Source: an uncultured candidatus Porisulfidus sp. (GTDB lineage Bacteria > Pseudomonadota > Gammaproteobacteria > Poriferisulfidales > Oxydemutatoraceae). From it: 64,000 nt of DNA. Of the stretch, positions 1 through 64,000 are shown in pieces. The stretch covers positions 704,001 through 768,000 of the forward strand of contig OZ244052.1 in the NCBI GenBank assembly GCA_965215125.1. The letters are read 5' to 3'. The notes under the pieces are model-generated. The model was given only the letters and a program-made list of their open reading frames with translations. It made no database searches and had not been told where the DNA came from. Each line of letters starts with the position of its first letter. Within the stretch, counting starts at the first letter, position 1. Made by a program: the position numbers and the translations under genes.

Positions 1-1
1 T

Positions 2-919
2 TATGGTACGGTAAAGCCTAGAGAAAACGGTCTGCGTATTATAGTGCTTGCCAGCAACCCGGAGCTTTATTCGAACAAACGTTTAATTGAAGCAGGTGAG
101 GAGCGTGGTCACGAAATGCGCTTTGTAAACATCAGTCAGTGTTACATGAACATCAGCTCAGACAGACCGGAAGTGCATTATCGTGGAGGTCAGCTATTAG
201 ATGATGTAGATGCTATTATCCCACGCATTAAACCTTCAATGACATTTTATGGCTGCGCTGTTGCTCGTCAGTTTCAATCTACCGGAGCCTACTGCCTGAA
301 CGATTCAGTTTCCATTTCCCGATCACGCGACAAGCTACGCTCGTTGCAGCTACTATCTACCAAAGGAGTTCCTATGCCGACAACAGGCTTTGCAAATTCT
401 CCGATGGATACTTCTGATATTATTAAAATGGTAGGCGGTGCCCCTTTGGTAATCAAGCTATTAGAGGGAACACAGGGAAAAGGCGTAGTGCTGGCTGAAA
501 CAGCGAAGGCTGCAGAAAGTGTGATCAATGCCTTCAAGAGCTTACGAGCCAATATTTTAGCTCAAGAGTTTATTAAAGAAGCGGATGGCAAGGATTTACG
601 ATGTTTTATTATAGATGGTAAGGTAGTTGGTTCCATTCAGCGTGAGGCTGCGGCAGGAGAGTTTCGTGCTAACCTTCATCTTGGTGGATCTGCAAGTTTT
701 GTCAAGATTACCGCAGAAGAGCGTAAAATAGCAGTAAATGCTGCTAAAACTATGGGGCTTCAAGTGGCAGGTGTTGACATCATACGCTCTAAGTCCGGAC
801 CCAAAGTTTTGGAGATAAACTCCTCTCCTGGATTGGAAGGAATTGAATCTATCACTGAAAAAGACATAGCGGGTATGATGATTCAGTGTATTGAGCGCAA
901 GCTAAGAGAAGCACCTTAA
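2..919 (+). CDS. rimK: RimK-family ATP-grasp glutamate ligase, 5' truncated by the window edge
   Basis: Motifs [57 protein letters not shown]. The frame stays open from position 2 ([18 protein letters not shown]). Confidence 0.93.
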
Positions 920-1151
920 GATCTTCGTTTATAAACTGTTCATCATGAACCGATAAACAAAAAAACACTCACTAGCAGAACCAGCTCCACACCATTACTT
1001 ATCCAAAAGCCGTAATCATATTTTCGGATTTTTTGCTCATAATTTATAAAATCAATTTATTTGACATTCTTGCATAGATTAGTAGATAATCAATAGCGAA
1101 TTTAAACTGAACTAGAGGTTTATTAAATCTTCATTCCCTGAACAAGTAAAG

Positions 1152-1224
1152 TGGGTCGTATAGGATTCGAACCTATGACCATCGGGTTAAAAGCCCGGTG
1201 CTCTACCAGCTGAGCTAACGACCC
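1152..1224 (-). tRNA. tRNA-Lys (anticodon TTT), CCA not encoded
   Basis: Reverse complement GGGTCGTTAGCTCAGCTGGTAGAGCACCGGGCTTTTAACCCGATGGTCATAGGTTCGAATCCTATACGACCCA forms a cloverleaf with a TTT anticodon and a GTTCGAATC T-loop. Confidence 0.96.
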
Positions 1225-1296
1225 ACCGAAAACATCGGTGCCGAAATAAAGCGCAAAACCGCCTACTCGGGAGGCAACCATGCTTTTCCAGCGATG

Positions 1297-1324
1297 AGTA
1301 TAAAAGCATTTTTATTATTGTCAA
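1297..1324 (-). promoter_or_regulatory. sigma70 promoter of tRNA-Lys
   Basis: Minus strand TTGACA-16 nt-TATACT about 70 nt upstream of the tRNA. A 16-bp spacer is typical of stable-RNA promoters. Confidence 0.7.
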
Positions 1325-1533
1325 ATAATAATGGCAATTTTAATATAAAATCCTCGTTATCGGGGAATATAAAGTGATTCCTTTTAGGATCGGATAAATA
1401 ATGATGTCGGAATACCGACTAAAAATGCATAACACGAACGGGTATCCTAATTTCACGATACAGCTTTCGGTGTCGTTGCAGGCAGATCAATGCCTACCAG
1501 TCTCATTCGCGCACGGACTACGGATAAGATCGA

Positions 1534-1809
1534 TTACTTGGATGTATTATGATTGTCTTTCTTCTTGAAACGATCTATGAAATCCCAAATAGCAGTTAAA
1601 AATTTCATTGTGATCCAACCAGCAGCCGAAAATTGTATAAGAAAGCCCAGCCATTGAGAAATCGGGTTGTTTGTTTCTATTCCTAACTCCGCTAGGAACA
1701 TACCGAATATTCCTATCGCTATTGCTGCGAGTAATTCAGTAAAACTTACAGCATCATTGTTTGTGTTCCTTTGCCGATATTTATATTCAAAGGTGTCGGT
1801 TGTCTCCAT
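1534..1809 (-). CDS. Small two-TM hypothetical membrane protein
   Basis: Two hydrophobic stretches. Likely start is METTDTF at 1809 after an AGGGAG-like RBS; the ORF track extends to 1890. Confidence 0.5.
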   Translation of the reverse strand: METTDTFEYKYRQRNTNNDAVSFTELLAAIAIGIFGMFLAELGIETNNPISQWLGFLIQFSAAGWITMKFLTAIWDFIDRFKKKDNHNTSK

Positions 1810-2014
1810 TGATAATCTCCCTCTACAAACTCTTTCCACTATGTATGAGATATAGAGAACTATAACATAACACGATGCCACATACTTCAATTTCTTGACA
1901 CCCTCTCCCCGTATCAGTTATATTTACATATACTATGACAGTTCAATGCTAACTCCCGGACATAAGCTGTTATAATTTAGACTTTAGAACCATCACATCA
2001 GTAGAGGTATTTTC

Positions 2015-2335
2015 ATGTTTGATTTTTTAAAGAAAAAGCCCGGTAAATTTAATGTAACCATTGCCAACACAGGACAGACTTTCGAAGTGGAGGGCAAAAT
2101 AAATCTTTTGCAAGCCGCATTGAATGCAGGCATCAAATGGCCCCACGATTGTAGGGTCGGGAGTTGCGGCACTTGCAGGTGTATCTTAAAAGAAGGGAAA
2201 ATAAAGCCACTCAACGATTTTAGTTATGTACTCGACAAGGAGCAGACGGACAAGGGCATGATTTTAGCCTGTCAGAGTAGGCTGACTAGCGATATTACCG
2301 TTGAAGTTGATTTTGACCAAGGCGCATTGCGCTAA
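2015..2335 (+). CDS. 2Fe-2S ferredoxin (plant-type)
   Basis: CRVGSCGTC...LACQ cysteine pattern; AGAGGT RBS. Confidence 0.9.
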   Translation: MFDFLKKKPGKFNVTIANTGQTFEVEGKINLLQAALNAGIKWPHDCRVGSCGTCRCILKEGKIKPLNDFSYVLDKEQTDKGMILACQSRLTSDITVEVDFDQGALR

Positions 2336-2364
2336 GCAATTCAGCTTCGGCTATTGCCTATAAA

Positions 2365-3408
2365 GTGCATTCGCCGTTTCCCGTCAAAACAACCGCTAGA
2401 CGCAGATTTATTTTACTGCTGGTATTTTCACTGCCGGTTGCTTTTTTAATATCCCTCAAACAAGGCACCGTCGCCATAGAGTGGCAAGAACTTTTTTCGG
2501 TATTCGGCCTAGCTCAGCAATCGGTAGATAAAACTGCCCGTATTATCCTGTTGGAGCTTAGACTGCCCCGACTTTTAATCGTGGCAACTACGGGTGCAGC
2601 ACTCGCTTTATCGGGTGCCGTGATGCAAGGGATATTCAGAAACGCACTAGCAGATCCAGCCTTGCTGGGTATTTCATCGGGCGGTGCCCTAGCCGTTGTT
2701 TTGATCCTCGTTACCGGCATCGCACCGTTATCGTGGACCGCCGAGAGTGCCTTGTTTCTACCTAGTGTTGCCTTCTTAGGTGGCATCGTCGTCGCCGTGT
2801 TTATTTATCGGGTAGCTCGACGACACGATTTTTTGGACAACACCGTCCTCTTGCTAATCGGCATTGCAATCAACGCACTGACTGCCGCAGCCATAGGTTT
2901 TATTACCTTCATTAGCACCGATGCAGCGTTGCGCGGTTTCATTTTCTGGATGTTCGGTAGCTTTGCCGATATCGATTGGACATATCTTTTTCCGGTTGTC
3001 GTATTGATGTTGCCTGCATTTATTTTTCTCTTAGGTATGGCGCGACCCTTAAACGCACTGTCGCTGGGCGACGAAGATACCGTCTATTTAGGATTTAATA
3101 TTGAGCGCATTAAAAAAACGGCTTTATTGTGCGTTGCTCTATGCGTCTGCGTATCGGTTGCCGTCGCCGGCATTATCGGTTTCGTGGGGCTGATCGTGCC
3201 GCATCTGGTTCGCCTGGTTATCGGTGCCGATCACCGTTTTCTGTTACCGGCGACTGCCATAACCGGCGCATTGTTTCTATTGCTTGCCGATACGATTGTG
3301 CGTGTGATATTACAACCTTCCGAACTACCTATCGGAATATTAACGGCAATGGTTGGCGTGCCTTTTTTCGTTTTGTTGGTATTAAAACGATACGGTGAGA
3401 AATTATGA
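2365..3408 (+). CDS. FecCD/HmuU-type heme/iron/cobalamin ABC transporter permease
   Basis: LRLPR, QGIFRNALADPALLGISSG, GIIGFVGLIVPHLVR, ELPIGILT motifs. Confidence 0.9.
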   Translation: MHSPFPVKTTARRRFILLLVFSLPVAFLISLKQGTVAIEWQELFSVFGLAQQSVDKTARIILLELRLPRLLIVATTGAALALSGAVMQGIFRNALADPALLGISSGGALAVVLILVTGIAPLSWTAESALFLPSVAFLGGIVVAVFIYRVARRHDFLDNTVLLLIGIAINALTAAAIGFITFISTDAALRGFIFWMFGSFADIDWTYLFPVVVLMLPAFIFLLGMARPLNALSLGDEDTVYLGFNIERIKKTALLCVALCVCVSVAVAGIIGFVGLIVPHLVRLVIGADHRFLLPATAITGALFLLLADTIVRVILQPSELPIGILTAMVGVPFFVLLVLKRYGEKL

Positions 3409-4184
3409 CACATTATTTGACATCGCACGATTTGAGTTATCGTGTCGGGCGGGCTTGTCTGCTTGACCGAATCAATAGCCGCTTCAACAAAGGTCAAGTC
3501 AATATGTTGATCGGAAATAACGGTGCAGGTAAAACAACGTTGTTGCGCCTATTGGCGGGCTTTTTGAGGCCCGGTTCGGGCTCAATTTCCATAGACGGAG
3601 ATAGTCTATCCGACCTCAACCTTAGAGAACTGGCACGTCGTCGGGCGGTATTACCGCAACACGACGCACTCAATACGGTTTTTAGCGTAGACGAGGTTAT
3701 AAGTTTTGCCGAACTGCCTTTTAGCGATCAATCGGAAAATCGATACACTGTAGCGCATCTCAAAAAGTTAAAGGAGGAAATTATAGAAGCACTGGAAATT
3801 AAAGATTTACAAGATCGGTTATACCACACTTTGTCCGGTGGTGAGAAGCAGCGCGTGCGGCTTGCGCGCGTGATACTGCAAGCCAAATTAGGTGAACAAG
3901 GTAAAGGTTGGTTGTTACTTGACGAGCCGCTAACTTCTCTGGATTGGGGGCATTGCCATAAATTGCTCAATTATCTGCACCACCTAGCAACCGAAGGTTT
4001 AGGGATATTAGCGATAATGCATGATCTCAATTCGGTATTACAATACGCCGATGAAGTTTGTATGCTTCACCGAGGACGAGTGTATGCAACCGGACGCAGT
4101 GCCGATGTATTAAACGAAAAAAACATGAAAAATGTTTTTAATATCACTCCTGATTTTTGCAAACCACCCACAGGGGCAGAATAA
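3405..4184 (+). CDS. HmuV-type ABC transporter ATP-binding subunit
   Basis: Walker A GNNGAGKTT, LSGGEKQRVRLARV, LLLDEP; overlaps the permease stop. Confidence 0.9.
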   Translation: MTHYLTSHDLSYRVGRACLLDRINSRFNKGQVNMLIGNNGAGKTTLLRLLAGFLRPGSGSISIDGDSLSDLNLRELARRRAVLPQHDALNTVFSVDEVISFAELPFSDQSENRYTVAHLKKLKEEIIEALEIKDLQDRLYHTLSGGEKQRVRLARVILQAKLGEQGKGWLLLDEPLTSLDWGHCHKLLNYLHHLATEGLGILAIMHDLNSVLQYADEVCMLHRGRVYATGRSADVLNEKNMKNVFNITPDFCKPPTGAE

Positions 4185-4185
4185 A

Positions 4186-4376
4186 GCCGCCGATTGAACC
4201 GGTAGGTCAATCGGCAATTCAATGATATCCACCCCCAAATAGTATGCCGACACCATTACCGCACTCACCCATCAATTTATGAAAACCATAATTGGAGTGC
4301 GCGTAGCGGTTGAGATAGTACAAGTACAACACTTTAGGGAAGGCATACTAAGCTAAAGAGGAATAGTCTGCCTTAC
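4186..4376. repeat. Mosaic intergenic repeat (GCCGATTGA palindrome plus MITE-internal module)
   Basis: GCCGATTGAACCGGTAGGTCAATCGGC recurs at about 49022, 53220 and 56991. The stretch at about 4230-4312 is a reverse-complement match to about 51088-51165. Confidence 0.7.
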
Positions 4377-4406
4377 GGGTAGGAATCGTGATCGGTTGGT
4401 GCTATA

Positions 4407-5678
4407 TCATTGTGCATCGCCGACCGGTGCGGCGAATGCATCGCCGGCGAGTTCGGCTATGTTGGCACCGGTTAAAGTTTTAAGAAACGCAAGCAGTGCT
4501 TGCTTTTCTTGTTGCTTAAGTGCTAACGCTTTAATCAGAGGGCTCAACCTAGGGTTTGGTATACCCCCTTTGTCGTAGAATTCAATGACTGCTTCCAAGG
4601 TTGTCAGTTGACCGTTGTGCATATACGGTGCGCTGAGTTCTATATTACGCAGTGTAGGCGTTAGGTATTTCCATAAATCGGTCGGATTTTCGCTCACTTC
4701 GTATCGTCCTAAATCGTTTCTCATAGTTTGTCGGCTTTGCGATACCGAATTGATTAATTCGCTTTTGACATCTACGAAAGTGCCCGGTGCCAGTTGCACG
4801 CGATAAGTCGAAGGTTCCTTACTCATCGCAATATCGTAACCCAGACCGGTATTATGTAGCGAGTTGTCGGTGAACAATGCGTATTCTTCACCGATTAAAT
4901 GGCATGCGGAACAAGCCCCCTTGCCGGTGAATATCTCAAAACCAAGCTGTTCTTCTTCGTTCAACAGTGCCCTTTCATCACCGTAGTACCAGCGATCAAA
5001 ACGGGAGTTTGCAGAGATTAGCGTGCGCTGATATTGAGCGAGTGCCATTCCTATGGTCTCCATAGAAGCCGAGCGACCGAATGCCTTTTCAAACAAACCA
5101 TCATAATCTTTGATCTTGTTAATTTTTTGTATTACATAGCCTATCGAAGGATTTGCCATTTCGTTGCGTGCCAACATCGGTGTCCATACTTGATTTTCCA
5201 ATGTGAATTCTCTGCCGTCGTGGAATAGCATCGTCTTATAGGCAACATTGAGTATCGTCGGCGCATTGCGCCGCACACTGCGACCTTCTACACCAACCGA
5301 AGTTTGGTGTTCGTTATTGGCAAAACCCATTTCGGGTACGTGGCAAATAGCACACGACATCGTGTCGTTGATAGACAGCCGCCTATCAAAAAATAATCGT
5401 CTGCCGAGTTCAATCCCTGTACGGTTGAGCGGATTGTCGGGCGGGTGTTGTACCGGCGGTACGCCGAGTTGTGAAGTGGTGGCTACTTTGTAAAGATCCG
5501 CTGCCACACCGATCCGTTCCATCAGGCTTTCGGTTCGGGTTGCATAATCGGATGACTCATAGCCGTCGCGCACATCACCCGAACGCGGTAATGTCTGATT
5601 TGCCGACCAAGCCACCGACAGTAATACAACGGCAATGATGCCACCGAAGGTGTTTAAGATAGGAACACGCCTATTCAT
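4407..5678 (-). CDS. Di-heme cytochrome c peroxidase / MauG-MbnH family protein
   Basis: Two CxxCH motifs (CAICH, CSACH), LGRRLFFDRRLS, RNAPTILN, TPTLRNIELSAPYMHNG; signal peptide. Confidence 0.9.
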   Translation of the reverse strand: MNRRVPILNTFGGIIAVVLLSVAWSANQTLPRSGDVRDGYESSDYATRTESLMERIGVAADLYKVATTSQLGVPPVQHPPDNPLNRTGIELGRRLFFDRRLSINDTMSCAICHVPEMGFANNEHQTSVGVEGRSVRRNAPTILNVAYKTMLFHDGREFTLENQVWTPMLARNEMANPSIGYVIQKINKIKDYDGLFEKAFGRSASMETIGMALAQYQRTLISANSRFDRWYYGDERALLNEEEQLGFEIFTGKGACSACHLIGEEYALFTDNSLHNTGLGYDIAMSKEPSTYRVQLAPGTFVDVKSELINSVSQSRQTMRNDLGRYEVSENPTDLWKYLTPTLRNIELSAPYMHNGQLTTLEAVIEFYDKGGIPNPRLSPLIKALALKQQEKQALLAFLKTLTGANIAELAGDAFAAPVGDAQ

Positions 5679-6415
5679 CCGCTCACTTGCGGACGATTTT
5701 CTTGCAGTATGGTTTTGATATCGTTTAAGACGATATTCGGATGTAAATAACTAACGCTATAGATATTTCGTATATAGCCTTGTTTGTCTATTAAAAAGGA
5801 TTTTAATACATGGGCAAAGTTTACTTTTTCGGTATCACCTTCTTTTTCAACGGTTTTGAATACAAACTGCCCGTATTCATCGAGTATAGGGTCTAGTTGT
5901 TCTTGCGAACGGGTTGTCGCGAATACCCACTCAACGGCACCGTCCTTCTTAAAATCCTCGCCGTAAGATTTCATCGCATCGGGGGTGTCCCTTTCCGGGT
6001 CAAAGCTCAATGTGATTAGGCGTATATCGCCGTTCATCGCCGAATTTTCTTTTAAGGTCTTATTCATCGAATGCATCACGAAGGTCGTCAAAGGACAGCC
6101 GTTGACATCCGAACAACTGGTATAGATAAAAGATAGCAACACAGCTTTGTCTCCTATATATTCGTCGAGATTCGCTTTATCACCATTGCTTAATAAAATC
6201 TCGCCGCTGCCAGCTTTTTTGATCCGTGGCAGTTTGTAGGTACCGACCTCGGGCGGTGTGAAATCCAATTCACCCCAGCCGGGGGCTAGTATTTCGGTTT
6301 TCTGCTCGGGAATCTCTTCGCTCTTCGGGATCGCTGGGGTCGTCGTTGCATATTGCCAGCTGAGCGCGGCTAAAATTACGATAACCGCAACGATGTAAAA
6401 ACCACGTCGCATCAT
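5675..6415 (-). CDS. SCO1/SenC family copper chaperone
   Basis: FIYTSCSDVNGCP, LSFDPERDTP, AHVLKSFLIDKQGYIRNIY; N-terminal anchor. Confidence 0.88.
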   Translation of the reverse strand: MMRRGFYIVAVIVILAALSWQYATTTPAIPKSEEIPEQKTEILAPGWGELDFTPPEVGTYKLPRIKKAGSGEILLSNGDKANLDEYIGDKAVLLSFIYTSCSDVNGCPLTTFVMHSMNKTLKENSAMNGDIRLITLSFDPERDTPDAMKSYGEDFKKDGAVEWVFATTRSQEQLDPILDEYGQFVFKTVEKEGDTEKVNFAHVLKSFLIDKQGYIRNIYSVSYLHPNIVLNDIKTILQENRPQVSG

Positions 6416-6535
6416 ACATAAACTCCTTTATAATCCAAACAATTGCATGTCTTCTAATACTATAACTTTATATATAATACTATATTAGAACAAAAAATGT
6501 CATTCGCAATTTATCTATACGTTCGTCGTCATCTA

Positions 6536-7456
6536 TCAATTATGATCTAAAGTTGAATGAAGCGAATACTTTCCTGAGTCTATAATGCAAGGTGGTATAA
6601 GTAAACGAATATTTATATCTTCTCGTAAAGCCAACGAGTTGAGCATTAAATCAATACCTCTACGGGAGCTAAGGGCTTTTTGACGCCATTTTATTGCCAT
6701 CGATAGAGTTAGTATATAAGCCTTGGATGAGCTTACTTCGGTACTTCCCGTAGTGGAATACGGCTTGGCTATACGATGGTTCGGTGTCAGTTTATACCAA
6801 GATTTCATATCTTGTACGGGTATAGCCCCGATTCGTGAGGCATGACCGTAACTTTGAAACGGAATACTTTGTAATTTATGTATGAATTTTGTCCATACAT
6901 AATGGACAAAATTCATAGTTATTCGCCTAAAGGTATATGGATTTAAGCAAGGAAAGTATTTCTTATAAAGCAAGAGCTTATATAAAAAGTAAAAAAACAT
7001 ATACGGTTTGGTTTCCCTTTCTTTATGCAAACTTTCGATTAAAGGCATGATGATTTCATTAACAACAGAAGAGCGGCTGGCAAGCATTAGTATATCCCAA
7101 GGTACTTTTTGAGCGTTAGCCAATACTTCGGGAAAATCAGGCAATATATAACCGTCATCCTCCAACACACAAGCCACGGGAATGTTATGCTTAATCATCA
7201 AATTATAAATTTTGATATGGCTTAATGTGCAAGCATGGCCTTTTTTGACATTTCTATATATATGCTCTACTTCGGATTTATCCAAATTCAATTGATTTGC
7301 AATTCGTGCGCGGTTTTCTTTACTTAGTAAATCATATTTATCAATTGCATCTACAAAGTGGCAGTTTAGGTCAAAGGCATCAAATTGCCTCTGTATATGT
7401 AGTTTTCTTTCAGGAGTACGTTTTAAGTTAATAACATAAATAGGAATATCCGACAT
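6536..7456 (-). CDS. Glycosyltransferase family 25 protein
   Basis: YVINLKRTPERK, HACTLSHIKIY, ACVLEDD motifs; visibly AT-rich. Confidence 0.85.
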   Translation of the reverse strand: MSDIPIYVINLKRTPERKLHIQRQFDAFDLNCHFVDAIDKYDLLSKENRARIANQLNLDKSEVEHIYRNVKKGHACTLSHIKIYNLMIKHNIPVACVLEDDGYILPDFPEVLANAQKVPWDILMLASRSSVVNEIIMPLIESLHKERETKPYMFFYFLYKLLLYKKYFPCLNPYTFRRITMNFVHYVWTKFIHKLQSIPFQSYGHASRIGAIPVQDMKSWYKLTPNHRIAKPYSTTGSTEVSSSKAYILTLSMAIKWRQKALSSRRGIDLMLNSLALREDINIRLLIPPCIIDSGKYSLHSTLDHN

Positions 7457-7507
7457 GTATCGATGCCCCTAAATATGAGTAAACATGCTACACATTGCAT
7501 CGCATGC

Positions 7508-8887
7508 TCAAATATTTTGTAATATCCCTCGTACGCTCGCTTCGGCATCACCGAACTGCATACGCGTGTTTTCCTTAAAGAATAGTGGGTTGTCAATGCC
7601 GGCATAGCCGGTTGCCATGCTACGCTTGAACACGATGACGGTGGACGCTTTCCAGACTTCTATAACCGGCATGCCGGCGATAAGGCTGTTAGGGTCTTCG
7701 GAGAGCGGGTTGACGATATCGTTGGCACCGACGACCATCACCACATCGATATCGGGCATGTCGGGGTTGATTTCGTCCATTTCCAGAACGATGTCGTACG
7801 GCACATCGGCTTCGGCAAGCAAGATATTCATGTGTCCGGGTAGACGGCCGGCAACCGGATGTATCGCGAACCGTACATTGATATTTTTTTCCCGTAACAA
7901 TTTGACAAGTTCACTAATCGCATTTTGTGCGCGTGCCACCGCCATACCGTAGCCGGGGACAATCACAACCGCAGATGCTTCGTTAAGTATTCGAGCGGTT
8001 TCGTCGGCGTGTATCTCTTTGATATCGCCCTCTACATCGCCACTGATACTTCCGCTACTACCGAAACCACCGAGTATTACGCTAATAAAGCTCCGGTTCA
8101 TTGCACGACACATGATGTAGCTTAGAATAGCACCACTGGAACCTACCAAAGCACCGGTGATGATCAGTAAATCGTTGTTCAGCATAAAACCGGTCACCGC
8201 AGCCGCCCAACCCGAATAGCTATTCAACATCGATACGACGATAGGCATGTCCGCACCGCCGATTGCAGCGACCAAAAAAACGCCTAACAGCAAGGCCAGC
8301 GCAGTCATTATCAACAAGCTGATCCATGCGATATCGGCATCGGCAGCTAAAAACAAGTAGCCCAAAATAACCGAAACAATAACAATGGCAAGGTTGATTA
8401 GGTGTCGCGCCGGCAACATCAACGGTTTGCTTGAAAAAACGCCTTGCAGTTTTCCGAAAGCAACGATCGAGCCGGTAAAGGTTATCGCACCGATGAATAT
8501 GCCCAAATATATTTCCACCGAGTGTATCGTGTGTTCAACACCGGTGTATTGAATCGTCGGATCCAAGTAATTTGCATAACCCACCAATACCGCCGCAACC
8601 CCGACAAAGCTGTGCAACAAAGCAACCAGTTGCGGCATCTGCACCATTTCCACGCGACTGGCAACGAAAGCACCTATCGCAGCACCGACAAGCATAATCG
8701 GTAACAGATACTCCCAGCGTATTACCGCTAATGCTGCCAAGGTCATCGTCAAAGCGATGATCATTCCGGCGATGCCGAATAAATTTCCACGGCGAGCGGT
8801 TTCTTGATGGCTCAATCCACCCAAACTTAAAATAAAAAATACGCCGGCGATGACGTACGACATGGTAATCAGTCCTTGGCTAATCAT
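7508..8887 (-). CDS. pntB: NAD(P) transhydrogenase beta subunit
   Basis: [42 protein letters not shown]. Confidence 0.97.
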
Positions 8888-8901
8888 CGTCTATAGATCT
8901 A

Positions 8902-10446
8902 TTAACTCTTACGGAACATCTTCAACATTCGGTGGGTAACCAAAAATCCGCCGGCAACATTAATCATCGCAACGAACACCGCAACGATAGCCAACCATAA
9001 AACAACCGAAGTCGTGCTGACGGTTTGAACCAAAGCTCCGATGATGATAATTCCGCTGATCGCATTGGTGACACTCATCAACGGCGTATGTAGTGCCGGT
9101 GTGACATTCCAAATCACTTGCCAACCTACGAAACAGGCAAGCACAAATACGGTGAAATGCGCCATAAACGATTCGGGGGCTACCTGCCCCAAAGCCAGTA
9201 AAGCGACTCCGCCGATGACTAAATACAGCAAAGTCTTGAATAATTTTTTACGCGGCGATTCCGTGCTTTGCTCGGCAATAACTTCAGCCGCTTTGGGTTT
9301 TGGCGGTGGGGGTGGCGGTTGTGCACTCTCGGGCGGCGGCCAGAGTATCTCGGCTTTATGCGTTATTATCATACCGCGTACGATTTGATCTTCCAAGTCA
9401 ATGACCAATTTGCCGTCCTTCTCCGGGGTCATATCGCTTAACAGGTGTTGTATATTGGCAGCGTAAAAACGGCTTGATTGCGATGCCATACGACTCGGGA
9501 GGTTGGTATATCCGATGATCGTAACTTCGTGCTTGACTACCGCCTTATCGGCTTCGGTCAACTCGCAATTACCACCTTGTTCGGCAGCAAGGTCGACGAT
9601 CACACTACCGGCTTTCAATGCTTTAACCGCATCTTCGCTAATCAGTTGCGGTGCCGGTTTGCCGGGGATCAATGCGGTACTGACGATAATATCGACCTCT
9701 TTGGCTTGCTCCAAAAAGAGTTCACGCTCGGCTTGCAGAAATGCATCGCTCATTTGTTTGGCATAACCGCCACCGCCGCTACCCAACTCTTCCATATCAA
9801 TCGTTAGGAATTCCGCACCCATACTTTCTATTTGCTGTGCGACTTCGGGCCGCGTATCGAAGGCACGCACGATAGCCCCCATAGAACGCGCCGCACCTAT
9901 TGCGGCAAGACCGGCGACACCGGCACCGATGACCAATACTTTAGCGGGTGCTGCTCGCCCCGCTGCGGTACTTTGCCCGCCGAAGAAACGAGTAAAGTGA
10001 TTTGCCGCTTCTAACACTGCGCGATAACCTGCGATATTCGCCATCGAACTCAATGCATCAAGCTTCTGCGCGCGAGTGATGCGCGGCACTTGATCCATCG
10101 CCAATACCGTTGCGCCTCGGGCTTTAAGTTTATCTACCAGTTCTTTGTTTTGCGCCGGCCAGATAAAACAAATCAGCACCGTATCCGCAGCGATTAATTC
10201 GGCTTCTTGCGGTGTAGGTCCCTTGACTTTTAATATGATGTCGCTTTGTTGCCAAAGCACATCCGCACCGGATGCTATTTCGGCACCGGCTTCTTTGTAG
10301 ACATCGTCGCCGAAATCGGCTGCCTCGCCGGCACCCTGTTCGACAACGACCTGATAACCTAGTTTGACGAAATGACGTATGCTGTCCGGAGATGCAGCGA
10401 CGCGACGCTCCGCGGCCTGAATTTCTTTTAGGACTGCTATTTTCAT
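8902..10446 (-). CDS. pntA: NAD(P) transhydrogenase alpha subunit
   Basis: [44 protein letters not shown]. Confidence 0.97.
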
Positions 10447-10552
10447 TTTGCTTAGAATTGATTAGGATTAGAGACGCATATAATAATCTAAAATCCGAAT
10501 AATACCAAACCACTGTTCATCCTAATTCCACAGTAGGGTATGAAAATCGTAT

Positions 10553-10693
10553 GGGGTGGTTTATTCCCCTCCTGTGGAGGGGTGGCAGGCGCAGCCTGAC
10601 GGGGTGGTTTATTCCCCTCCTTCGGAGGGGTGGCAGGCTGTGCCTGACGGGGTGGTCTTCCCCTCCTGTGGAGGGGCATGGGCTTGCCCCTAC
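10553..10693. repeat. Tandem array of a 48-bp REP-like unit (about 2.6 copies) plus a GTAG-type REP end
   Basis: GGGGTGGTTTATTCCCCTCCTGTGGAGGGGTGGCAGGCGCAGCCTGAC starts at 10553 and 10601, with a partial third copy at 10649; the array ends in GGGCTTGCCCCTAC. Confidence 0.9.
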
Positions 10694-10702
10694 GCGGGTC
10701 GT

Positions 10703-11458
10703 TCACATATCGGTTAAGCCGATAGAAAATCGCTTTAGATAAGCCCTTACTCCGGTAATATAACGTCTACTCAAGTGTAATGTATCGGTCGTACATTTGA
10801 GACTCAACCGCAACCGTTGATTGTCGTCTCGATTCAGGCTTTTCATGTAGACTTTATTCACCAGAGTACTACGGTGTACTCTCATCAGAATATCACTAAA
10901 CTCTTGTTCCAGATTTTTTAGCGTTTCGGTTATCAAATGCGATCCGTTAATGTGTTTCACCATAGTATATTTTTGTTCGCTCTTGAAATAAATAATATCT
11001 TCCAACGACACCAATTCCAGTTGATTGGCGATGCGGCAATAGATATGACTGCGGCGATCTCGTTTGTATAGTCCTACCTCTTTAACACCCCTAATGATGT
11101 CGGGTTGCCGCAGCTGCTCCAGTTTTTCTTTGAGCTGATGGCGCGCGATAGGCTTCAATAGAAATCCCCTAGCGTTCACCTCAAAAGCAGAAAGCGCGTG
11201 CTGGCGATATGCCGTAGTAAAAACGATCTGCGGCGAGTTGGTGCCTTTGTTCATGTGTCGTGCCGCCTCCAGACCGTCCATCACCGGCATGTGGATATCC
11301 ATTAGTACTACATCTATATCCAAGACGTTTACCTTTTCGATTGCATCGAGACCGTTGTAAGCACAAGCCCTAACATAACAACCAGGTATCTCCGATACAA
11401 GTTGAATTAGTCTATCGCAGGCGTGTTTTTCATCATCGACTATCATGATATTCATCAT
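10703..11458 (-). CDS. LytTR-family response regulator (AlgR-like)
   Basis: Receiver IVDDE...DIHMP...FTTAY...LLKP; LytTR IYFKSEQKYT, RVHRSTLVN. Confidence 0.88.
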   Translation of the reverse strand: MMNIMIVDDEKHACDRLIQLVSEIPGCYVRACAYNGLDAIEKVNVLDIDVVLMDIHMPVMDGLEAARHMNKGTNSPQIVFTTAYRQHALSAFEVNARGFLLKPIARHQLKEKLEQLRQPDIIRGVKEVGLYKRDRRSHIYCRIANQLELVSLEDIIYFKSEQKYTMVKHINGSHLITETLKNLEQEFSDILMRVHRSTLVNKVYMKSLNRDDNQRLRLSLKCTTDTLHLSRRYITGVRAYLKRFSIGLTDM

Positions 11459-12492
11459 CTTAAACCTCCTTTAGGTATATTAATTGTTGCTCGATATTCC
11501 GTTTCGCATTGTTCCTTCTTGAAGCTAAAATCATCTCCGTAGACAAGTGCCAAACGACGCTCTATATTTGTCTGCGCCACACGATTACTTTGGCGCGGAT
11601 TATTGCTACCCAAGCTATCGCTATGCGGCGAATCTGAAGGTCGGGAATTATCAATAGGATTACAAACTTGGATAATTAAACGATTCCCCAGCGTGTATAG
11701 AGATATCGCGACAATGCCGCCTCCCAAAATATTCTCTATGCCGTGATAGATTGCATTCTCAACGAGCGGTTGCAGGATGAATGACGGCACTTTGATTGAA
11801 ATATTCGTATTGCGATCAAGAAACCAGCTAACCTGCAATCGCTCTTCGAGCCTGTATTTTTCTATTTCTAAATAGCACTTCACCAAAGCTATCTCCTCTT
11901 CCAAACTAATATATGTATTTAGGAACAACATCTTCCTTAATAAAATTGCGAATTTCTCTAGATTAACCTGAGCTAACTCAGGATTTTCTTGAATCCGACA
12001 AACGGTAGTATTTAGGGTATTGAATAGAAAATGATGGCGTATTTGGTTAAATAATTGAAGCGGTTCGCTTTTCAGCATCGCGCTCAGCCAATTTCTGAAA
12101 CCGTGCATTAATACAACGCTCAATAGTCCGTCTATCATCGCAACGGCAACAGAATTTAATTGCATCAAGGGGGCAGATGCAAAAATCGTCGTCAAAACGG
12201 TAAAAGCCTCAACTGCAAAATATGTAAATAAGCCGGTAATAACGCCACCGCTTATATAGACTATGACTGGTAGAGGGTTGCGGTATATATGCCAAATACA
12301 GACAGCTTTCAAACAAGCCATAATCTGTAGAACCAAGACCAAAGCCGAATAGATAACGATATTATGGATGCTCCAATCTTGTATTGTTAAGCCTAGAAAA
12401 GCTGTTTCAAATAATGCCGCTATGCAGAATAAGGCAACAAAAACATGTAGATTTGAATATGCCTTATTTTCATTCGTTTTAATCCCCCTCAT
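11455..12492 (-). CDS. LytS-type sensor histidine kinase (AlgZ/FimS-like)
   Basis: HFLFNTLN, YLEIEKYRLEERL, ILQPLVENAIYHG; N-terminal TM helices; coupled to the LytTR gene. Confidence 0.85.
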   Translation of the reverse strand: MRGIKTNENKAYSNLHVFVALFCIAALFETAFLGLTIQDWSIHNIVIYSALVLVLQIMACLKAVCIWHIYRNPLPVIVYISGGVITGLFTYFAVEAFTVLTTIFASAPLMQLNSVAVAMIDGLLSVVLMHGFRNWLSAMLKSEPLQLFNQIRHHFLFNTLNTTVCRIQENPELAQVNLEKFAILLRKMLFLNTYISLEEEIALVKCYLEIEKYRLEERLQVSWFLDRNTNISIKVPSFILQPLVENAIYHGIENILGGGIVAISLYTLGNRLIIQVCNPIDNSRPSDSPHSDSLGSNNPRQSNRVAQTNIERRLALVYGDDFSFKKEQCETEYRATINIPKGGLR

Positions 12493-12827
12493 GATCCTTC
12501 TCCTAACTACACAGTTATTCAGTATCTATAAGGCAGATGCACAGAATGTTGCAGCAGACCTTGCAATGGTTAAGCGATGCAATAAAGCATATCGCCTAAC
12601 TTCTAAAAACTATATAGGATAATCGCTTATCTGCGACAAGGGAACATGCCCTTGCCTAAAAAATTTAAGCGAGTAATAGGGAAAAATTTAATTAAAGCCG
12701 ATTAGTAGGTTTTGAAGCACACCTTTAACTTACGATTAATAGATGCGAGAACGGCAACTCGGCACACTATTTGTACATAGATGCGGTGCGCATTGATCGG
12801 AATGCGATATGCCGATCGAGCACCACG

Positions 12828-13466
12828 CTACGGATATATAAGTTCCGCTCTACGATTGAATTTGAATGCCTCTTCGGTATTGCCGTCAACCGCCGGGTGT
12901 TCTTCGCCGAAACTAATCACCGAAATACGCGAACCGTCTATGCCATGCGCTTCCAGTATAGTACGCACTGAATTTGCCCGATATTCTCCCAATGCCAGAT
13001 TGTAACCACCGGTGCCGCGTTGATCCGCATGTCCTTCTATGCGCAACACAATCTCGGGGTTTGTTTGCATAAAACGGGCATGGCGGGAGAGTATTTCCCG
13101 GGCATCGGGTTTGACTTCCGACTTATTGAAATCAAAATAGATAACCGTATATCTGAGTGCCGGATCGGCTTCTGATGCTTGTGAGTAAGCGACATTTGCA
13201 GAACTACCCGGGTCGGTGCCGTATAGTTCTTCCACAGTACCGGCAATATCGGGACTAAAGGGCTTGATTTCGATCGGCTGAGTTACAGCTTCGGAAACCT
13301 CCTTTTCTTCTGCTTCGGCAGGTGCGTCCATAGTTTCCTCCGGCTCCATGTCCACTTCCGGTTCTTGGGCGGACTCAAACTCTATCTGTGTAGTACCTGC
13401 ACAAGCACTTAAAAGTACTGTGAACCACAGCAATACGAAAATATTTACTAGGTAAGATTTATCCAT
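12828..13466 (-). CDS. pal: Peptidoglycan-associated lipoprotein (Pal/OmpA family)
   Basis: Lipobox LLSAC, IYFDFNKS, EGHADQRGTGGYNLALGEYRA, ISFGEEHP, NRRAEL. Start set at MDKSY. Confidence 0.85.
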   Translation of the reverse strand: MDKSYLVNIFVLLWFTVLLSACAGTTQIEFESAQEPEVDMEPEETMDAPAEAEEKEVSEAVTQPIEIKPFSPDIAGTVEELYGTDPGSSANVAYSQASEADPALRYTVIYFDFNKSEVKPDAREILSRHARFMQTNPEIVLRIEGHADQRGTGGYNLALGEYRANSVRTILEAHGIDGSRISVISFGEEHPAVDGNTEEAFKFNRRAELIYP

Positions 13467-13504
13467 GTTTATCCTCTCATCTTTAGCTTCCAAGACTCAA
13501 TATT

Positions 13505-14659
13505 CTAATCTACTTGCTTGCGCAAGAATGCCGGAATATCGAGCAAATTATTATATTTATCGTCTTCGGGCTTGGTCAATGCCGGCGATTGCGGTGCTTC
13601 GGAAGATGACGCACTGCCACCTTTTATGGTTTTGAGAGGCATCGGTTCGGATTCTATCTCTAAATCGGCATCGGCCACGAGATCGCTTTCTGCCTCGGTA
13701 TCGGCTTCTATACCGGTTGCAATCACCGTAATACGCAAGGTGTCACCCATAGACTCATCGGATACAACGCCCATTTTGAAGTTGGCATCGGCGGTGGTTA
13801 ACTCCTTAAAGCCTGCTCCTATCTCTTGAATCTCTCCGATTTTAATATTAGCACTGCTGATATTGACGAGTAGTCCGCGTACATTATTCAAATCCATGTC
13901 TTCGAGTAAAGGATTTTGAATTGCAGCGAGCATCGCTTCGTTTGCACGCCCTTCGCTTTCTGCCGTACCCGAACTAATCATCGCTCTACCCGGCTCGGAC
14001 ATCACGGTCTTTATATCTGCAAAATCCAGATTGATAGAGCCTTTACGAGTAATCAACTCGGCAATACCTTGCACTGCACCATGAAGTACATCGTGTGCTT
14101 TATCCATAGTAGCCTGCAATTCGGTATCGGGACCGAATACCGAGCAAAGTTTTTCGTTTGAGACGATAATCAACGAATCAACATATCTGCTTAACTCGTC
14201 GATACTTTTCTCGGCGATATCCATACGCCTAGCCTGTTCACATTCAAAGGGTTTAATTACCACCGCAACGGTCAATGCACCGAGCCCTTTTGCAATTTCT
14301 GCAATCACCGGTGCTGCACCGCTGCCGGTACCGCCACCCATACCTGCGGTAATAAACACCATATCGGTCTTCTCGATGATTTGGCGTATTTGATCGGCAT
14401 TTTCCTTTGCTGCGTCTCGCCCCACCTCCGGCTTGCCGCCGGCACCCAAGCCTTTGGTTAGGTCGGCTCCCAACTGTAAGCAGTTTGCTTTGCTACTCGA
14501 CAGAGCCTGCATGTCGGTATTGGCACAAATAAACTCGACACCCTCGAGATTCTTGGACATCATATAGTTGACGGTATTACCGCCGCACCCGCCGACACCG
14601 ATTACTTTGATAACGGCACCTTCGGGTCTTTTATTTTCTATAAGTTCAAACATTTTCAT
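13505..14659 (-). CDS. ftsZ: Cell division protein FtsZ
   Basis: [22 protein letters not shown]-terminal [12 protein letters not shown]. Confidence 0.98.
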
Positions 14660-14685
14660 TTCTCCTATAAGTTAAAAATATCGGA

Positions 14686-15903
14686 TTAATAATGGTATTG
14701 AAACCAACGCCACGCTTTTAACCAAGCGGTTTTGAGACGACTACGCTCCGACTTATTTATCTCCACATATACCGTTGAGTCTTTTGCGTAGAGTAATAAA
14801 CCGAAACCGGTCGCATAAATCGGGTCTTTGAGATTGTCGGTGGTACCCTTCAGTTGCCGAGGACTACCCATGCGCACCGGCATATCAAAAAAATCCTTTG
14901 CCAAATCGCAAACGCCCTCCAGTTTGGAACCACCACCGGTTAACACGATACCGGAAATTACATCTTGCTCGAATTTTTTTTGTATGTGTTCTTGTGTTAA
15001 TCCGAAAATTTCATCGTACCGAGCTTCTATAATTTCTGCTAAAATTTTCCGTTTACAATTTATTGCCGAGGTGTCATCGGACAATGCGTGTAGTTCTATG
15101 GTTTCGTTGATGTTTTTAATGCAGGCTTTGGTGCACCCGTACTTGAGCTTTATTTCTTCGGCATGATTGGGAGGTGTGCGCAAGACTTTCGCGATATCGT
15201 TGCTTACATGGTCGCCGGCAACCGGAATAACCCCGATATCTATAATTTCTCCTTTGGTATAAATCGCAATATCGGTCGTGCCGCCACCTATATCTATCAT
15301 GCAAACTCCTAATTCACGCTCGTCGGTAGTCAACACCGCCATCCCGGAAGCAACCGGCTCAAGCACCATTTCTTCTATGTTGATTCCACACTGCTCTACG
15401 CAGTTTTTGATATTGCGTATTTGATATTTACCGCCGGTAATCATATATACTTTTGCTTCCAGACGACGGCCTGCCATGCCTTCGGGGTTTCTGATTCCCG
15501 ACTCGCCGTCTACCATAAATTCTCGGGGAAAAGCATGCAAAATCTCTTGATCACCGGCAACGGGTATTGATTTAGCGGTTTCAACCGCATTGTTCATATC
15601 GAATTCCGAAACTTCTCCGTCGAGTATAGGTGCTGCATCTTCACTCAGTATGCCTTGGATATGTTCACCGGAAATGCCCACATGAGCTGAGGTTATCCCC
15701 TCCTTCTCATCAAGCATGAGTTCGGCTGCCTGTATAGAACTTTGTATAGAATCGACCATCTGTTCTATATCAATGACTATTCCCTTTCTCATACCTTTAG
15801 ACGGACAAACTCCGGAAGCGAGAATTTTAAGCGAGCCGTCCTCTGCTACATCGGCAACCAAAGTTGCAATTTTGTTGGTTCCTATATCGATCGCCGCTAA
15901 CAT
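14686..15903 (-). CDS. ftsA: Cell division protein FtsA
   Basis: AIDIGTNK, IDIGGGTTD, VLTGGGSKL. Start set at ATG 15903 after a GGAGG RBS. Confidence 0.96.
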   Translation of the reverse strand: MLAAIDIGTNKIATLVADVAEDGSLKILASGVCPSKGMRKGIVIDIEQMVDSIQSSIQAAELMLDEKEGITSAHVGISGEHIQGILSEDAAPILDGEVSEFDMNNAVETAKSIPVAGDQEILHAFPREFMVDGESGIRNPEGMAGRRLEAKVYMITGGKYQIRNIKNCVEQCGINIEEMVLEPVASGMAVLTTDERELGVCMIDIGGGTTDIAIYTKGEIIDIGVIPVAGDHVSNDIAKVLRTPPNHAEEIKLKYGCTKACIKNINETIELHALSDDTSAINCKRKILAEIIEARYDEIFGLTQEHIQKKFEQDVISGIVLTGGGSKLEGVCDLAKDFFDMPVRMGSPRQLKGTTDNLKDPIYATGFGLLLYAKDSTVYVEINKSERSRLKTAWLKAWRWFQYHY

Positions 15904-16670
15904 GCCTGCGACCCTCCGTCTTTTTTCCAGCGCACCGCAAAACCGTCTAAATATCTCAAGTCTATGCATACAACACGATGTATATGATCGACGAAACCGG
16001 CTTGATAAGCAGCTATAAATCTTTTGATGCGCTGTTCAAAAAGATGTCTGCCTAAAATCAAGCGAGGTGCATTCTCCAACTGCACGGTATAAGTTCGGCT
16101 TTGATCTTCTCTCAAGTAAATTACGCGTAAACCGACGGGGGCTAACCAATCGGTCAACCGCCGATAGGAAGCAAGCAGATCCTTTTCACGACCCGCCGCA
16201 GCATCGAATATAGGCAAATTATCGTTATCGGTTAAGTGCGGTCTAAATACCTCGCCGCTCTTATCCAACAAAGCCTGTCCTCCCCAATACGCAACCGCTT
16301 CGCGTTCTTGTATGGTCAGAATTAGTGTGTCGTCGCGCCAACTACGTTTAATTAGAACATTCTTAACCCACGGCAAATCTTTTAATATTTTTGCTATCAC
16401 ATCCATCTCGTCCCTGCCTATGGAATGACCCAGAAAGGGATACAACAGTTGCTCTATTTCAAAGCGATCCACCCGTCTATATTCACCTTCCACGCGTACA
16501 TGTTTAATCTCCTTAAATAACAATCTATCCCAATCTATATCTAGCTGCTTTGCCACGACTAAAATTGTAACCAAAACAGAAATCAATATGCCGTACTGGC
16601 AGTATCGCGCGAGTTGATATCTTAGGGACTTAGGCTCGCGGTATTGCACATAAGACATTGAGTAATTCAT
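15897..16670 (-). CDS. ftsQ: Cell division protein FtsQ/DivIB
   Basis: Single TM, POTRA-like LPWVKNVLIKRSW, IDLRYLDGFAVRW; lies between ddl and ftsA. Confidence 0.92.
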   Translation of the reverse strand: MNYSMSYVQYREPKSLRYQLARYCQYGILISVLVTILVVAKQLDIDWDRLLFKEIKHVRVEGEYRRVDRFEIEQLLYPFLGHSIGRDEMDVIAKILKDLPWVKNVLIKRSWRDDTLILTIQEREAVAYWGGQALLDKSGEVFRPHLTDNDNLPIFDAAAGREKDLLASYRRLTDWLAPVGLRVIYLREDQSRTYTVQLENAPRLILGRHLFEQRIKRFIAAYQAGFVDHIHRVVCIDLRYLDGFAVRWKKDGGSQAC

Positions 16671-17584
16671 AATTTCTCCTTTTTGGCCGTTGCCAATATC
16701 TTCAATACCAGTTGTTTGAAGTCTATGCCTGCCGCCTTGGCAGACATCGGCACTAAACTGTGACTCGTAAGACCGGGTACCGTGTTGACCTCAAGTAGCC
16801 AAAATTTACCTGCGGCATCGCGTACGACATCAACCCGTCCCCATCCTGCAACGCCTATCGATTGACACGCATGCAAACATAAGTTTTCCAGTTCCTCAAG
16901 AGCTTGTGACGACAAGCCACAAGGGCAATGATAGCGAGTTCCGTGGTCTTCGTATTTTGCAGCATAGTCATAAAATATACGAGATGTCTGCAACCGTATC
17001 GGCGGCAAGATTTTGCCTTCCAATAAGGTCACCGCATACTCGTCGCCCGTCACCCAAACTTCTGCAAATAGTGTTTTTGAAACCGCAAAGGCGGCGGATA
17101 GTGCCTTATCAAAGTCGTCCGGATTTTCTACCTTAGAGACACCTATGCTCGATCCCTCACACATCGGTTTAAGCGCAAAAGGTAGACCGATTTGTGCGGC
17201 AACAGCTTCCATATCCGAGTGCTTGTCGACGATAACAAAAGGCGGTGTAGGCAGTTTTTGCGATAACCAAATTCGTTTGGTGGAGATTTTGTTCATAGAC
17301 AAAGCCGAAGCAAGTACGCCGCTACCGGTGTAAGGTATATTGAGCATCTCGAGCATACCTTGCAAAGTGCCGTCCTCTCCACCTCGCCCGTGTATTGCAA
17401 TAAAGGCATGATCATAACAACCGATTGACAAAGGCAATACGGTTTTCGGCGTGAGGTCATAGGCGATTGCGTCTACTTCCGAATCTCGCAATGCGGCAAT
17501 CACCGCATTTCCGGTATCTAAAGAGATCATTCTCTCCGACGACCATCCACCCATAAATACCGCAACTTTGCCGAACTCAAGCAT
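16667..17584 (-). CDS. ddl: D-alanine--D-alanine ligase
   Basis: GGWSSERMISL, HGRGGEDG, EGSSIGV, LEVNTVPG. Start set at MLEFGKV. Confidence 0.96.
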   Translation of the reverse strand: MLEFGKVAVFMGGWSSERMISLDTGNAVIAALRDSEVDAIAYDLTPKTVLPLSIGCYDHAFIAIHGRGGEDGTLQGMLEMLNIPYTGSGVLASALSMNKISTKRIWLSQKLPTPPFVIVDKHSDMEAVAAQIGLPFALKPMCEGSSIGVSKVENPDDFDKALSAAFAVSKTLFAEVWVTGDEYAVTLLEGKILPPIRLQTSRIFYDYAAKYEDHGTRYHCPCGLSSQALEELENLCLHACQSIGVAGWGRVDVVRDAAGKFWLLEVNTVPGLTSHSLVPMSAKAAGIDFKQLVLKILATAKKEKL

Positions 17585-18485
17585 GATGATCTCCGATGAT
17601 GATGACTTCCGGCTGCAGATGTACACCGCTGTGTTCCTTGACGACAGCCTGAATGTGCACAATCAATTCCTCTATATCGTTTGCCGTCGCCGAACCTTTG
17701 TTGACTATGAAATTTGCATGTTTTTCCGACACCATTGCATTACCGACGGTATGCGACTTCAAGCCACACTCTTCTATAAGCCGTCCGGCCGAACTACCCT
17801 GCAGATTTCTGAAAACAGAACCGCAACTCGGTGCATTGGTCGGTTGAGTCCGATTACGCATCTCAAGATATGTTTTGAGCTGATCGCGTAACTTGTCTTT
17901 GGTTTTTATTTTTTGAGGTCGTTTGAATTCGCCCGAAATAATACATTCATCTTCGAGCAAATCTACGAACCTATAGCCGACATCAATCTCGTTGCGCACC
18001 CGCTTTTTCCTTGTTCCTTGTCGATCGATGGTCTCGATCGCAACCGTATAGTCCCAAATCTCGTTACCGAAAGCACCGGCATTCATCTTAAGTGCGCCCC
18101 CCAAAGTGCCGGGGATGCCAACCATAAACTCCAAGCCCGGTAGACCGTTATTTACATAAAAACGCGCCAGTTGTGCACAACTCGTGCTTGCACCTGCGCA
18201 TATCATATCTTCGCCACGCTGTTCTATCCAATTAAAACCAGTGCCTAAGCTGATTACGATTCCTCTAATACCACCGTCTCGAACCAACACATTGCTACCT
18301 AAACCTAGATAGAAAATCGGATAATCGGCAGCGCAATATCTTAGAAAATGGCTTAGTGCTGCGACATCGTCAGCCTTAAAAAAACAGTCCGCTGCACCGC
18401 CGACACGCCAGGTGTTCAGGCGTTTCAAGCTATGATCGAAATATAAAGAACCTTTAAGATTTTCGGTGTCGCACTGTAACATCAT
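17577..18485 (-). CDS. murB: UDP-N-acetylmuramate dehydrogenase
   Basis: GLGSNVLVRDGG, GIPGTLGGALKMNAGA, SCGSVFRN, SEKHANFIVN. Confidence 0.96.
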   Translation of the reverse strand: MMLQCDTENLKGSLYFDHSLKRLNTWRVGGAADCFFKADDVAALSHFLRYCAADYPIFYLGLGSNVLVRDGGIRGIVISLGTGFNWIEQRGEDMICAGASTSCAQLARFYVNNGLPGLEFMVGIPGTLGGALKMNAGAFGNEIWDYTVAIETIDRQGTRKKRVRNEIDVGYRFVDLLEDECIISGEFKRPQKIKTKDKLRDQLKTYLEMRNRTQPTNAPSCGSVFRNLQGSSAGRLIEECGLKSHTVGNAMVSEKHANFIVNKGSATANDIEELIVHIQAVVKEHSGVHLQPEVIIIGDHHA

Positions 18486-19930
18486 GACGGTATTTCCTCG
18501 GATGAAAAATTTTTTATAGCGAAGCGATCAACCAAATCCTTAGGGAGCTTGGAAATAGACCCGGCACCCATTGTTAATACGATATCGCCGTCGCGCACAA
18601 CCGCATCGAGCACTTCGGGCACGCTTGCCATAGTATCGAGACAAATAGGAATCAGATGCCCGCGTGCACGTATTGCACGGCTCAGCGCATCGCTGTCCGC
18701 ACCTTTAATCGGTGTTTCACCGGCAGCATAGACATCGAGCAAAATCAATTCTTCAACTTCGTTTAGAACATCGCAAAAATCGTTGAATAAAGCATGTGTA
18801 CGCGTGTAGCGATGCGGTTGGAATATCAATACTTTACGCCGCCCACGCCATATATCGCCGGCAGTGCTTAGCACCGCTTTTATCTCGTTCGGATGATGTC
18901 CGTAATCGTCTATCAGGTGTGCATTACCGTGTGCCGTTTGTAGCATGCCGTAATTTTGCATGCGGCGCCCTATACCTTGAAATTCGGCTAAAGCCTTTGC
19001 AATTATCTTTATGGTCACGCCCAATTTGACTCCCACTGCAATCGCCGCAAGCGCATTTAACACATTGTGCCGACCCGGCAAATTCAGCATGAATTTATGT
19101 ACCTCGGTCTCATCGGCGATGCTTAATTGAAAGTGGCTCGTCATATTTTCAAAGCGAATAGCCTCGGCAACAAAATCGTTGTCTTTGCCGAAACCGTAAG
19201 TTAAGCAACGACGACCGAATCGAGTTATCAGTTCTCGTACCACCGGGTCTTCGTTGCAAGCGATTACAACACCGTAAAACGGTAAATTGTGTACAAAATC
19301 TACGAACGCGTTTTGTAAAAATTCAAAATTGTTTTTATACGCCGCCAAATGATCGGTATCGATATTCGTAATAACCGACATCATCGGCTGCAAATGTAGA
19401 AAGGAAGCGTCGCTTTCGTCGGCTTCGGCAACCATGTAATGACTTTCACCCAAACGCGCATTGCCGCCATGACTATTCACTTTACCGCCGATGACAAAGG
19501 TCGGATCCAAGTCGGCTTTGGTCAAAATTGCTGCGATTAAACTCGTCGTCGTCGTTTTGCCGTGCGTACCGGAAACCGCAATACCGAAATGAAAGCGCAT
19601 CAGTTCGGAGAGCATCTCGGCTCGTTTGATTATCGGAATATTATGCTCCCGTGCAGCGGACACCTCCGGATTATCGGAAGCAATCGCAGAAGATACAACC
19701 ACAACATTGCACCCTTTAACGTAGTCTGCACGGTGCCCTATAAAGATCCGCATGCCGAGTGCCTCTAGTTTTGATATCGTCGTGCTATGCGCAATATCCG
19801 AACCTTGTACCTTGCAACCCATATTGCACAATACCTCTGCGATGCCGCTCATGCCGATACCGCCGATGCCTACTAAATGTATCGTACCCATGCTGTCGTA
19901 GACTTGTCTTAGGTTGTTATTCGTTTTCAC
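18482..19930 (-). CDS. murC: UDP-N-acetylmuramate--L-alanine ligase
   Basis: GIGGIGMSGIA, GTHGKTTTT, EADESD, DDYGHHP. Exact start uncertain. Confidence 0.96.
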   Translation of the reverse strand: MKTNNNLRQVYDSMGTIHLVGIGGIGMSGIAEVLCNMGCKVQGSDIAHSTTISKLEALGMRIFIGHRADYVKGCNVVVVSSAIASDNPEVSAAREHNIPIIKRAEMLSELMRFHFGIAVSGTHGKTTTTSLIAAILTKADLDPTFVIGGKVNSHGGNARLGESHYMVAEADESDASFLHLQPMMSVITNIDTDHLAAYKNNFEFLQNAFVDFVHNLPFYGVVIACNEDPVVRELITRFGRRCLTYGFGKDNDFVAEAIRFENMTSHFQLSIADETEVHKFMLNLPGRHNVLNALAAIAVGVKLGVTIKIIAKALAEFQGIGRRMQNYGMLQTAHGNAHLIDDYGHHPNEIKAVLSTAGDIWRGRRKVLIFQPHRYTRTHALFNDFCDVLNEVEELILLDVYAAGETPIKGADSDALSRAIRARGHLIPICLDTMASVPEVLDAVVRDGDIVLTMGAGSISKLPKDLVDRFAIKNFSSEEIPS

Positions 19931-21006
19931 ACCGCCATCTCCGCAATACATATATCGGCAATCTTGCGGTCGGCATCGAGTGTCGCCGCCGCCTTGATTG
20001 CTTTGGACATCTCGAGTAGAGATTTTCTGTTGTTTACAAAACCCAGTAATAAATCGGCAAGCCTGACGGCCGTTAGTTGATCTTGCGGTACTAAAATCGC
20101 AGCGTTTTTGGCAACTAAATGACGAGCATTCGCAGATTGATGATCGTCAACCGCGTGAGGATACGGCACCAAGATTGCAGTGCGTCCCGCCGCAGAGATT
20201 TCCGCCAAGGTCATCGCACCGGCTCTACACAAAACTAAATCGGCCCAGCGGTAAAGCTCGTGCATTTTCTCTTCGAACTCAAAAGCTCTGTAGTGTACTT
20301 TTAATGCCTCTATGCGTGATAAAATTTCTTGCAAATGTCCTTTGCCGGTTTGATGTCTCACTTCGGGACGCTGCGTCTCGTCTATTAACGCAATCGCCTG
20401 CGGGACAATTTCATTCAAAAAATTCGCCCCCAGACTGCCACCGACGACGAGCAGATGTAGTCTGTCGTGTTCGATCGACTTTGGGTCCGGCGCATCGGCT
20501 ATCATCTCGGTGCGTACCGGATTCCCCACCCACACGACCTCCTTGGACTTAAACGACTCGGGAAATCCACAAAGAATTCGTCGACTCAAAAATGCTAGGC
20601 ATTTATTGGTTAAACCGGCGATCGCATTTTGCTCGTGTATGATCAACGGAATACCGAGCAAATAGGCAACGACGCCGCCGGGGCCGGTCACAAACCCCCC
20701 CATGCCCAGGACCAAAGACGGACGATGTCTGATAAATTGCAATAATATCTTCCAAAATGCGATGCTCAAAATCCACGGTGCCGTCAACCAATTCAATAAA
20801 CCTTTGCCTCTCAAGGCTTTGACTCGCACGCCTACAAAATCGATTTCCTCATCGGGCACGACGCGAGACTCAAGCCCGTCCAAAGTACCAAGCCACAGCA
20901 CATCTATGCGTCGCGCTTTAAGACGGCGACCGACGGCGATACCGGGAAAAACATGACCCCCCGTTCCACCTGCCATAATTACAATCAACGGGGTTTTAGC
21001 GGCCAT
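19927..21006 (-). CDS. murG: Lipid II GlcNAc transferase
   Basis: AGGTGGHVFPG, HEQNAIAG, GGSLGA, DHQSANA. Confidence 0.97.
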   Translation of the reverse strand: MAAKTPLIVIMAGGTGGHVFPGIAVGRRLKARRIDVLWLGTLDGLESRVVPDEEIDFVGVRVKALRGKGLLNWLTAPWILSIAFWKILLQFIRHRPSLVLGMGGFVTGPGGVVAYLLGIPLIIHEQNAIAGLTNKCLAFLSRRILCGFPESFKSKEVVWVGNPVRTEMIADAPDPKSIEHDRLHLLVVGGSLGANFLNEIVPQAIALIDETQRPEVRHQTGKGHLQEILSRIEALKVHYRAFEFEEKMHELYRWADLVLCRAGAMTLAEISAAGRTAILVPYPHAVDDHQSANARHLVAKNAAILVPQDQLTAVRLADLLLGFVNNRKSLLEMSKAIKAAATLDADRKIADICIAEMAV

Positions 21007-22159
21007 ACCGTACCTCGCCTTTGGTGTGATATGTAGATATAGAGACCTCGTAATTGATGCGCATCAATAGCACCACGGCAAGAATCAATGCCAGCAAACT
21101 GCTACCACCGGCACTAACGAAAGGCAAAGTGATACCCTTAGTCGGCAGATATCCCAGAACGACACCGGCGTTGATTAAAAACTGTACGAATATCCATAGA
21201 CCGACACCGTAAGCATAAAAAGTATAGCTAAGAAATCCTCGTCGGTATGCTTTTTGCGCGATCAAAAAGCAACATCGGGTTAAGAAGTAAAACAATAAAA
21301 TCAAAAGACAGACACTTATAATGCCGAGTTCTTCGGCAATGATTGCCAATATAAAATCGGTATGCGCTTCGGGTAAATACGATAGCTTTTGTATACTATC
21401 ACCTAGACCGACACCGAACCAGCCGCCGTTTTTAATCGCAATCAAAGATTCTATCAGCTGATATCCGGCACCGAATCGATCCTGCCAAGGATCCATAAAA
21501 ACGAGTAGGCGCTGCATCCTATACGGCTCTATTATCATCAGCCCCAACAATGTAAGACCACTTGCAAATGCGGATATCGAGAAAGGTATCAAACGCACCG
21601 GTGCTAAAAATAGCATGCCGAACATAATCACAAGGATTACCACTGCGGTGCCGTAATCGGGCTGCATTATGAGTAATACGGCAATGCCGGTTCCCACGGC
21701 CAGAGGCTTAACGAACTCCCACAGGCTGGTCGGAAGCCTCGTAAAATGACGGCCGATATAATCGGCGACGAAAATAATCATAAAAAGTTTTACGAACTCG
21801 GAAGGCTGTACGGTGAAAAATTGAAAGTCCAACCAACGGTGGCTCCCGTTAACTTCTTTACCTACTATAGGAGAGAATACTAGGAGGAGTAAGATAATAG
21901 ATACGATGACCAGGACTAGAGAGACACCGCGGTTGAAAATCGTAGCTATCGGTACAAAACATATAATCGCAACTAAGATCAGCGATAACATAATGTAAAA
22001 CAGTTGCTTAATCGTGTAATGGAACGCATCGTCGGCAACAAGTTCAAACGAAGCGGATGCGACCATCACCACACCCAAACCCAACAAGATCGCTATGCAG
22101 CAAAGCATAGACTTGTTATAGTCCACCAAAAAGTCGTGTTTGATAGTTGCATTTGTCAT
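20996..22159 (-). CDS. ftsW: SEDS peptidoglycan polymerase FtsW
   Basis: QPSEFVK, QPDYGT, LPEAHTDFI, GITLPFVSAGGSS. Start set at MTNATIK. Confidence 0.95.
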   Translation of the reverse strand: MTNATIKHDFLVDYNKSMLCCIAILLGLGVVMVASASFELVADDAFHYTIKQLFYIMLSLILVAIICFVPIATIFNRGVSLVLVIVSIILLLLVFSPIVGKEVNGSHRWLDFQFFTVQPSEFVKLFMIIFVADYIGRHFTRLPTSLWEFVKPLAVGTGIAVLLIMQPDYGTAVVILVIMFGMLFLAPVRLIPFSISAFASGLTLLGLMIIEPYRMQRLLVFMDPWQDRFGAGYQLIESLIAIKNGGWFGVGLGDSIQKLSYLPEAHTDFILAIIAEELGIISVCLLILLFYFLTRCCFLIAQKAYRRGFLSYTFYAYGVGLWIFVQFLINAGVVLGYLPTKGITLPFVSAGGSSLLALILAVVLLMRINYEVSISTYHTKGEVRYGR

Positions 22160-22166
22160 ATTCTTA

Positions 22167-23528
22167 TCAAGATAGTTTTTTATACGCAGATCTGAAAGCA
22201 TCGCCGCGTTCTTTGTAATTGCGATACATATCCAAACTGGCGCACGCCGGCGACAACAACACGCAATCGCCGGGGCGGGCGGTGTCGGCAGCACACAGTA
22301 CGGCTTGCGTCATATTCTCAACTCGCGTGTAAGGAACGCGACCCTTCATCGCAGCGGCGATTTGTTCGGCATCTTTTCCCAACAGCACAGCAGCGCGCAC
22401 TTTGGTTTCGGCTAAATCGGCGAGTGGCTTAAAGTCGCCGCCTTTGCCGAGACCGCCGGCAATCAATACGACGGGTCTATTGATAGCGTGGAGTGCTGCG
22501 CAAGTTGCCGAAACATTGGTCGCCTTAGAATCGTCGTACCAATCTACACCGTTGCGGCATCCGATATGCTGCAAACGATGCGCCAAACTGTGAAAACCGG
22601 CAGCCGCACTGCGCATCGCATCAAAGGGTAAACCTAAGGCATATCCCATTGCAAACATCGCTTGGGTATTCAGCAAACCCACATCGCCCATCAATGCGAT
22701 ATCGGATTCGGAAATTAGTATCCGGTCACCATAAGCAATATGTCTAATCGCTTCTTTTTCTATCACTCCGAAATGACCGGACGGCGCGCGATCAAGTCCG
22801 AAACTAATCTGTCTCGCCGATTCGTGTATTTGCAGTGCGATATCTTCCTCTCTATTGACGACTACAACCGTACTATTTTTATGGATGCGTAATTTTGCAT
22901 TACGATAATCGGCAAAAGATTCGTAGCGATCTAAATGATCGGGCTTTATGTTTAAGATTACCGACACACTAGGTTGCAGACTATAAATCGTCTCCAATTG
23001 AAAACTGGATAGTTCCAAAACATAAAGTTCAATGTCTTTGTGTTGTTCTAGTAAATCCAACGCCGGCATGCTGTACGGACGCTCGCCGGCTAGATTACCG
23101 CCGCTCGCAACATTAAGTCCTGCATACTTCGCTGCGTCCGCCAATAGCGAGGCAACGGTGCTCTTACCGTTGGTACCGGTGATCGCAGCGATCGGACACT
23201 GCGGCGCATAACGCGCAAACAACTCTATATCGCCGATAAATTGATCTTTTTTTGTATTCGCTTGCATCGCCGCCAAAGTTTTTAGGGAAACGCCGGGGCT
23301 CACTACGACCTGTTCGGCTTGTTCGAGATAAGCCGCTTTTATATCACCTGTATAAACCTGTGTCTCGGGGGCGAATTTCAATAGTGCCTCGTGTTGCGAC
23401 GGATGCGCACTATTATCGGCAACCGCAAACGACATACCGCGCCGATGCAGAAAACGGGCAACCGATAGCCCCGTTATACCTAAACCGATAATCAGAAATT
23501 GATACGCTTGAGCCATCGTTCGATACAT
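22167..23528 (-). CDS. murD: UDP-MurNAc-L-Ala--D-Glu ligase
   Basis: ITGTNGKSTV, LELSSFQLE, DDSKATN, LLSPACASLDMY. Confidence 0.96.
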   Translation of the reverse strand: MYRTMAQAYQFLIIGLGITGLSVARFLHRRGMSFAVADNSAHPSQHEALLKFAPETQVYTGDIKAAYLEQAEQVVVSPGVSLKTLAAMQANTKKDQFIGDIELFARYAPQCPIAAITGTNGKSTVASLLADAAKYAGLNVASGGNLAGERPYSMPALDLLEQHKDIELYVLELSSFQLETIYSLQPSVSVILNIKPDHLDRYESFADYRNAKLRIHKNSTVVVVNREEDIALQIHESARQISFGLDRAPSGHFGVIEKEAIRHIAYGDRILISESDIALMGDVGLLNTQAMFAMGYALGLPFDAMRSAAAGFHSLAHRLQHIGCRNGVDWYDDSKATNVSATCAALHAINRPVVLIAGGLGKGGDFKPLADLAETKVRAAVLLGKDAEQIAAAMKGRVPYTRVENMTQAVLCAADTARPGDCVLLSPACASLDMYRNYKERGDAFRSAYKKLS

Positions 23529-23540
23529 CTTGTTGTCCGA

Positions 23541-24614
23541 CTACCTGATCTTCAATGTTGCCAAGCCGACCAACACCAAAAGCAAAGTAATAATCCAGAA
23601 GCGTACTATCACGGTGGGTTCGGGCCAACCTTTCAATTCAAAATGATGGTGTAGCGGTGCCATGCGAAAAATACGCTTGCCGGTTAAGCGATACGACGCG
23701 ACTTGTAAAATCACCGAGACCGCTTCGGCAACGAATATGCCACCCATAATAAGGAGCAAGAACTCCTGTCTGACCAGGATTGCGATAATCGCAAGTGCCG
23801 AACCTAGGGAAAGTGCGCCTACATCACCCATAAAAACTTTTGCCGGATAAGTGTTGAACCATAGAAAGCCCAATGCAGTCCCTGCCAGCGCACCACAAAA
23901 TACGGTCAACTCGGCTGCTTGAGGTAAATAGGGAAAATTCAAATAATCGGCAAAATTGGTATGACCGCTAACATAAGCAAAGATACCCAAAGCCGAGGCG
24001 ATTAAGGCAACGGGCAGAACTGCCAAGCCGTCCAAACCGTCGCTTAAATTGACCGCATTGCTCGCACCGACGATGGTTAGATAAGCAAGCAATATAAACC
24101 ATGCCCCTATATCTAAAACGACATCCTTGAAAAACGGGACTATCAGTTCTAATTCGGCAGGGTACTGCGCACTGCTATATACCGTATATGCAATAATAAA
24201 AGCAAGCAGCGATTGCCATAAAAACTTAGTTCTTATGGACATGCCCTCGCCATTCTTAATCTTAAAGTAATCGTCTATGCCTCCCAAAATACCGAAAGCT
24301 AGCATCGTTGCAAGGGCGATCATCACATAATAATTCAGGATATCCGCCCATAACAAAGTAGAAAATACAATCGTGACGATAATCAATATGCCGCCCATCG
24401 TCGGGGTGCCTTGCTTTTTATAGTGCGAGCGAGGACCTACTTCGCGTATGGTTTCGCCTATTTTCAAATGGCTTAGATAACGAATAACGCTCGGGCCGGC
24501 AATAGTGCTGATTAACAGCGCGGTGATCGCAGCAAAAACGGTGCGCAACGTGATATATTGCAAAACATTAAAACCGCTATGCAATTCCAATAAAAAATCC
24601 GATAAATGATACAC
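23541..24614 (-). CDS. mraY: Phospho-MurNAc-pentapeptide transferase
   Basis: KQGTPTMGG, NAVNLSDGLDGL, FMGDVG, MAPLHHHFE. Confidence 0.97.
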   Translation of the reverse strand: MYHLSDFLLELHSGFNVLQYITLRTVFAAITALLISTIAGPSVIRYLSHLKIGETIREVGPRSHYKKQGTPTMGGILIIVTIVFSTLLWADILNYYVMIALATMLAFGILGGIDDYFKIKNGEGMSIRTKFLWQSLLAFIIAYTVYSSAQYPAELELIVPFFKDVVLDIGAWFILLAYLTIVGASNAVNLSDGLDGLAVLPVALIASALGIFAYVSGHTNFADYLNFPYLPQAAELTVFCGALAGTALGFLWFNTYPAKVFMGDVGALSLGSALAIIAILVRQEFLLLIMGGIFVAEAVSVILQVASYRLTGKRIFRMAPLHHHFELKGWPEPTVIVRFWIITLLLVLVGLATLKIR

Positions 24615-24625
24615 GGTTGCCTCTT

Positions 24626-25972
24626 CTAAGAAACGGTTTCGTCGGTCGGCAACAATGCTGCCACTAATCGATCCATTTTTGCAGAACGCGAACCTTTAAC
24701 CAATAAACTCACCCCGGGCTTCAACTGCGCTTTGAGCTGTGGTATTAGTGCGGCAATACTATCAAAGGACTCACCCCTCTCACCGAAGTGTTCAGCCGCT
24801 ATTCGGGCATCGTCTCCGACCGCGAAGAAACGGTGTACATCCATGGACTTCGCCCGCTTACCGGCGCGTGCGTGCAGATCGGTGGATTCGTCGCCTAATT
24901 CCGCCATAGTGCCTAATGCCAGCCAGTGTTCTCCCGGTGCTTGTTTGAGCACCTCCAGGGCTGCATCCAAAGAGGCGGGGTTTGCGTTGTAACTATCGTC
25001 TATTAGGTGCGAGCCGTTTATACCGCTACGCACCGCCAAACGCCCGGGTACCGGGGAAACCGATTCTATACCGGCAACAATATCGTCTATACCGGCACCC
25101 GCTACATAGCTCGCCGCCGCCGCAGCCAATGCATTCGCTATATTATGCCGACCTAATAACTGCATGCGACAAGTGCGAGGCTTACCTGCCAAACTTAACT
25201 CTACGGTCGGTCCTCGGTGAGAGAGCAAATGAAAATCGGCTTCGGAAGCTAGACTGAATTCTACGATGCGTCGTTTTTCGATTCGCTGTAACCAATACTC
25301 GTAATACGCATCGTCTTTGTTTAAGATCGCCGTGCCCGATTTGCTCAAAGATTCAAATATCTCGCCCTTTGCTTCGGCAACGCCGTCCAGACTGCCGAAA
25401 CCACCTATATGTGCGGCGGAAGCATTGAGTAACAAAGCGATATCGGGTTGTGCGATGCCGCAGAGTTTACGTATTTCGCCGTGATGATTGGCCCCCATTT
25501 CCACGACCGCAGCGTCGTGTTGTGCCCTGATAGACAACACGGTCAACGGCACACCGATATGATTATTAAAATTGCCGGGTGTTGCAACAACCTGTCGACA
25601 ACGGCATAAAATACTTGCAATAATTTCTTTGGTCGTCGTCTTCCCGTTGCTACCGGTCAATGCCAAAATCGTGATCTTAAGGCGACGACACCACTGTGCC
25701 GCTAATTCGCTCAGTGCTTTTAGTGTATCGGATACGCGTATTTGTGCCAAAGGCGAGGTAATAGCTTCGGAGACCATCACCGCAGCTGCACCCGATGCAG
25801 CTGCCGTCTCTACAAAATCATGACCGTTAAGACGTTCCCCTTTGATCGCTACAAATAAATCTCCCGGCTTGGTCGTGCGGCTATCGATACTGATGCCTTC
25901 TATCGGTATATCGGCACCGTTTATTGCACCTTGCACCATCTCGGCAATCTCGTACAGATTCAACCATGCCAT
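24626..25972 (-). CDS. murF: UDP-MurNAc-tripeptide--D-Ala-D-Ala ligase
   Basis: TGSNGKTTTK, NNHIGVPLT, DDSYNANP, LVKGSR. Confidence 0.96.
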   Translation of the reverse strand: MAWLNLYEIAEMVQGAINGADIPIEGISIDSRTTKPGDLFVAIKGERLNGHDFVETAAASGAAAVMVSEAITSPLAQIRVSDTLKALSELAAQWCRRLKITILALTGSNGKTTTKEIIASILCRCRQVVATPGNFNNHIGVPLTVLSIRAQHDAAVVEMGANHHGEIRKLCGIAQPDIALLLNASAAHIGGFGSLDGVAEAKGEIFESLSKSGTAILNKDDAYYEYWLQRIEKRRIVEFSLASEADFHLLSHRGPTVELSLAGKPRTCRMQLLGRHNIANALAAAAASYVAGAGIDDIVAGIESVSPVPGRLAVRSGINGSHLIDDSYNANPASLDAALEVLKQAPGEHWLALGTMAELGDESTDLHARAGKRAKSMDVHRFFAVGDDARIAAEHFGERGESFDSIAALIPQLKAQLKPGVSLLVKGSRSAKMDRLVAALLPTDETVS

Positions 25973-27441
25973 CGGTAGTCCTCGAGTGCTTTTTGTATGA
26001 AGTCTGCGTCGTTAAACGGCTTTTTAACACCCTTAACAATTTGATAACGCTCGTGCCCCTTACCGGCGACTAAAACCACATCACCCGGTGCCGCTTCTTC
26101 GATTGCTTTGCTTATCGCCCGTGCGCGATCGTGTATCACGCAATGTGCTCGGTTCTTCGTCATACCTCTTAGAATGTCGTTGCAAATTCGTTCGGAGTCC
26201 TCGCCTCTAGGATTATCGTCGCAAATTACTATGCGGTCTGCATAGCATTGTGCTATTTCCCCCATCAACGGACGCTTGCTTGCGTCTCGTTCACCGCCGC
26301 ATCCGAATACGCAAATCAGATCGGCGGTAGCGTAATCCCTGCACGATATCAGAACCTGTTTCAATGCCTGTGGCGTATGTGCATAGTCTAGGAATACCTT
26401 CGGTAGATCACCGCCACCGAAACGTTGCATGCGACCGGCTACCGGGTGAATCTCGGATAACCGTTCGGCTGCCTCGTCCAATTGAAACCCATGGTTAATG
26501 AGCACCAACAGAGTTGCCAAGAGGTTGTAGATATTAAAGTTGCCGAACACACAAGTTTCTATATCTATAACTTCTCCTAAAAGAGAAACACGCAAAGCAA
26601 GACCCTGTTCACGGTTCTCGGCTTTGATTAAATAAGCGGCTACCATAGAAGATTGCTTTGAATAACTCAAAACCGTCACCTTTTTATGGCACGCATTGAT
26701 CATTGCCTCGGCGTATTCGTCATCGGCATTGATTACCGCCGTCTTTAGACTGTCGTACTCGAAGAGCTTGCGCTTTGCAAGCATATACTTGATGCGCGAG
26801 CCGTGATAATCTAAATGATCGTGCCCTAGATTGGTGAATACGGCAGTATCTATCACCAAACCGTTCAGCCTTCCTTGTGCCAAACCGTGCGAAGAGGCCT
26901 CAACCACAACCTTGTCTATATTGTGCTGTTTTAATTCGTTGATGATTTTATGGGTGATCAAAGCATCGGGTGTCGTATGGGTAGATGTCTGCAAATCACC
27001 GAAGCAACCGTACCCCAGTGTTCCTATCAAACCGCACGGTTTCCCGGCAGCCGATAAACACTCGGCAACATAATGACTCACGGAAGATTTACCGTCGGTG
27101 CCGGTTACCGCAATAACCTCCATCGCATCGGAAGGACAATCGTAAAAGCGGCTGGCAATTAAGCCCATGTTCTTGCGCAGATTGGGTATTCTAATCATCG
27201 GTACCGTGGACGGATAGATTGAGTTCTCACCACCGTCCCAAACAACCGCTTTAGCACCGCGTGCTATGACATCGGACAGGAAATTCAAACCGTGTTGCTG
27301 CTCTCCTTCCAGTGCCATGTATAAATCACCTCGCTGCACCTCTTCGCTATGGTTCGCTATACCGGTCACCTCCACATCGTCTATATTCTTTATCCGCACC
27401 AGATCCTCCATCAACACCGATAATCTACATCTCTTCATCAA
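25960..27441 (-). CDS. murE: UDP-MurNAc-dipeptide--meso-DAP ligase
   Basis: TGTDGKSS, EASSHGL, DYAHTP, DNPR, GKGHE. Confidence 0.96.
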   Translation of the reverse strand: MMKRCRLSVLMEDLVRIKNIDDVEVTGIANHSEEVQRGDLYMALEGEQQHGLNFLSDVIARGAKAVVWDGGENSIYPSTVPMIRIPNLRKNMGLIASRFYDCPSDAMEVIAVTGTDGKSSVSHYVAECLSAAGKPCGLIGTLGYGCFGDLQTSTHTTPDALITHKIINELKQHNIDKVVVEASSHGLAQGRLNGLVIDTAVFTNLGHDHLDYHGSRIKYMLAKRKLFEYDSLKTAVINADDEYAEAMINACHKKVTVLSYSKQSSMVAAYLIKAENREQGLALRVSLLGEVIDIETCVFGNFNIYNLLATLLVLINHGFQLDEAAERLSEIHPVAGRMQRFGGGDLPKVFLDYAHTPQALKQVLISCRDYATADLICVFGCGGERDASKRPLMGEIAQCYADRIVICDDNPRGEDSERICNDILRGMTKNRAHCVIHDRARAISKAIEEAAPGDVVLVAGKGHERYQIVKGVKKPFNDADFIQKALEDYRWHG

Positions 27442-29180
27442 TTGACACGATTAGTGGGCAATGCGGTATTTGAAAGATTTAAGTCCGGTAATTCGTCGTA
27501 ATTGAAATTCATAAAACGTAATGTCGCCGACATGACATCCGAGAATACCGGTGCTGCCACCTTGCCTCCATAATATTCGCCGCCACTCGGTTTATCTATC
27601 ACCACCACACAAACAAAATTGGGTTGCCGTAGCGGCGCAAAGCCTGCAAACACCGAGGTGTATTCGTTATCGTCCCCTCTATCTTCAACCGACTTTCTAG
27701 TTGTGCCGGTTTTACCTGCGGTCGTGAAACCTCTGACTTTGGCAAGGCTACCGGTGCCTTCCTTAGAGATCGCGCGGTGTAACATCTTTCTAATAGATCT
27801 TGCGGTTCCGGGCTTAAAAACTTGCTCCTTTCTGAAATAAGGGTTGTCTTTTAGAAAAGTCGGATTAGGCCGCCAACCGTCGTTGGCAAAGGTAGTATAC
27901 GCCATTGCGAGTTGCAACAACGAGACCGACACGCCATAACCGTACGACATGACGGCATGATCCGTAGGACTCCACCTCTCGTGATATCTTAGTTCGCCTA
28001 TGACTTCTCCGGGAAAAACCGTGCCGGGTGTTTCCCCGAAACCGACATCGGATAAATAATTCCACAAAACTTCGCGCGGCACCGTTTGCGCGATTTTGCT
28101 AATTGCCACATTGCTGGATTTGACTATGACACCGGTGATATCGAGCTTACCGTAATTTCTTATATCCTTTATTTGTTTGCTACCACTCAGCCGATAATAC
28201 CCCGGGGTCGTATCTATTACCGTATTCTCTTGCAAGTAGCCTCCGTCTATCGCTGCCGCCATAATCATCGGTTTCATCGTAGAACCGAGTTCAAAGGTGT
28301 CGGTCACCAATCGGTTGCGATGCCTATCGGCAAAGTCATATCGGCGATCGTTGGGATTAAACGAGGGATAGTTGACGGCGACGATAATCTCACCGGTTTG
28401 TGCATTGACTACAACAATTGACCCCGATTCCGCGTTGTGCTTCGCGATTGCACTCTGCAATGCACGATACGCATAATATTGAATACGCTGATCTATACTC
28501 AGTGTCAAAGTTTTCCCGTTTTTAGGTGCTTTGAGTAGTCTAATATCGCGTATTGTACGCCTGTTTGCATCTCTCATAACCTGCTTTAATCCGGGTATTG
28601 CGCGTAAATGTTCGTCGGTATTCATCTCTATACCTTCTATGCCCTTGCCGTCGACATCGGTTAAGCCGACAATGTGCGCGGTAATCTCGCCGGTCGGATA
28701 AAAACGTTTATAAACCGGATCCAAACGAAGCCCGTCTATTCCCAATGTTCTTAGCTTGTTCTCCATATACGGTTTAATATGCCGCTTGATGTATAGAAAC
28801 CGTTTGCCATTTGCCGCCGCTAATTTTGTTCGTAATTCGTCTGCATCTATTTCTACCGCCTCGGCTATCGCTACTATGTTTTTATCGTCAAACCATAAGG
28901 GGTCTATCCCTGCCGAATAAACCGGTGCGCTAACCGCAAGTAAGGTGCCGTTCCGATCGGTGATGGAACCATCATAGGCTGGTATTTCTTTGGTGCTTAA
29001 ATAGCGCATATTGTCTTTGTTCTCTAATTCAAGACGCGGGTCGTACTGCCAATATACCGCACGGCCGATTAATCCCAACGATGCTATAAAAAACACCGTC
29101 ATCAGAAACATGCGTCTAAAATAATTATTAAACTCAGACGGTTCCTTGTGTCTCGAGTATTTGGCGTTTATATATTTCAT
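27438..29180 (-). CDS. ftsI: Penicillin-binding protein 3 (FtsI)
   Basis: SxxK (GSTMK), SSN, KTG motifs; position in the dcw cluster. Confidence 0.95.
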   Translation of the reverse strand: MKYINAKYSRHKEPSEFNNYFRRMFLMTVFFIASLGLIGRAVYWQYDPRLELENKDNMRYLSTKEIPAYDGSITDRNGTLLAVSAPVYSAGIDPLWFDDKNIVAIAEAVEIDADELRTKLAAANGKRFLYIKRHIKPYMENKLRTLGIDGLRLDPVYKRFYPTGEITAHIVGLTDVDGKGIEGIEMNTDEHLRAIPGLKQVMRDANRRTIRDIRLLKAPKNGKTLTLSIDQRIQYYAYRALQSAIAKHNAESGSIVVVNAQTGEIIVAVNYPSFNPNDRRYDFADRHRNRLVTDTFELGSTMKPMIMAAAIDGGYLQENTVIDTTPGYYRLSGSKQIKDIRNYGKLDITGVIVKSSNVAISKIAQTVPREVLWNYLSDVGFGETPGTVFPGEVIGELRYHERWSPTDHAVMSYGYGVSVSLLQLAMAYTTFANDGWRPNPTFLKDNPYFRKEQVFKPGTARSIRKMLHRAISKEGTGSLAKVRGFTTAGKTGTTRKSVEDRGDDNEYTSVFAGFAPLRQPNFVCVVVIDKPSGGEYYGGKVAAPVFSDVMSATLRFMNFNYDELPDLNLSNTALPTNRVN

Positions 29181-29449
29181 CGCACAATAATCGGAATTTC
29201 TTTATACGGATATATCATTTCAAGTTCCGCCACCGACTTTTCTACATAGCCGGGCATGCGTAAAGTACTGTTCTCGGTCTGTAGAAGGCTCCATTCCGAC
29301 TCTAGAATATCCCGTTCGCGTTGTAGCGATTCGGATTCTACGAAAGCCATGCGATTGAGATTCTTAACGGTTACGACCGCAAGTGCGAATATAAATATGC
29401 CTATGACTAGAGATACGATGATTAATCTGTCGGTGTGCAACCCGGTCAT
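29177..29449 (-). CDS. ftsL: Cell division protein FtsL
   Basis: Short TM plus coiled coil (LESEWSLLQTENSTL) between rsmH and ftsI. Confidence 0.85.
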   Translation of the reverse strand: MTGLHTDRLIIVSLVIGIFIFALAVVTVKNLNRMAFVESESLQRERDILESEWSLLQTENSTLRMPGYVEKSVAELEMIYPYKEIPIIVR

Positions 29450-30354
29450 AATTTCTCCGCAACTCTAAGGCGCGCGCTACGAGCATTCGGGTTTCGCCTA
29501 AGCTCCTTATCGGCAGGCCTAATTAAATGATTGATTTTTCTAAGCCTTAAGGTCTCTGCAGGGTTTTTAGGATGCGGTAGACCGCGTACCGTTGCAGGCA
29601 CCTGACTATATTTTTTAATAAATTGCTTGACGATGCGATCTTCCAAAGAATGAAATGCAATCACCGCAAGCCGACCACCACTGTGTAGCAAATCCAAAAC
29701 ACTATCCAGTGCTTCGGATAAATCTTCAAGTTCGCGATTAATAAAAAGGCGTATTGCAAGAAAGGTGCAGGTGGCCGGATGATGATTTCTTCCAGCCGAA
29801 CCTGCAATTGTCCGAACTAGTTCACCAGTGGTCAGGAGGGGGCGACCACTAACGATTGCTCGGGCAAATCTTTTAGCCTGAGGCTCCTCCCCGTAAAACC
29901 TCAATACATGTTCTATTTCTTCTACACTTGCTTGATTTAGCCACTGTGCGGCAGTGATACCTTCGGAGGTGTCCATCCGCATATCAAGTGGTCCGTCTAA
30001 ATCAAAGCTAAACCCTCTCTCTTTTGTTCTTAATTGAGGTGATGATACACCCAAATCAAAAAAAATTCCACTAATTTTATTCTTAATATGAAATTTACTT
30101 GATAATTTTCCTAAATTTGCATGAGATTCTCTCCTGAATTCAAAGCGTTTATCGCCCATACAGTGTGATTTTGCATGTTTTTCCGCCTCCAAATCCTTAT
30201 CGTAAGCGAAAAGCCTGCCTTTATCGCTCAAACGGGCTAATAATGCGGCACTATGGCCGCCTCGTCCATAAGTGGCATCTATATACCAACCATCTTTATC
30301 TATGTTCATGGCTTCCAAGACCTCTTTCAACATCACCGGTTCGTGTCGATCCAT
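29446..30354 (-). CDS. rsmH: 16S rRNA m4C1402 methyltransferase
   Basis: HEPVMLKE, DATYGRGGHS, DLGVSSPQL, FHSLEDRIVK, NARSARLR. Confidence 0.96.
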   Translation of the reverse strand: MDRHEPVMLKEVLEAMNIDKDGWYIDATYGRGGHSAALLARLSDKGRLFAYDKDLEAEKHAKSHCMGDKRFEFRRESHANLGKLSSKFHIKNKISGIFFDLGVSSPQLRTKERGFSFDLDGPLDMRMDTSEGITAAQWLNQASVEEIEHVLRFYGEEPQAKRFARAIVSGRPLLTTGELVRTIAGSAGRNHHPATCTFLAIRLFINRELEDLSEALDSVLDLLHSGGRLAVIAFHSLEDRIVKQFIKKYSQVPATVRGLPHPKNPAETLRLRKINHLIRPADKELRRNPNARSARLRVAEKL

Positions 30355-30361
30355 TGCATCG

Positions 30362-30826
30362 TTATAGATGAAAGTTTTCGAGTACGGAATCGGCACCTTC
30401 GGTATCCATCTCTTTCATCTTTCGTTCCCTGTATTCATCCCATATCTTTTGATCCCATAACTCAAACCTGTTACCTGAACCAAGTAACACACACGACTTT
30501 TTAATTTTCATATCTTTGCGTAAAGGCGAGGGGAGTGAAATGCGCCCGTTATTATCGGGTTCACATTCCGTGGCATGGCTCAACATCATACGCCGCATAT
30601 AACCTTCTCTACCGGCTGACGATAATTGTTGTAATTGCTCTTCAACCGGTATCCAATAAAGCTTTGGGTAGATAAGTATAGATCTGTTGCCTATATTCGC
30701 AGTAACAACCAGATTGCTGTTACACAACTCGTATAATTCTCGGCGATATTTGGAAGGAATGCCGACACGATTTTTAGTATCTACCGTGACATTACTGACA
30801 CCCTTAAAACATTTTACTGTGGACAT
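30362..30826 (-). CDS. mraZ: Division/cell-wall cluster repressor MraZ
   Basis: VDTKNRVGIPSKYR, DNNGRISLP, FELWD. ATG 30826 follows an AGGAGG RBS. Confidence 0.93.
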   Translation of the reverse strand: MSTVKCFKGVSNVTVDTKNRVGIPSKYRRELYELCNSNLVVTANIGNRSILIYPKLYWIPVEEQLQQLSSAGREGYMRRMMLSHATECEPDNNGRISLPSPLRKDMKIKKSCVLLGSGNRFELWDQKIWDEYRERKMKEMDTEGADSVLENFHL

Positions 30827-30873
30827 ACTAAATATCCCTCCTACTATTAAATAAACTTTTATCGGGAAATAAT

Positions 30874-30940
30874 ATACCACAAAAAACTACTTTTCACCAC
30901 AAAAAACTACTCTTTACCACAAAAATTACTTTTTACCAAA
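30874..30940 (-). promoter_or_regulatory. MraZ-binding repeat array
   Basis: CCAC/CTAC (GTGG/GTAG on minus) at exact 10-bp spacing at 30877, 30887, 30897, 30907 and 30917, upstream of mraZ. Confidence 0.75.
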
Positions 30941-31108
30941 CCTGCATTGAAATGTGTGTAGGGCTGTTGGAAACAGCCCCATGCGTAAAAATCTTGATAC
31001 CACTTATTGGAGAGAGTCTTCTAAAAATACTTTGGTGCGAATCCTAAGCGGCGGACGAACTGTATAAACACATGACGTCAACGGACAAACCACAACCTCC
31101 CGGACATG

Positions 31109-31756
31109 TCATATTATTGTCCCATGACTCAAATGGATAATACGACAATCAAATTTCCCTATCAAAGAGAGGTCATGGCTCGCAATTAGTACCGTTACAC
31201 CAACACCGTTAAACTCCATAAAGAGCCGTATAATCTCCTCCGATAGTTGCGGATCCAAATTGCCGGTAGGTTCGTCTGCCAACAATATTAGCGGGCGGTT
31301 GACTATAGCCCGTGCAATTCCGACGCGTTGCTGCTCACCGGCCGATAAAACTTTCGGATTCAGGTTTGCTTTATCGTCTAAACCTACCTTTCTAAGTGCG
31401 GCGCACACCCGAGATTCCGATTGCTCGGGCACCGTGCCGCAGATTTGTAGCGGCAATGAAACATTGTCGGACACCGAACGATCGAACAACAAACGGTGTT
31501 GCTGAAAAACAAATCCGATGCGTCGCCGCAGATGCGGTAGGTGGTTCTCTTTGAGCTTAGCTAAGTCTTTACCGTCTACTATTACCCTACCTTGATCGGG
31601 TTTTTCTATGCCGGGAATTAAACTGAGCAAAGTGCTTTTGCCGGCTCCCGAATGACCGGTGAGAAAAGCCATCTCTCCCGCTTCCATGCTAAAACTAACA
31701 TCGGCAAGCGCAGTTTGGTCTTGATATTTTTTACCGACTTTCTCGAAACTTATCAT
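31109..31756 (-). CDS. ftsE: Cell division ABC ATPase FtsE
   Basis: GHSGAGKSTL, LSAGEQQRVGIARAIVNRP, ADEPTGNLDP; follows ftsY. Confidence 0.93.
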   Translation of the reverse strand: MISFEKVGKKYQDQTALADVSFSMEAGEMAFLTGHSGAGKSTLLSLIPGIEKPDQGRVIVDGKDLAKLKENHLPHLRRRIGFVFQQHRLLFDRSVSDNVSLPLQICGTVPEQSESRVCAALRKVGLDDKANLNPKVLSAGEQQRVGIARAIVNRPLILLADEPTGNLDPQLSEEIIRLFMEFNGVGVTVLIASHDLSLIGKFDCRIIHLSHGTII

Positions 31757-31770
31757 GATATTCGGTTTGT

Positions 31771-32682
31771 CTATACTCGCATTATTGCAGTAGCATATTC
31801 TGCGGCATCAAATAGATGCAATTCATCCAACGCCTCACCGACTCCTATGAACCGTATCGGTATTCCGGTTTCTCGCGCAACGGCAATGATAATACCCCCT
31901 TTGGCACTACCGTCCAACTTGGTGACAATCAGACTATCTATTCCCAAAGATTTATGAAACTCGGCAACTTGTTTTTTTGCGTTTTGTCCGGTCGTGCCGT
32001 CTATCACTAAAATGATCTCGTCGGGTGCGTTCTCGTTTTGCTTTGTCGCAACTCGCTTGATCTTTTGCAATTCTTCAATCAGATTTTTATCGGTATGCAA
32101 CCGTCCGGCGGTATCGGCAATGACTATATCCATACCTTTGGCTTCGGCGGATGCCATTGCGTCGTAGACGATAGCGGCACTATCGGATCCCGGAGACTGT
32201 GCAACCAACGGTATATCGCAACGTTGTGCCCATATCCGTAGTTGCTCTATCGCTGCCGCACGAAAGGTATCGGCTGCTGCCAGCATCACTGTTCGCCCTT
32301 GCTGTTTATGATGATACGCGAGCTTAGCCGCGGTTGTCGTTTTGCCACTGCCGTTGACTCCTACCATCAAAACCACATAAGGTCTGTTGCGAGCTTGCAT
32401 AGCCGATGCACACTCGCACGGTTTAAGTATCGTCGTGATTTCCTCTTCAACCTTAGCCACTAACTGTGTCATAGATTTAATGTGATTATGACGTGCATGT
32501 TCTTTGATGTTTGCAATGATATCTTTGCATGCGGCCATCCCGACATCGGCAGCTAGCAAACGACGCTCGAGTTCTTCCAAAAACTTGTCGTCAGGCTTCG
32601 GGCCGAACAAAGCACTCAAGCCCGAACCTATACGACTTCCGGTGCCATGCAATTTCTCTTTAAGTTTGTTATGCCATTTCAT
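31771..32682 (-). CDS. ftsY: SRP receptor FtsY (short, no acidic domain)
   Basis: GVNGSGKTTT, DTFRAAA, DTAGR, TKLDGSAKGG. Confidence 0.96.
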   Translation of the reverse strand: MKWHNKLKEKLHGTGSRIGSGLSALFGPKPDDKFLEELERRLLAADVGMAACKDIIANIKEHARHNHIKSMTQLVAKVEEEITTILKPCECASAMQARNRPYVVLMVGVNGSGKTTTAAKLAYHHKQQGRTVMLAAADTFRAAAIEQLRIWAQRCDIPLVAQSPGSDSAAIVYDAMASAEAKGMDIVIADTAGRLHTDKNLIEELQKIKRVATKQNENAPDEIILVIDGTTGQNAKKQVAEFHKSLGIDSLIVTKLDGSAKGGIIIAVARETGIPIRFIGVGEALDELHLFDAAEYATAIMRV

Positions 32683-32745
32683 TTTTCCGAAATTAGTCGA
32701 TTTTGTTTTATACTAAGCTATAGGTAAAGTCGTATTGTATCAACC

Positions 32746-34161
32746 ATGATGTTTTTTAGTCCAAAAATTCTGCTATACACCTCTATATTACTATCGGTAT
32801 CACTATTGCCGGCTTATACAGGGGCGCAACAGCAAAGCTCCCTTGGGCAAGACCCCGCGTCTTCCGCACTCACTATTTACGGCGTACACGAGTTTAAGTT
32901 GGATAACGGCTTGAAGCTACTGGTGAAAGAAGATCACCGGGCACCGGTGGTCATTTCTCAGATCTGGTATCGCGTCGGTTCTGCCGACGAATACGGTGGA
33001 ATAACGGGCATCTCTCATTTCTTGGAACACATGATGTTCAAGGGTACCGATAAATATCCGCGCCAAGCGTTCACCGAAACTATCAAAAAACATGGCGGGC
33101 GAGATAATGCTTTCACGAGCCGCGATTACACCGCCTATTATCAACTATTCGAGAGAAGTTATTTAGAAAAAAGTTTTGACTTGGAATCCGATCGCATGAC
33201 CAATTTACAATTAAAACAAGATGATTTTGAAAAAGAACGCGAAGTCGTCAGAGAGGAAAGACGGTGGCGAGTCGACGATGACCCCGAATCTCGGCTCTAT
33301 GAACAGCTCTACATGTCGGCGTTTGATGCCGCACCCTACCGCCAACCGATCATCGGTTGGGACAACGATTTGGTCAACCTCAAGCTACAAGATTTATCGG
33401 ATTGGTACGACCGCTGGTATGCGCCCAACAATGCGACCTTCGTGGTCGTCGGCGATGTAGAAGCGAACGAAGTCTATGCGCTGGCACAACGCTATTTCGG
33501 AGACATTGAACCGCGCCCGCTACCCGACAGAAAAGCGCGCAAGGAGACACCGCAGCACGGTGAGAAACGCATTACGCTATCGATACCCGCAATCCAGCCG
33601 GCACTCGCAATCGCGTATAAAGCACCTCGCCTCGGACATACAAAGGAAGCATGGCATCCTTATGCGTTATCGGTATTGGCGGCGGTATTGGCAGGCAACG
33701 ACAGTTCCAGATTTTCTAAAAACTTGGTCCGAGGAAAAGGTATTGCGTTCTACGCGAATGCCTACTACGGTGTATATAACCGCTATCAAAATCTATTCGT
33801 GATATTCGCCGCACCCAATACCGATAGCGATGTGGCACAACTTGAGCAGGCCATTGAAGACGAACTACAGCAACTCAAAACAGAGGTCATCAGCGACGAC
33901 GAATTACAAAAAATTAAAACCCAACTACTCGCCTACAAAATATATCAGCAAGATTCTATACAACACCAAGCCTCTGCGTTGGGACGTTTGGAAACCATCG
34001 GTGCAGGATGGCAAGAACACTTTCGCTTCCCACAACATATACAAGCTGTGACCGCCGAACAAGTTAGGCAAGTTGCCGTTGAATATCTAGTCGAGTCCAA
34101 ACGCACCGTGGCCGAACTTAAACCTCTGCCGATGCAGAGCGAAGTCACTATCGTACAATGA
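32746..34161 (+). CDS. M16 (pitrilysin) family zinc protease, catalytic subunit
   Basis: Inverted zinc motif HFLEH; NAFTSRDYT; signal peptide. Confidence 0.92.
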   Translation: MMFFSPKILLYTSILLSVSLLPAYTGAQQQSSLGQDPASSALTIYGVHEFKLDNGLKLLVKEDHRAPVVISQIWYRVGSADEYGGITGISHFLEHMMFKGTDKYPRQAFTETIKKHGGRDNAFTSRDYTAYYQLFERSYLEKSFDLESDRMTNLQLKQDDFEKEREVVREERRWRVDDDPESRLYEQLYMSAFDAAPYRQPIIGWDNDLVNLKLQDLSDWYDRWYAPNNATFVVVGDVEANEVYALAQRYFGDIEPRPLPDRKARKETPQHGEKRITLSIPAIQPALAIAYKAPRLGHTKEAWHPYALSVLAAVLAGNDSSRFSKNLVRGKGIAFYANAYYGVYNRYQNLFVIFAAPNTDSDVAQLEQAIEDELQQLKTEVISDDELQKIKTQLLAYKIYQQDSIQHQASALGRLETIGAGWQEHFRFPQHIQAVTAEQVRQVAVEYLVESKRTVAELKPLPMQSEVTIVQ

Positions 34162-35471
34162 CCAACGTTACGTACAGCTTGCGATTTTTGCTATCACTCT
34201 TTATGTTTTGCGTTATCGCATGGGGTGGTTCGGCGCATGCTAATTTTGAGATTGAGCATTGGACCACCGACAACGGCGTGCAAGTCTATCATGTGTATCA
34301 AAGCGAATTGCCTATGGTGGACATAGAACTCATTTTTGATGCCGGTAGCGCACGCGACGGAAAACTCTACGGTTTGGCGCATTTGGTCACCGAACTATTG
34401 GCTTACGGAGCCGGCGGCATGAATGCCGATCAAATCAGCACCGCGTTTGATAGTATCGGAGCCGAATACGCTACCGAAACCGGCAGAGATAACACGAGTA
34501 TCAAGCTTAGAACCCTAACCGAGCAATTACAAAAATCCACCGAACTATTGGCAACCGTCGTGTCGGCACCCGACTTTGACGAACAAATGCTCAAGCAAAC
34601 CAAAACGCGTACGCTCACGGCAATACGCAAGCAAGACCAAGAACCCGGTGCGGTCGCATCAATTGCACTCTACCGAGCACTCTACGGTGATCATCCGTAC
34701 GGACACCCTCGCATAGGTCTGGAAGAAACCGTCTCGGCAATTACACGCTCCGATGTGCAAGCCTTTTATCAAAAATACTTTGTGGCGCGCAACATGCAGT
34801 TGTCTATCGTCGGCGACATCAATCCGCAGCAAGCAGAACAACTCGCCGACAAACTGAGCAAAAAGTTCTCGGCAGGTTCTAAACCACCGCCGATACCGCT
34901 TGCCGTGCAGGCATCCTTAGGCGATGAAATACGCATCCCTTTCGACTCAAAGCAAGCACATGTTTATGTTGCACAACTTGCAATCGGTTTTAAGGATGCG
35001 GATTATTTCCCGCTTTATGTCGGCAACCATATCTTGGGAGGTAGTGGTTTCGGTTCCAGACTTTTAGAAGAAGTACGCGTTAAGCGCGGATACGCTTACA
35101 GCGCATGGAGCTATTTCGTACCACAGCGAATGCGAGGCCCCTTTATCGTCGGTTTTCAAACCCGTATCGATCAAGCGGACGACGCGCTCACGCTGGCGCA
35201 GCGACTGATTGCGGAATACATTGAAAACGGACCCGATGCCGACGAATTGAAACTCAGCAAGCAACACATCAAAGGCAGTTTCCCGCTACGCGTTGCCAGT
35301 AACGCGCAAATCTCCAACTGGGTCAGGCGCATTATCGTAGAGAAACTCGCACTCGACTATACCCGCACCTTTACCGACAAAACCGAACAAATAAGTCGAG
35401 AACAAATCATCACAGCCTTTAAGAAACATATACACACGGACAAAATGGTAGCGGTCATCGTCGGGGGATAA
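34158..35471 (+). CDS. M16 family peptidase, non-catalytic partner
   Basis: FDAGSARD, SRLLEEVRVKRGYAY; lacks HxxEH. Confidence 0.88.
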   Translation: MTNVTYSLRFLLSLFMFCVIAWGGSAHANFEIEHWTTDNGVQVYHVYQSELPMVDIELIFDAGSARDGKLYGLAHLVTELLAYGAGGMNADQISTAFDSIGAEYATETGRDNTSIKLRTLTEQLQKSTELLATVVSAPDFDEQMLKQTKTRTLTAIRKQDQEPGAVASIALYRALYGDHPYGHPRIGLEETVSAITRSDVQAFYQKYFVARNMQLSIVGDINPQQAEQLADKLSKKFSAGSKPPPIPLAVQASLGDEIRIPFDSKQAHVYVAQLAIGFKDADYFPLYVGNHILGGSGFGSRLLEEVRVKRGYAYSAWSYFVPQRMRGPFIVGFQTRIDQADDALTLAQRLIAEYIENGPDADELKLSKQHIKGSFPLRVASNAQISNWVRRIIVEKLALDYTRTFTDKTEQISREQIITAFKKHIHTDKMVAVIVGG

Positions 35472-35472
35472 G

Positions 35473-36051
35473 GTGGCGTCCAAAGTACGCATCATTGCCG
35501 GAAAATGGCGCGGTAGAAACATAGAATTTCCGAACTTGAAATCGCTACGCCCGACCCCCGACCGCGTCCGAGAAACACTATTCAACTGGCTGTCCCCGTC
35601 TATTGTCGGGGCAAAGTGCCTGGACTTGTTTGCCGGTAGCGGCGCGCTCGGCTTTGAGGCATTATCCAGAGGGGTAGCCCACGCAGTTTTGATAGACAAC
35701 AACGCACGCGTTTGCAAACAACTCAAGGAGCAAGCCCGAATCTTGAACGCCAATAACATTCGCATCGTGCATCAAGAAGCAACCGAATTCATCGCCGATA
35801 ACCGAGATAGTTTTGACATCGTCTTTATAGATCCCCCCTTCAACTCCAAGCTGGCTTCCACACTCGCCGATCTGTTCTTAGAACATCCGATACTCAATAG
35901 CGAGGCACTGCTCTATGTTGAAATACCGATATCCGAGAAACCGAAAACACCCAAAACATGGAGGGGTTGGAACGTAGTACGATCCGGGAAAACCGCGCAG
36001 GTATGCTACCTTCTATTAACCAAAAGTGGTATTCGAGAATTCAAAAGTTGA
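35473..36051 (+). CDS. rsmD: 16S rRNA m2G966 methyltransferase
   Basis: RIIAGKWRGR, RPTPDRVRETLFNWL, DLFAGSGALG, DPPF. Confidence 0.96.
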   Translation: MASKVRIIAGKWRGRNIEFPNLKSLRPTPDRVRETLFNWLSPSIVGAKCLDLFAGSGALGFEALSRGVAHAVLIDNNARVCKQLKEQARILNANNIRIVHQEATEFIADNRDSFDIVFIDPPFNSKLASTLADLFLEHPILNSEALLYVEIPISEKPKTPKTWRGWNVVRSGKTAQVCYLLLTKSGIREFKS

Positions 36052-36174
36052 ATGACGTTCTCCCCCAATTTAGTACCAATGTCAAAGTCAGTTTTTCCGA
36101 TAAACTAGAGAAGTTAAAAACATTACAGGTGGCCCTAAAAATGGGGTAACGTCACCTCCATAGGAGGGGAATAT

Positions 36175-37143
36175 CTATGATAAAGGCCAGAGGCTTCGGA
36201 TTGCCGCGATGCCTTGTGCGCCGTGCATCCGGCAGTCGGCTAAATCGGCAGTTTCGAGTCCGCCGATTGCATAGACCGGTATCGTTATGTCTCTTACGAG
36301 TGTTTTGAAAGTCTCCCAACCTAAAGGTGGTTGTCCGGGATGGCTGGGTGTTGTTTTAAGCGGTCCGAGTAAAGCAAAGTCGGCTTCTAATCGGCAAGCC
36401 TGTTCAAGTTCTGCACGATTATGGCACGAGACGGCAAGTAGTTTGCTTTCAGGCAACGGGCGGGTGCGATATTTCGCGGCGTATTCGGCACCGAGTTGTA
36501 CACCGGCAACGTTCAAGATATCTACCTGGGTGGGATGATTATGTATCAATAATTTATTGCGCCATGCCGAGGACTGCGATAACAGCTTGCGCGCATACTC
36601 TATATAGGTGCGACTATCGAGTTCGGTGGCACGAAAGACGGCAAGCGATATACCCGATTGAAATGCCGTATCCAAACCTCGCTTTAGCACGCTCGGGTCA
36701 AGCGGTGCAGGAGTTATTAAATAGCGATCGGGCAACGATAACGCTTTGATAATTACGCCGTTCGCCGCCGGGAAATCACCGGCTTTGAGTTCCGATACGG
36801 CTCGCCATTCCAACGACCGGTAAAAATGAGAACCCGGCACATCCCGACAATTTTTTATCGTGTACACACTAAACGAGTATCTCTGTGCGTCATAACACCA
36901 CTCAAATTCAATGAGCGGTTCGGCATCGGTTTCTTTTATTACCAGCCCGAGTTCTTCTTTTAATTCCCGCGCTACGGCGTGTCTCGGTGTCTCGTTTGAT
37001 TTGACCTTGCCGCCGGGAAATTCCCAACAGCCTCCTAGATGCAGTCCATTCTCTCGCCAACCGACGAGTACCCGGTTATCTCGTAAAACAACGCCCAAAG
37101 CGACTGAAATTGTCGGGGTTGTTTTAAGTGCGGTATGCGGCAT
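36175..37143 (-). CDS. MutT-like Nudix hydrolase fused to a thiamine-phosphate-synthase-like domain
   Basis: Nudix box WEFPGGKVKSNETPRHAVARELKEELG; C-terminal SCHNRAEL, TTPSHP, PVYAIGG. Confidence 0.88.
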   Translation of the reverse strand: MPHTALKTTPTISVALGVVLRDNRVLVGWRENGLHLGGCWEFPGGKVKSNETPRHAVARELKEELGLVIKETDAEPLIEFEWCYDAQRYSFSVYTIKNCRDVPGSHFYRSLEWRAVSELKAGDFPAANGVIIKALSLPDRYLITPAPLDPSVLKRGLDTAFQSGISLAVFRATELDSRTYIEYARKLLSQSSAWRNKLLIHNHPTQVDILNVAGVQLGAEYAAKYRTRPLPESKLLAVSCHNRAELEQACRLEADFALLGPLKTTPSHPGQPPLGWETFKTLVRDITIPVYAIGGLETADLADCRMHGAQGIAAIRSLWPLS

Positions 37144-38329
37144 TAATTCTCACATAGTCTTCGGTCAAATCCGAGGTCCATATTGTTGCGCTTTCGGGGC
37201 CTCTATCGAGTAATACTCTGAGGCGGACTTCGAGCTTCTCCATAGTCGCCTTTGCAATCGCTTCATCGTAATTCGGATCTACGGCACCGCGATGGAACAA
37301 ACGATGATCGCCCATAAAGCAGCTCACCTTGTTTATATCCAGTGCTTCCAAACCGCTACGCCCCACCGCAAGAATAATCCTTCCCCAATTCGGATCGGCG
37401 GCAGCAAAAGCCGTTTTAACCAGTGGCGAGTGTGCGATCGTATAAGCGACTTGCCGCGCCTCTTCGTGAGACTTTGCTTGTTCTACATGTATTTCTATAA
37501 AATGACTTGCGCCTTCTGCGTCACGAATGATCATTTTTGCTAATTCTTGCATGACCGCTTTCAATGTCTCGGAGAAAGCATCTTTTTCGGATACGGCTAG
37601 CGACTCCCAATCGACGCCGCTCGCACCGGTCGCAAGCAACGCACACGAGTCATTGGTTGAAGTGTCTCCGTCAACCGTGATGCAATTAAGCGAAACCGCC
37701 AACGCATCGTGCAATAACCGTTTCAGTGTTTTCGGACCTGCCTTTAGATCGGTTGCAACATAAGCCAACATAGTTGCCATATCGGGGCAGATCATACCCG
37801 AACCTTTGGCAATACCGGTGACAGAAACCGTTTCCGCACCGAGTAGTACTTCCGCGCTGAACCATTTGGCAACAGTGTCGGTGGTCATAATTGCCTGCGC
37901 AGCCGCTTCCCAATTATCGGACGAGAGTTTGGCGAGCAAATCGGGAACGGCAGAGACGATTTTAGATGTCGGCAACCGTTCTACCATGACACCCGTAGAA
38001 AAAGGTAGGACTTGCTCAATATCAACGCCGCTTAAATCGGCAACACTTCGGCAACAGGCTTCGGCATCGTCCATACCTATCCGACCCATACCGGCATTGG
38101 CATTACCGGCATTGATAAGCAAGTAACGAGGTTGTGCTACATCGAGATATGCCTCGCTCAATATCACTGGGGCAGCCTTAAATACATTACGCGTAAAACA
38201 CACTGCGGTGTCGGTTGTCTCCGACAGTTCCATCAAAACCAAATCGTCGCGTCCCGAATATCGTATTTCGGCGGACAAAGTAGCGATGCGTATGCCCTTA
38301 ATGGGAACCGGCTTGTCTATCTTTTTCAT
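37124..38329 (-). CDS. argJ: Bifunctional ornithine acetyltransferase / N-acetylglutamate synthase
   Basis: GNANAG, IMTTDT, KGSGMICPDMATML, DGDTSTND, DPNWGR. Confidence 0.96.
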   Translation of the reverse strand: MKKIDKPVPIKGIRIATLSAEIRYSGRDDLVLMELSETTDTAVCFTRNVFKAAPVILSEAYLDVAQPRYLLINAGNANAGMGRIGMDDAEACCRSVADLSGVDIEQVLPFSTGVMVERLPTSKIVSAVPDLLAKLSSDNWEAAAQAIMTTDTVAKWFSAEVLLGAETVSVTGIAKGSGMICPDMATMLAYVATDLKAGPKTLKRLLHDALAVSLNCITVDGDTSTNDSCALLATGASGVDWESLAVSEKDAFSETLKAVMQELAKMIIRDAEGASHFIEIHVEQAKSHEEARQVAYTIAHSPLVKTAFAAADPNWGRIILAVGRSGLEALDINKVSCFMGDHRLFHRGAVDPNYDEAIAKATMEKLEVRLRVLLDRGPESATIWTSDLTEDYVRINAAYRT

Positions 38330-41087
38330 AACAACAATGTTTATATTTTTTGCCCGAACCGCAATAGCACGGATCGTTGCGTCCCAATTTTTTATGGGTG
38401 CGACGAATCGTCTCGGGTTTTAGCGATTGCATGATGCGGGGAGGCCGCCGTGCATTGTTCGGCGGTGTAGGGGCGGCACCACCGGCGATGCCGAGCATCG
38501 GTGCAGTGGTATGTGCAGCATCAGGTTGCGGCACGGTCGGCAACAAATTACTCCCCGGTTGTCGGTGCTGATAATTTATCGCATCCTCGTCAAGCGGTTG
38601 CGCCGGTCTTAATTCCGGTTCTTTGCTCAATCTCATTAGACTTGACGCAAGTTTGTGGCGAACGGTATTCAACATCAGTTGGAACATCGCAAACGCTTCT
38701 CGTTTATATTCTTGTTTAGGGTTTTTTTGTGCAAAACTGCGCAAGCCGATGCCTTGACGCAGATGATCCATATTAGCCAAATGCTCTTTCCAGTAATCAT
38801 CCAAAACTCGCATCATCAAAATCACTTCTATTTTGTATAGCATTTCCGCGCCGAAAATAGCCTCTTTCCCCTTATAGGTTTTGAACATGGTGTCGCATAC
38901 TTTTTCGCGTATTGCAGTCGTCGAGATATCGGACTCGGAAGATGCCGAGGCATCGAATTTCAACTCTAAACCGAACTCTTCCGACAGATTTTTTTCGAGA
39001 GCTTTGATATCCCATTGTTCCTCCAACTGTCCTTCGGGAACATATTGATCAACCACAGCTTCACCGACCTCGCTCAATATATCCAGAATCTGTTCGTGCA
39101 CTTGCTCGGTTTCCATCAGCTCGTTTCTTTGCTTATAAATTACCTGCCGTTGCTCGTTTGCGACATTGTCGTATTCTAGCAAGTTTTTTCTGATATCGAA
39201 GTTATGCGACTCAACCTTACGTTGTGCATTTTCTATCGCTCTGTTCATCCACGGATGCTCTATCGCTTCGCCTGCCTGCATTCCCAATTTTTCTATCAAC
39301 GATTGTACTTTGTCGCCGGCAAAAATACGCAATAGGCTATCGTCCAAAGATAGATAAAAGCGGCTTGAACCGGGATCGCCTTGCCGCCCCGAGCGACCTC
39401 GCAACTGGTTGTCTACCCGTCTGGACTCGTGCCTTTCGGTGCCGATGACCCGCAAGCCGCCTGCTGCTATTACCTGTCGGTGGCGTTGTTGCCAATCCTC
39501 GCGCATTGCATCGTGTTTGCTTTCGTCGGCTTCCTCCAGTTCGGTGTCAAGCGAACCACCCAGCACGATGTCGGTACCACGACCTGCCATATTCGTTGCA
39601 ATAGTCACGGCACCGGGACGACCCGCTTGGGCGATGATTTTAGATTCGGTTTCGTGGTGCTTGGCGTTGAGGACTTGGTGCTTGATTTTCGCTTTGCTCA
39701 GCGTCTTTGAAAGATACTCGGAGACCGCAATGGAAGCGGTCCCGATCAATGTCGGTTGCCCGATTTCAAAACTCGTTCGTACATCTTCAAGTATGGCTTC
39801 GAATTTCTCCTGCTCGGACATATACACTGCATCGGGTTCATCTTCACGAACCATCGGTACGTGGGTCGGAATAACGACGACTTGCAAACCGTAGATATCC
39901 TGAAACTCGGAGGCTTCGGTGTCGGCGGTGCCGGTCATGCCGCTTAATTTTTCGTACAAGCGAAAATAGTTTTGGAAAGTAATAGATGCAAGTGTTTGAT
40001 TTTCGTGTTCCACACGCATACCTTCTTTTGCTTCCACCGCTTGGTGCAAACCGTCGGACCAACGCCGGCCGGCCATGACTCGTCCGGTGAACTCGTCGAC
40101 AATTAAGACTTTGCCGTTGCGCACTAAGTAATCCACATTTTTCTTAAACAGGCCGTGCGCCCTGAGCGAGGCACTTACGTGGTGTAATAAATTGACATTA
40201 TTGAGGTCGTAAAGACTCTCGTTTTCTTTTAGCAATCCCTCTCTAAGTAACGCCTCTTCAATACGCTGATGTCCCGCTTCGGTCAACAACGCGGCACGCG
40301 ATTTCTCGTCTATCGTATAATCGTCCGCTTCGCTGTTGCCGGTGCACGGCTTAAGACGGCTCACCAGCTTATTTATTTTATAATAAATATCGGAACTTCC
40401 CTCGGTAGGACCGGAGATGATCAACGGCGTGCGTGCCTCGTCGATCAAAATAGAATCGACCTCGTCTACGATTGCAAAATAATGTCCTCGCTGCACCCTT
40501 TGCGAAGCCTCGTAGACCATGTTGTCTCGTAGGTAATCAAAACCGAACTCGTTATTCGTGCCATAAGTAATATCGGCTTTATAAGCGTCAACCCGTTCTT
40601 TGGGTTTCTGCCCGGCAACGACAACCCCGACGCTCAGACCCAATTTTCTATAAACGGCACCCATCCATTCGGAGTCTCTACGCGCCAAATAATCGTTGAC
40701 CGTCACAATATGCACGCTTTGTCCGGTCAGTGCATTCAAATACGCCGCCAAGGGTGCAACGAAAGTTTTGCCTTCGCCGGTGCGCATCTCGGCAATTTTA
40801 CCGTCGTGCAAAGTCATACCACCGATTAACTGTACATCAAAGTGCCTCATATTCAGTTCGCGCGACGCCGCCTCTTTAACGGTGGCAAAAGCCTCCGGCA
40901 ATAAGCTGTTTAAGCTCTGTCCTTGTGCCAGACGCGCTTTGAATTGATCTTTTTTAGAGATTAGTTCGGCATCGCTTATACCTTTGTATTGATCTTCCAG
41001 AGCATTGATATCTTGAACGACCTTTCGGTATTTTTTTAATAGCCGCTCGTTCTTGGACGGAACGAGCTTGTTAATAAATTTGAACAT
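38298..41087 (-). CDS. secA: Preprotein translocase ATPase SecA
   Basis: MRTGEGKT, DEVDSILIDEARTPLIISG, SEC-C motif GRNDPCYCGSGKKYKHCC. Confidence 0.98.
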   Translation of the reverse strand: MFKFINKLVPSKNERLLKKYRKVVQDINALEDQYKGISDAELISKKDQFKARLAQGQSLNSLLPEAFATVKEAASRELNMRHFDVQLIGGMTLHDGKIAEMRTGEGKTFVAPLAAYLNALTGQSVHIVTVNDYLARRDSEWMGAVYRKLGLSVGVVVAGQKPKERVDAYKADITYGTNNEFGFDYLRDNMVYEASQRVQRGHYFAIVDEVDSILIDEARTPLIISGPTEGSSDIYYKINKLVSRLKPCTGNSEADDYTIDEKSRAALLTEAGHQRIEEALLREGLLKENESLYDLNNVNLLHHVSASLRAHGLFKKNVDYLVRNGKVLIVDEFTGRVMAGRRWSDGLHQAVEAKEGMRVEHENQTLASITFQNYFRLYEKLSGMTGTADTEASEFQDIYGLQVVVIPTHVPMVREDEPDAVYMSEQEKFEAILEDVRTSFEIGQPTLIGTASIAVSEYLSKTLSKAKIKHQVLNAKHHETESKIIAQAGRPGAVTIATNMAGRGTDIVLGGSLDTELEEADESKHDAMREDWQQRHRQVIAAGGLRVIGTERHESRRVDNQLRGRSGRQGDPGSSRFYLSLDDSLLRIFAGDKVQSLIEKLGMQAGEAIEHPWMNRAIENAQRKVESHNFDIRKNLLEYDNVANEQRQVIYKQRNELMETEQVHEQILDILSEVGEAVVDQYVPEGQLEEQWDIKALEKNLSEEFGLELKFDASASSESDISTTAIREKVCDTMFKTYKGKEAIFGAEMLYKIEVILMMRVLDDYWKEHLANMDHLRQGIGLRSFAQKNPKQEYKREAFAMFQLMLNTVRHKLASSLMRLSKEPELRPAQPLDEDAINYQHRQPGSNLLPTVPQPDAAHTTAPMLGIAGGAAPTPPNNARRPPRIMQSLKPETIRRTHKKLGRNDPCYCGSGKKYKHCCYEKDRQAGSH

Positions 41088-41181
41088 AAAAGACCTATTT
41101 CATTTATTTTTGATACCCTGGACGATATTACGCATAATAAACATTCTACAGTAAATTTAATGGTTAGCTTATAGTTGAACG

Positions 41182-41472
41182 ATGAAAAAACTCGGAGATT
41201 TAATCAATCCTAACTTGATGCGGAAAGCACAGCTACTCGAGATTATGAGCGAGAGCGCACGCACCCGATTACCCGGAGAAATAGCATCGCATTGCTGGGT
41301 CGGTGGATTTGAGAAAGACCATATCGTTTTGGTTACCGATTATCCCCATTATGTTGTTCATATACGTTGTTATCAGCGCGAGATATTAAAGCAACTCAAA
41401 GAGCAATTCCGGACTCACTTACCGGAAAGCGTTAGAAAGGTCCGTATCAAGGTTTCAAGGATATTATCGTGA
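41182..41472 (+). CDS. DciA/DUF721-like protein
   Basis: Small gene divergent from secA and convergent with lpxC, the usual DUF721 position; LPGEIASHCWV, KVRIKV. Confidence 0.65.
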   Translation: MKKLGDLINPNLMRKAQLLEIMSESARTRLPGEIASHCWVGGFEKDHIVLVTDYPHYVVHIRCYQREILKQLKEQFRTHLPESVRKVRIKVSRILS

Positions 41473-41519
41473 ATCAAACGCCCTCCGAATGAACCGGCAT
41501 CTAAACGACTATCACGCTA

Positions 41520-42437
41520 TCAGATATAGTCTTCGGCTAAAGGATAAATAATAGGCAACGCGGCAGTGTCGGAGTCCTCTAATAGATTTTCCTCCCACGC
41601 CTCGGCATCTTCGAGCAACTTGATGAGTAAGCGATTATTCAATTCATGACCGGATTTATGACATTCGCAACAACCCACCAAACCGTGTCCCAGTAAATAC
41701 AAATCTCCGACTACATCGAGCATCTTATGTTTGACACATTCGTCTTCCGAGCGCAGACCGTCTTCGTTCATAACACGGTGTTCGTCAATCACGATAGCAT
41801 TTTCCAAACTTCCCCCTAAAACCAGTCCACGCTCGCGCAATCTCTCGTAATCTTTAAGAAAACCAAAGGTTCTGGAACGGCTCACACTGGCTACAAAAGA
41901 TGTTTTATTAAAGTCTATTTCAACCCGTTGCTGACGTTTCTCAAACACCGGATGGTCAAAATCAATCGTAAAAGCAACTTTGAATCCGTCATAAGGTTTC
42001 AGGCAAATCCACTTATCGCCATCTTCTATTTTGATTTCCTTTTTGATGCGTATAGATTTCTTAGGCGCATTTTGCTCTGTTATGCCGCCCGATTGTAACA
42101 AAAATACGAAAGGACCTGCGCTACCATCCATAATCGGTACTTCGGGTGCATCTACATCTACATATAAATTATCAATGCCCAAACCGGCGATCGCAGCGAG
42201 TAAATGTTCAACCGTAGAAATATGTACGCCGTCAACACCTAAAGTAGTTGAAAGTTGCGTGCCCGTCACATAGCGAGCTTGCGCAGGTATCTGCACCGGC
42301 TTTTTCAAATCCACACGGCGAAATATAATACCTGTATCGGCCGCTGCCGAACGCAACGATAATTTTATTTTCTTGCCGGTGTGCAAACCCATGCCTACCG
42401 CTTCAATTGAATTTTTTAATGTTCTTTGTTTAATCAA
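41520..42437 (-). CDS. lpxC: UDP-3-O-acyl-GlcNAc deacetylase
   Basis: [38 protein letters not shown]. Confidence 0.97.
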
Positions 42438-42569
42438 GAGGGGTTCCTTTTTATTGTAGCTATCCGATAATCATCCATTACTTAAATTAGAATTATTATA
42501 GATGATACCATAAATTATTGCCAAAACAAAAAAAATTACTGATTTTTAGGTTCTTATCTCCATAATTTC

Positions 42570-43325
42570 TTATATTTTCACTCCCAAAATAATGCCCTTT
42601 TGGCGTAAATCGTGGAAAACTTTGGGAACATTTTCCAAAGCGACCCCTATATCATTAGGACAATGTTGCTTTGCGACAGCGATAACGGCATCTCGCCCGC
42701 TCGTGTCGGGGTGTTCGGATAAATAATCCAATAAAAGCACCACCATGGCATTTAATAGCATGTAGCGAACTTTATAGTCGGAATCTCGACAAACCGCTAA
42801 CCGATATATCTCGGAACCATGAGCGGCAGGTCTGTAGTCGGGGCTGATACGATGTACCGGCCATTGATAATCGTGCCATTGAGCCAGCGGTGATAATAAC
42901 GGTCTCCCTTCCATTAAATCGCCGTTTGAATCCACTATAGACATGTCGGCACTATCTTCGGCAAATGTCACTACGATTTCCACATACTCATAATGTGCTA
43001 ATTCATATAAATACGGAGGATCGCATCGGCGCGGCGTATGTTCCTTTTCTAAATAAAGAAGAAACTCTTTCGCAATGTCCATAAAATAAGGTGAATGACA
43101 TTGGTGATGTGCATAAAAAATACGCACCAATGTGTCCCAGTCGTCCTCTTTATAAAGGCTTTTCAATACCGGGAAACCGCGGGAGATAAAACCCGATATA
43201 TTTTTGAAAAACAGCTGCCTGTAGATGTCCAGACGACGATCTTCCAATCCTTCGGGAGGTGGGTGGTGCTTGGGATCTCGCAAATGATCTGCCAGCTGAC
43301 GTTGTACTTGCTTGAAGTCAACCAT
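42570..43325 (-). CDS. DUF2063 (HvfC/BufC-like) RiPP maturation partner
   Basis: HLRDP...EDRRLDIYRQLFFKNI...FPVL, ELAHYE, YQWPVHRISP. Start set at MVDFKQ because the longer ORF begins inside a repeat. Confidence 0.85.
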   Translation of the reverse strand: MVDFKQVQRQLADHLRDPKHHPPPEGLEDRRLDIYRQLFFKNISGFISRGFPVLKSLYKEDDWDTLVRIFYAHHQCHSPYFMDIAKEFLLYLEKEHTPRRCDPPYLYELAHYEYVEIVVTFAEDSADMSIVDSNGDLMEGRPLLSPLAQWHDYQWPVHRISPDYRPAAHGSEIYRLAVCRDSDYKVRYMLLNAMVVLLLDYLSEHPDTSGRDAVIAVAKQHCPNDIGVALENVPKVFHDLRQKGIILGVKI

Positions 43326-43335
43326 TGTTAGCCCA

Positions 43336-43610
43336 AACCACCCCGTGGAAAGGTTTTGCATTTTGTGATATGTGAAGACTCTGCATAGCGTTACGCCGAT
43401 TGACCTAAAGTACCGTTCTACACGACCATAACCGCTTGCGCCGTATGGTTTTGGTTTCCATAAATTGGATGAATGAATAAATAGTACAGATACGACACAA
43501 CCACCCCGTCAGGCTCCGCCTGCCACCCCTCCACAGGAGGGGAATGTACCGTCCCTAAAGTTCGTGGATACTTTTTCAACAGCCCCCTTCCACAAACACC
43601 CCGTCAGGCT
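43336..43610. repeat. Mosaic REP/MITE repeat between the DUF692 and DUF2063 genes
   Basis: 43338-43405 matches 56932-57002. 43430-43555 is the reverse complement of about 48857-48990. TTTTTCAACAGCCCC near 43572-43586 matches the MITE end. Confidence 0.85.
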
Positions 43611-44437
43611 GTGCGTGCACCGTTCTGTATCGTGCGAATACGTGTCACTTCCGACAACAGACCGTCAAATCCGGAAAAATTGAAATCGCGCTCCAGCAAG
43701 GTAGGGATAACACCAAACAGCTTATATGTCTCGCCCAGTAGATTCCAGACATTCTCTATCACATCGGCACCGTGCGTATCGACGATCAGATCGGGAGCTT
43801 CGTTATAATGTCCGGCAATATGGCAATAAGCGATCCGTTCGGCAGGTAACTCTTTTATATATTGCTTCGGGTCAAATCCGAAATTGACGGAATTAACATA
43901 TACATTGTTGACATCCAGTAATAATTGACAATCGGATTTCTCTAATACCCGATTTATAAAATCGGTCTCACTCATCATCTTGGCAGGTGCTATATAAGCG
44001 GAGACATTTTCTATTGCGATGCGCCTCCCGAGAAAATCCTGAACCTCGCAGATACGATCGGCAACATAATCGGCTGCCTCGGGAGTAAATGGGATAGGCA
44101 TCAAGTCATAGAGATGGCCACCATCGGAACAATAACTCAAATGCTCGCTATAACAGCGCACCGAATATTGCTCTATGAAGTCTTTAACTCGTCCGAGAAA
44201 TTTTCTGTCGAGCGGGTCGGGGCTACCTAGAGATAACGACAACCCATGACAAACTAGAGGATATCGCTCGACTAGATACTCGAATTCCTCTTTGATTCGC
44301 CCGCCTATGCCGATCCAGTTTTCCGGCGCAGTCTCAAGGAAATCAATCGCCCCGGCATCGCTATTGTTTATTTCCTTAATGAGACTTCTACGCAGTCCCA
44401 ACCCGGCACCGGAAACCGAATACGAAGCGGCCGACAT
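43604..44437 (-). CDS. DUF692 multinuclear non-heme iron oxidative enzyme (HvfB/BufB-like)
   Basis: GAGLGLRR, APENW, HGLSLSLG, YSEHLS, YDLMPIPF, LLLDVNNVYVN, HIAGH, DTHG, LLERD. Confidence 0.93.
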   Translation of the reverse strand: MSAASYSVSGAGLGLRRSLIKEINNSDAGAIDFLETAPENWIGIGGRIKEEFEYLVERYPLVCHGLSLSLGSPDPLDRKFLGRVKDFIEQYSVRCYSEHLSYCSDGGHLYDLMPIPFTPEAADYVADRICEVQDFLGRRIAIENVSAYIAPAKMMSETDFINRVLEKSDCQLLLDVNNVYVNSVNFGFDPKQYIKELPAERIAYCHIAGHYNEAPDLIVDTHGADVIENVWNLLGETYKLFGVIPTLLERDFNFSGFDGLLSEVTRIRTIQNGARTA

Positions 44438-44440
44438 CTC

Positions 44441-44887
44441 TTATTTACGCATACGCGTAATAATATGATCTATGCTCAGCTTTCCTGGACCACTGAAAAA
44501 TAAAACCAGTAATATAATCAAATAGATCAGCGGCAACTTATAACCGTTATCGCAAACATTATAACCATTGCCCGCGTGCACACTGTACCAAGCGACTATA
44601 TCCAATATGATTAAAGTAAAGACCCAAAAACGCGTAGCCAAACCGATGGCTATGGCTATCGCCCCTAAAACCTCCGACCACGTTGCGAGAAACCAGCTGA
44701 TACTAGTAGGTATCACGTTAAACGGAAATGGAAAATCATTGACGATGCTGTCAAACCAATTACTTCCGTTCAGTTTCTGTTGACCCGCTTCCCAAAATTC
44801 CCATGCAATAAATAAGCGCAGTAGCAACATTGAGAGAAAATCACCGATAACGGAAAGTTTTGAATATAAATTATCTATAGCATTCAT
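44441..44887 (-). CDS. DoxX family membrane protein (HvfX-like)
   Basis: LRLFIAWEFWEAG, GYNVCDNGYKLPL, GPGKLSID. Confidence 0.85.
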   Translation of the reverse strand: MNAIDNLYSKLSVIGDFLSMLLLRLFIAWEFWEAGQQKLNGSNWFDSIVNDFPFPFNVIPTSISWFLATWSEVLGAIAIAIGLATRFWVFTLIILDIVAWYSVHAGNGYNVCDNGYKLPLIYLIILLVLFFSGPGKLSIDHIITRMRK

Positions 44888-45010
44888 AATCTATCCCCTA
44901 AGGTTGTAAAAGTCGTTGCATAGTATTATCCCACATTTTATGCATATTGGGCATTTTGTACGAGATAAATAGTATAAAATAGGAGTAATTACCCCTACAA
45001 GTATTGAAAA

Positions 45011-45775
45011 ATGTTGCTAGCCGAAGCCTATCTACGAGTTAAGAACCGCCATATTCTATACGATTATCAATTCCCCATAACTGCCGAGTGGTTTGACCCC
45101 AAAAAATTATCACGGATAGCCGAGCTTTCCGGTGAGAGCGAAGGCGGTCGCAACAAATCAATTTTCTTTAAGATAGACGGACGAGAATATATGCTCAAGC
45201 ATTATTACCGCGGCGGAATGGCAGCGCGCTGGCTCAAAGATCGTTATTTATATAGAGGACATCGTAAAGTCCATGTATTTAGAGAATGGCGGTTGATACA
45301 CCAAATGCAACGGTGGCATTTGCCGGTGCCTACGCCGTGTGCAGCTTCTTATATTCCTCAATTAATGCTCTACACCGCAGATATGATTTTAGGTAGTTGC
45401 AGACCGGCTAGACCCCTATCGTTTCTGTTGCGCGAACAAGATATCCAAGAGAAGCATTGGCGGCTAATCGGCAAAACGATACGACGCTTTCACAATAAAA
45501 ATGTTTTTCATGCCGACTTGAATGCCCATAACATTTTGCTGTTGCCGGAAAAAGATCAAGTTTTTTTAGTGGACTTTGACCGTAGCTTTATATGTAAAAC
45601 AAGAAACGCTTGGCAGCAAGCCAACCTCAACCGCCTAGAACGTTCATTCAGAAAGCTACATAAAAAGCACGGCGATGGTTTCCGTTATCGCAAGGATAAT
45701 TTTTCGGCTTTGGTAGATGGGTACCACGAAAACGCCTATTCCACTACATTCCCTCGCATCAACGGTGGTGGTTGA
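45011..45775 (+). CDS. kdkA: 3-deoxy-D-manno-octulosonic acid kinase
   Basis: LKHYYRGG, HADLNAHNILL, VDFD, QANLNRLERSFRK; adjacent to waaA. Confidence 0.88.
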   Translation: MLLAEAYLRVKNRHILYDYQFPITAEWFDPKKLSRIAELSGESEGGRNKSIFFKIDGREYMLKHYYRGGMAARWLKDRYLYRGHRKVHVFREWRLIHQMQRWHLPVPTPCAASYIPQLMLYTADMILGSCRPARPLSFLLREQDIQEKHWRLIGKTIRRFHNKNVFHADLNAHNILLLPEKDQVFLVDFDRSFICKTRNAWQQANLNRLERSFRKLHKKHGDGFRYRKDNFSALVDGYHENAYSTTFPRINGGG

Positions 45776-46998
45776 AAATCCAGCGATTCTAGCTCCGCAA
45801 TATAACGATGGGCAATATCCGCATATCGGCTTAAATAATTTTTCGCCGCTAAGGCATTTTTCTCGTAGTAATCGGGTTGTTTAATGACTTTTCCAAAAAT
45901 ATCCACTAAGGCTTGTGCATCATCTATGATGATAAGCCCACCCATTTCGTTTAGTGCTTGCGCCTCTTCAATTATGTTATCTAAATAAAAACCGGTAACT
46001 TGAGGCGTACCGAGCATCGCGGCCTCCAATATGTTATGTCCACCTTTATTAACCAATGATCCACCCAAGAAAACCAATCGGGCGTGTTTAATCAGTTGGG
46101 GAAGTTGTCCTATTCGGTTGTATAAGATGACATCGTCATCGCCGACCGCCGTATCCGGATGATAATAGTCCGCACGAATATTGTTGCGCTGCAAAGCGTT
46201 TAGTATTTTCTCCGCCCGTCGAGGATGGCGTGGCGCAATCACCAACACAAAGTTTCTTTTTTCTATTCGTTGCCATACTCCGACGATTTGTAATTCTTCG
46301 TCGTCGTGCGTAGAGGCGGCAAGGATATAAGGCCGGTTAATCAAATCCGGTAATTGTTCGTCAAAACTCGCTGCGTATTTAAGGTTGCCCAGTGTTTTAA
46401 TTTTCCACGGCGGTGCGCCCGCTTGTATATAAGTTTCTCTATCGCGTTCGGATTTCGCATAGACCGCTTTTAAGGGTGTCATGCTCTGCTCGTAATAACG
46501 ACGCACCCACACATTTGCATTCACAGTACGCTCGGACAAGCGCGCATTGATAATCACGGTCGGGATACGAAGTTCGGCACAACGGTGGAACAGATGGAAC
46601 CAGACTTCGGTCTCCATAATGAGTGCCGCCCGCGGCCGAAGTGTTTTCAAAAAATGTTTTACCGGGAATATGTAATCTAACGGCAGGTAGCAATGTTGCA
46701 TCCGATGCCGGGCTTTGGACTCGAATACTCGGGCGGAACTAATCGTAGTCGTCGTGACGAGTAGACGATCTTCGGGATATTTGGCGAGCCATTGCTCGAG
46801 CAGAAGCAATGCGGTGTTAAGCTCTCCGACCGAGGCGCAATGTATCCATAACGGTCGCTCGCGCAAAGCCGGTAGACACATGCCGAAACGTTGCAATATA
46901 TAACGGAAGCTACGGTATCTAATCCCTACGATAACCGTATAAAGCAATAGTAGCGGAAAGATTGTCCACAATAAAAGCCGATAGACTACGGCAATCAT
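45736..46998 (-). CDS. waaA: Kdo transferase
   Basis: WIHCASVGE, LPLD, METEVW, NARLS, GNLKY, APRHP, GGHNILEAA. Confidence 0.93.
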   Translation of the reverse strand: MIAVVYRLLLWTIFPLLLLYTVIVGIRYRSFRYILQRFGMCLPALRERPLWIHCASVGELNTALLLLEQWLAKYPEDRLLVTTTTISSARVFESKARHRMQHCYLPLDYIFPVKHFLKTLRPRAALIMETEVWFHLFHRCAELRIPTVIINARLSERTVNANVWVRRYYEQSMTPLKAVYAKSERDRETYIQAGAPPWKIKTLGNLKYAASFDEQLPDLINRPYILAASTHDDEELQIVGVWQRIEKRNFVLVIAPRHPRRAEKILNALQRNNIRADYYHPDTAVGDDDVILYNRIGQLPQLIKHARLVFLGGSLVNKGGHNILEAAMLGTPQVTGFYLDNIIEEAQALNEMGGLIIIDDAQALVDIFGKVIKQPDYYEKNALAAKNYLSRYADIAHRYIAELESLDFQPPPLMRGNVVE

Positions 46999-47025
46999 TC
47001 GGCTATGGTTTATTGCTTGCCGGCT

Positions 47026-48426
47026 TTAGCGCAACCATCGATCGATTTGTTGTATATCTTCTTCGGACAGTATGCCTGCCACCTTTTTTAGACTAATCGT
47101 ATCGATGATGTAGCGATGACGCGCCATCATGTAATCTCGTTTTGCCGCAAATAAATCCTCTACCGCAAGCAATACATCAACCGAAGAGCGCGTGCCTACG
47201 CTAAATCCGATTTCATTCGCCTCGTAAGCACTTTGCGCCGAATCAACAGCCCGCTTCAACGCTTGAGTCCTGCTGACACTCGCCAGCACATTCAAATACG
47301 ATTCTTGTGCCTGTTGTTTGACGGTGCGATGTGTCTCTTCCAGTTGCTTTTGGCTTTCTAGCGCGAACTGCGAGGCTTGTTTCACTCTATAGTGGGTCTC
47401 ACCGCCTGCAAACAGCGGGATTTGCAGCTCCAATCCTAACTCAGTGCCTCGTATTGTCCTCTCGCTCGGCGCATTTCCCATTACTTCATTTTCGTTGCGG
47501 CGCGCATACGCCCCCAGTGTCGGAAAGTGGTCGGCACGCTGCCGCCTCACCTCGTCCTTGGCGATATTGGTGGTTAATTTTTGGGCAAGTAGTTGCGGAT
47601 TTTGCTCGCCGGAAGTCTTAACCCAAACATCTATGTTTTGAGGTTCGGGATATACAATCGGCGCGTCTTCGGATAAGGCTCTCAACGCAGAGATATTTTC
47701 GTTGACGATGATTTGCAACTTAGACAGATTAACCGATAATTCGGTCTCGTTGGATATTTCGTCGGCAATCGTGAGATCGTAAGAGGCTTCGGCTTCTTTG
47801 ACATCGGTTATCGTCGCAAGCCCGACCTCGAAGCGGGCGCGCGCCTGATCCAGTTGCCGTTCTACCGCTTCTTTTTGCGCACGCGTAAATTCCAGCTGGG
47901 TTTGTGAATCTAATACCATAAAATACGCTGCTGCAACACGCTCCAGTAAATCGTGTTCTGCCGATTGCAATTCAAGCTGCGCGCGCTGCGCCATAGAACG
48001 AGATTGGGCTAGTTCTACATAGTGCTTTTTGTTAAATATGGACTGCTCGAGCGATAATGCCATGTTGCGCGTTTGATAGTCGCAATTAGGAGGACACGGT
48101 CCTGTCCGATCAGAGAAGACAGGCCCTCTGATTTTCTCATCGTTAGTCTCCGTACGATTTGCTCTGAACGAAATTTGCGGTAATAATCGGGCACGGTTGA
48201 TCAACGGTTCTAAAATATTCGCCTCATAATTGGCCAGACTTGCCTGATAACGCATGTCGTTTTTTGTTGCCATTCGGTACAGTTCCGAAATGCCGCGTTT
48301 TTCCGAAGCACGCACGGTTTCGAATTGATCAATGTCTTGCGCATTGACAACGGCGGTTAAGCAGAAAACTACAAAGAGTAAGCCGATTAAATATGTGAAT
48401 GTCAAATTGTTGTTATCTTTGTGCAT
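47026..48426 (-). CDS. tolC: TolC-family outer membrane channel
   Basis: RFEVGLATITDVKEA, GFSVGTRSSVDVL; signal peptide; usual thiC-tolC-waaA neighbourhood. Confidence 0.88.
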   Translation of the reverse strand: MHKDNNNLTFTYLIGLLFVVFCLTAVVNAQDIDQFETVRASEKRGISELYRMATKNDMRYQASLANYEANILEPLINRARLLPQISFRANRTETNDEKIRGPVFSDRTGPCPPNCDYQTRNMALSLEQSIFNKKHYVELAQSRSMAQRAQLELQSAEHDLLERVAAAYFMVLDSQTQLEFTRAQKEAVERQLDQARARFEVGLATITDVKEAEASYDLTIADEISNETELSVNLSKLQIIVNENISALRALSEDAPIVYPEPQNIDVWVKTSGEQNPQLLAQKLTTNIAKDEVRRQRADHFPTLGAYARRNENEVMGNAPSERTIRGTELGLELQIPLFAGGETHYRVKQASQFALESQKQLEETHRTVKQQAQESYLNVLASVSRTQALKRAVDSAQSAYEANEIGFSVGTRSSVDVLLAVEDLFAAKRDYMMARHRYIIDTISLKKVAGILSEEDIQQIDRWLR

Positions 48427-48455
48427 CTATTCTGTTCTATTTGTAGGTTAATCTC

Positions 48456-48779
48456 TCAATCATAGGTCGGCATGCTGGGGTCTACATCTTTAGCCCACGC
48501 ATCTATGCCGCCTTTGAGGTTGATTACTTTTTTGAATCCATGCTTCTCCATATACAATGCTGCCGCACGACTGCGTATGCCGTGATGACAAATGACGACT
48601 ATTTCGGCATCTCGATTTAATTTACCTATCTGTTCCGACAGCTCCGACATCGGTATCAACTCGGAATCGGGCAAATGCACGATATCGTATTCCCACTGCT
48701 CGCGTACATCTATCAATACGGGCGGATCGTTTGCTGCGCCGATATAAGTTTTCAGTTCTTTAGGATATAGTTCGTTCAT
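48456..48779 (-). CDS. Rhodanese-domain protein
   Basis: LIDVREQWE, ICHHGIRS, NLKGGIDAW. Confidence 0.9.
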   Translation of the reverse strand: MNELYPKELKTYIGAANDPPVLIDVREQWEYDIVHLPDSELIPMSELSEQIGKLNRDAEIVVICHHGIRSRAAALYMEKHGFKKVINLKGGIDAWAKDVDPSMPTYD

Positions 48780-48856
48780 AAATTAAAGAGTATATTTTAA
48801 CCACAAATTAATAAATCAATACGATGTTTATTCAACCACAATGTAAGCTACAAAAT

Positions 48857-49049
48857 GTGGGGACGGATCATTCCCCTCCTGTGGAGGGGTGGCAGGCGCA
48901 GCCTGACGGGGTGGTTGTGTCGTATCTGCACTATTCTATACATTCATTCATCCAATTTATGGAAACCAAAACCAAATGGCACAAGCGTTTGCTGTTATTC
49001 CGAAGGGCGAACATCAGAATTGCCGATTGACCCACCGGTTCAATCGGCG
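48857..49049. repeat. Mosaic REP repeat downstream of thiC
   Basis: REP unit, the roughly 125-bp module shared with 43430-43555, and the GCCGATTGA palindrome at 49022-49048. Confidence 0.85.
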
Positions 49050-49052
49050 ATT

Positions 49053-50924
<1,872 letters not shown>

Positions 50925-51053
50925 TTAATGCTTATCTATGTGCAAGATATAGGCTTAGACATTTCAATCTATGAGGGCAAACCCAACCGCTTGCGCCATC
51001 ATTACGGTTTCCGCAAATTGGATGAATGTATACATAAATAGTACAGGCACAGC

Positions 51054-51222
51054 GGGGCTGTTGAAAAAATACCGTTTTGCACGATCGTAACCGCTTGCAC
51101 CAACAAATAATGGTTTCCATAATATTAATGGGTGAACGCGTTAATCGTGCAAACATGATACGTTACGGGCGGGCATACAAGTCCGCCCCTACAACTTTAT
51201 GAAATACTTTTTCAACAGTCCC
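51054..51222. mobile_element. 169-bp MITE-like element with terminal inverted repeats
   Basis: Left end GGGGCTGTTGAAAAAATA; right end reverse-complemented GGGACTGTTGAAAAAGTA. No convincing ORF. Contains the GTAG-type REP at 51167-51192. Confidence 0.65.
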
Positions 51223-51265
51223 ACGCCACAACCACCCCGTCAGGCTACGCTCTCCACAGGAAGGG

Positions 51266-53152
51266 ATGTATATGGAACTAATTTATAAAACCATAATGCT
51301 TGCCGTTTCGGTATTCGTGACACCGGCGGTAGCCGATGAAATACCGACCGAGGTGATGGTTGTTACTGCGAAAAGATTGCCTACCGACACCGACCGCCTG
51401 AGCGGTAGCATGAGTGTGATTACTGCCGAGCAAATAGAACGCCGACACTATCGAGTACTCGGCGATGCCTTGCGCGATATTCCCGGTTTAGCGGCACCTG
51501 CGTCGGGCGGTGTAGGCGCGCAAACTTCGGTCTTCATACGCGGCACCGAATCCGACCATGTTCTAATCCTGATAGACGGTGTAGAAGTGACCGACCCTTC
51601 GGCAGGTAATCGCTACGAGTTCTCGCAGCTTTCGTTGAACGGCGTGGCACGCATAGAAGTGCTACGCGGTAATTATAGTGCCGAATACGGCTCCGAAGCA
51701 CTCGGCGGCATCGTCAATATCATCACCCGAACACCGACTCGGAACGACATCTACGCTCAAGTTGAAACAGGTTCTTTTGATAGACATTCTGCAACGATTG
51801 ATATAGATGCAGTTTATAAATCATTGGATCTTTCATTAAGCGGCAGATATTTTGAAACCGCCGGGGAAAGTTTCACGCCTGCCCGCATACGACGGCGCAA
51901 TGACTGCACAATTCAATATGAAGAACGCGACGGCTATAAAAACGGCAATGTCAAAGTCAACGCAGGCTTATTGCTGATCCCCGAAACCGATACCAAACTG
52001 ACGATAAAATCCGAATATAGTCAAGCCGACTTGGAATACGACAGCGATAACTGCGAAAACCCGGAATCCGAACAATCGTCTTATACAAAACGCACGACAT
52101 TCGCCCTCTCGGGAAATTATTTTGACGGGATATGGAGTCCGACATGGCGCATGGATTATTACCGACGCGATAGCCGCGACACGGCAAGTCCCCAAAATAA
52201 AGGCGAGCGTTTCAAGCTCAACTGGCACAATGTATGGCAGCCACACTCGAACTTGGATATGGCATTCGGTGTAGAAACCGAACTGGAACAAGCACACACC
52301 GCCGGAGACTTTGACGCAAGCGCACGCACCGATGCATTCTATACCGAACTGCGCTATACACCGACACCCGACTGGCATTTGAATGTGGGTTGGCGCAACG
52401 ACGACTCCGACGACTTCGCAAGCGAGCGTAGCTATCAATTAGGCACGGTGCTACATGCAAACCTGAATACACGTTTGCATCTCAATTATGCAACCGCTTT
52501 TAGGGCACCTTCGCTGATAGATCGTTTTAGAGATTTCCCGACGTTTAATTTTTTTGCAAACCCAAACTTGAAACCCGAAACTAGCCGCAGTTGGGAAGCA
52601 GGTATAGAACAAAACTGGCTACGATGGCGGTATGGTTTCACATATTTCAATAGCAAAATCAATGATTTAATCACATTCACCTTTGATCCTAGCGATTTCA
52701 CATCAACGCTTCTCAATCAAGATCAAACGCGTATAGACGGATTAGAAAGCTTTATCGCATTCCACGCCGATAAAACGCTCACCGCACGGCTGGATTACAC
52801 ACAAACCAGTGCCCACGATCAATCTAATCAAAGACTACTTAGAAGACCACTGCGTCAAGCTATTTTATCTATAGACTACAACCCCGACGAAGGCATGCTG
52901 TCGGGTTGGTCTTTTGATATCACTTTGAACTACCGTGGACCGCAACGCGATGTGGAAAGAGTACCTTCCCCACCCTTTGAACCTATAAACAAAGGCGGTT
53001 ATACGCTCACCGACTTGAAGCTAAACTATACAATCAACGATCACCTGAAACTCTACGGCGGCATCAACAACCTATTCGATAAATCGCACGAACCTATAGA
53101 CGGCTACCAAGGCACCGGCATAAACGCACATGTCGGGTTATCGCTGAGATAA
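51266..53152 (+). CDS. TonB-dependent receptor (BtuB-like)
   Basis: TonB box VMVVTA; plug SVFIRGTESDHVLILIDG; RIEVLRG...YGSEALGGIVNIIT; NPNLKPETS. Substrate uncertain. Confidence 0.88.
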   Translation: MYMELIYKTIMLAVSVFVTPAVADEIPTEVMVVTAKRLPTDTDRLSGSMSVITAEQIERRHYRVLGDALRDIPGLAAPASGGVGAQTSVFIRGTESDHVLILIDGVEVTDPSAGNRYEFSQLSLNGVARIEVLRGNYSAEYGSEALGGIVNIITRTPTRNDIYAQVETGSFDRHSATIDIDAVYKSLDLSLSGRYFETAGESFTPARIRRRNDCTIQYEERDGYKNGNVKVNAGLLLIPETDTKLTIKSEYSQADLEYDSDNCENPESEQSSYTKRTTFALSGNYFDGIWSPTWRMDYYRRDSRDTASPQNKGERFKLNWHNVWQPHSNLDMAFGVETELEQAHTAGDFDASARTDAFYTELRYTPTPDWHLNVGWRNDDSDDFASERSYQLGTVLHANLNTRLHLNYATAFRAPSLIDRFRDFPTFNFFANPNLKPETSRSWEAGIEQNWLRWRYGFTYFNSKINDLITFTFDPSDFTSTLLNQDQTRIDGLESFIAFHADKTLTARLDYTQTSAHDQSNQRLLRRPLRQAILSIDYNPDEGMLSGWSFDITLNYRGPQRDVERVPSPPFEPINKGGYTLTDLKLNYTINDHLKLYGGINNLFDKSHEPIDGYQGTGINAHVGLSLR

Positions 53153-53179
53153 CGACGCAAACCATCCACAGGTACAGAC

Positions 53180-53390
53180 CATTCCCCTCCTTTGGAGGGG
53201 TGGCAGGCGCAATAGAACCGCCGATTGAACCAGTAGGTCAATCGGCGTCACATTGTGCAGAACCCTAACATATATGCAAAATGTAAAGCCTTTCCATGGG
53301 GTGGTTGTAAATAGGGGTATACGATTTTAACTGCTTGTGTCACATAATTACGCAAACCACCGGTAGGGGCAAGCGATTGTCCCACTATGT
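53180..53390. repeat. Long-form REP repeat and GTAG-REP remnant
   Basis: 53180-53308 is the reverse complement of about 56930-57057; GTAGGGGCAAGCG near 53363. Confidence 0.85.
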
Positions 53391-53456
53391 TATAATCAGT
53401 TTCTCTTATAAATTAAATTATACAAATACTTTGATAATAAACATTCTATATCTAAT

Positions 53457-53942
53457 ATGAAAGACAGTGAGTTTATAAATTATTTTATGGCTGTGCTAGG
53501 CGTACTGATTGCAATTACTGCAATTCTACTGGTGCTGGCTAACAACTTAGCCTCTCGACAACAAACAATGGATGTCGCAATGCTCGAGCGCACTAAAGAG
53601 CGCATTGCACCCATAGGTCAAGTTAATATAGGGAGCGTTCCCACACCAAAGGCATCTGAGACCGATGCCGGGGGCAAAGCCACAGCGGTTGCTTTTAGTC
53701 CCGAAGGTGTTTATCAATCGGTATGTCATACTTGCCATGGCACGGGTGTGCTGGAGTCGCCGCGTATAGACGACGCAGCCGAATGGAAAAAACGTTTAGC
53801 GGCAGGCTTGGACACCGTCTACCAGAAAGCGATACAAGGGGTCGGCAATATGCCTGCTAAAGGTGGGCGTACCGATCTCTCGGATCAAAACTTCAAAAAA
53901 ATTGTAGATTACATGCTGACGCAAGCCGGCGTCTCTCCCTAA
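53457..53942 (+). CDS. Cytochrome c5 family protein
   Basis: N-terminal TM, RIAPIGQV, CHTCH, MPAKGG. Confidence 0.9.
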   Translation: MKDSEFINYFMAVLGVLIAITAILLVLANNLASRQQTMDVAMLERTKERIAPIGQVNIGSVPTPKASETDAGGKATAVAFSPEGVYQSVCHTCHGTGVLESPRIDDAAEWKKRLAAGLDTVYQKAIQGVGNMPAKGGRTDLSDQNFKKIVDYMLTQAGVSP

Positions 53943-54022
53943 ACATTAAAAAGCAAGGAAATATAAAGAGAGATATCACAACCATAAATATCAACAAAAA
54001 AGAACAAAAGAGGGTTAATTAG

Positions 54023-55192
54023 ATGCTAAGCGATAAGTATAGAAACCTTCAATTAAAGATTAATTTCGAGTCGTTTTTGAGCAAACATCTTGACAGTGGC
54101 ATCGACACATTAAACTCCGTTTTCCGACCCGATGATTTTTTTGTTTCGCGAAACGACGAAGGGCTGGATATTTGGCTACGAGAAATTAATTTATCCTCTC
54201 TAGAGTGTCTTTTGACATCTCAAAAATCGGAACAAACAAAAGAGCTATTCAAATTAATTTATGACGAAGTATCGAAAATTCGAAGTTATGGAATCAAAGG
54301 AAACAAAAGATTATATGTCGGTTACAACAAGGAGCGTAAGGTCTCTCAGAGAAAAAACAAAGAAATCCGCAGAGGGAAGCATTATTATGCAAACGACAAT
54401 ACATTTGAAATACACTCAAATCAACTTCCGACTGAATACGAGAATCAAATCATTTGCGGAGATAGTCATAAAATCCTCAGAAAACTCCCCGACAATTGTA
54501 TCGACTTAGTATTCACCTCACCTCCCTACAATTTTGGATTAGACTACGAAACTTCGGACGATGCGATCGACTGGGATGGGTATTTTAATAAACTATTCGT
54601 AATCCTCGACGAATGCATACGGGTATTGAAATACGGCGGCAGATTAGTTATAAATGTGCAACCGTTATTTTCCGATTACATACCGAGCCATCACATAATC
54701 TCAACCCATTTGATGAATCGAAAAATGATTTGGAAAGGCGAGATTTTATGGGAAAAAAACAATTACAACTGCAAATATACCGCATGGGGCAGTTGGAAGA
54801 GCCCCTCAAGTCCGTATCTGAAATACACCTGGGAGTTCGTCGAAGTATTTTGCAAAGGAAGTCTGAAAAAAACCGGCAAGTCCTCCGATGCCGATATAGA
54901 CACAGACTCATTCAAGGAATGGGTTGTTGCAAAATGGTCCATTGCGCCTGAGCGTAATATGAGGAAATTTCAACATCCTGCTATGTATCCGGTTGAACTT
55001 GCAAGAAGAGTGATTCTGCTTTTTAGTTTTCGAAATGATATTGTTTTAGATCCATTCAATGGTGCCGGAACGACCTGTGTGGCAGCAAACGCTCACAACA
55101 GAACCTATTTAGGCATTGATGTGTCCCGAGAATACTGCGACATGTCAAAATCTCGATTATCAAGGCAAAATCCACTTTACCGGCTTCAATAA
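54023..55192 (+). CDS. Orphan beta-class amino (N4-C/N6-A) DNA methyltransferase
   Basis: TSPPY precedes HPAMYP and DPFNGAGTT (beta order); about 140-aa N-terminal extension. Confidence 0.9.
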   Translation: MLSDKYRNLQLKINFESFLSKHLDSGIDTLNSVFRPDDFFVSRNDEGLDIWLREINLSSLECLLTSQKSEQTKELFKLIYDEVSKIRSYGIKGNKRLYVGYNKERKVSQRKNKEIRRGKHYYANDNTFEIHSNQLPTEYENQIICGDSHKILRKLPDNCIDLVFTSPPYNFGLDYETSDDAIDWDGYFNKLFVILDECIRVLKYGGRLVINVQPLFSDYIPSHHIISTHLMNRKMIWKGEILWEKNNYNCKYTAWGSWKSPSSPYLKYTWEFVEVFCKGSLKKTGKSSDADIDTDSFKEWVVAKWSIAPERNMRKFQHPAMYPVELARRVILLFSFRNDIVLDPFNGAGTTCVAANAHNRTYLGIDVSREYCDMSKSRLSRQNPLYRLQ

Positions 55193-55260
55193 AACTGTTA
55201 CAGGTTTATTTAAGCAAAGTGCCATATCAATCTTTTTCATAATTCCCTGAAAATACGCGC

Positions 55261-56787
55261 TTATACACGCAATAATTTATCCAAAGTTCTGTATGCAATC
55301 GCCTCCAGCAAGTGGGGTTCTTCTATTGCTTCGCTAGCCGTTAGATCGGCAATCGTTCTGGCAACCTTCAGAATCCGGTAATACGCGCGGGCCGATAATT
55401 CCATTTTATCTATAAAACGCGTCAATAAATTCTGTTCCGCTTGCTTGAGCCTACAAAAATAGTCTATCTCTTTACCCTCCAATAGCGCATTGTTCTTGCC
55501 TTGCCTTTGTAATTGTATTTGCCAAGCCGATAATACACGTGCTTGTATTGCCGCACTGGTTTCACTGCGTGATGTGATCCGATTCAGCTTGCTCCATTGA
55601 ATACGCGGCACGCGTATATGTAAATCTATACGATCCAACATGGGAGACGAAAGTCTACGATAATAATGTATGAGCCTCTGCTCACTACAGTTGCAGCGAC
55701 CGTACTCATCTACATCGGAGCCGTCGGGGCAAGGGTTCATTGCCGCGATGAGTTGAAAACGGGCGGGGTATGTTACGCTTAAAGATGCACGGGCCAGGTT
55801 AATTGCACCGGTCTCTATAGGTTCGCGTAAGCCGTCTATGGCTTGACGGCTGAACTCGGTCAACTCATCTAAAAAAAGAACACCGTTGTGTGCCTTGGAT
55901 ATTTCACCCGGTTTGGGATGCGTGCCGCCACCGAGCAAAGCAGCTGCCGACGCGCTGTGATGCGGCGAGCGAAACGGTCGGAGATAAAAATTATTCGGTG
56001 TTAATGCTTCTGCCCCCAACGACATAATGGACGCGGTTTCTATTGCTTCATTTTTGTTCATCAACGGCAGAATAGTCGGGAAACGTTGCGCCAACATCGT
56101 CTTGCCACTGCCGGGAGACCCCATCATCAAGCAGTGATGACGACCGCTCGCAGCAATTTCCAATGCCCGTACGGCGTGACCTTGTGCGTGCACTTCGGAC
56201 ATATCACCGACATCGACTATCGTTGTGGCTTCCTTCAGAGGCGATACCGATTTCGGTTCATTTAGTTCGCTCAACCAGCGATACACTTCGATCAAATGCT
56301 CGGCACAATAGATTTGGGCTTGCGGCTGCGCGGATAAAATCAAGCCTGCTTCTCTTTCGTTGGCATGAGGGATAATCAGCCGTCGCTTTGCCTTGATGGC
56401 GGCGAGGATGATCGGAATAACACCTTTTACCGATAGCAGTTCACCGCTTAAACTGAGTTCGGATAAAAACTCGTAGCCGACTAGTTTCTCATGCTCTAAC
56501 TGACCGCTCGCAGCCAGTATGCCCAGCGCGATAGGCAGATCAAAACGCCCACCCTCTTTGGGTAAATCAGCAGGAGACAAATTAACCGTAACCCGTTGCT
56601 GAGGAAATTTGAATTGATTATGCGACAGTGCGGCGCGAACCCGATACTGACTTTCTTTAACCACCGTTTCGGGTAAGCCTACAATATGCATGCGCGGAAG
56701 TCCCGAAGCGATAAATACTTCTACCTTCACCGCGATTGCTTCAATCCCGCTACAGGTTCTGCTATGTACGATTGCAAGACGCATCAA
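55261..56787 (-). CDS. comM: YifB/ComM Mg-chelatase-like AAA+ ATPase
   Basis: VGLPETVVKES, GSPGSGKTMLA, RSPHHSAS, GVLFLDE, AAMNPCP. Confidence 0.9.
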   Translation of the reverse strand: MMRLAIVHSRTCSGIEAIAVKVEVFIASGLPRMHIVGLPETVVKESQYRVRAALSHNQFKFPQQRVTVNLSPADLPKEGGRFDLPIALGILAASGQLEHEKLVGYEFLSELSLSGELLSVKGVIPIILAAIKAKRRLIIPHANEREAGLILSAQPQAQIYCAEHLIEVYRWLSELNEPKSVSPLKEATTIVDVGDMSEVHAQGHAVRALEIAASGRHHCLMMGSPGSGKTMLAQRFPTILPLMNKNEAIETASIMSLGAEALTPNNFYLRPFRSPHHSASAAALLGGGTHPKPGEISKAHNGVLFLDELTEFSRQAIDGLREPIETGAINLARASLSVTYPARFQLIAAMNPCPDGSDVDEYGRCNCSEQRLIHYYRRLSSPMLDRIDLHIRVPRIQWSKLNRITSRSETSAAIQARVLSAWQIQLQRQGKNNALLEGKEIDYFCRLKQAEQNLLTRFIDKMELSARAYYRILKVARTIADLTASEAIEEPHLLEAIAYRTLDKLLRV

Positions 56788-56929
56788 ATTATTCTCCGTA
56801 AATGTACTAGAATAATTTGAAGTCAGGGCAATGGCCGTTATTTCCGATAAAATCGCCCGATTAACCGACGAGCGACAGGAAATCGGTGCAATACCAGTAC
56901 CGACACTACATTTGTGCAGATATTTTCAC

Positions 56930-57134
56930 GACCACCCCATGAAAAGGTTTTACATTTTGTAATATGTACTAAGATTCTGCACAACGTTACGCCGATTGAC
57001 CTACTGGCTCAATCGGCGGTTCTATTGCGCCTGCCACCCCTCCGAAGGAGGGGAATGTACCGATACTATACTTGTGCAGGCACTTCTGCGACCACCCCGT
57101 CAGGCTACGCCTGCCACCCCTCCAGAGGAGGGGG
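56930..57134. repeat. Long-form plus short-form REP pair
   Basis: CCACCCC...GCCGATTGACCTACTGGCTCAATCGGCG...GCGCCTGCCACCCCTCCGAAGGAGGGG, then CCACCCCGTCAGGCTACGCCTGCCACCCCTCCAGAGGAGGGG. Confidence 0.88.
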
Positions 57135-57161
57135 ATTACCTCCGCTGATAGCATGGTAGGG

Positions 57162-57395
57162 CTACCGTTCGGCTTCGGCAATCCGTTTCTCTAAGTCTTC
57201 AACTTGTTTGAGTAAGCGATGCAACAACGCGACTTGTGCGTCGTATTCTTCGCGACTGACTAGATTCATCTTTTTAATCAATGCCTCCAACCCCAGCCGT
57301 ATGCCCTGCTCTACTTCTTTGCGCGCATCGCCGACGAAAGGTGGCAAACCTTTTATAATCTCCTGCACCAGTTGATTGATCTCTTCCTTTTTCAT
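57162..57395 (-). CDS. ubiK: UbiK/BMFP family accessory factor
   Basis: KMNLVSREEYDAQVALL motif; usual position upstream of yifB/comM. Confidence 0.85.
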   Translation of the reverse strand: MKKEEINQLVQEIIKGLPPFVGDARKEVEQGIRLGLEALIKKMNLVSREEYDAQVALLHRLLKQVEDLEKRIAEAER

Positions 57396-57438
57396 GGATT
57401 ATCGTGGGTATTTATTTTGCGCGTAGTGCCGGGTCTAA

Positions 57439-58530
57439 TCAATGCCGAGTACTGGAAAAATCAATCATTCTCTGGGTTGAGCACAGTGCTTTGCGCCGTA
57501 TTGTCTCGGGAATTTTAACCTCGTTATCAAGTTTATCCAAGGTTTGTTGTAGATTATCCAATCCGTTCATTGCCATCCACGGACAGTGTGCGCAGCTTTT
57601 ACAGGTTGCACCCTCTCCTGCGGTCGGGGCTTCGATGAATTCTTTATTTTTCGCAAGTTGCCTCATTTTATAGAAAATGCGGTTGTCGGTTGCGACGATA
57701 AAACGCTTGTTCGGCAATTCCACGGCAGCCTTGATCAACGCACTGGTAGAACCGACCGCATCGGCTATTTCAATCACCGCTTCGGGAGATTCAGGATGCA
57801 CAAGCACCGCAGCATCGGGATAACGCGCCTTTAACTCTAATACGCCGCTATACTTAAACTCCTCGTGCACGACGCAGCTACCTTGCCACAACAACATGTC
57901 GGCACCGCTTACCTTTTGAATATAACGACCTAAATACCTATCGGGTGCCCAAATAATTTTCTCGTCCTGATCCATCAAATGAGAAATAATCTGCACTGCG
58001 TTGCTGGAGGTGACCACCCAATCGGCAAGTGCCTTGACTTCGGCACTCGTGTTTGCATAAACAACGACTACCCGCTCCGGATGCTGCTTACAAAACGACG
58101 CGAATTGATCGGCAGGGCAACTCAGATCCAACGAACAAGTGGCCTCGAGCGTAGGCATCAACACTCGTTTTTCGGGGTTGAGAATCTTTGCGGTCTCACC
58201 CATGAAACGGACACCCGCAACAACCAAAGTTTCGGATTCGGTGTTTTGACCGAATTTTGCCATCTCCAAAGAATCTCCGACAAAACCACCCGTTTTCTCT
58301 GCCAATTCCTGTATGTCCTCGTGTACATAATAATGGGCAATCAAAGTCGCATTTAGCCTACGAAGTTTCTCGGCGATATATACAAGTCTCAATTCCCGCT
58401 CGCGACCATGATACTCGGGTATAAGCGTACATATATCGGCGGTTATCGGGGCTTTAACCGCAGCTACTTTGGGCATATACCGTATTGCTTGTGATTCAGC
58501 AGAAATCATAATTTCGTATTTCCATAGCAA
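57439..58530 (-). CDS. nadA: Quinolinate synthase
   Basis: [46 protein letters not shown]. True start may be downstream. Confidence 0.95.
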
Positions 58531-58586
58531 TTACATCAGGGAATAGTTATACATAATACCATATCATGGTACGGAGATACACAGAA

Positions 58587-59099
58587 CTAACCGGCACGCC
58601 GGGTTGTACGCGAAGGAATAGTTCTTTGAATTATGGTTTGCTCTTTGCCCGATAATGCCTGCCATTTGAGTTTTATCAGAAAATACTGTCCCGAACGATT
58701 GATGGTCAATTTTCCTTGAGGAAACAACGGCTTTGTAATACCGAACCGCCGACACTGTGTAGATTTTATTGCTGTCTTGCAACCCCATAAAGCCAACGCA
58801 AAGCCGGCGAACTCCCGAGGATTGCACTTTTTAGAGAAACAGTTAGAAGCACCGACACCGGAATTACCGCTACTTAGATAGTATTCGGGGTGCGGACTGG
58901 CGTATAACACTGCAGAAATTTCATTTAGCAACAGACGCGCTTGTAATGAGCGTATTAGTTCTCTCTCGGTGGACAAATTTTTCTGTTGTAACTGCGCAAA
59001 TCCTAATAACGCGATAACCGAGATTGCCAAAGCAAACAAAAGTTCTATCAAGCTAAATCCCGAACACGCGAAACGACGATGAGAACGAGAGTATCGCAT
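58587..59099 (-). CDS. PilV-like minor type IV pilin
   Basis: Prepilin site GFSLIELL, hydrophobic helix, paired Cys; follows the FimT-like gene. Confidence 0.7.
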   Translation of the reverse strand: MRYSRSHRRFACSGFSLIELLFALAISVIALLGFAQLQQKNLSTERELIRSLQARLLLNEISAVLYASPHPEYYLSSGNSGVGASNCFSKKCNPREFAGFALALWGCKTAIKSTQCRRFGITKPLFPQGKLTINRSGQYFLIKLKWQALSGKEQTIIQRTIPSRTTRRAG

Positions 59100-59102
59100 C
59101 GT

Positions 59103-59657
59103 TCAAGACGAACAGTTACCGACATCGGAGGACCGACCGTCGTTTTGATATTGCACCAAACGCACTCTGCCGCTTTGACTGATGACAAGCTCCGAAATGA
59201 CCTGCGTTGATGATCCTGAACAAAGAATAAAACGTCCGTTGTAATTCGCTTTGCCGAAACGATTATAAGTAATGAATCGTGAGAAAGTTTTTGAGCGTAT
59301 GGCAATGTCTCGGCTATCGCCTTGTTGCACGATCAAAAGACGCTCGCCGCGATCCAATTCTCCATTGACAGAATCGGGATGCTCGATAAAAACAAGCCAA
59401 CCTTTTTCGTAAGATATCCCTGCACAATGCGCGCCATCCTCACTACTGCAAATCGTAGTCGCACTGCCGCTGACCATCGCATAGCTACGCGCAAACTCTA
59501 AGGCTTCCCAAAACCGATGCGTATAATGCATAAATCTATTCTGCTTAACCCAGTAAGCAGGCAATGCCAAAACCGAGACTAACAACAAACCGCTAATCGC
59601 CAGCGTAAGCAACAACTCAATCAATGTGAAACCTGCAGTGTCATTTTTTCTATTCAT
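59103..59657 (-). CDS. FimT/FimU/GspH family pilin
   Basis: GFTLIELL, ARSYAM, ICSSEDGAHC, LVISQSGRVR. Confidence 0.85.
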   Translation of the reverse strand: MNRKNDTAGFTLIELLLTLAISGLLLVSVLALPAYWVKQNRFMHYTHRFWEALEFARSYAMVSGSATTICSSEDGAHCAGISYEKGWLVFIEHPDSVNGELDRGERLLIVQQGDSRDIAIRSKTFSRFITYNRFGKANYNGRFILCSGSSTQVISELVISQSGRVRLVQYQNDGRSSDVGNCSS

Positions 59658-59841
59658 ATTGCCATATTAGACGGCGCAAATAGACACAAAAAATTTATCC
59701 GACCAACAAGCCTAAATAAGCGATAAACAAGATTGGGAGCAAATTGCTAGGAATACTATCACTGTACTTGTGCAGAATGCGCGGCAACCACCCCGTCAGG
59801 CTGCGCCTGCCGCCCTAAGGGCAGACAGATATATTAAACCC

Positions 59842-60045
59842 TGGCTTATTTGATATAAGATAAACGCTTAGGCAGATGCAGTGCCTAGGAAGTCGGAGGA
59901 GACACGCTGCAGGACGGACGAGGCATTAAAGCCTGATGGTATGAAAAGCACTCCTCCGGCGTTATGACTATAGAGCTCGAAAGGCAGCTTGGGACTTTAG
60001 ATCTCGTATTCATCTGTTTGGGCGGCGTAGTCATACTTTCCTAAA
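59842..60045 (+). ncRNA. Putative bridge RNA of the IS110 element (ends approximate)
   Basis: Two stem-internal-loop-hairpin domains, 59892-59960 and 59963-60035, whose loop strands match the target and the donor junction. Confidence 0.75.
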
Positions 60046-60727
60046 CTGTGTTTGATACCTAGTATTTCATTCATTAACCAACCCTTATGGAGTAATTTAT
60101 TATGGAAAACAAACAACCCGTCACGATTGGCGTTGATGTCTCTAAAGACACTTTAGAGGCGGCTCTATTATTCACTGATAATAGTTTTGCCGAGCAACAA
60201 TTTAGTAGTGATGCCCAAGGCATCAAACAGTTGTTAGCTTGGACGAGCAAACACCGCGCACAGCAGTGTCGCATCTGTGTTGAGGCGACCGGCGGTCTTG
60301 AACTAGACCTGTGCATGGCCGGCTATGATGCCGGGCATCCAATCATCGTGGCAGCACCGGTGCTGATCGCTAGATTCCGCGACTCGCTCGGCATACGCAG
60401 TAAAACCGATCGCGTGGATGCGCGTATCATCGCACGCTTCGTATTTGCTATCCCGCCTGAAAACAATTGGCAAAAGCCCTCACCGGCTGTGCAAGCTTTG
60501 CGCGACGCACTGAAATGGCGCAGGGAATTAGTCAAGTGTTGTACGATGTTAAGCAATTGCGCTAATACCCTGCGCGATGCGAAGCAAAAAAAGGTGGCAG
60601 CCACTAGCCTGAAGAACCATGAGAAGCAGATCAATAAGATTAATGCCTCAATGGACAAAATCATCGCTCAAGACGAGCACCTCACACAGCTTCACCAGTT
60701 GCTGTGTTCCATTCCTGGAATCGGGAC

Positions 60728-61831
60728 TCAAACTGCGGCTGCCCTGTGTGCAGTACTGGATGATAATACGTTTCGCCATCCAAAGCAACTCGCTGTACGA
60801 TGCCATGACATATTGGACAAATGGGGACAAAAGGAAGCAAGCTGTTGTGCCGGTGTTTTATAGGCTAGACTTTGGTGCGGTCTCCTGAAGTTATACCGCC
60901 CGAGATACTCAAATAATACGTCGTTAAATTGTGCTAAATCGGTCACTAAAATATCCTCATGATGTGCTACAAACTCCTCCTGAATGGTACGGTTAAATCT
61001 CTCGTCTATGGCATTCATTTTCGGGCAACGAGGATAAGTATAACAGTGTTTAATGTTGTGTCGTTGTAGATAAGCCTCGAAGTCGCCGGCAAACTCGCTC
61101 CCGTTGTCGGTCAGTACTTGAGAGAGGTTGCCGGGGAATACCGTGTCCACCAATCTTGCGAATGTCGCAGCATTTTTACTGTGGGCGCGTCGGCAGGTAA
61201 TGGCAACGGCAAAACGGCTGTAGTGGTCAATCGCAGTGAACAGATAATAGCGTGTTCGATTAACGAAATAATGGATAGTATCCATAGCCACGCAGTGTCC
61301 GGGAAATTGCGCTTTGGCATCTTTGCTGAGACGGTTGCGTGGTTGAGAAGTCTTGCATTTGTGTTTTCTTTTAGAGAGTTTAGGGGGCGAACAGCGCATG
61401 TTGTCGGATGCATCGGCAATCAACCGTGCAATGGTGCGCGGCTTCGGACACTGCAGTTCGCGTGCATCACACCACGGCTTTAAGAAGTAATAAATCTTCG
61501 GCGCACCCATATTCGGATAGCTGTGTCGCAGTCGCCTAATCTCATCGCTGATGTGAGTAGACCAATTACGGCGACGATGCTGCCGAGGTGCTTTACTTGC
61601 GTCTCGCAAAGCGGATACACCGCCCTCGTCAAAGCACTTTTTCCAGCGGTATAGGGTGGAACGGCTCACCCCGACAAAGTCTTGGGTTGCGTTTAAGCCG
61701 TGTTTGTTCCAAAATTCTAATGCATTAAGTTTTTGTTTGGCATCTGTTGCCATCATAGCCTCCGTTTTGTTGGAAAAAGAGGCTATTTTATAAAAACCTG
61801 TAATGCGGTAGCCGATGTGCTGGTTTTGCAT
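60728..61831 (-). CDS. IS481-family DDE transposase (HTH + integrase core)
   Basis: HTH GVSRSTLYRWK; VAMDT, LTDNGSEF, PKMNAIDERFNRTIQEEF, YNFRRPHQSL. Confidence 0.92.
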   Translation of the reverse strand: MQNQHIGYRITGFYKIASFSNKTEAMMATDAKQKLNALEFWNKHGLNATQDFVGVSRSTLYRWKKCFDEGGVSALRDASKAPRQHRRRNWSTHISDEIRRLRHSYPNMGAPKIYYFLKPWCDARELQCPKPRTIARLIADASDNMRCSPPKLSKRKHKCKTSQPRNRLSKDAKAQFPGHCVAMDTIHYFVNRTRYYLFTAIDHYSRFAVAITCRRAHSKNAATFARLVDTVFPGNLSQVLTDNGSEFAGDFEAYLQRHNIKHCYTYPRCPKMNAIDERFNRTIQEEFVAHHEDILVTDLAQFNDVLFEYLGRYNFRRPHQSLAYKTPAQQLASFCPHLSNMSWHRTASCFGWRNVLSSSTAHRAAAV

Positions 61832-61934
61832 GTCGGCTACTTTGATTTAAGAGGTATTTTTCCACTAGGAAAAGTACTTTTCCTAGTGGAAAGATTAGGT
61901 TCTAAAGAGTCCAATATGTATCTGGCATTGTACA
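60794..61934 (-). mobile_element. IS481-family insertion sequence (1141 bp)
   Basis: TGT...ACA ends; imperfect TIRs of about 25 bp (TGTACGATGCCATGACATATTGGAC / TGTACAATGCCAGATACATATTGGAC); CTCGC duplicated at 60789-60793 and 61935-61939. Confidence 0.9.
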
Positions 61935-62342
61935 CTCGCCGCCTATATCGGCATCACGCCCAAGCACAAGCAATCCGGCAACTGCGCATCGCCCACGCCC
62001 ATCTCTAAACAGGGCAATGCCGACCTGCGCACCCTCCTATTTATGGCAGCACTCTCGGCACGTCGGCATAACCTAACCATCCGTGCATTTGCCGACCAAT
62101 TAAGTCGGCGGCGTCCGGAGTTAACTAAAAAGCAGATTATTGTTGCTTGCGCTCATAAGCTCACGCGTATTATTTATGGGGTCACCACGCACAAGCAACC
62201 GTTTGACACGAATTATTGTTGAGCATTTGCGTCCTAAATCGATACTCACAAAAGGAGATAAAAAATGAATAAAACGGCTTGATTTTTAATAAGGCATCAT
62301 GCCAGTCCGCCCCTACAAAGGAGGGAAATGTACCATCATTAG

Positions 62343-63383
62343 TCACTTAACTTCAATTTTTCCCGAGTCTAGATTACTCAAGATTCCGATGGGGGTTGCT
62401 TTTTCAAAACCTTTCTCTAAGAGTAAGTTCATTACTTTCGGTATAGCCGCCGGTGAGCAAGCGATGAGTAGACCGCCGTTGGTTTGAGGATCGGTGAGTA
62501 GGGTTTTGATTTTCTTCGCTTTAGCCGATAAATCTACATCATGGCGGCAATGTTCCCAGTTGCGGATGCCTGCGCCGGTGCTAATACCGTTCGTTGCCAA
62601 ATCTACGGCTTGTTCAATCAACGGGATATTATTCATAACAATGGAGGCTTGCAGTTTTGACGCTCGGCACATCTCCAGTAAATGGCATAATAATCCGAAC
62701 CCGGTGACATCGGTCATCGCATGCACCGACCCCAGCCTTGTGAGCTCGACACCGACATCGTTCAGTTGGCTTGCATGCTTTATCAAGATTTTGTAGCCTG
62801 CTTGATCAAGTTTGTTTTGTTTATAAGCAGCTGCCAATACGCCGATGCCCAGCGGCTTGCTCAATAGCAAGACATCGCCGGATCGTGCCGTGCTGTTCCG
62901 CTTAATATTACTAGGATGCACCAAGCCACAAACCGAGAGACCGTAGAAAGGTTCTTTACAGTCTATGGAGTGTCCGCCTGCCACCGCAACACCGGCACGA
63001 TTACAGCTTGCACTACCGCCCTCTAATATTTGTGCTATCACCTCCGTTGCCACTTTATCGGTCGGCATGCCGAGTATGTTTAATGCCAAAAACGGTTTGC
63101 CACCCATCGCATAAACATCGGATAATGCATTGGCAGCGGCAATGCAACCGAAGTCGAAAGGATTATCTACCGGAGGTGCGAAGAAATCGGTTGTCGCAAT
63201 CAATGCCTGTTTGGAATTAAGTTTATAGAGAGCTGCATCGTCGAAAGTATCGCTACCCGAAATGAGTTGCAAGTCGGATAATACAGGGATATTTTCCAGC
63301 AATTTACCGAGTATATCCGGAGAAATTTTGCATCCGCATCCGCCGCCGTGAGATAATGCCGTTAATTTGAAGTTTTGAGTCAT
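62343..63383 (-). CDS. selD: Selenide, water dikinase (Cys form)
   Basis: HGGGCGCKI, TTDFF, NALSDVYAMGG, GGHSI, TDVTGFGL, DPQTNGGLL. Confidence 0.96.
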   Translation of the reverse strand: MTQNFKLTALSHGGGCGCKISPDILGKLLENIPVLSDLQLISGSDTFDDAALYKLNSKQALIATTDFFAPPVDNPFDFGCIAAANALSDVYAMGGKPFLALNILGMPTDKVATEVIAQILEGGSASCNRAGVAVAGGHSIDCKEPFYGLSVCGLVHPSNIKRNSTARSGDVLLLSKPLGIGVLAAAYKQNKLDQAGYKILIKHASQLNDVGVELTRLGSVHAMTDVTGFGLLCHLLEMCRASKLQASIVMNNIPLIEQAVDLATNGISTGAGIRNWEHCRHDVDLSAKAKKIKTLLTDPQTNGGLLIACSPAAIPKVMNLLLEKGFEKATPIGILSNLDSGKIEVK

Positions 63384-64000
63384 GTTAAAGCTAGCAGAAA
63401 ATTGGACCTTGGATCACATTGTGCATTTTGACGACATCTTAGATGTACGTTCACCTGCGGAGTACGCGCTCGACCACCTGCCTCGGGCACTCAATTTCCC
63501 GGTGCTGGACGATGAAGAACGTTCACGCGTAGGCATATTATATAAAAAAGTCTCCGGCTTCGAGGCTAAAAAGCAAGGTGCCGCTTTAGTGGCATCGCAT
63601 ATTGCATCGCACATAGAAAAGCATTTTGCCGACAAAACCGAAAGCTGGCAACCTTTAGTCTACTGTTGGCGCGGCGGCACCCGCAGCGCGGCGATGGTGC
63701 AGGTTCTAAACGACATAGGTTGGCAAGCGCAACAGCTACCCGGCGGCTACAAAGCGTATCGGCGTAGGGTGATAGAGACAATTGCCGAACTTGCTCCCCG
63801 ATTACGCTTTGTCGTGCTGTGCGGAAAAACAGGTGTCGGCAAAACACGATTGCTAGAGGCTTTGTGTAAGCATAGAAAACAGATACTGGACTTAGAAAAA
63901 ATCGCAAACCACAAGGGTTCGGTACTCGGCGAACCAACGCAAGGAGAACAACCTTCGCAAAAATTTTTTGAAAGCACGTTGTGTCATACAATCAGAGCTT
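63382..64000 (+). CDS. mnmH: tRNA 2-selenouridine synthase, 3' truncated (absent from the ORF track)
   Basis: Manual translation: MLKLAENW...ILDVRSPAEYALDHLPRALNFPVLDDEERSRVGILYK...VYCWRGGTRS...GGYKAYR...GKTGVGKT...DLEKIANHKGSVLG. Confidence 0.93.
   Translation, partial: MLKLAENWTLDHIVHFDDILDVRSPAEYALDHLPRALNFPVLDDEERSRVGILYKKVSGFEAKKQGAALVASHIASHIEKHFADKTESWQPLVYCWRGGTRSAAMVQVLNDIGWQAQQLPGGYKAYRRRVIETIAELAPRLRFVVLCGKTGVGKTRLLEALCKHRKQILDLEKIANHKGSVLGEPTQGEQPSQKFFESTLCHTIRA

Follow-up and report, generated by a model that had tools for sequence, protein, structure and literature searches.

The stretch of DNA analysed here, hereafter the window, spans 64,000 nucleotides of a complete host genome of 2.22 Mb with 46% G+C, and at 59828-62299 it holds an insertion sequence of the IS110 group, composed of a left non-coding end of 274 nt, a split gene for a DEDD/serine recombinase, and a right non-coding end of 77 nt, the longer end being the one upstream of the gene. 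[quoted passage not shown] An original prediction, made from the letters of the window, had described in the left end a guide RNA with two bipartite loops; all its strings and coordinates are present base for base, and the 275 bp that it gave for the left end became 274 nt once the junctions were read. The features are collected in Table 1.

Table 1. Features of the IS110-group element, its predicted RNA and its target, in window coordinates.
Feature	Position	Strand	Evidence or remark
Left target half GGGCAGA with left CA core copy (59826-59827)	59819..59827	+	5' arm of REP hairpin
Left end of the element, non-coding, 274 nt	59828..60101	+	100% identical in the genome's 4 subfamily-A copies
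-10 hexamer TATATT	59830..59835	+	Promoter formed solely across the circle junction
Predicted bridge RNA, about 200 nt	roughly 59842-60045	+	Encoded in the left end
5' stem-loop of predicted RNA	59843..59868	+	RNAalifold
Closing helix, 5' strand	59886..59891	+	Pairs with 60038-60043; compensatory change at 2 pairs of L023
Target-binding loop module (outer stem, internal loop, inner hairpin)	59892..59960	+	Fold
Outer stem of first loop, GTCGGAGGAG with CTCCTCCGGC	59892-59901 with 59951-59960	+	Fold
Left target guide GGACGGACG	59912..59920	+	Same sense as left target and core; would pair with bottom strand
Inner hairpin of first loop, AGGC-ATTAAA-GCCT	59921-59934	+	Fold
Right target guide TGGTATG	59937..59943	+	Complements top strand CA-TGCCA, one U-G wobble
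Putative target-loop handshake guide AA	59944..59945	+	Inference
Donor-binding loop module	59963..60035	+	Fold
Outer stem of second stem-loop, TATGACTA with TAGTCATA	59963-59970 with 60028-60035	+	Fold
Left donor guide AAGGCAGC	59981..59988	+	Matches right-end terminus AAGGCATC at 7/8; 8/8 in subfamily B
Right donor guide AU-(UC)-AUCUG	60008..60016	+	Discontiguous pairing with CA-GATAT of the circle junction
Putative donor-loop handshake guide UU	60017..60018	+	Inference
Closing helix, 3' strand; approximate 3' limit of structured RNA	60038..60043	+	RNAalifold, pair test
Recombinase gene, N-terminal part	60102..60793	+	PF01548 and start of PF02371; D12, E61, D103, D106
CTCGC duplication copies flanking the IS481-like element	60789-60793 and 61935-61939		
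Inserted IS481-like element	60794..61934	-	rve integrase; ends TGTA..TACA; 5-bp duplication CTCGC
Recombinase gene, C-terminal part	61935..62222	+	Remaining PF02371, with the catalytic serine (Ser243 in the intact protein)
Right non-coding end, 77 nt	62223..62299	+	Contains -35 hexamer, left donor half, right CA core copy
-35 hexamer TTGATT	62279-62284	+	Right non-coding end
Left donor half AAGGCAT	62291-62297	+	Within right non-coding end
Right CA core copy	62298-62299	+	Within right non-coding end
Right target half TGCCA (remaining REP loop) with REP hairpin 3' arm GTCCGCCC	62300..62320	+	Junction, empty site

Regarding the insertion site, the element interrupts the loop of a REP hairpin, GGGCGGAC-ATGCCA-GTCCGCCC. 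The empty target that had been reconstructed for it, GGGCAGA-CA-TGCCA, does exist: in a genome of the same genus, the orthologous locus (L052, about 2300-2325) reads ...TAAGGGCAGACATGCCAGTCCGCCCC... with nothing inserted, and contigs from two public runs join 59802 to 62298 likewise, the short side of this joint being only 20 nt. Because of this uninterrupted site and of the contig joint, target and CA core are facts rather than guesses; junctions and empty site also show that insertion leaves no duplication besides the CA. All the copies of the genome (9/9) lie inside the same REP hairpin context with CA at both junctions, and another 42 copies of the target hairpin, with varied loops, are left unoccupied. 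The hairpin (window 59760-59827, and around 62300-62330) belongs to a longer repeat unit that has more than 40 copies in each of three same-genus genomes and is tandemly duplicated at the orthologous locus of G036.

As for the recombinase, it contains PF01548 (E 5e-21) and PF02371, and residues 8-321 of the intact protein align with the solved structures of ISCro4 (PDB 9t56, E 1.2e-44), which is the best match in spite of a distant sequence, and of IS621 (8wt6, E 2.1e-43); D12, E61, D103, D106 and S243 fall on D11, E60, D102, D105 and S241 of IS621, and all five catalytic residues are kept. In the window, an IS481-like element (ORF 60728-61831, - strand, an rve integrase with HTH domains) interrupts the gene after residue 231 and before the catalytic serine, and for this reason the window copy is non-autonomous; its RNA module is intact and identical to that of the intact copies. 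The original prediction had envisaged an assay with a repaired recombinase; the repair is needless given that intact copies exist elsewhere in the genome.

The genome carries eight complete copies of the left-end RNA module, plus about nine fragments. Subfamily A comprises two intact elements, both 1326 bp long and encoding a recombinase of 324 aa, and the genome has two composites, namely the window copy and a second one at G000:C1:297990-300461; subfamily B counts four elements, with recombinases 66-71% identical. Movement of the window copy could occur only with recombinase from the two intact copies, and the second composite suggests, from its sequence, either that the 2.47-kb unit was mobilised in trans or that the insert was copied by gene conversion. 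Forms of IS110 elements that carry cargo or excise partially have been described in 2026 preprints. It is conceivable, though less likely than not, that the RNA module is genuine while the window copy is an inert fossil, which never moved after its gene was broken and whose sister composite arose by gene conversion or duplication: the gene is interrupted before Ser243, and gene conversion between IS copies does occur in this lineage, as the chimeras described below attest. However, the composite of 2472 bp recurs at a separate REP site with different flanks, only 2 SNPs apart, and in both composites the inner IS lies at one and the same base, flanked by an identical 5-bp duplication, whereas the IS481-like element, present in 9 full genome copies of which 7 are identical, has 8 different 5-bp duplications at its 9 sites; moreover, the recombinase that mobilisation in trans would require could come from the two intact copies, whose left end is identical.

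Elements related to that of the window occur in three other genomes of the genus, with protein identities of 96-97%, 66-68% and about 60%. Within the order, 4 of 52 other genomes matched the recombinase at E <= 1e-30, these being the three same-genus genomes and G041, from another family and with 32% identity; the class-wide sample gave no match at E <= 1e-50 in 399 other genomes, and none was found in metagenome contigs by an alignment scan or an exact 25-nt pattern scan. A wider protein scan of genome contigs returned only three near-identical copies, with near-identical elements in a Candidatus Oxydemutatoraceae MAG. As these scans found few relatives or none, the covariation set described below is limited to four genomes of one genus.

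The two stem-loops of the original prediction are those of the minimum-energy structure computed by RNAfold for 59885-60045, with an MFE of -53.3 kcal/mol and z = -2.40 (4/200 shuffles were as good); the whole left end folds less distinctively (z = -1.2), and the opposite strand reaches -38.8 kcal/mol (z = -1.18), 14.5 kcal/mol worse. In the RNAalifold consensus, a 5' hairpin is accompanied by a closing helix and by two stem-loops, both of which contain an internal loop as well as an inner hairpin. Conservation of the stems among homologues had been set out as a check on the prediction, and the stems are kept: across 8 distinct sequences, 99.1% of the cells of a 42-pair structure are paired, versus 36-47% when the partners are slid. 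Covariation within the stems is scarce, with compensatory change in just 2/42 pairs, both in the closing helix of L023, a result that 15/500 shuffles equal; the stems are near-invariant among homologues, and the variable columns fall in the proposed guide strands. Six of the 42 stem pairs are G-U, where the opposite strand would have A-C; these pairs and the poorer fold of the opposite strand fit an RNA read from the + strand.

The tested structure omits three RNAalifold pairs, between AGG of the left donor guide and CUG/CCU of the right donor guide, which likely arise because each guide addresses the core. Long-range pairs that would prolong the closing helix (59873-59882 with about 60045-60055) were rejected, as they are not kept in L023. 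Rfam 15, searched over the region 59000-63000 with E up to 1, gave no match to the RNA; the sole match was a microRNA family inside the inner IS, where a perfect hairpin near the end of the IS (window 61857-61894) produced a weak hit, E = 0.94, that was taken as spurious.

Regarding transcription, the -35 and -10 hexamers stand at opposite ends of the integrated element, and joining of these ends in a circle is predicted to create a promoter, TTGATT, 17 nt, TATATT, that scores 9/12 by promoter-scan criteria; the corresponding one of subfamily B scores 10/12, with TTGACT as -35. In this arrangement 15 nt separate the end of the -35 from the right terminus, and the -10 starts at nt 3 of the left end, as in IS621. 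In the integrated state, the promoter scan upstream of the RNA found no promoter-like site and no -35; one promoter-like site lies just before the start codon of the recombinase, at 60074-60103.

Turning to the guides of the window copy, the left target guide forms with left target and core 6 Watson-Crick pairs and 2 G-T wobbles, with 1 mismatch over 9 positions, the very count given in the original prediction; equally, TGGTATG proves to be the reverse complement of CATGCCA with one wobble, as had been claimed. In the second loop, the left donor strand as first proposed, AAGGCAGCT, is found at 59981-59989, and ATCTG, the core-side part of the right donor guide, at 60012-60016. An alternative left donor guide, GAGGCATTA (59920-59928), outscores the proposed one; it was rejected, being a strand of the inner hairpin stem of the first loop that varies in L023 with the donor unchanged. 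The putative handshake guides give a mixed picture: the first A of the target loop is pairable with donor position 7 (T) and unpairable with target position 7 (A), and UU of the donor loop is pairable with target positions 7 and 6 (A, G) and unpairable with donor position 7 (T). Measured against the handshake rule of IS621, the first positions of the window copy agree; the second positions, and the donor-loop base of L023, disagree.

Among 2000 mononucleotide shuffles of the left end, 34% reach the observed match for the left target guide, 6% for the right target guide, 4% for the left donor guide and 25% for the right donor guide; none of the 2000 reaches all four jointly. In a single sequence the guide matches have no significance on their own, and it is the comparative data that lift them above chance.

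The comparison set consists of 28 elements for which both junctions were read; they come from four genomes, all of the same genus, and have 11 distinct left ends. All are kin, and the counts that follow therefore exaggerate their independence. Left out were copy I of the source genome, whose RNA region is partly deleted, L025, a member of another family, and 7 of the 17 G035 matches; L047 was swapped for a longer cut of the same copy (H). The CA core is present in 28/28 elements, and both right guides end in UG.

Covariation of the guide segments with the flanking targets had been put forward in the original prediction as a check; the right target guide does covary with its target, and the right donor guide with the start of the element. 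The right target guide has four alleles, which follow four target variants: TGGTATG stands beside CA-TGCCA or CA-TATCA, TTGCATG beside CA-TGCAA, TAGCATG beside CA-TGCTA, and TAACATG beside CA-TGTTA. This guide is completely paired, by Watson-Crick or wobble pairs, in 25/28 elements, and in 24/28 no other allele of the four pairs as well as the element's own; for the other four (L021, H, L041 and L036), another allele would pair better with their site. As for the right donor guide, ATCTG accompanies elements that start with GAT and ACCTG those that start with GGT in 28/28 cases, with the core part 5/5 paired throughout, and the switch tracks the second base of the element, from A to G. The left donor guide pairs at 7/8 positions, and its sole mismatch, at position 7, is gone in subfamily B of the source genome; the left donor half is invariant, so that this guide offers no covariation test.

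The left target guide is less regular. At position 4, guide and target change together (C with C, A with A), and at position 7 they do so in L023 alone; position 3 carries an A-C mismatch throughout subfamilies A and B. The guide of subfamily C has only 5 Watson-Crick pairs and 1 wobble out of 9, and by a hand count it would pair just as well with the A-type target as with its own, or better. Judged from these alignments, the left target guide appears as the weak point, with a moderate fit. Occupancy of the REP hairpins gives a weak signal in the same genome: with A-type guides, pairable loops are found in 4/5 insertions vs 11/42 empty hairpins (Fisher p = 0.03), and with B-type guides in 2/3 insertions vs 7/42 (p = 0.10).

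Two elements of the set are natural chimeras. L037 (G000:C1:1998255-1999576) joins an A-type left end to a B-type recombinase, its first 400 bp being A-type (99-100% identity) and the remainder B-type (97-100%); L030, from G036, is the reverse, with a B-type left end and an A-type recombinase, and the breakpoints lie at about 400 bp and about 200 bp from the left end, respectively. RNA module and recombinase gene have thus been recombined between subfamilies. The sites of both elements pair fully with the guide of their own left end (with one wobble in L037), and less well with the guide typical of their recombinase type; since they fit the left end and not the recombinase type, target choice follows the RNA module.

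These data bear on the proposal that the left end is merely the promoter and 5' leader of the recombinase gene, that the resemblance of its loops to guides is due to chance or shared ancestry, and that the recombinase reads DNA directly. The promoter-like site before the start codon would suit such a leader, as would the non-significant matches in a single sequence and the limited covariation of the stems; yet four alleles of the right target guide track four target variants, the right donor guide tracks the second base of the element, the chimeras follow their left end and not their recombinase, and the protein is homologous to two enzymes solved with bridge RNA (PMC11208158), which makes a plain leader most improbable. 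It is just as hard to credit that the guide-like segments act as DNA, namely as subterminal sites for binding or pairing, with the covariation reflecting recognition at the DNA level. Covariation alone fits RNA and DNA alike, and the segments lie less than 190 bp from the element end, but the G-U pairs of the stems and the U-G wobble of the right target guide work solely in + strand RNA, the junction promoter is positioned to transcribe precisely the guide region, and homologous systems use RNA (PMC11208160).

Owing to the homology of the recombinase, the empty site, the fold, the covariation across 28 copies, the two module swaps and the IS621-like layout, 59828-62299 is very probably an IS621-type element of the IS110 group, whose left end would encode a bridge RNA of about 200 nt. 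The original prediction of such an RNA, with target loop followed by donor loop, a CA core and a REP target, is supported; the programmable tool that it also saw in the element is a candidate. By analogy with the known systems, transcription, RNA-protein binding and catalysis would proceed as follows. In the excised circle, right and left ends would abut over one CA and form the sigma-70-type promoter, from which the bridge RNA would be transcribed; this would fold into the 5' hairpin and the two stem-loops, joined by the closing helix. The target recognised would be the loop of the REP hairpin. In the second internal loop, AAGGCAGC would pair with the right-end terminus (AAGGCAT-C), and AU..AUCUG, discontiguously, with CA-GATAT at the start of the left end. 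Finally, the RNA-bound recombinase, by means of its DEDD residues D12, E61, D103 and D106 and of S243, would swap strands at CA, duplicating only the CA.

The likeness to IS621, for which a natural copy from an E. coli plasmid (L051) was used, extends to most of this layout. The two elements have in common the DEDD and serine recombinase with all five catalytic residues (those of IS621, and its structure in complex with the bridge RNA, are described by Hiraizumi et al. 2024, PMC11208158), the long left end upstream of the gene, a dinucleotide core without further duplication, a REP target, and a promoter rebuilt over the circle junction with identical geometry, including the 17-nt spacer. In both RNAs, 5' hairpin, target loop and donor loop come in this order, with the four guides in the same order; the left target guide has 9 nt, the right target guide ends on the complement of the core, and the left donor guide has 8 nt. 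The distance from the left target guide to the end of the right target guide is 31 nt here and 30 in IS621, and the left donor guide follows the left target guide at 69 nt here and at 73 in IS621. The right donor guide even shares the IS621 lead-in CGUAUU and the 2-nt skip, being AU-UC-AUCUG here and AU-UU-GCAAG in IS621.

The two elements also differ: protein identity is about 32%; the core is CA instead of CT, the second T of which is described as 'almost invariant' among IS621 relatives (PMC11208158); the left end has 274 nt rather than 191, with a longer 5' region and the closing helix; the natural pairing of the right target guide covers 7 nt, as opposed to 4 nt in wild-type IS621; and the REP belongs to another family, with insertion within the hairpin loop. 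A covariance model built from this element family (R1), narrow with its effective sequence number of 0.87, scored the left end of IS621 at 3.2 bits (E = 3), and found no significant match in the IS621 locus or in the 32%-identical relative.

Among other elements of the group, ISPpu10 from Pseudomonas putida has all its insertions at a repeated intergenic sequence with a GC-rich stem-loop, which acts as a second specificity determinant beside RNA pairing (bioRxiv 10.64898/2026.03.19.712850). The target is likewise a GC-rich hairpin here, and by analogy it could compensate for the imperfect left target guide. The seekRNA elements of the IS1111 group are RNA-guided DEDD transposases too, with natural reprogramming among relatives (Siddiquee et al. 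2024, PMC11187229), and they differ by their subterminal inverted repeats and by a non-coding region that follows the gene, whereas here the long end is upstream and the right end has 77 nt. Durrant et al. 2024 (PMC11208160) predicted such RNAs for 85.7% of the elements of the IS110 group, and bridge RNAs, their covariation with targets and their natural reprogramming are already published (PMC11208160, PMC11187229). The system is of a known kind, and what distinguishes this member is the different core, an unusually clean allele series within a genus, and the two natural module swaps; a literature search did not find the phrase 'CA core' in connection with IS110, and this element or such cores may still stand in the supplementary tables of Durrant et al.

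The known mechanism of bridge recombinases, which are under development as programmable tools for DNA insertion, excision and inversion, is unchanged by these findings. To it, the element adds a distant orthologue, about 32% identical to IS621 and with another core dinucleotide, together with a small experiment of nature, the reshuffling of guide alleles, target variants and recombinase types within one genus; it also adds genomic evidence, in the form of an empty site, relics and a composite, on how such elements behave in an uncultured bacterium. More tentatively, and with rather less chance of holding true than of failing, the genus might carry a clade of IS621-like bridge recombinases that natively use a CA core, with RNA modules interchangeable between recombinases about 70% identical, and that move a 1.1-kb passenger in trans. 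If so, the four guide alleles found in nature would already form a series for retargeting, and if the preference for CA lies in the protein, the sequence space for bridge editing would be wider.

Finally, the genome contains relics of the left end, limited to its first 45-100 nt, at G000:C1:521889-521933, 2109565-2109612, 1402490-1402587, 1981293-1981353 and 1633295-1633322, some of which lie directly between the halves of a REP; elsewhere, in two further genomes, a full element is immediately preceded by a partial left end (L028 and L036). One relic break follows GAGGAGA-CA, which is the best left-target-like CA site of the left end (rank 1 of 11), and another follows GTAGATG-CA, at about rank 7 among such sites; in sequence, these relics look like products of aberrant or half-matched excision, then re-insertion. 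Two degenerate left-end-like sequences, at G000:C1:670314-670390 and 1334539-1334592, have 77-84% identity with differing guide regions, and may be relics of further subfamilies.
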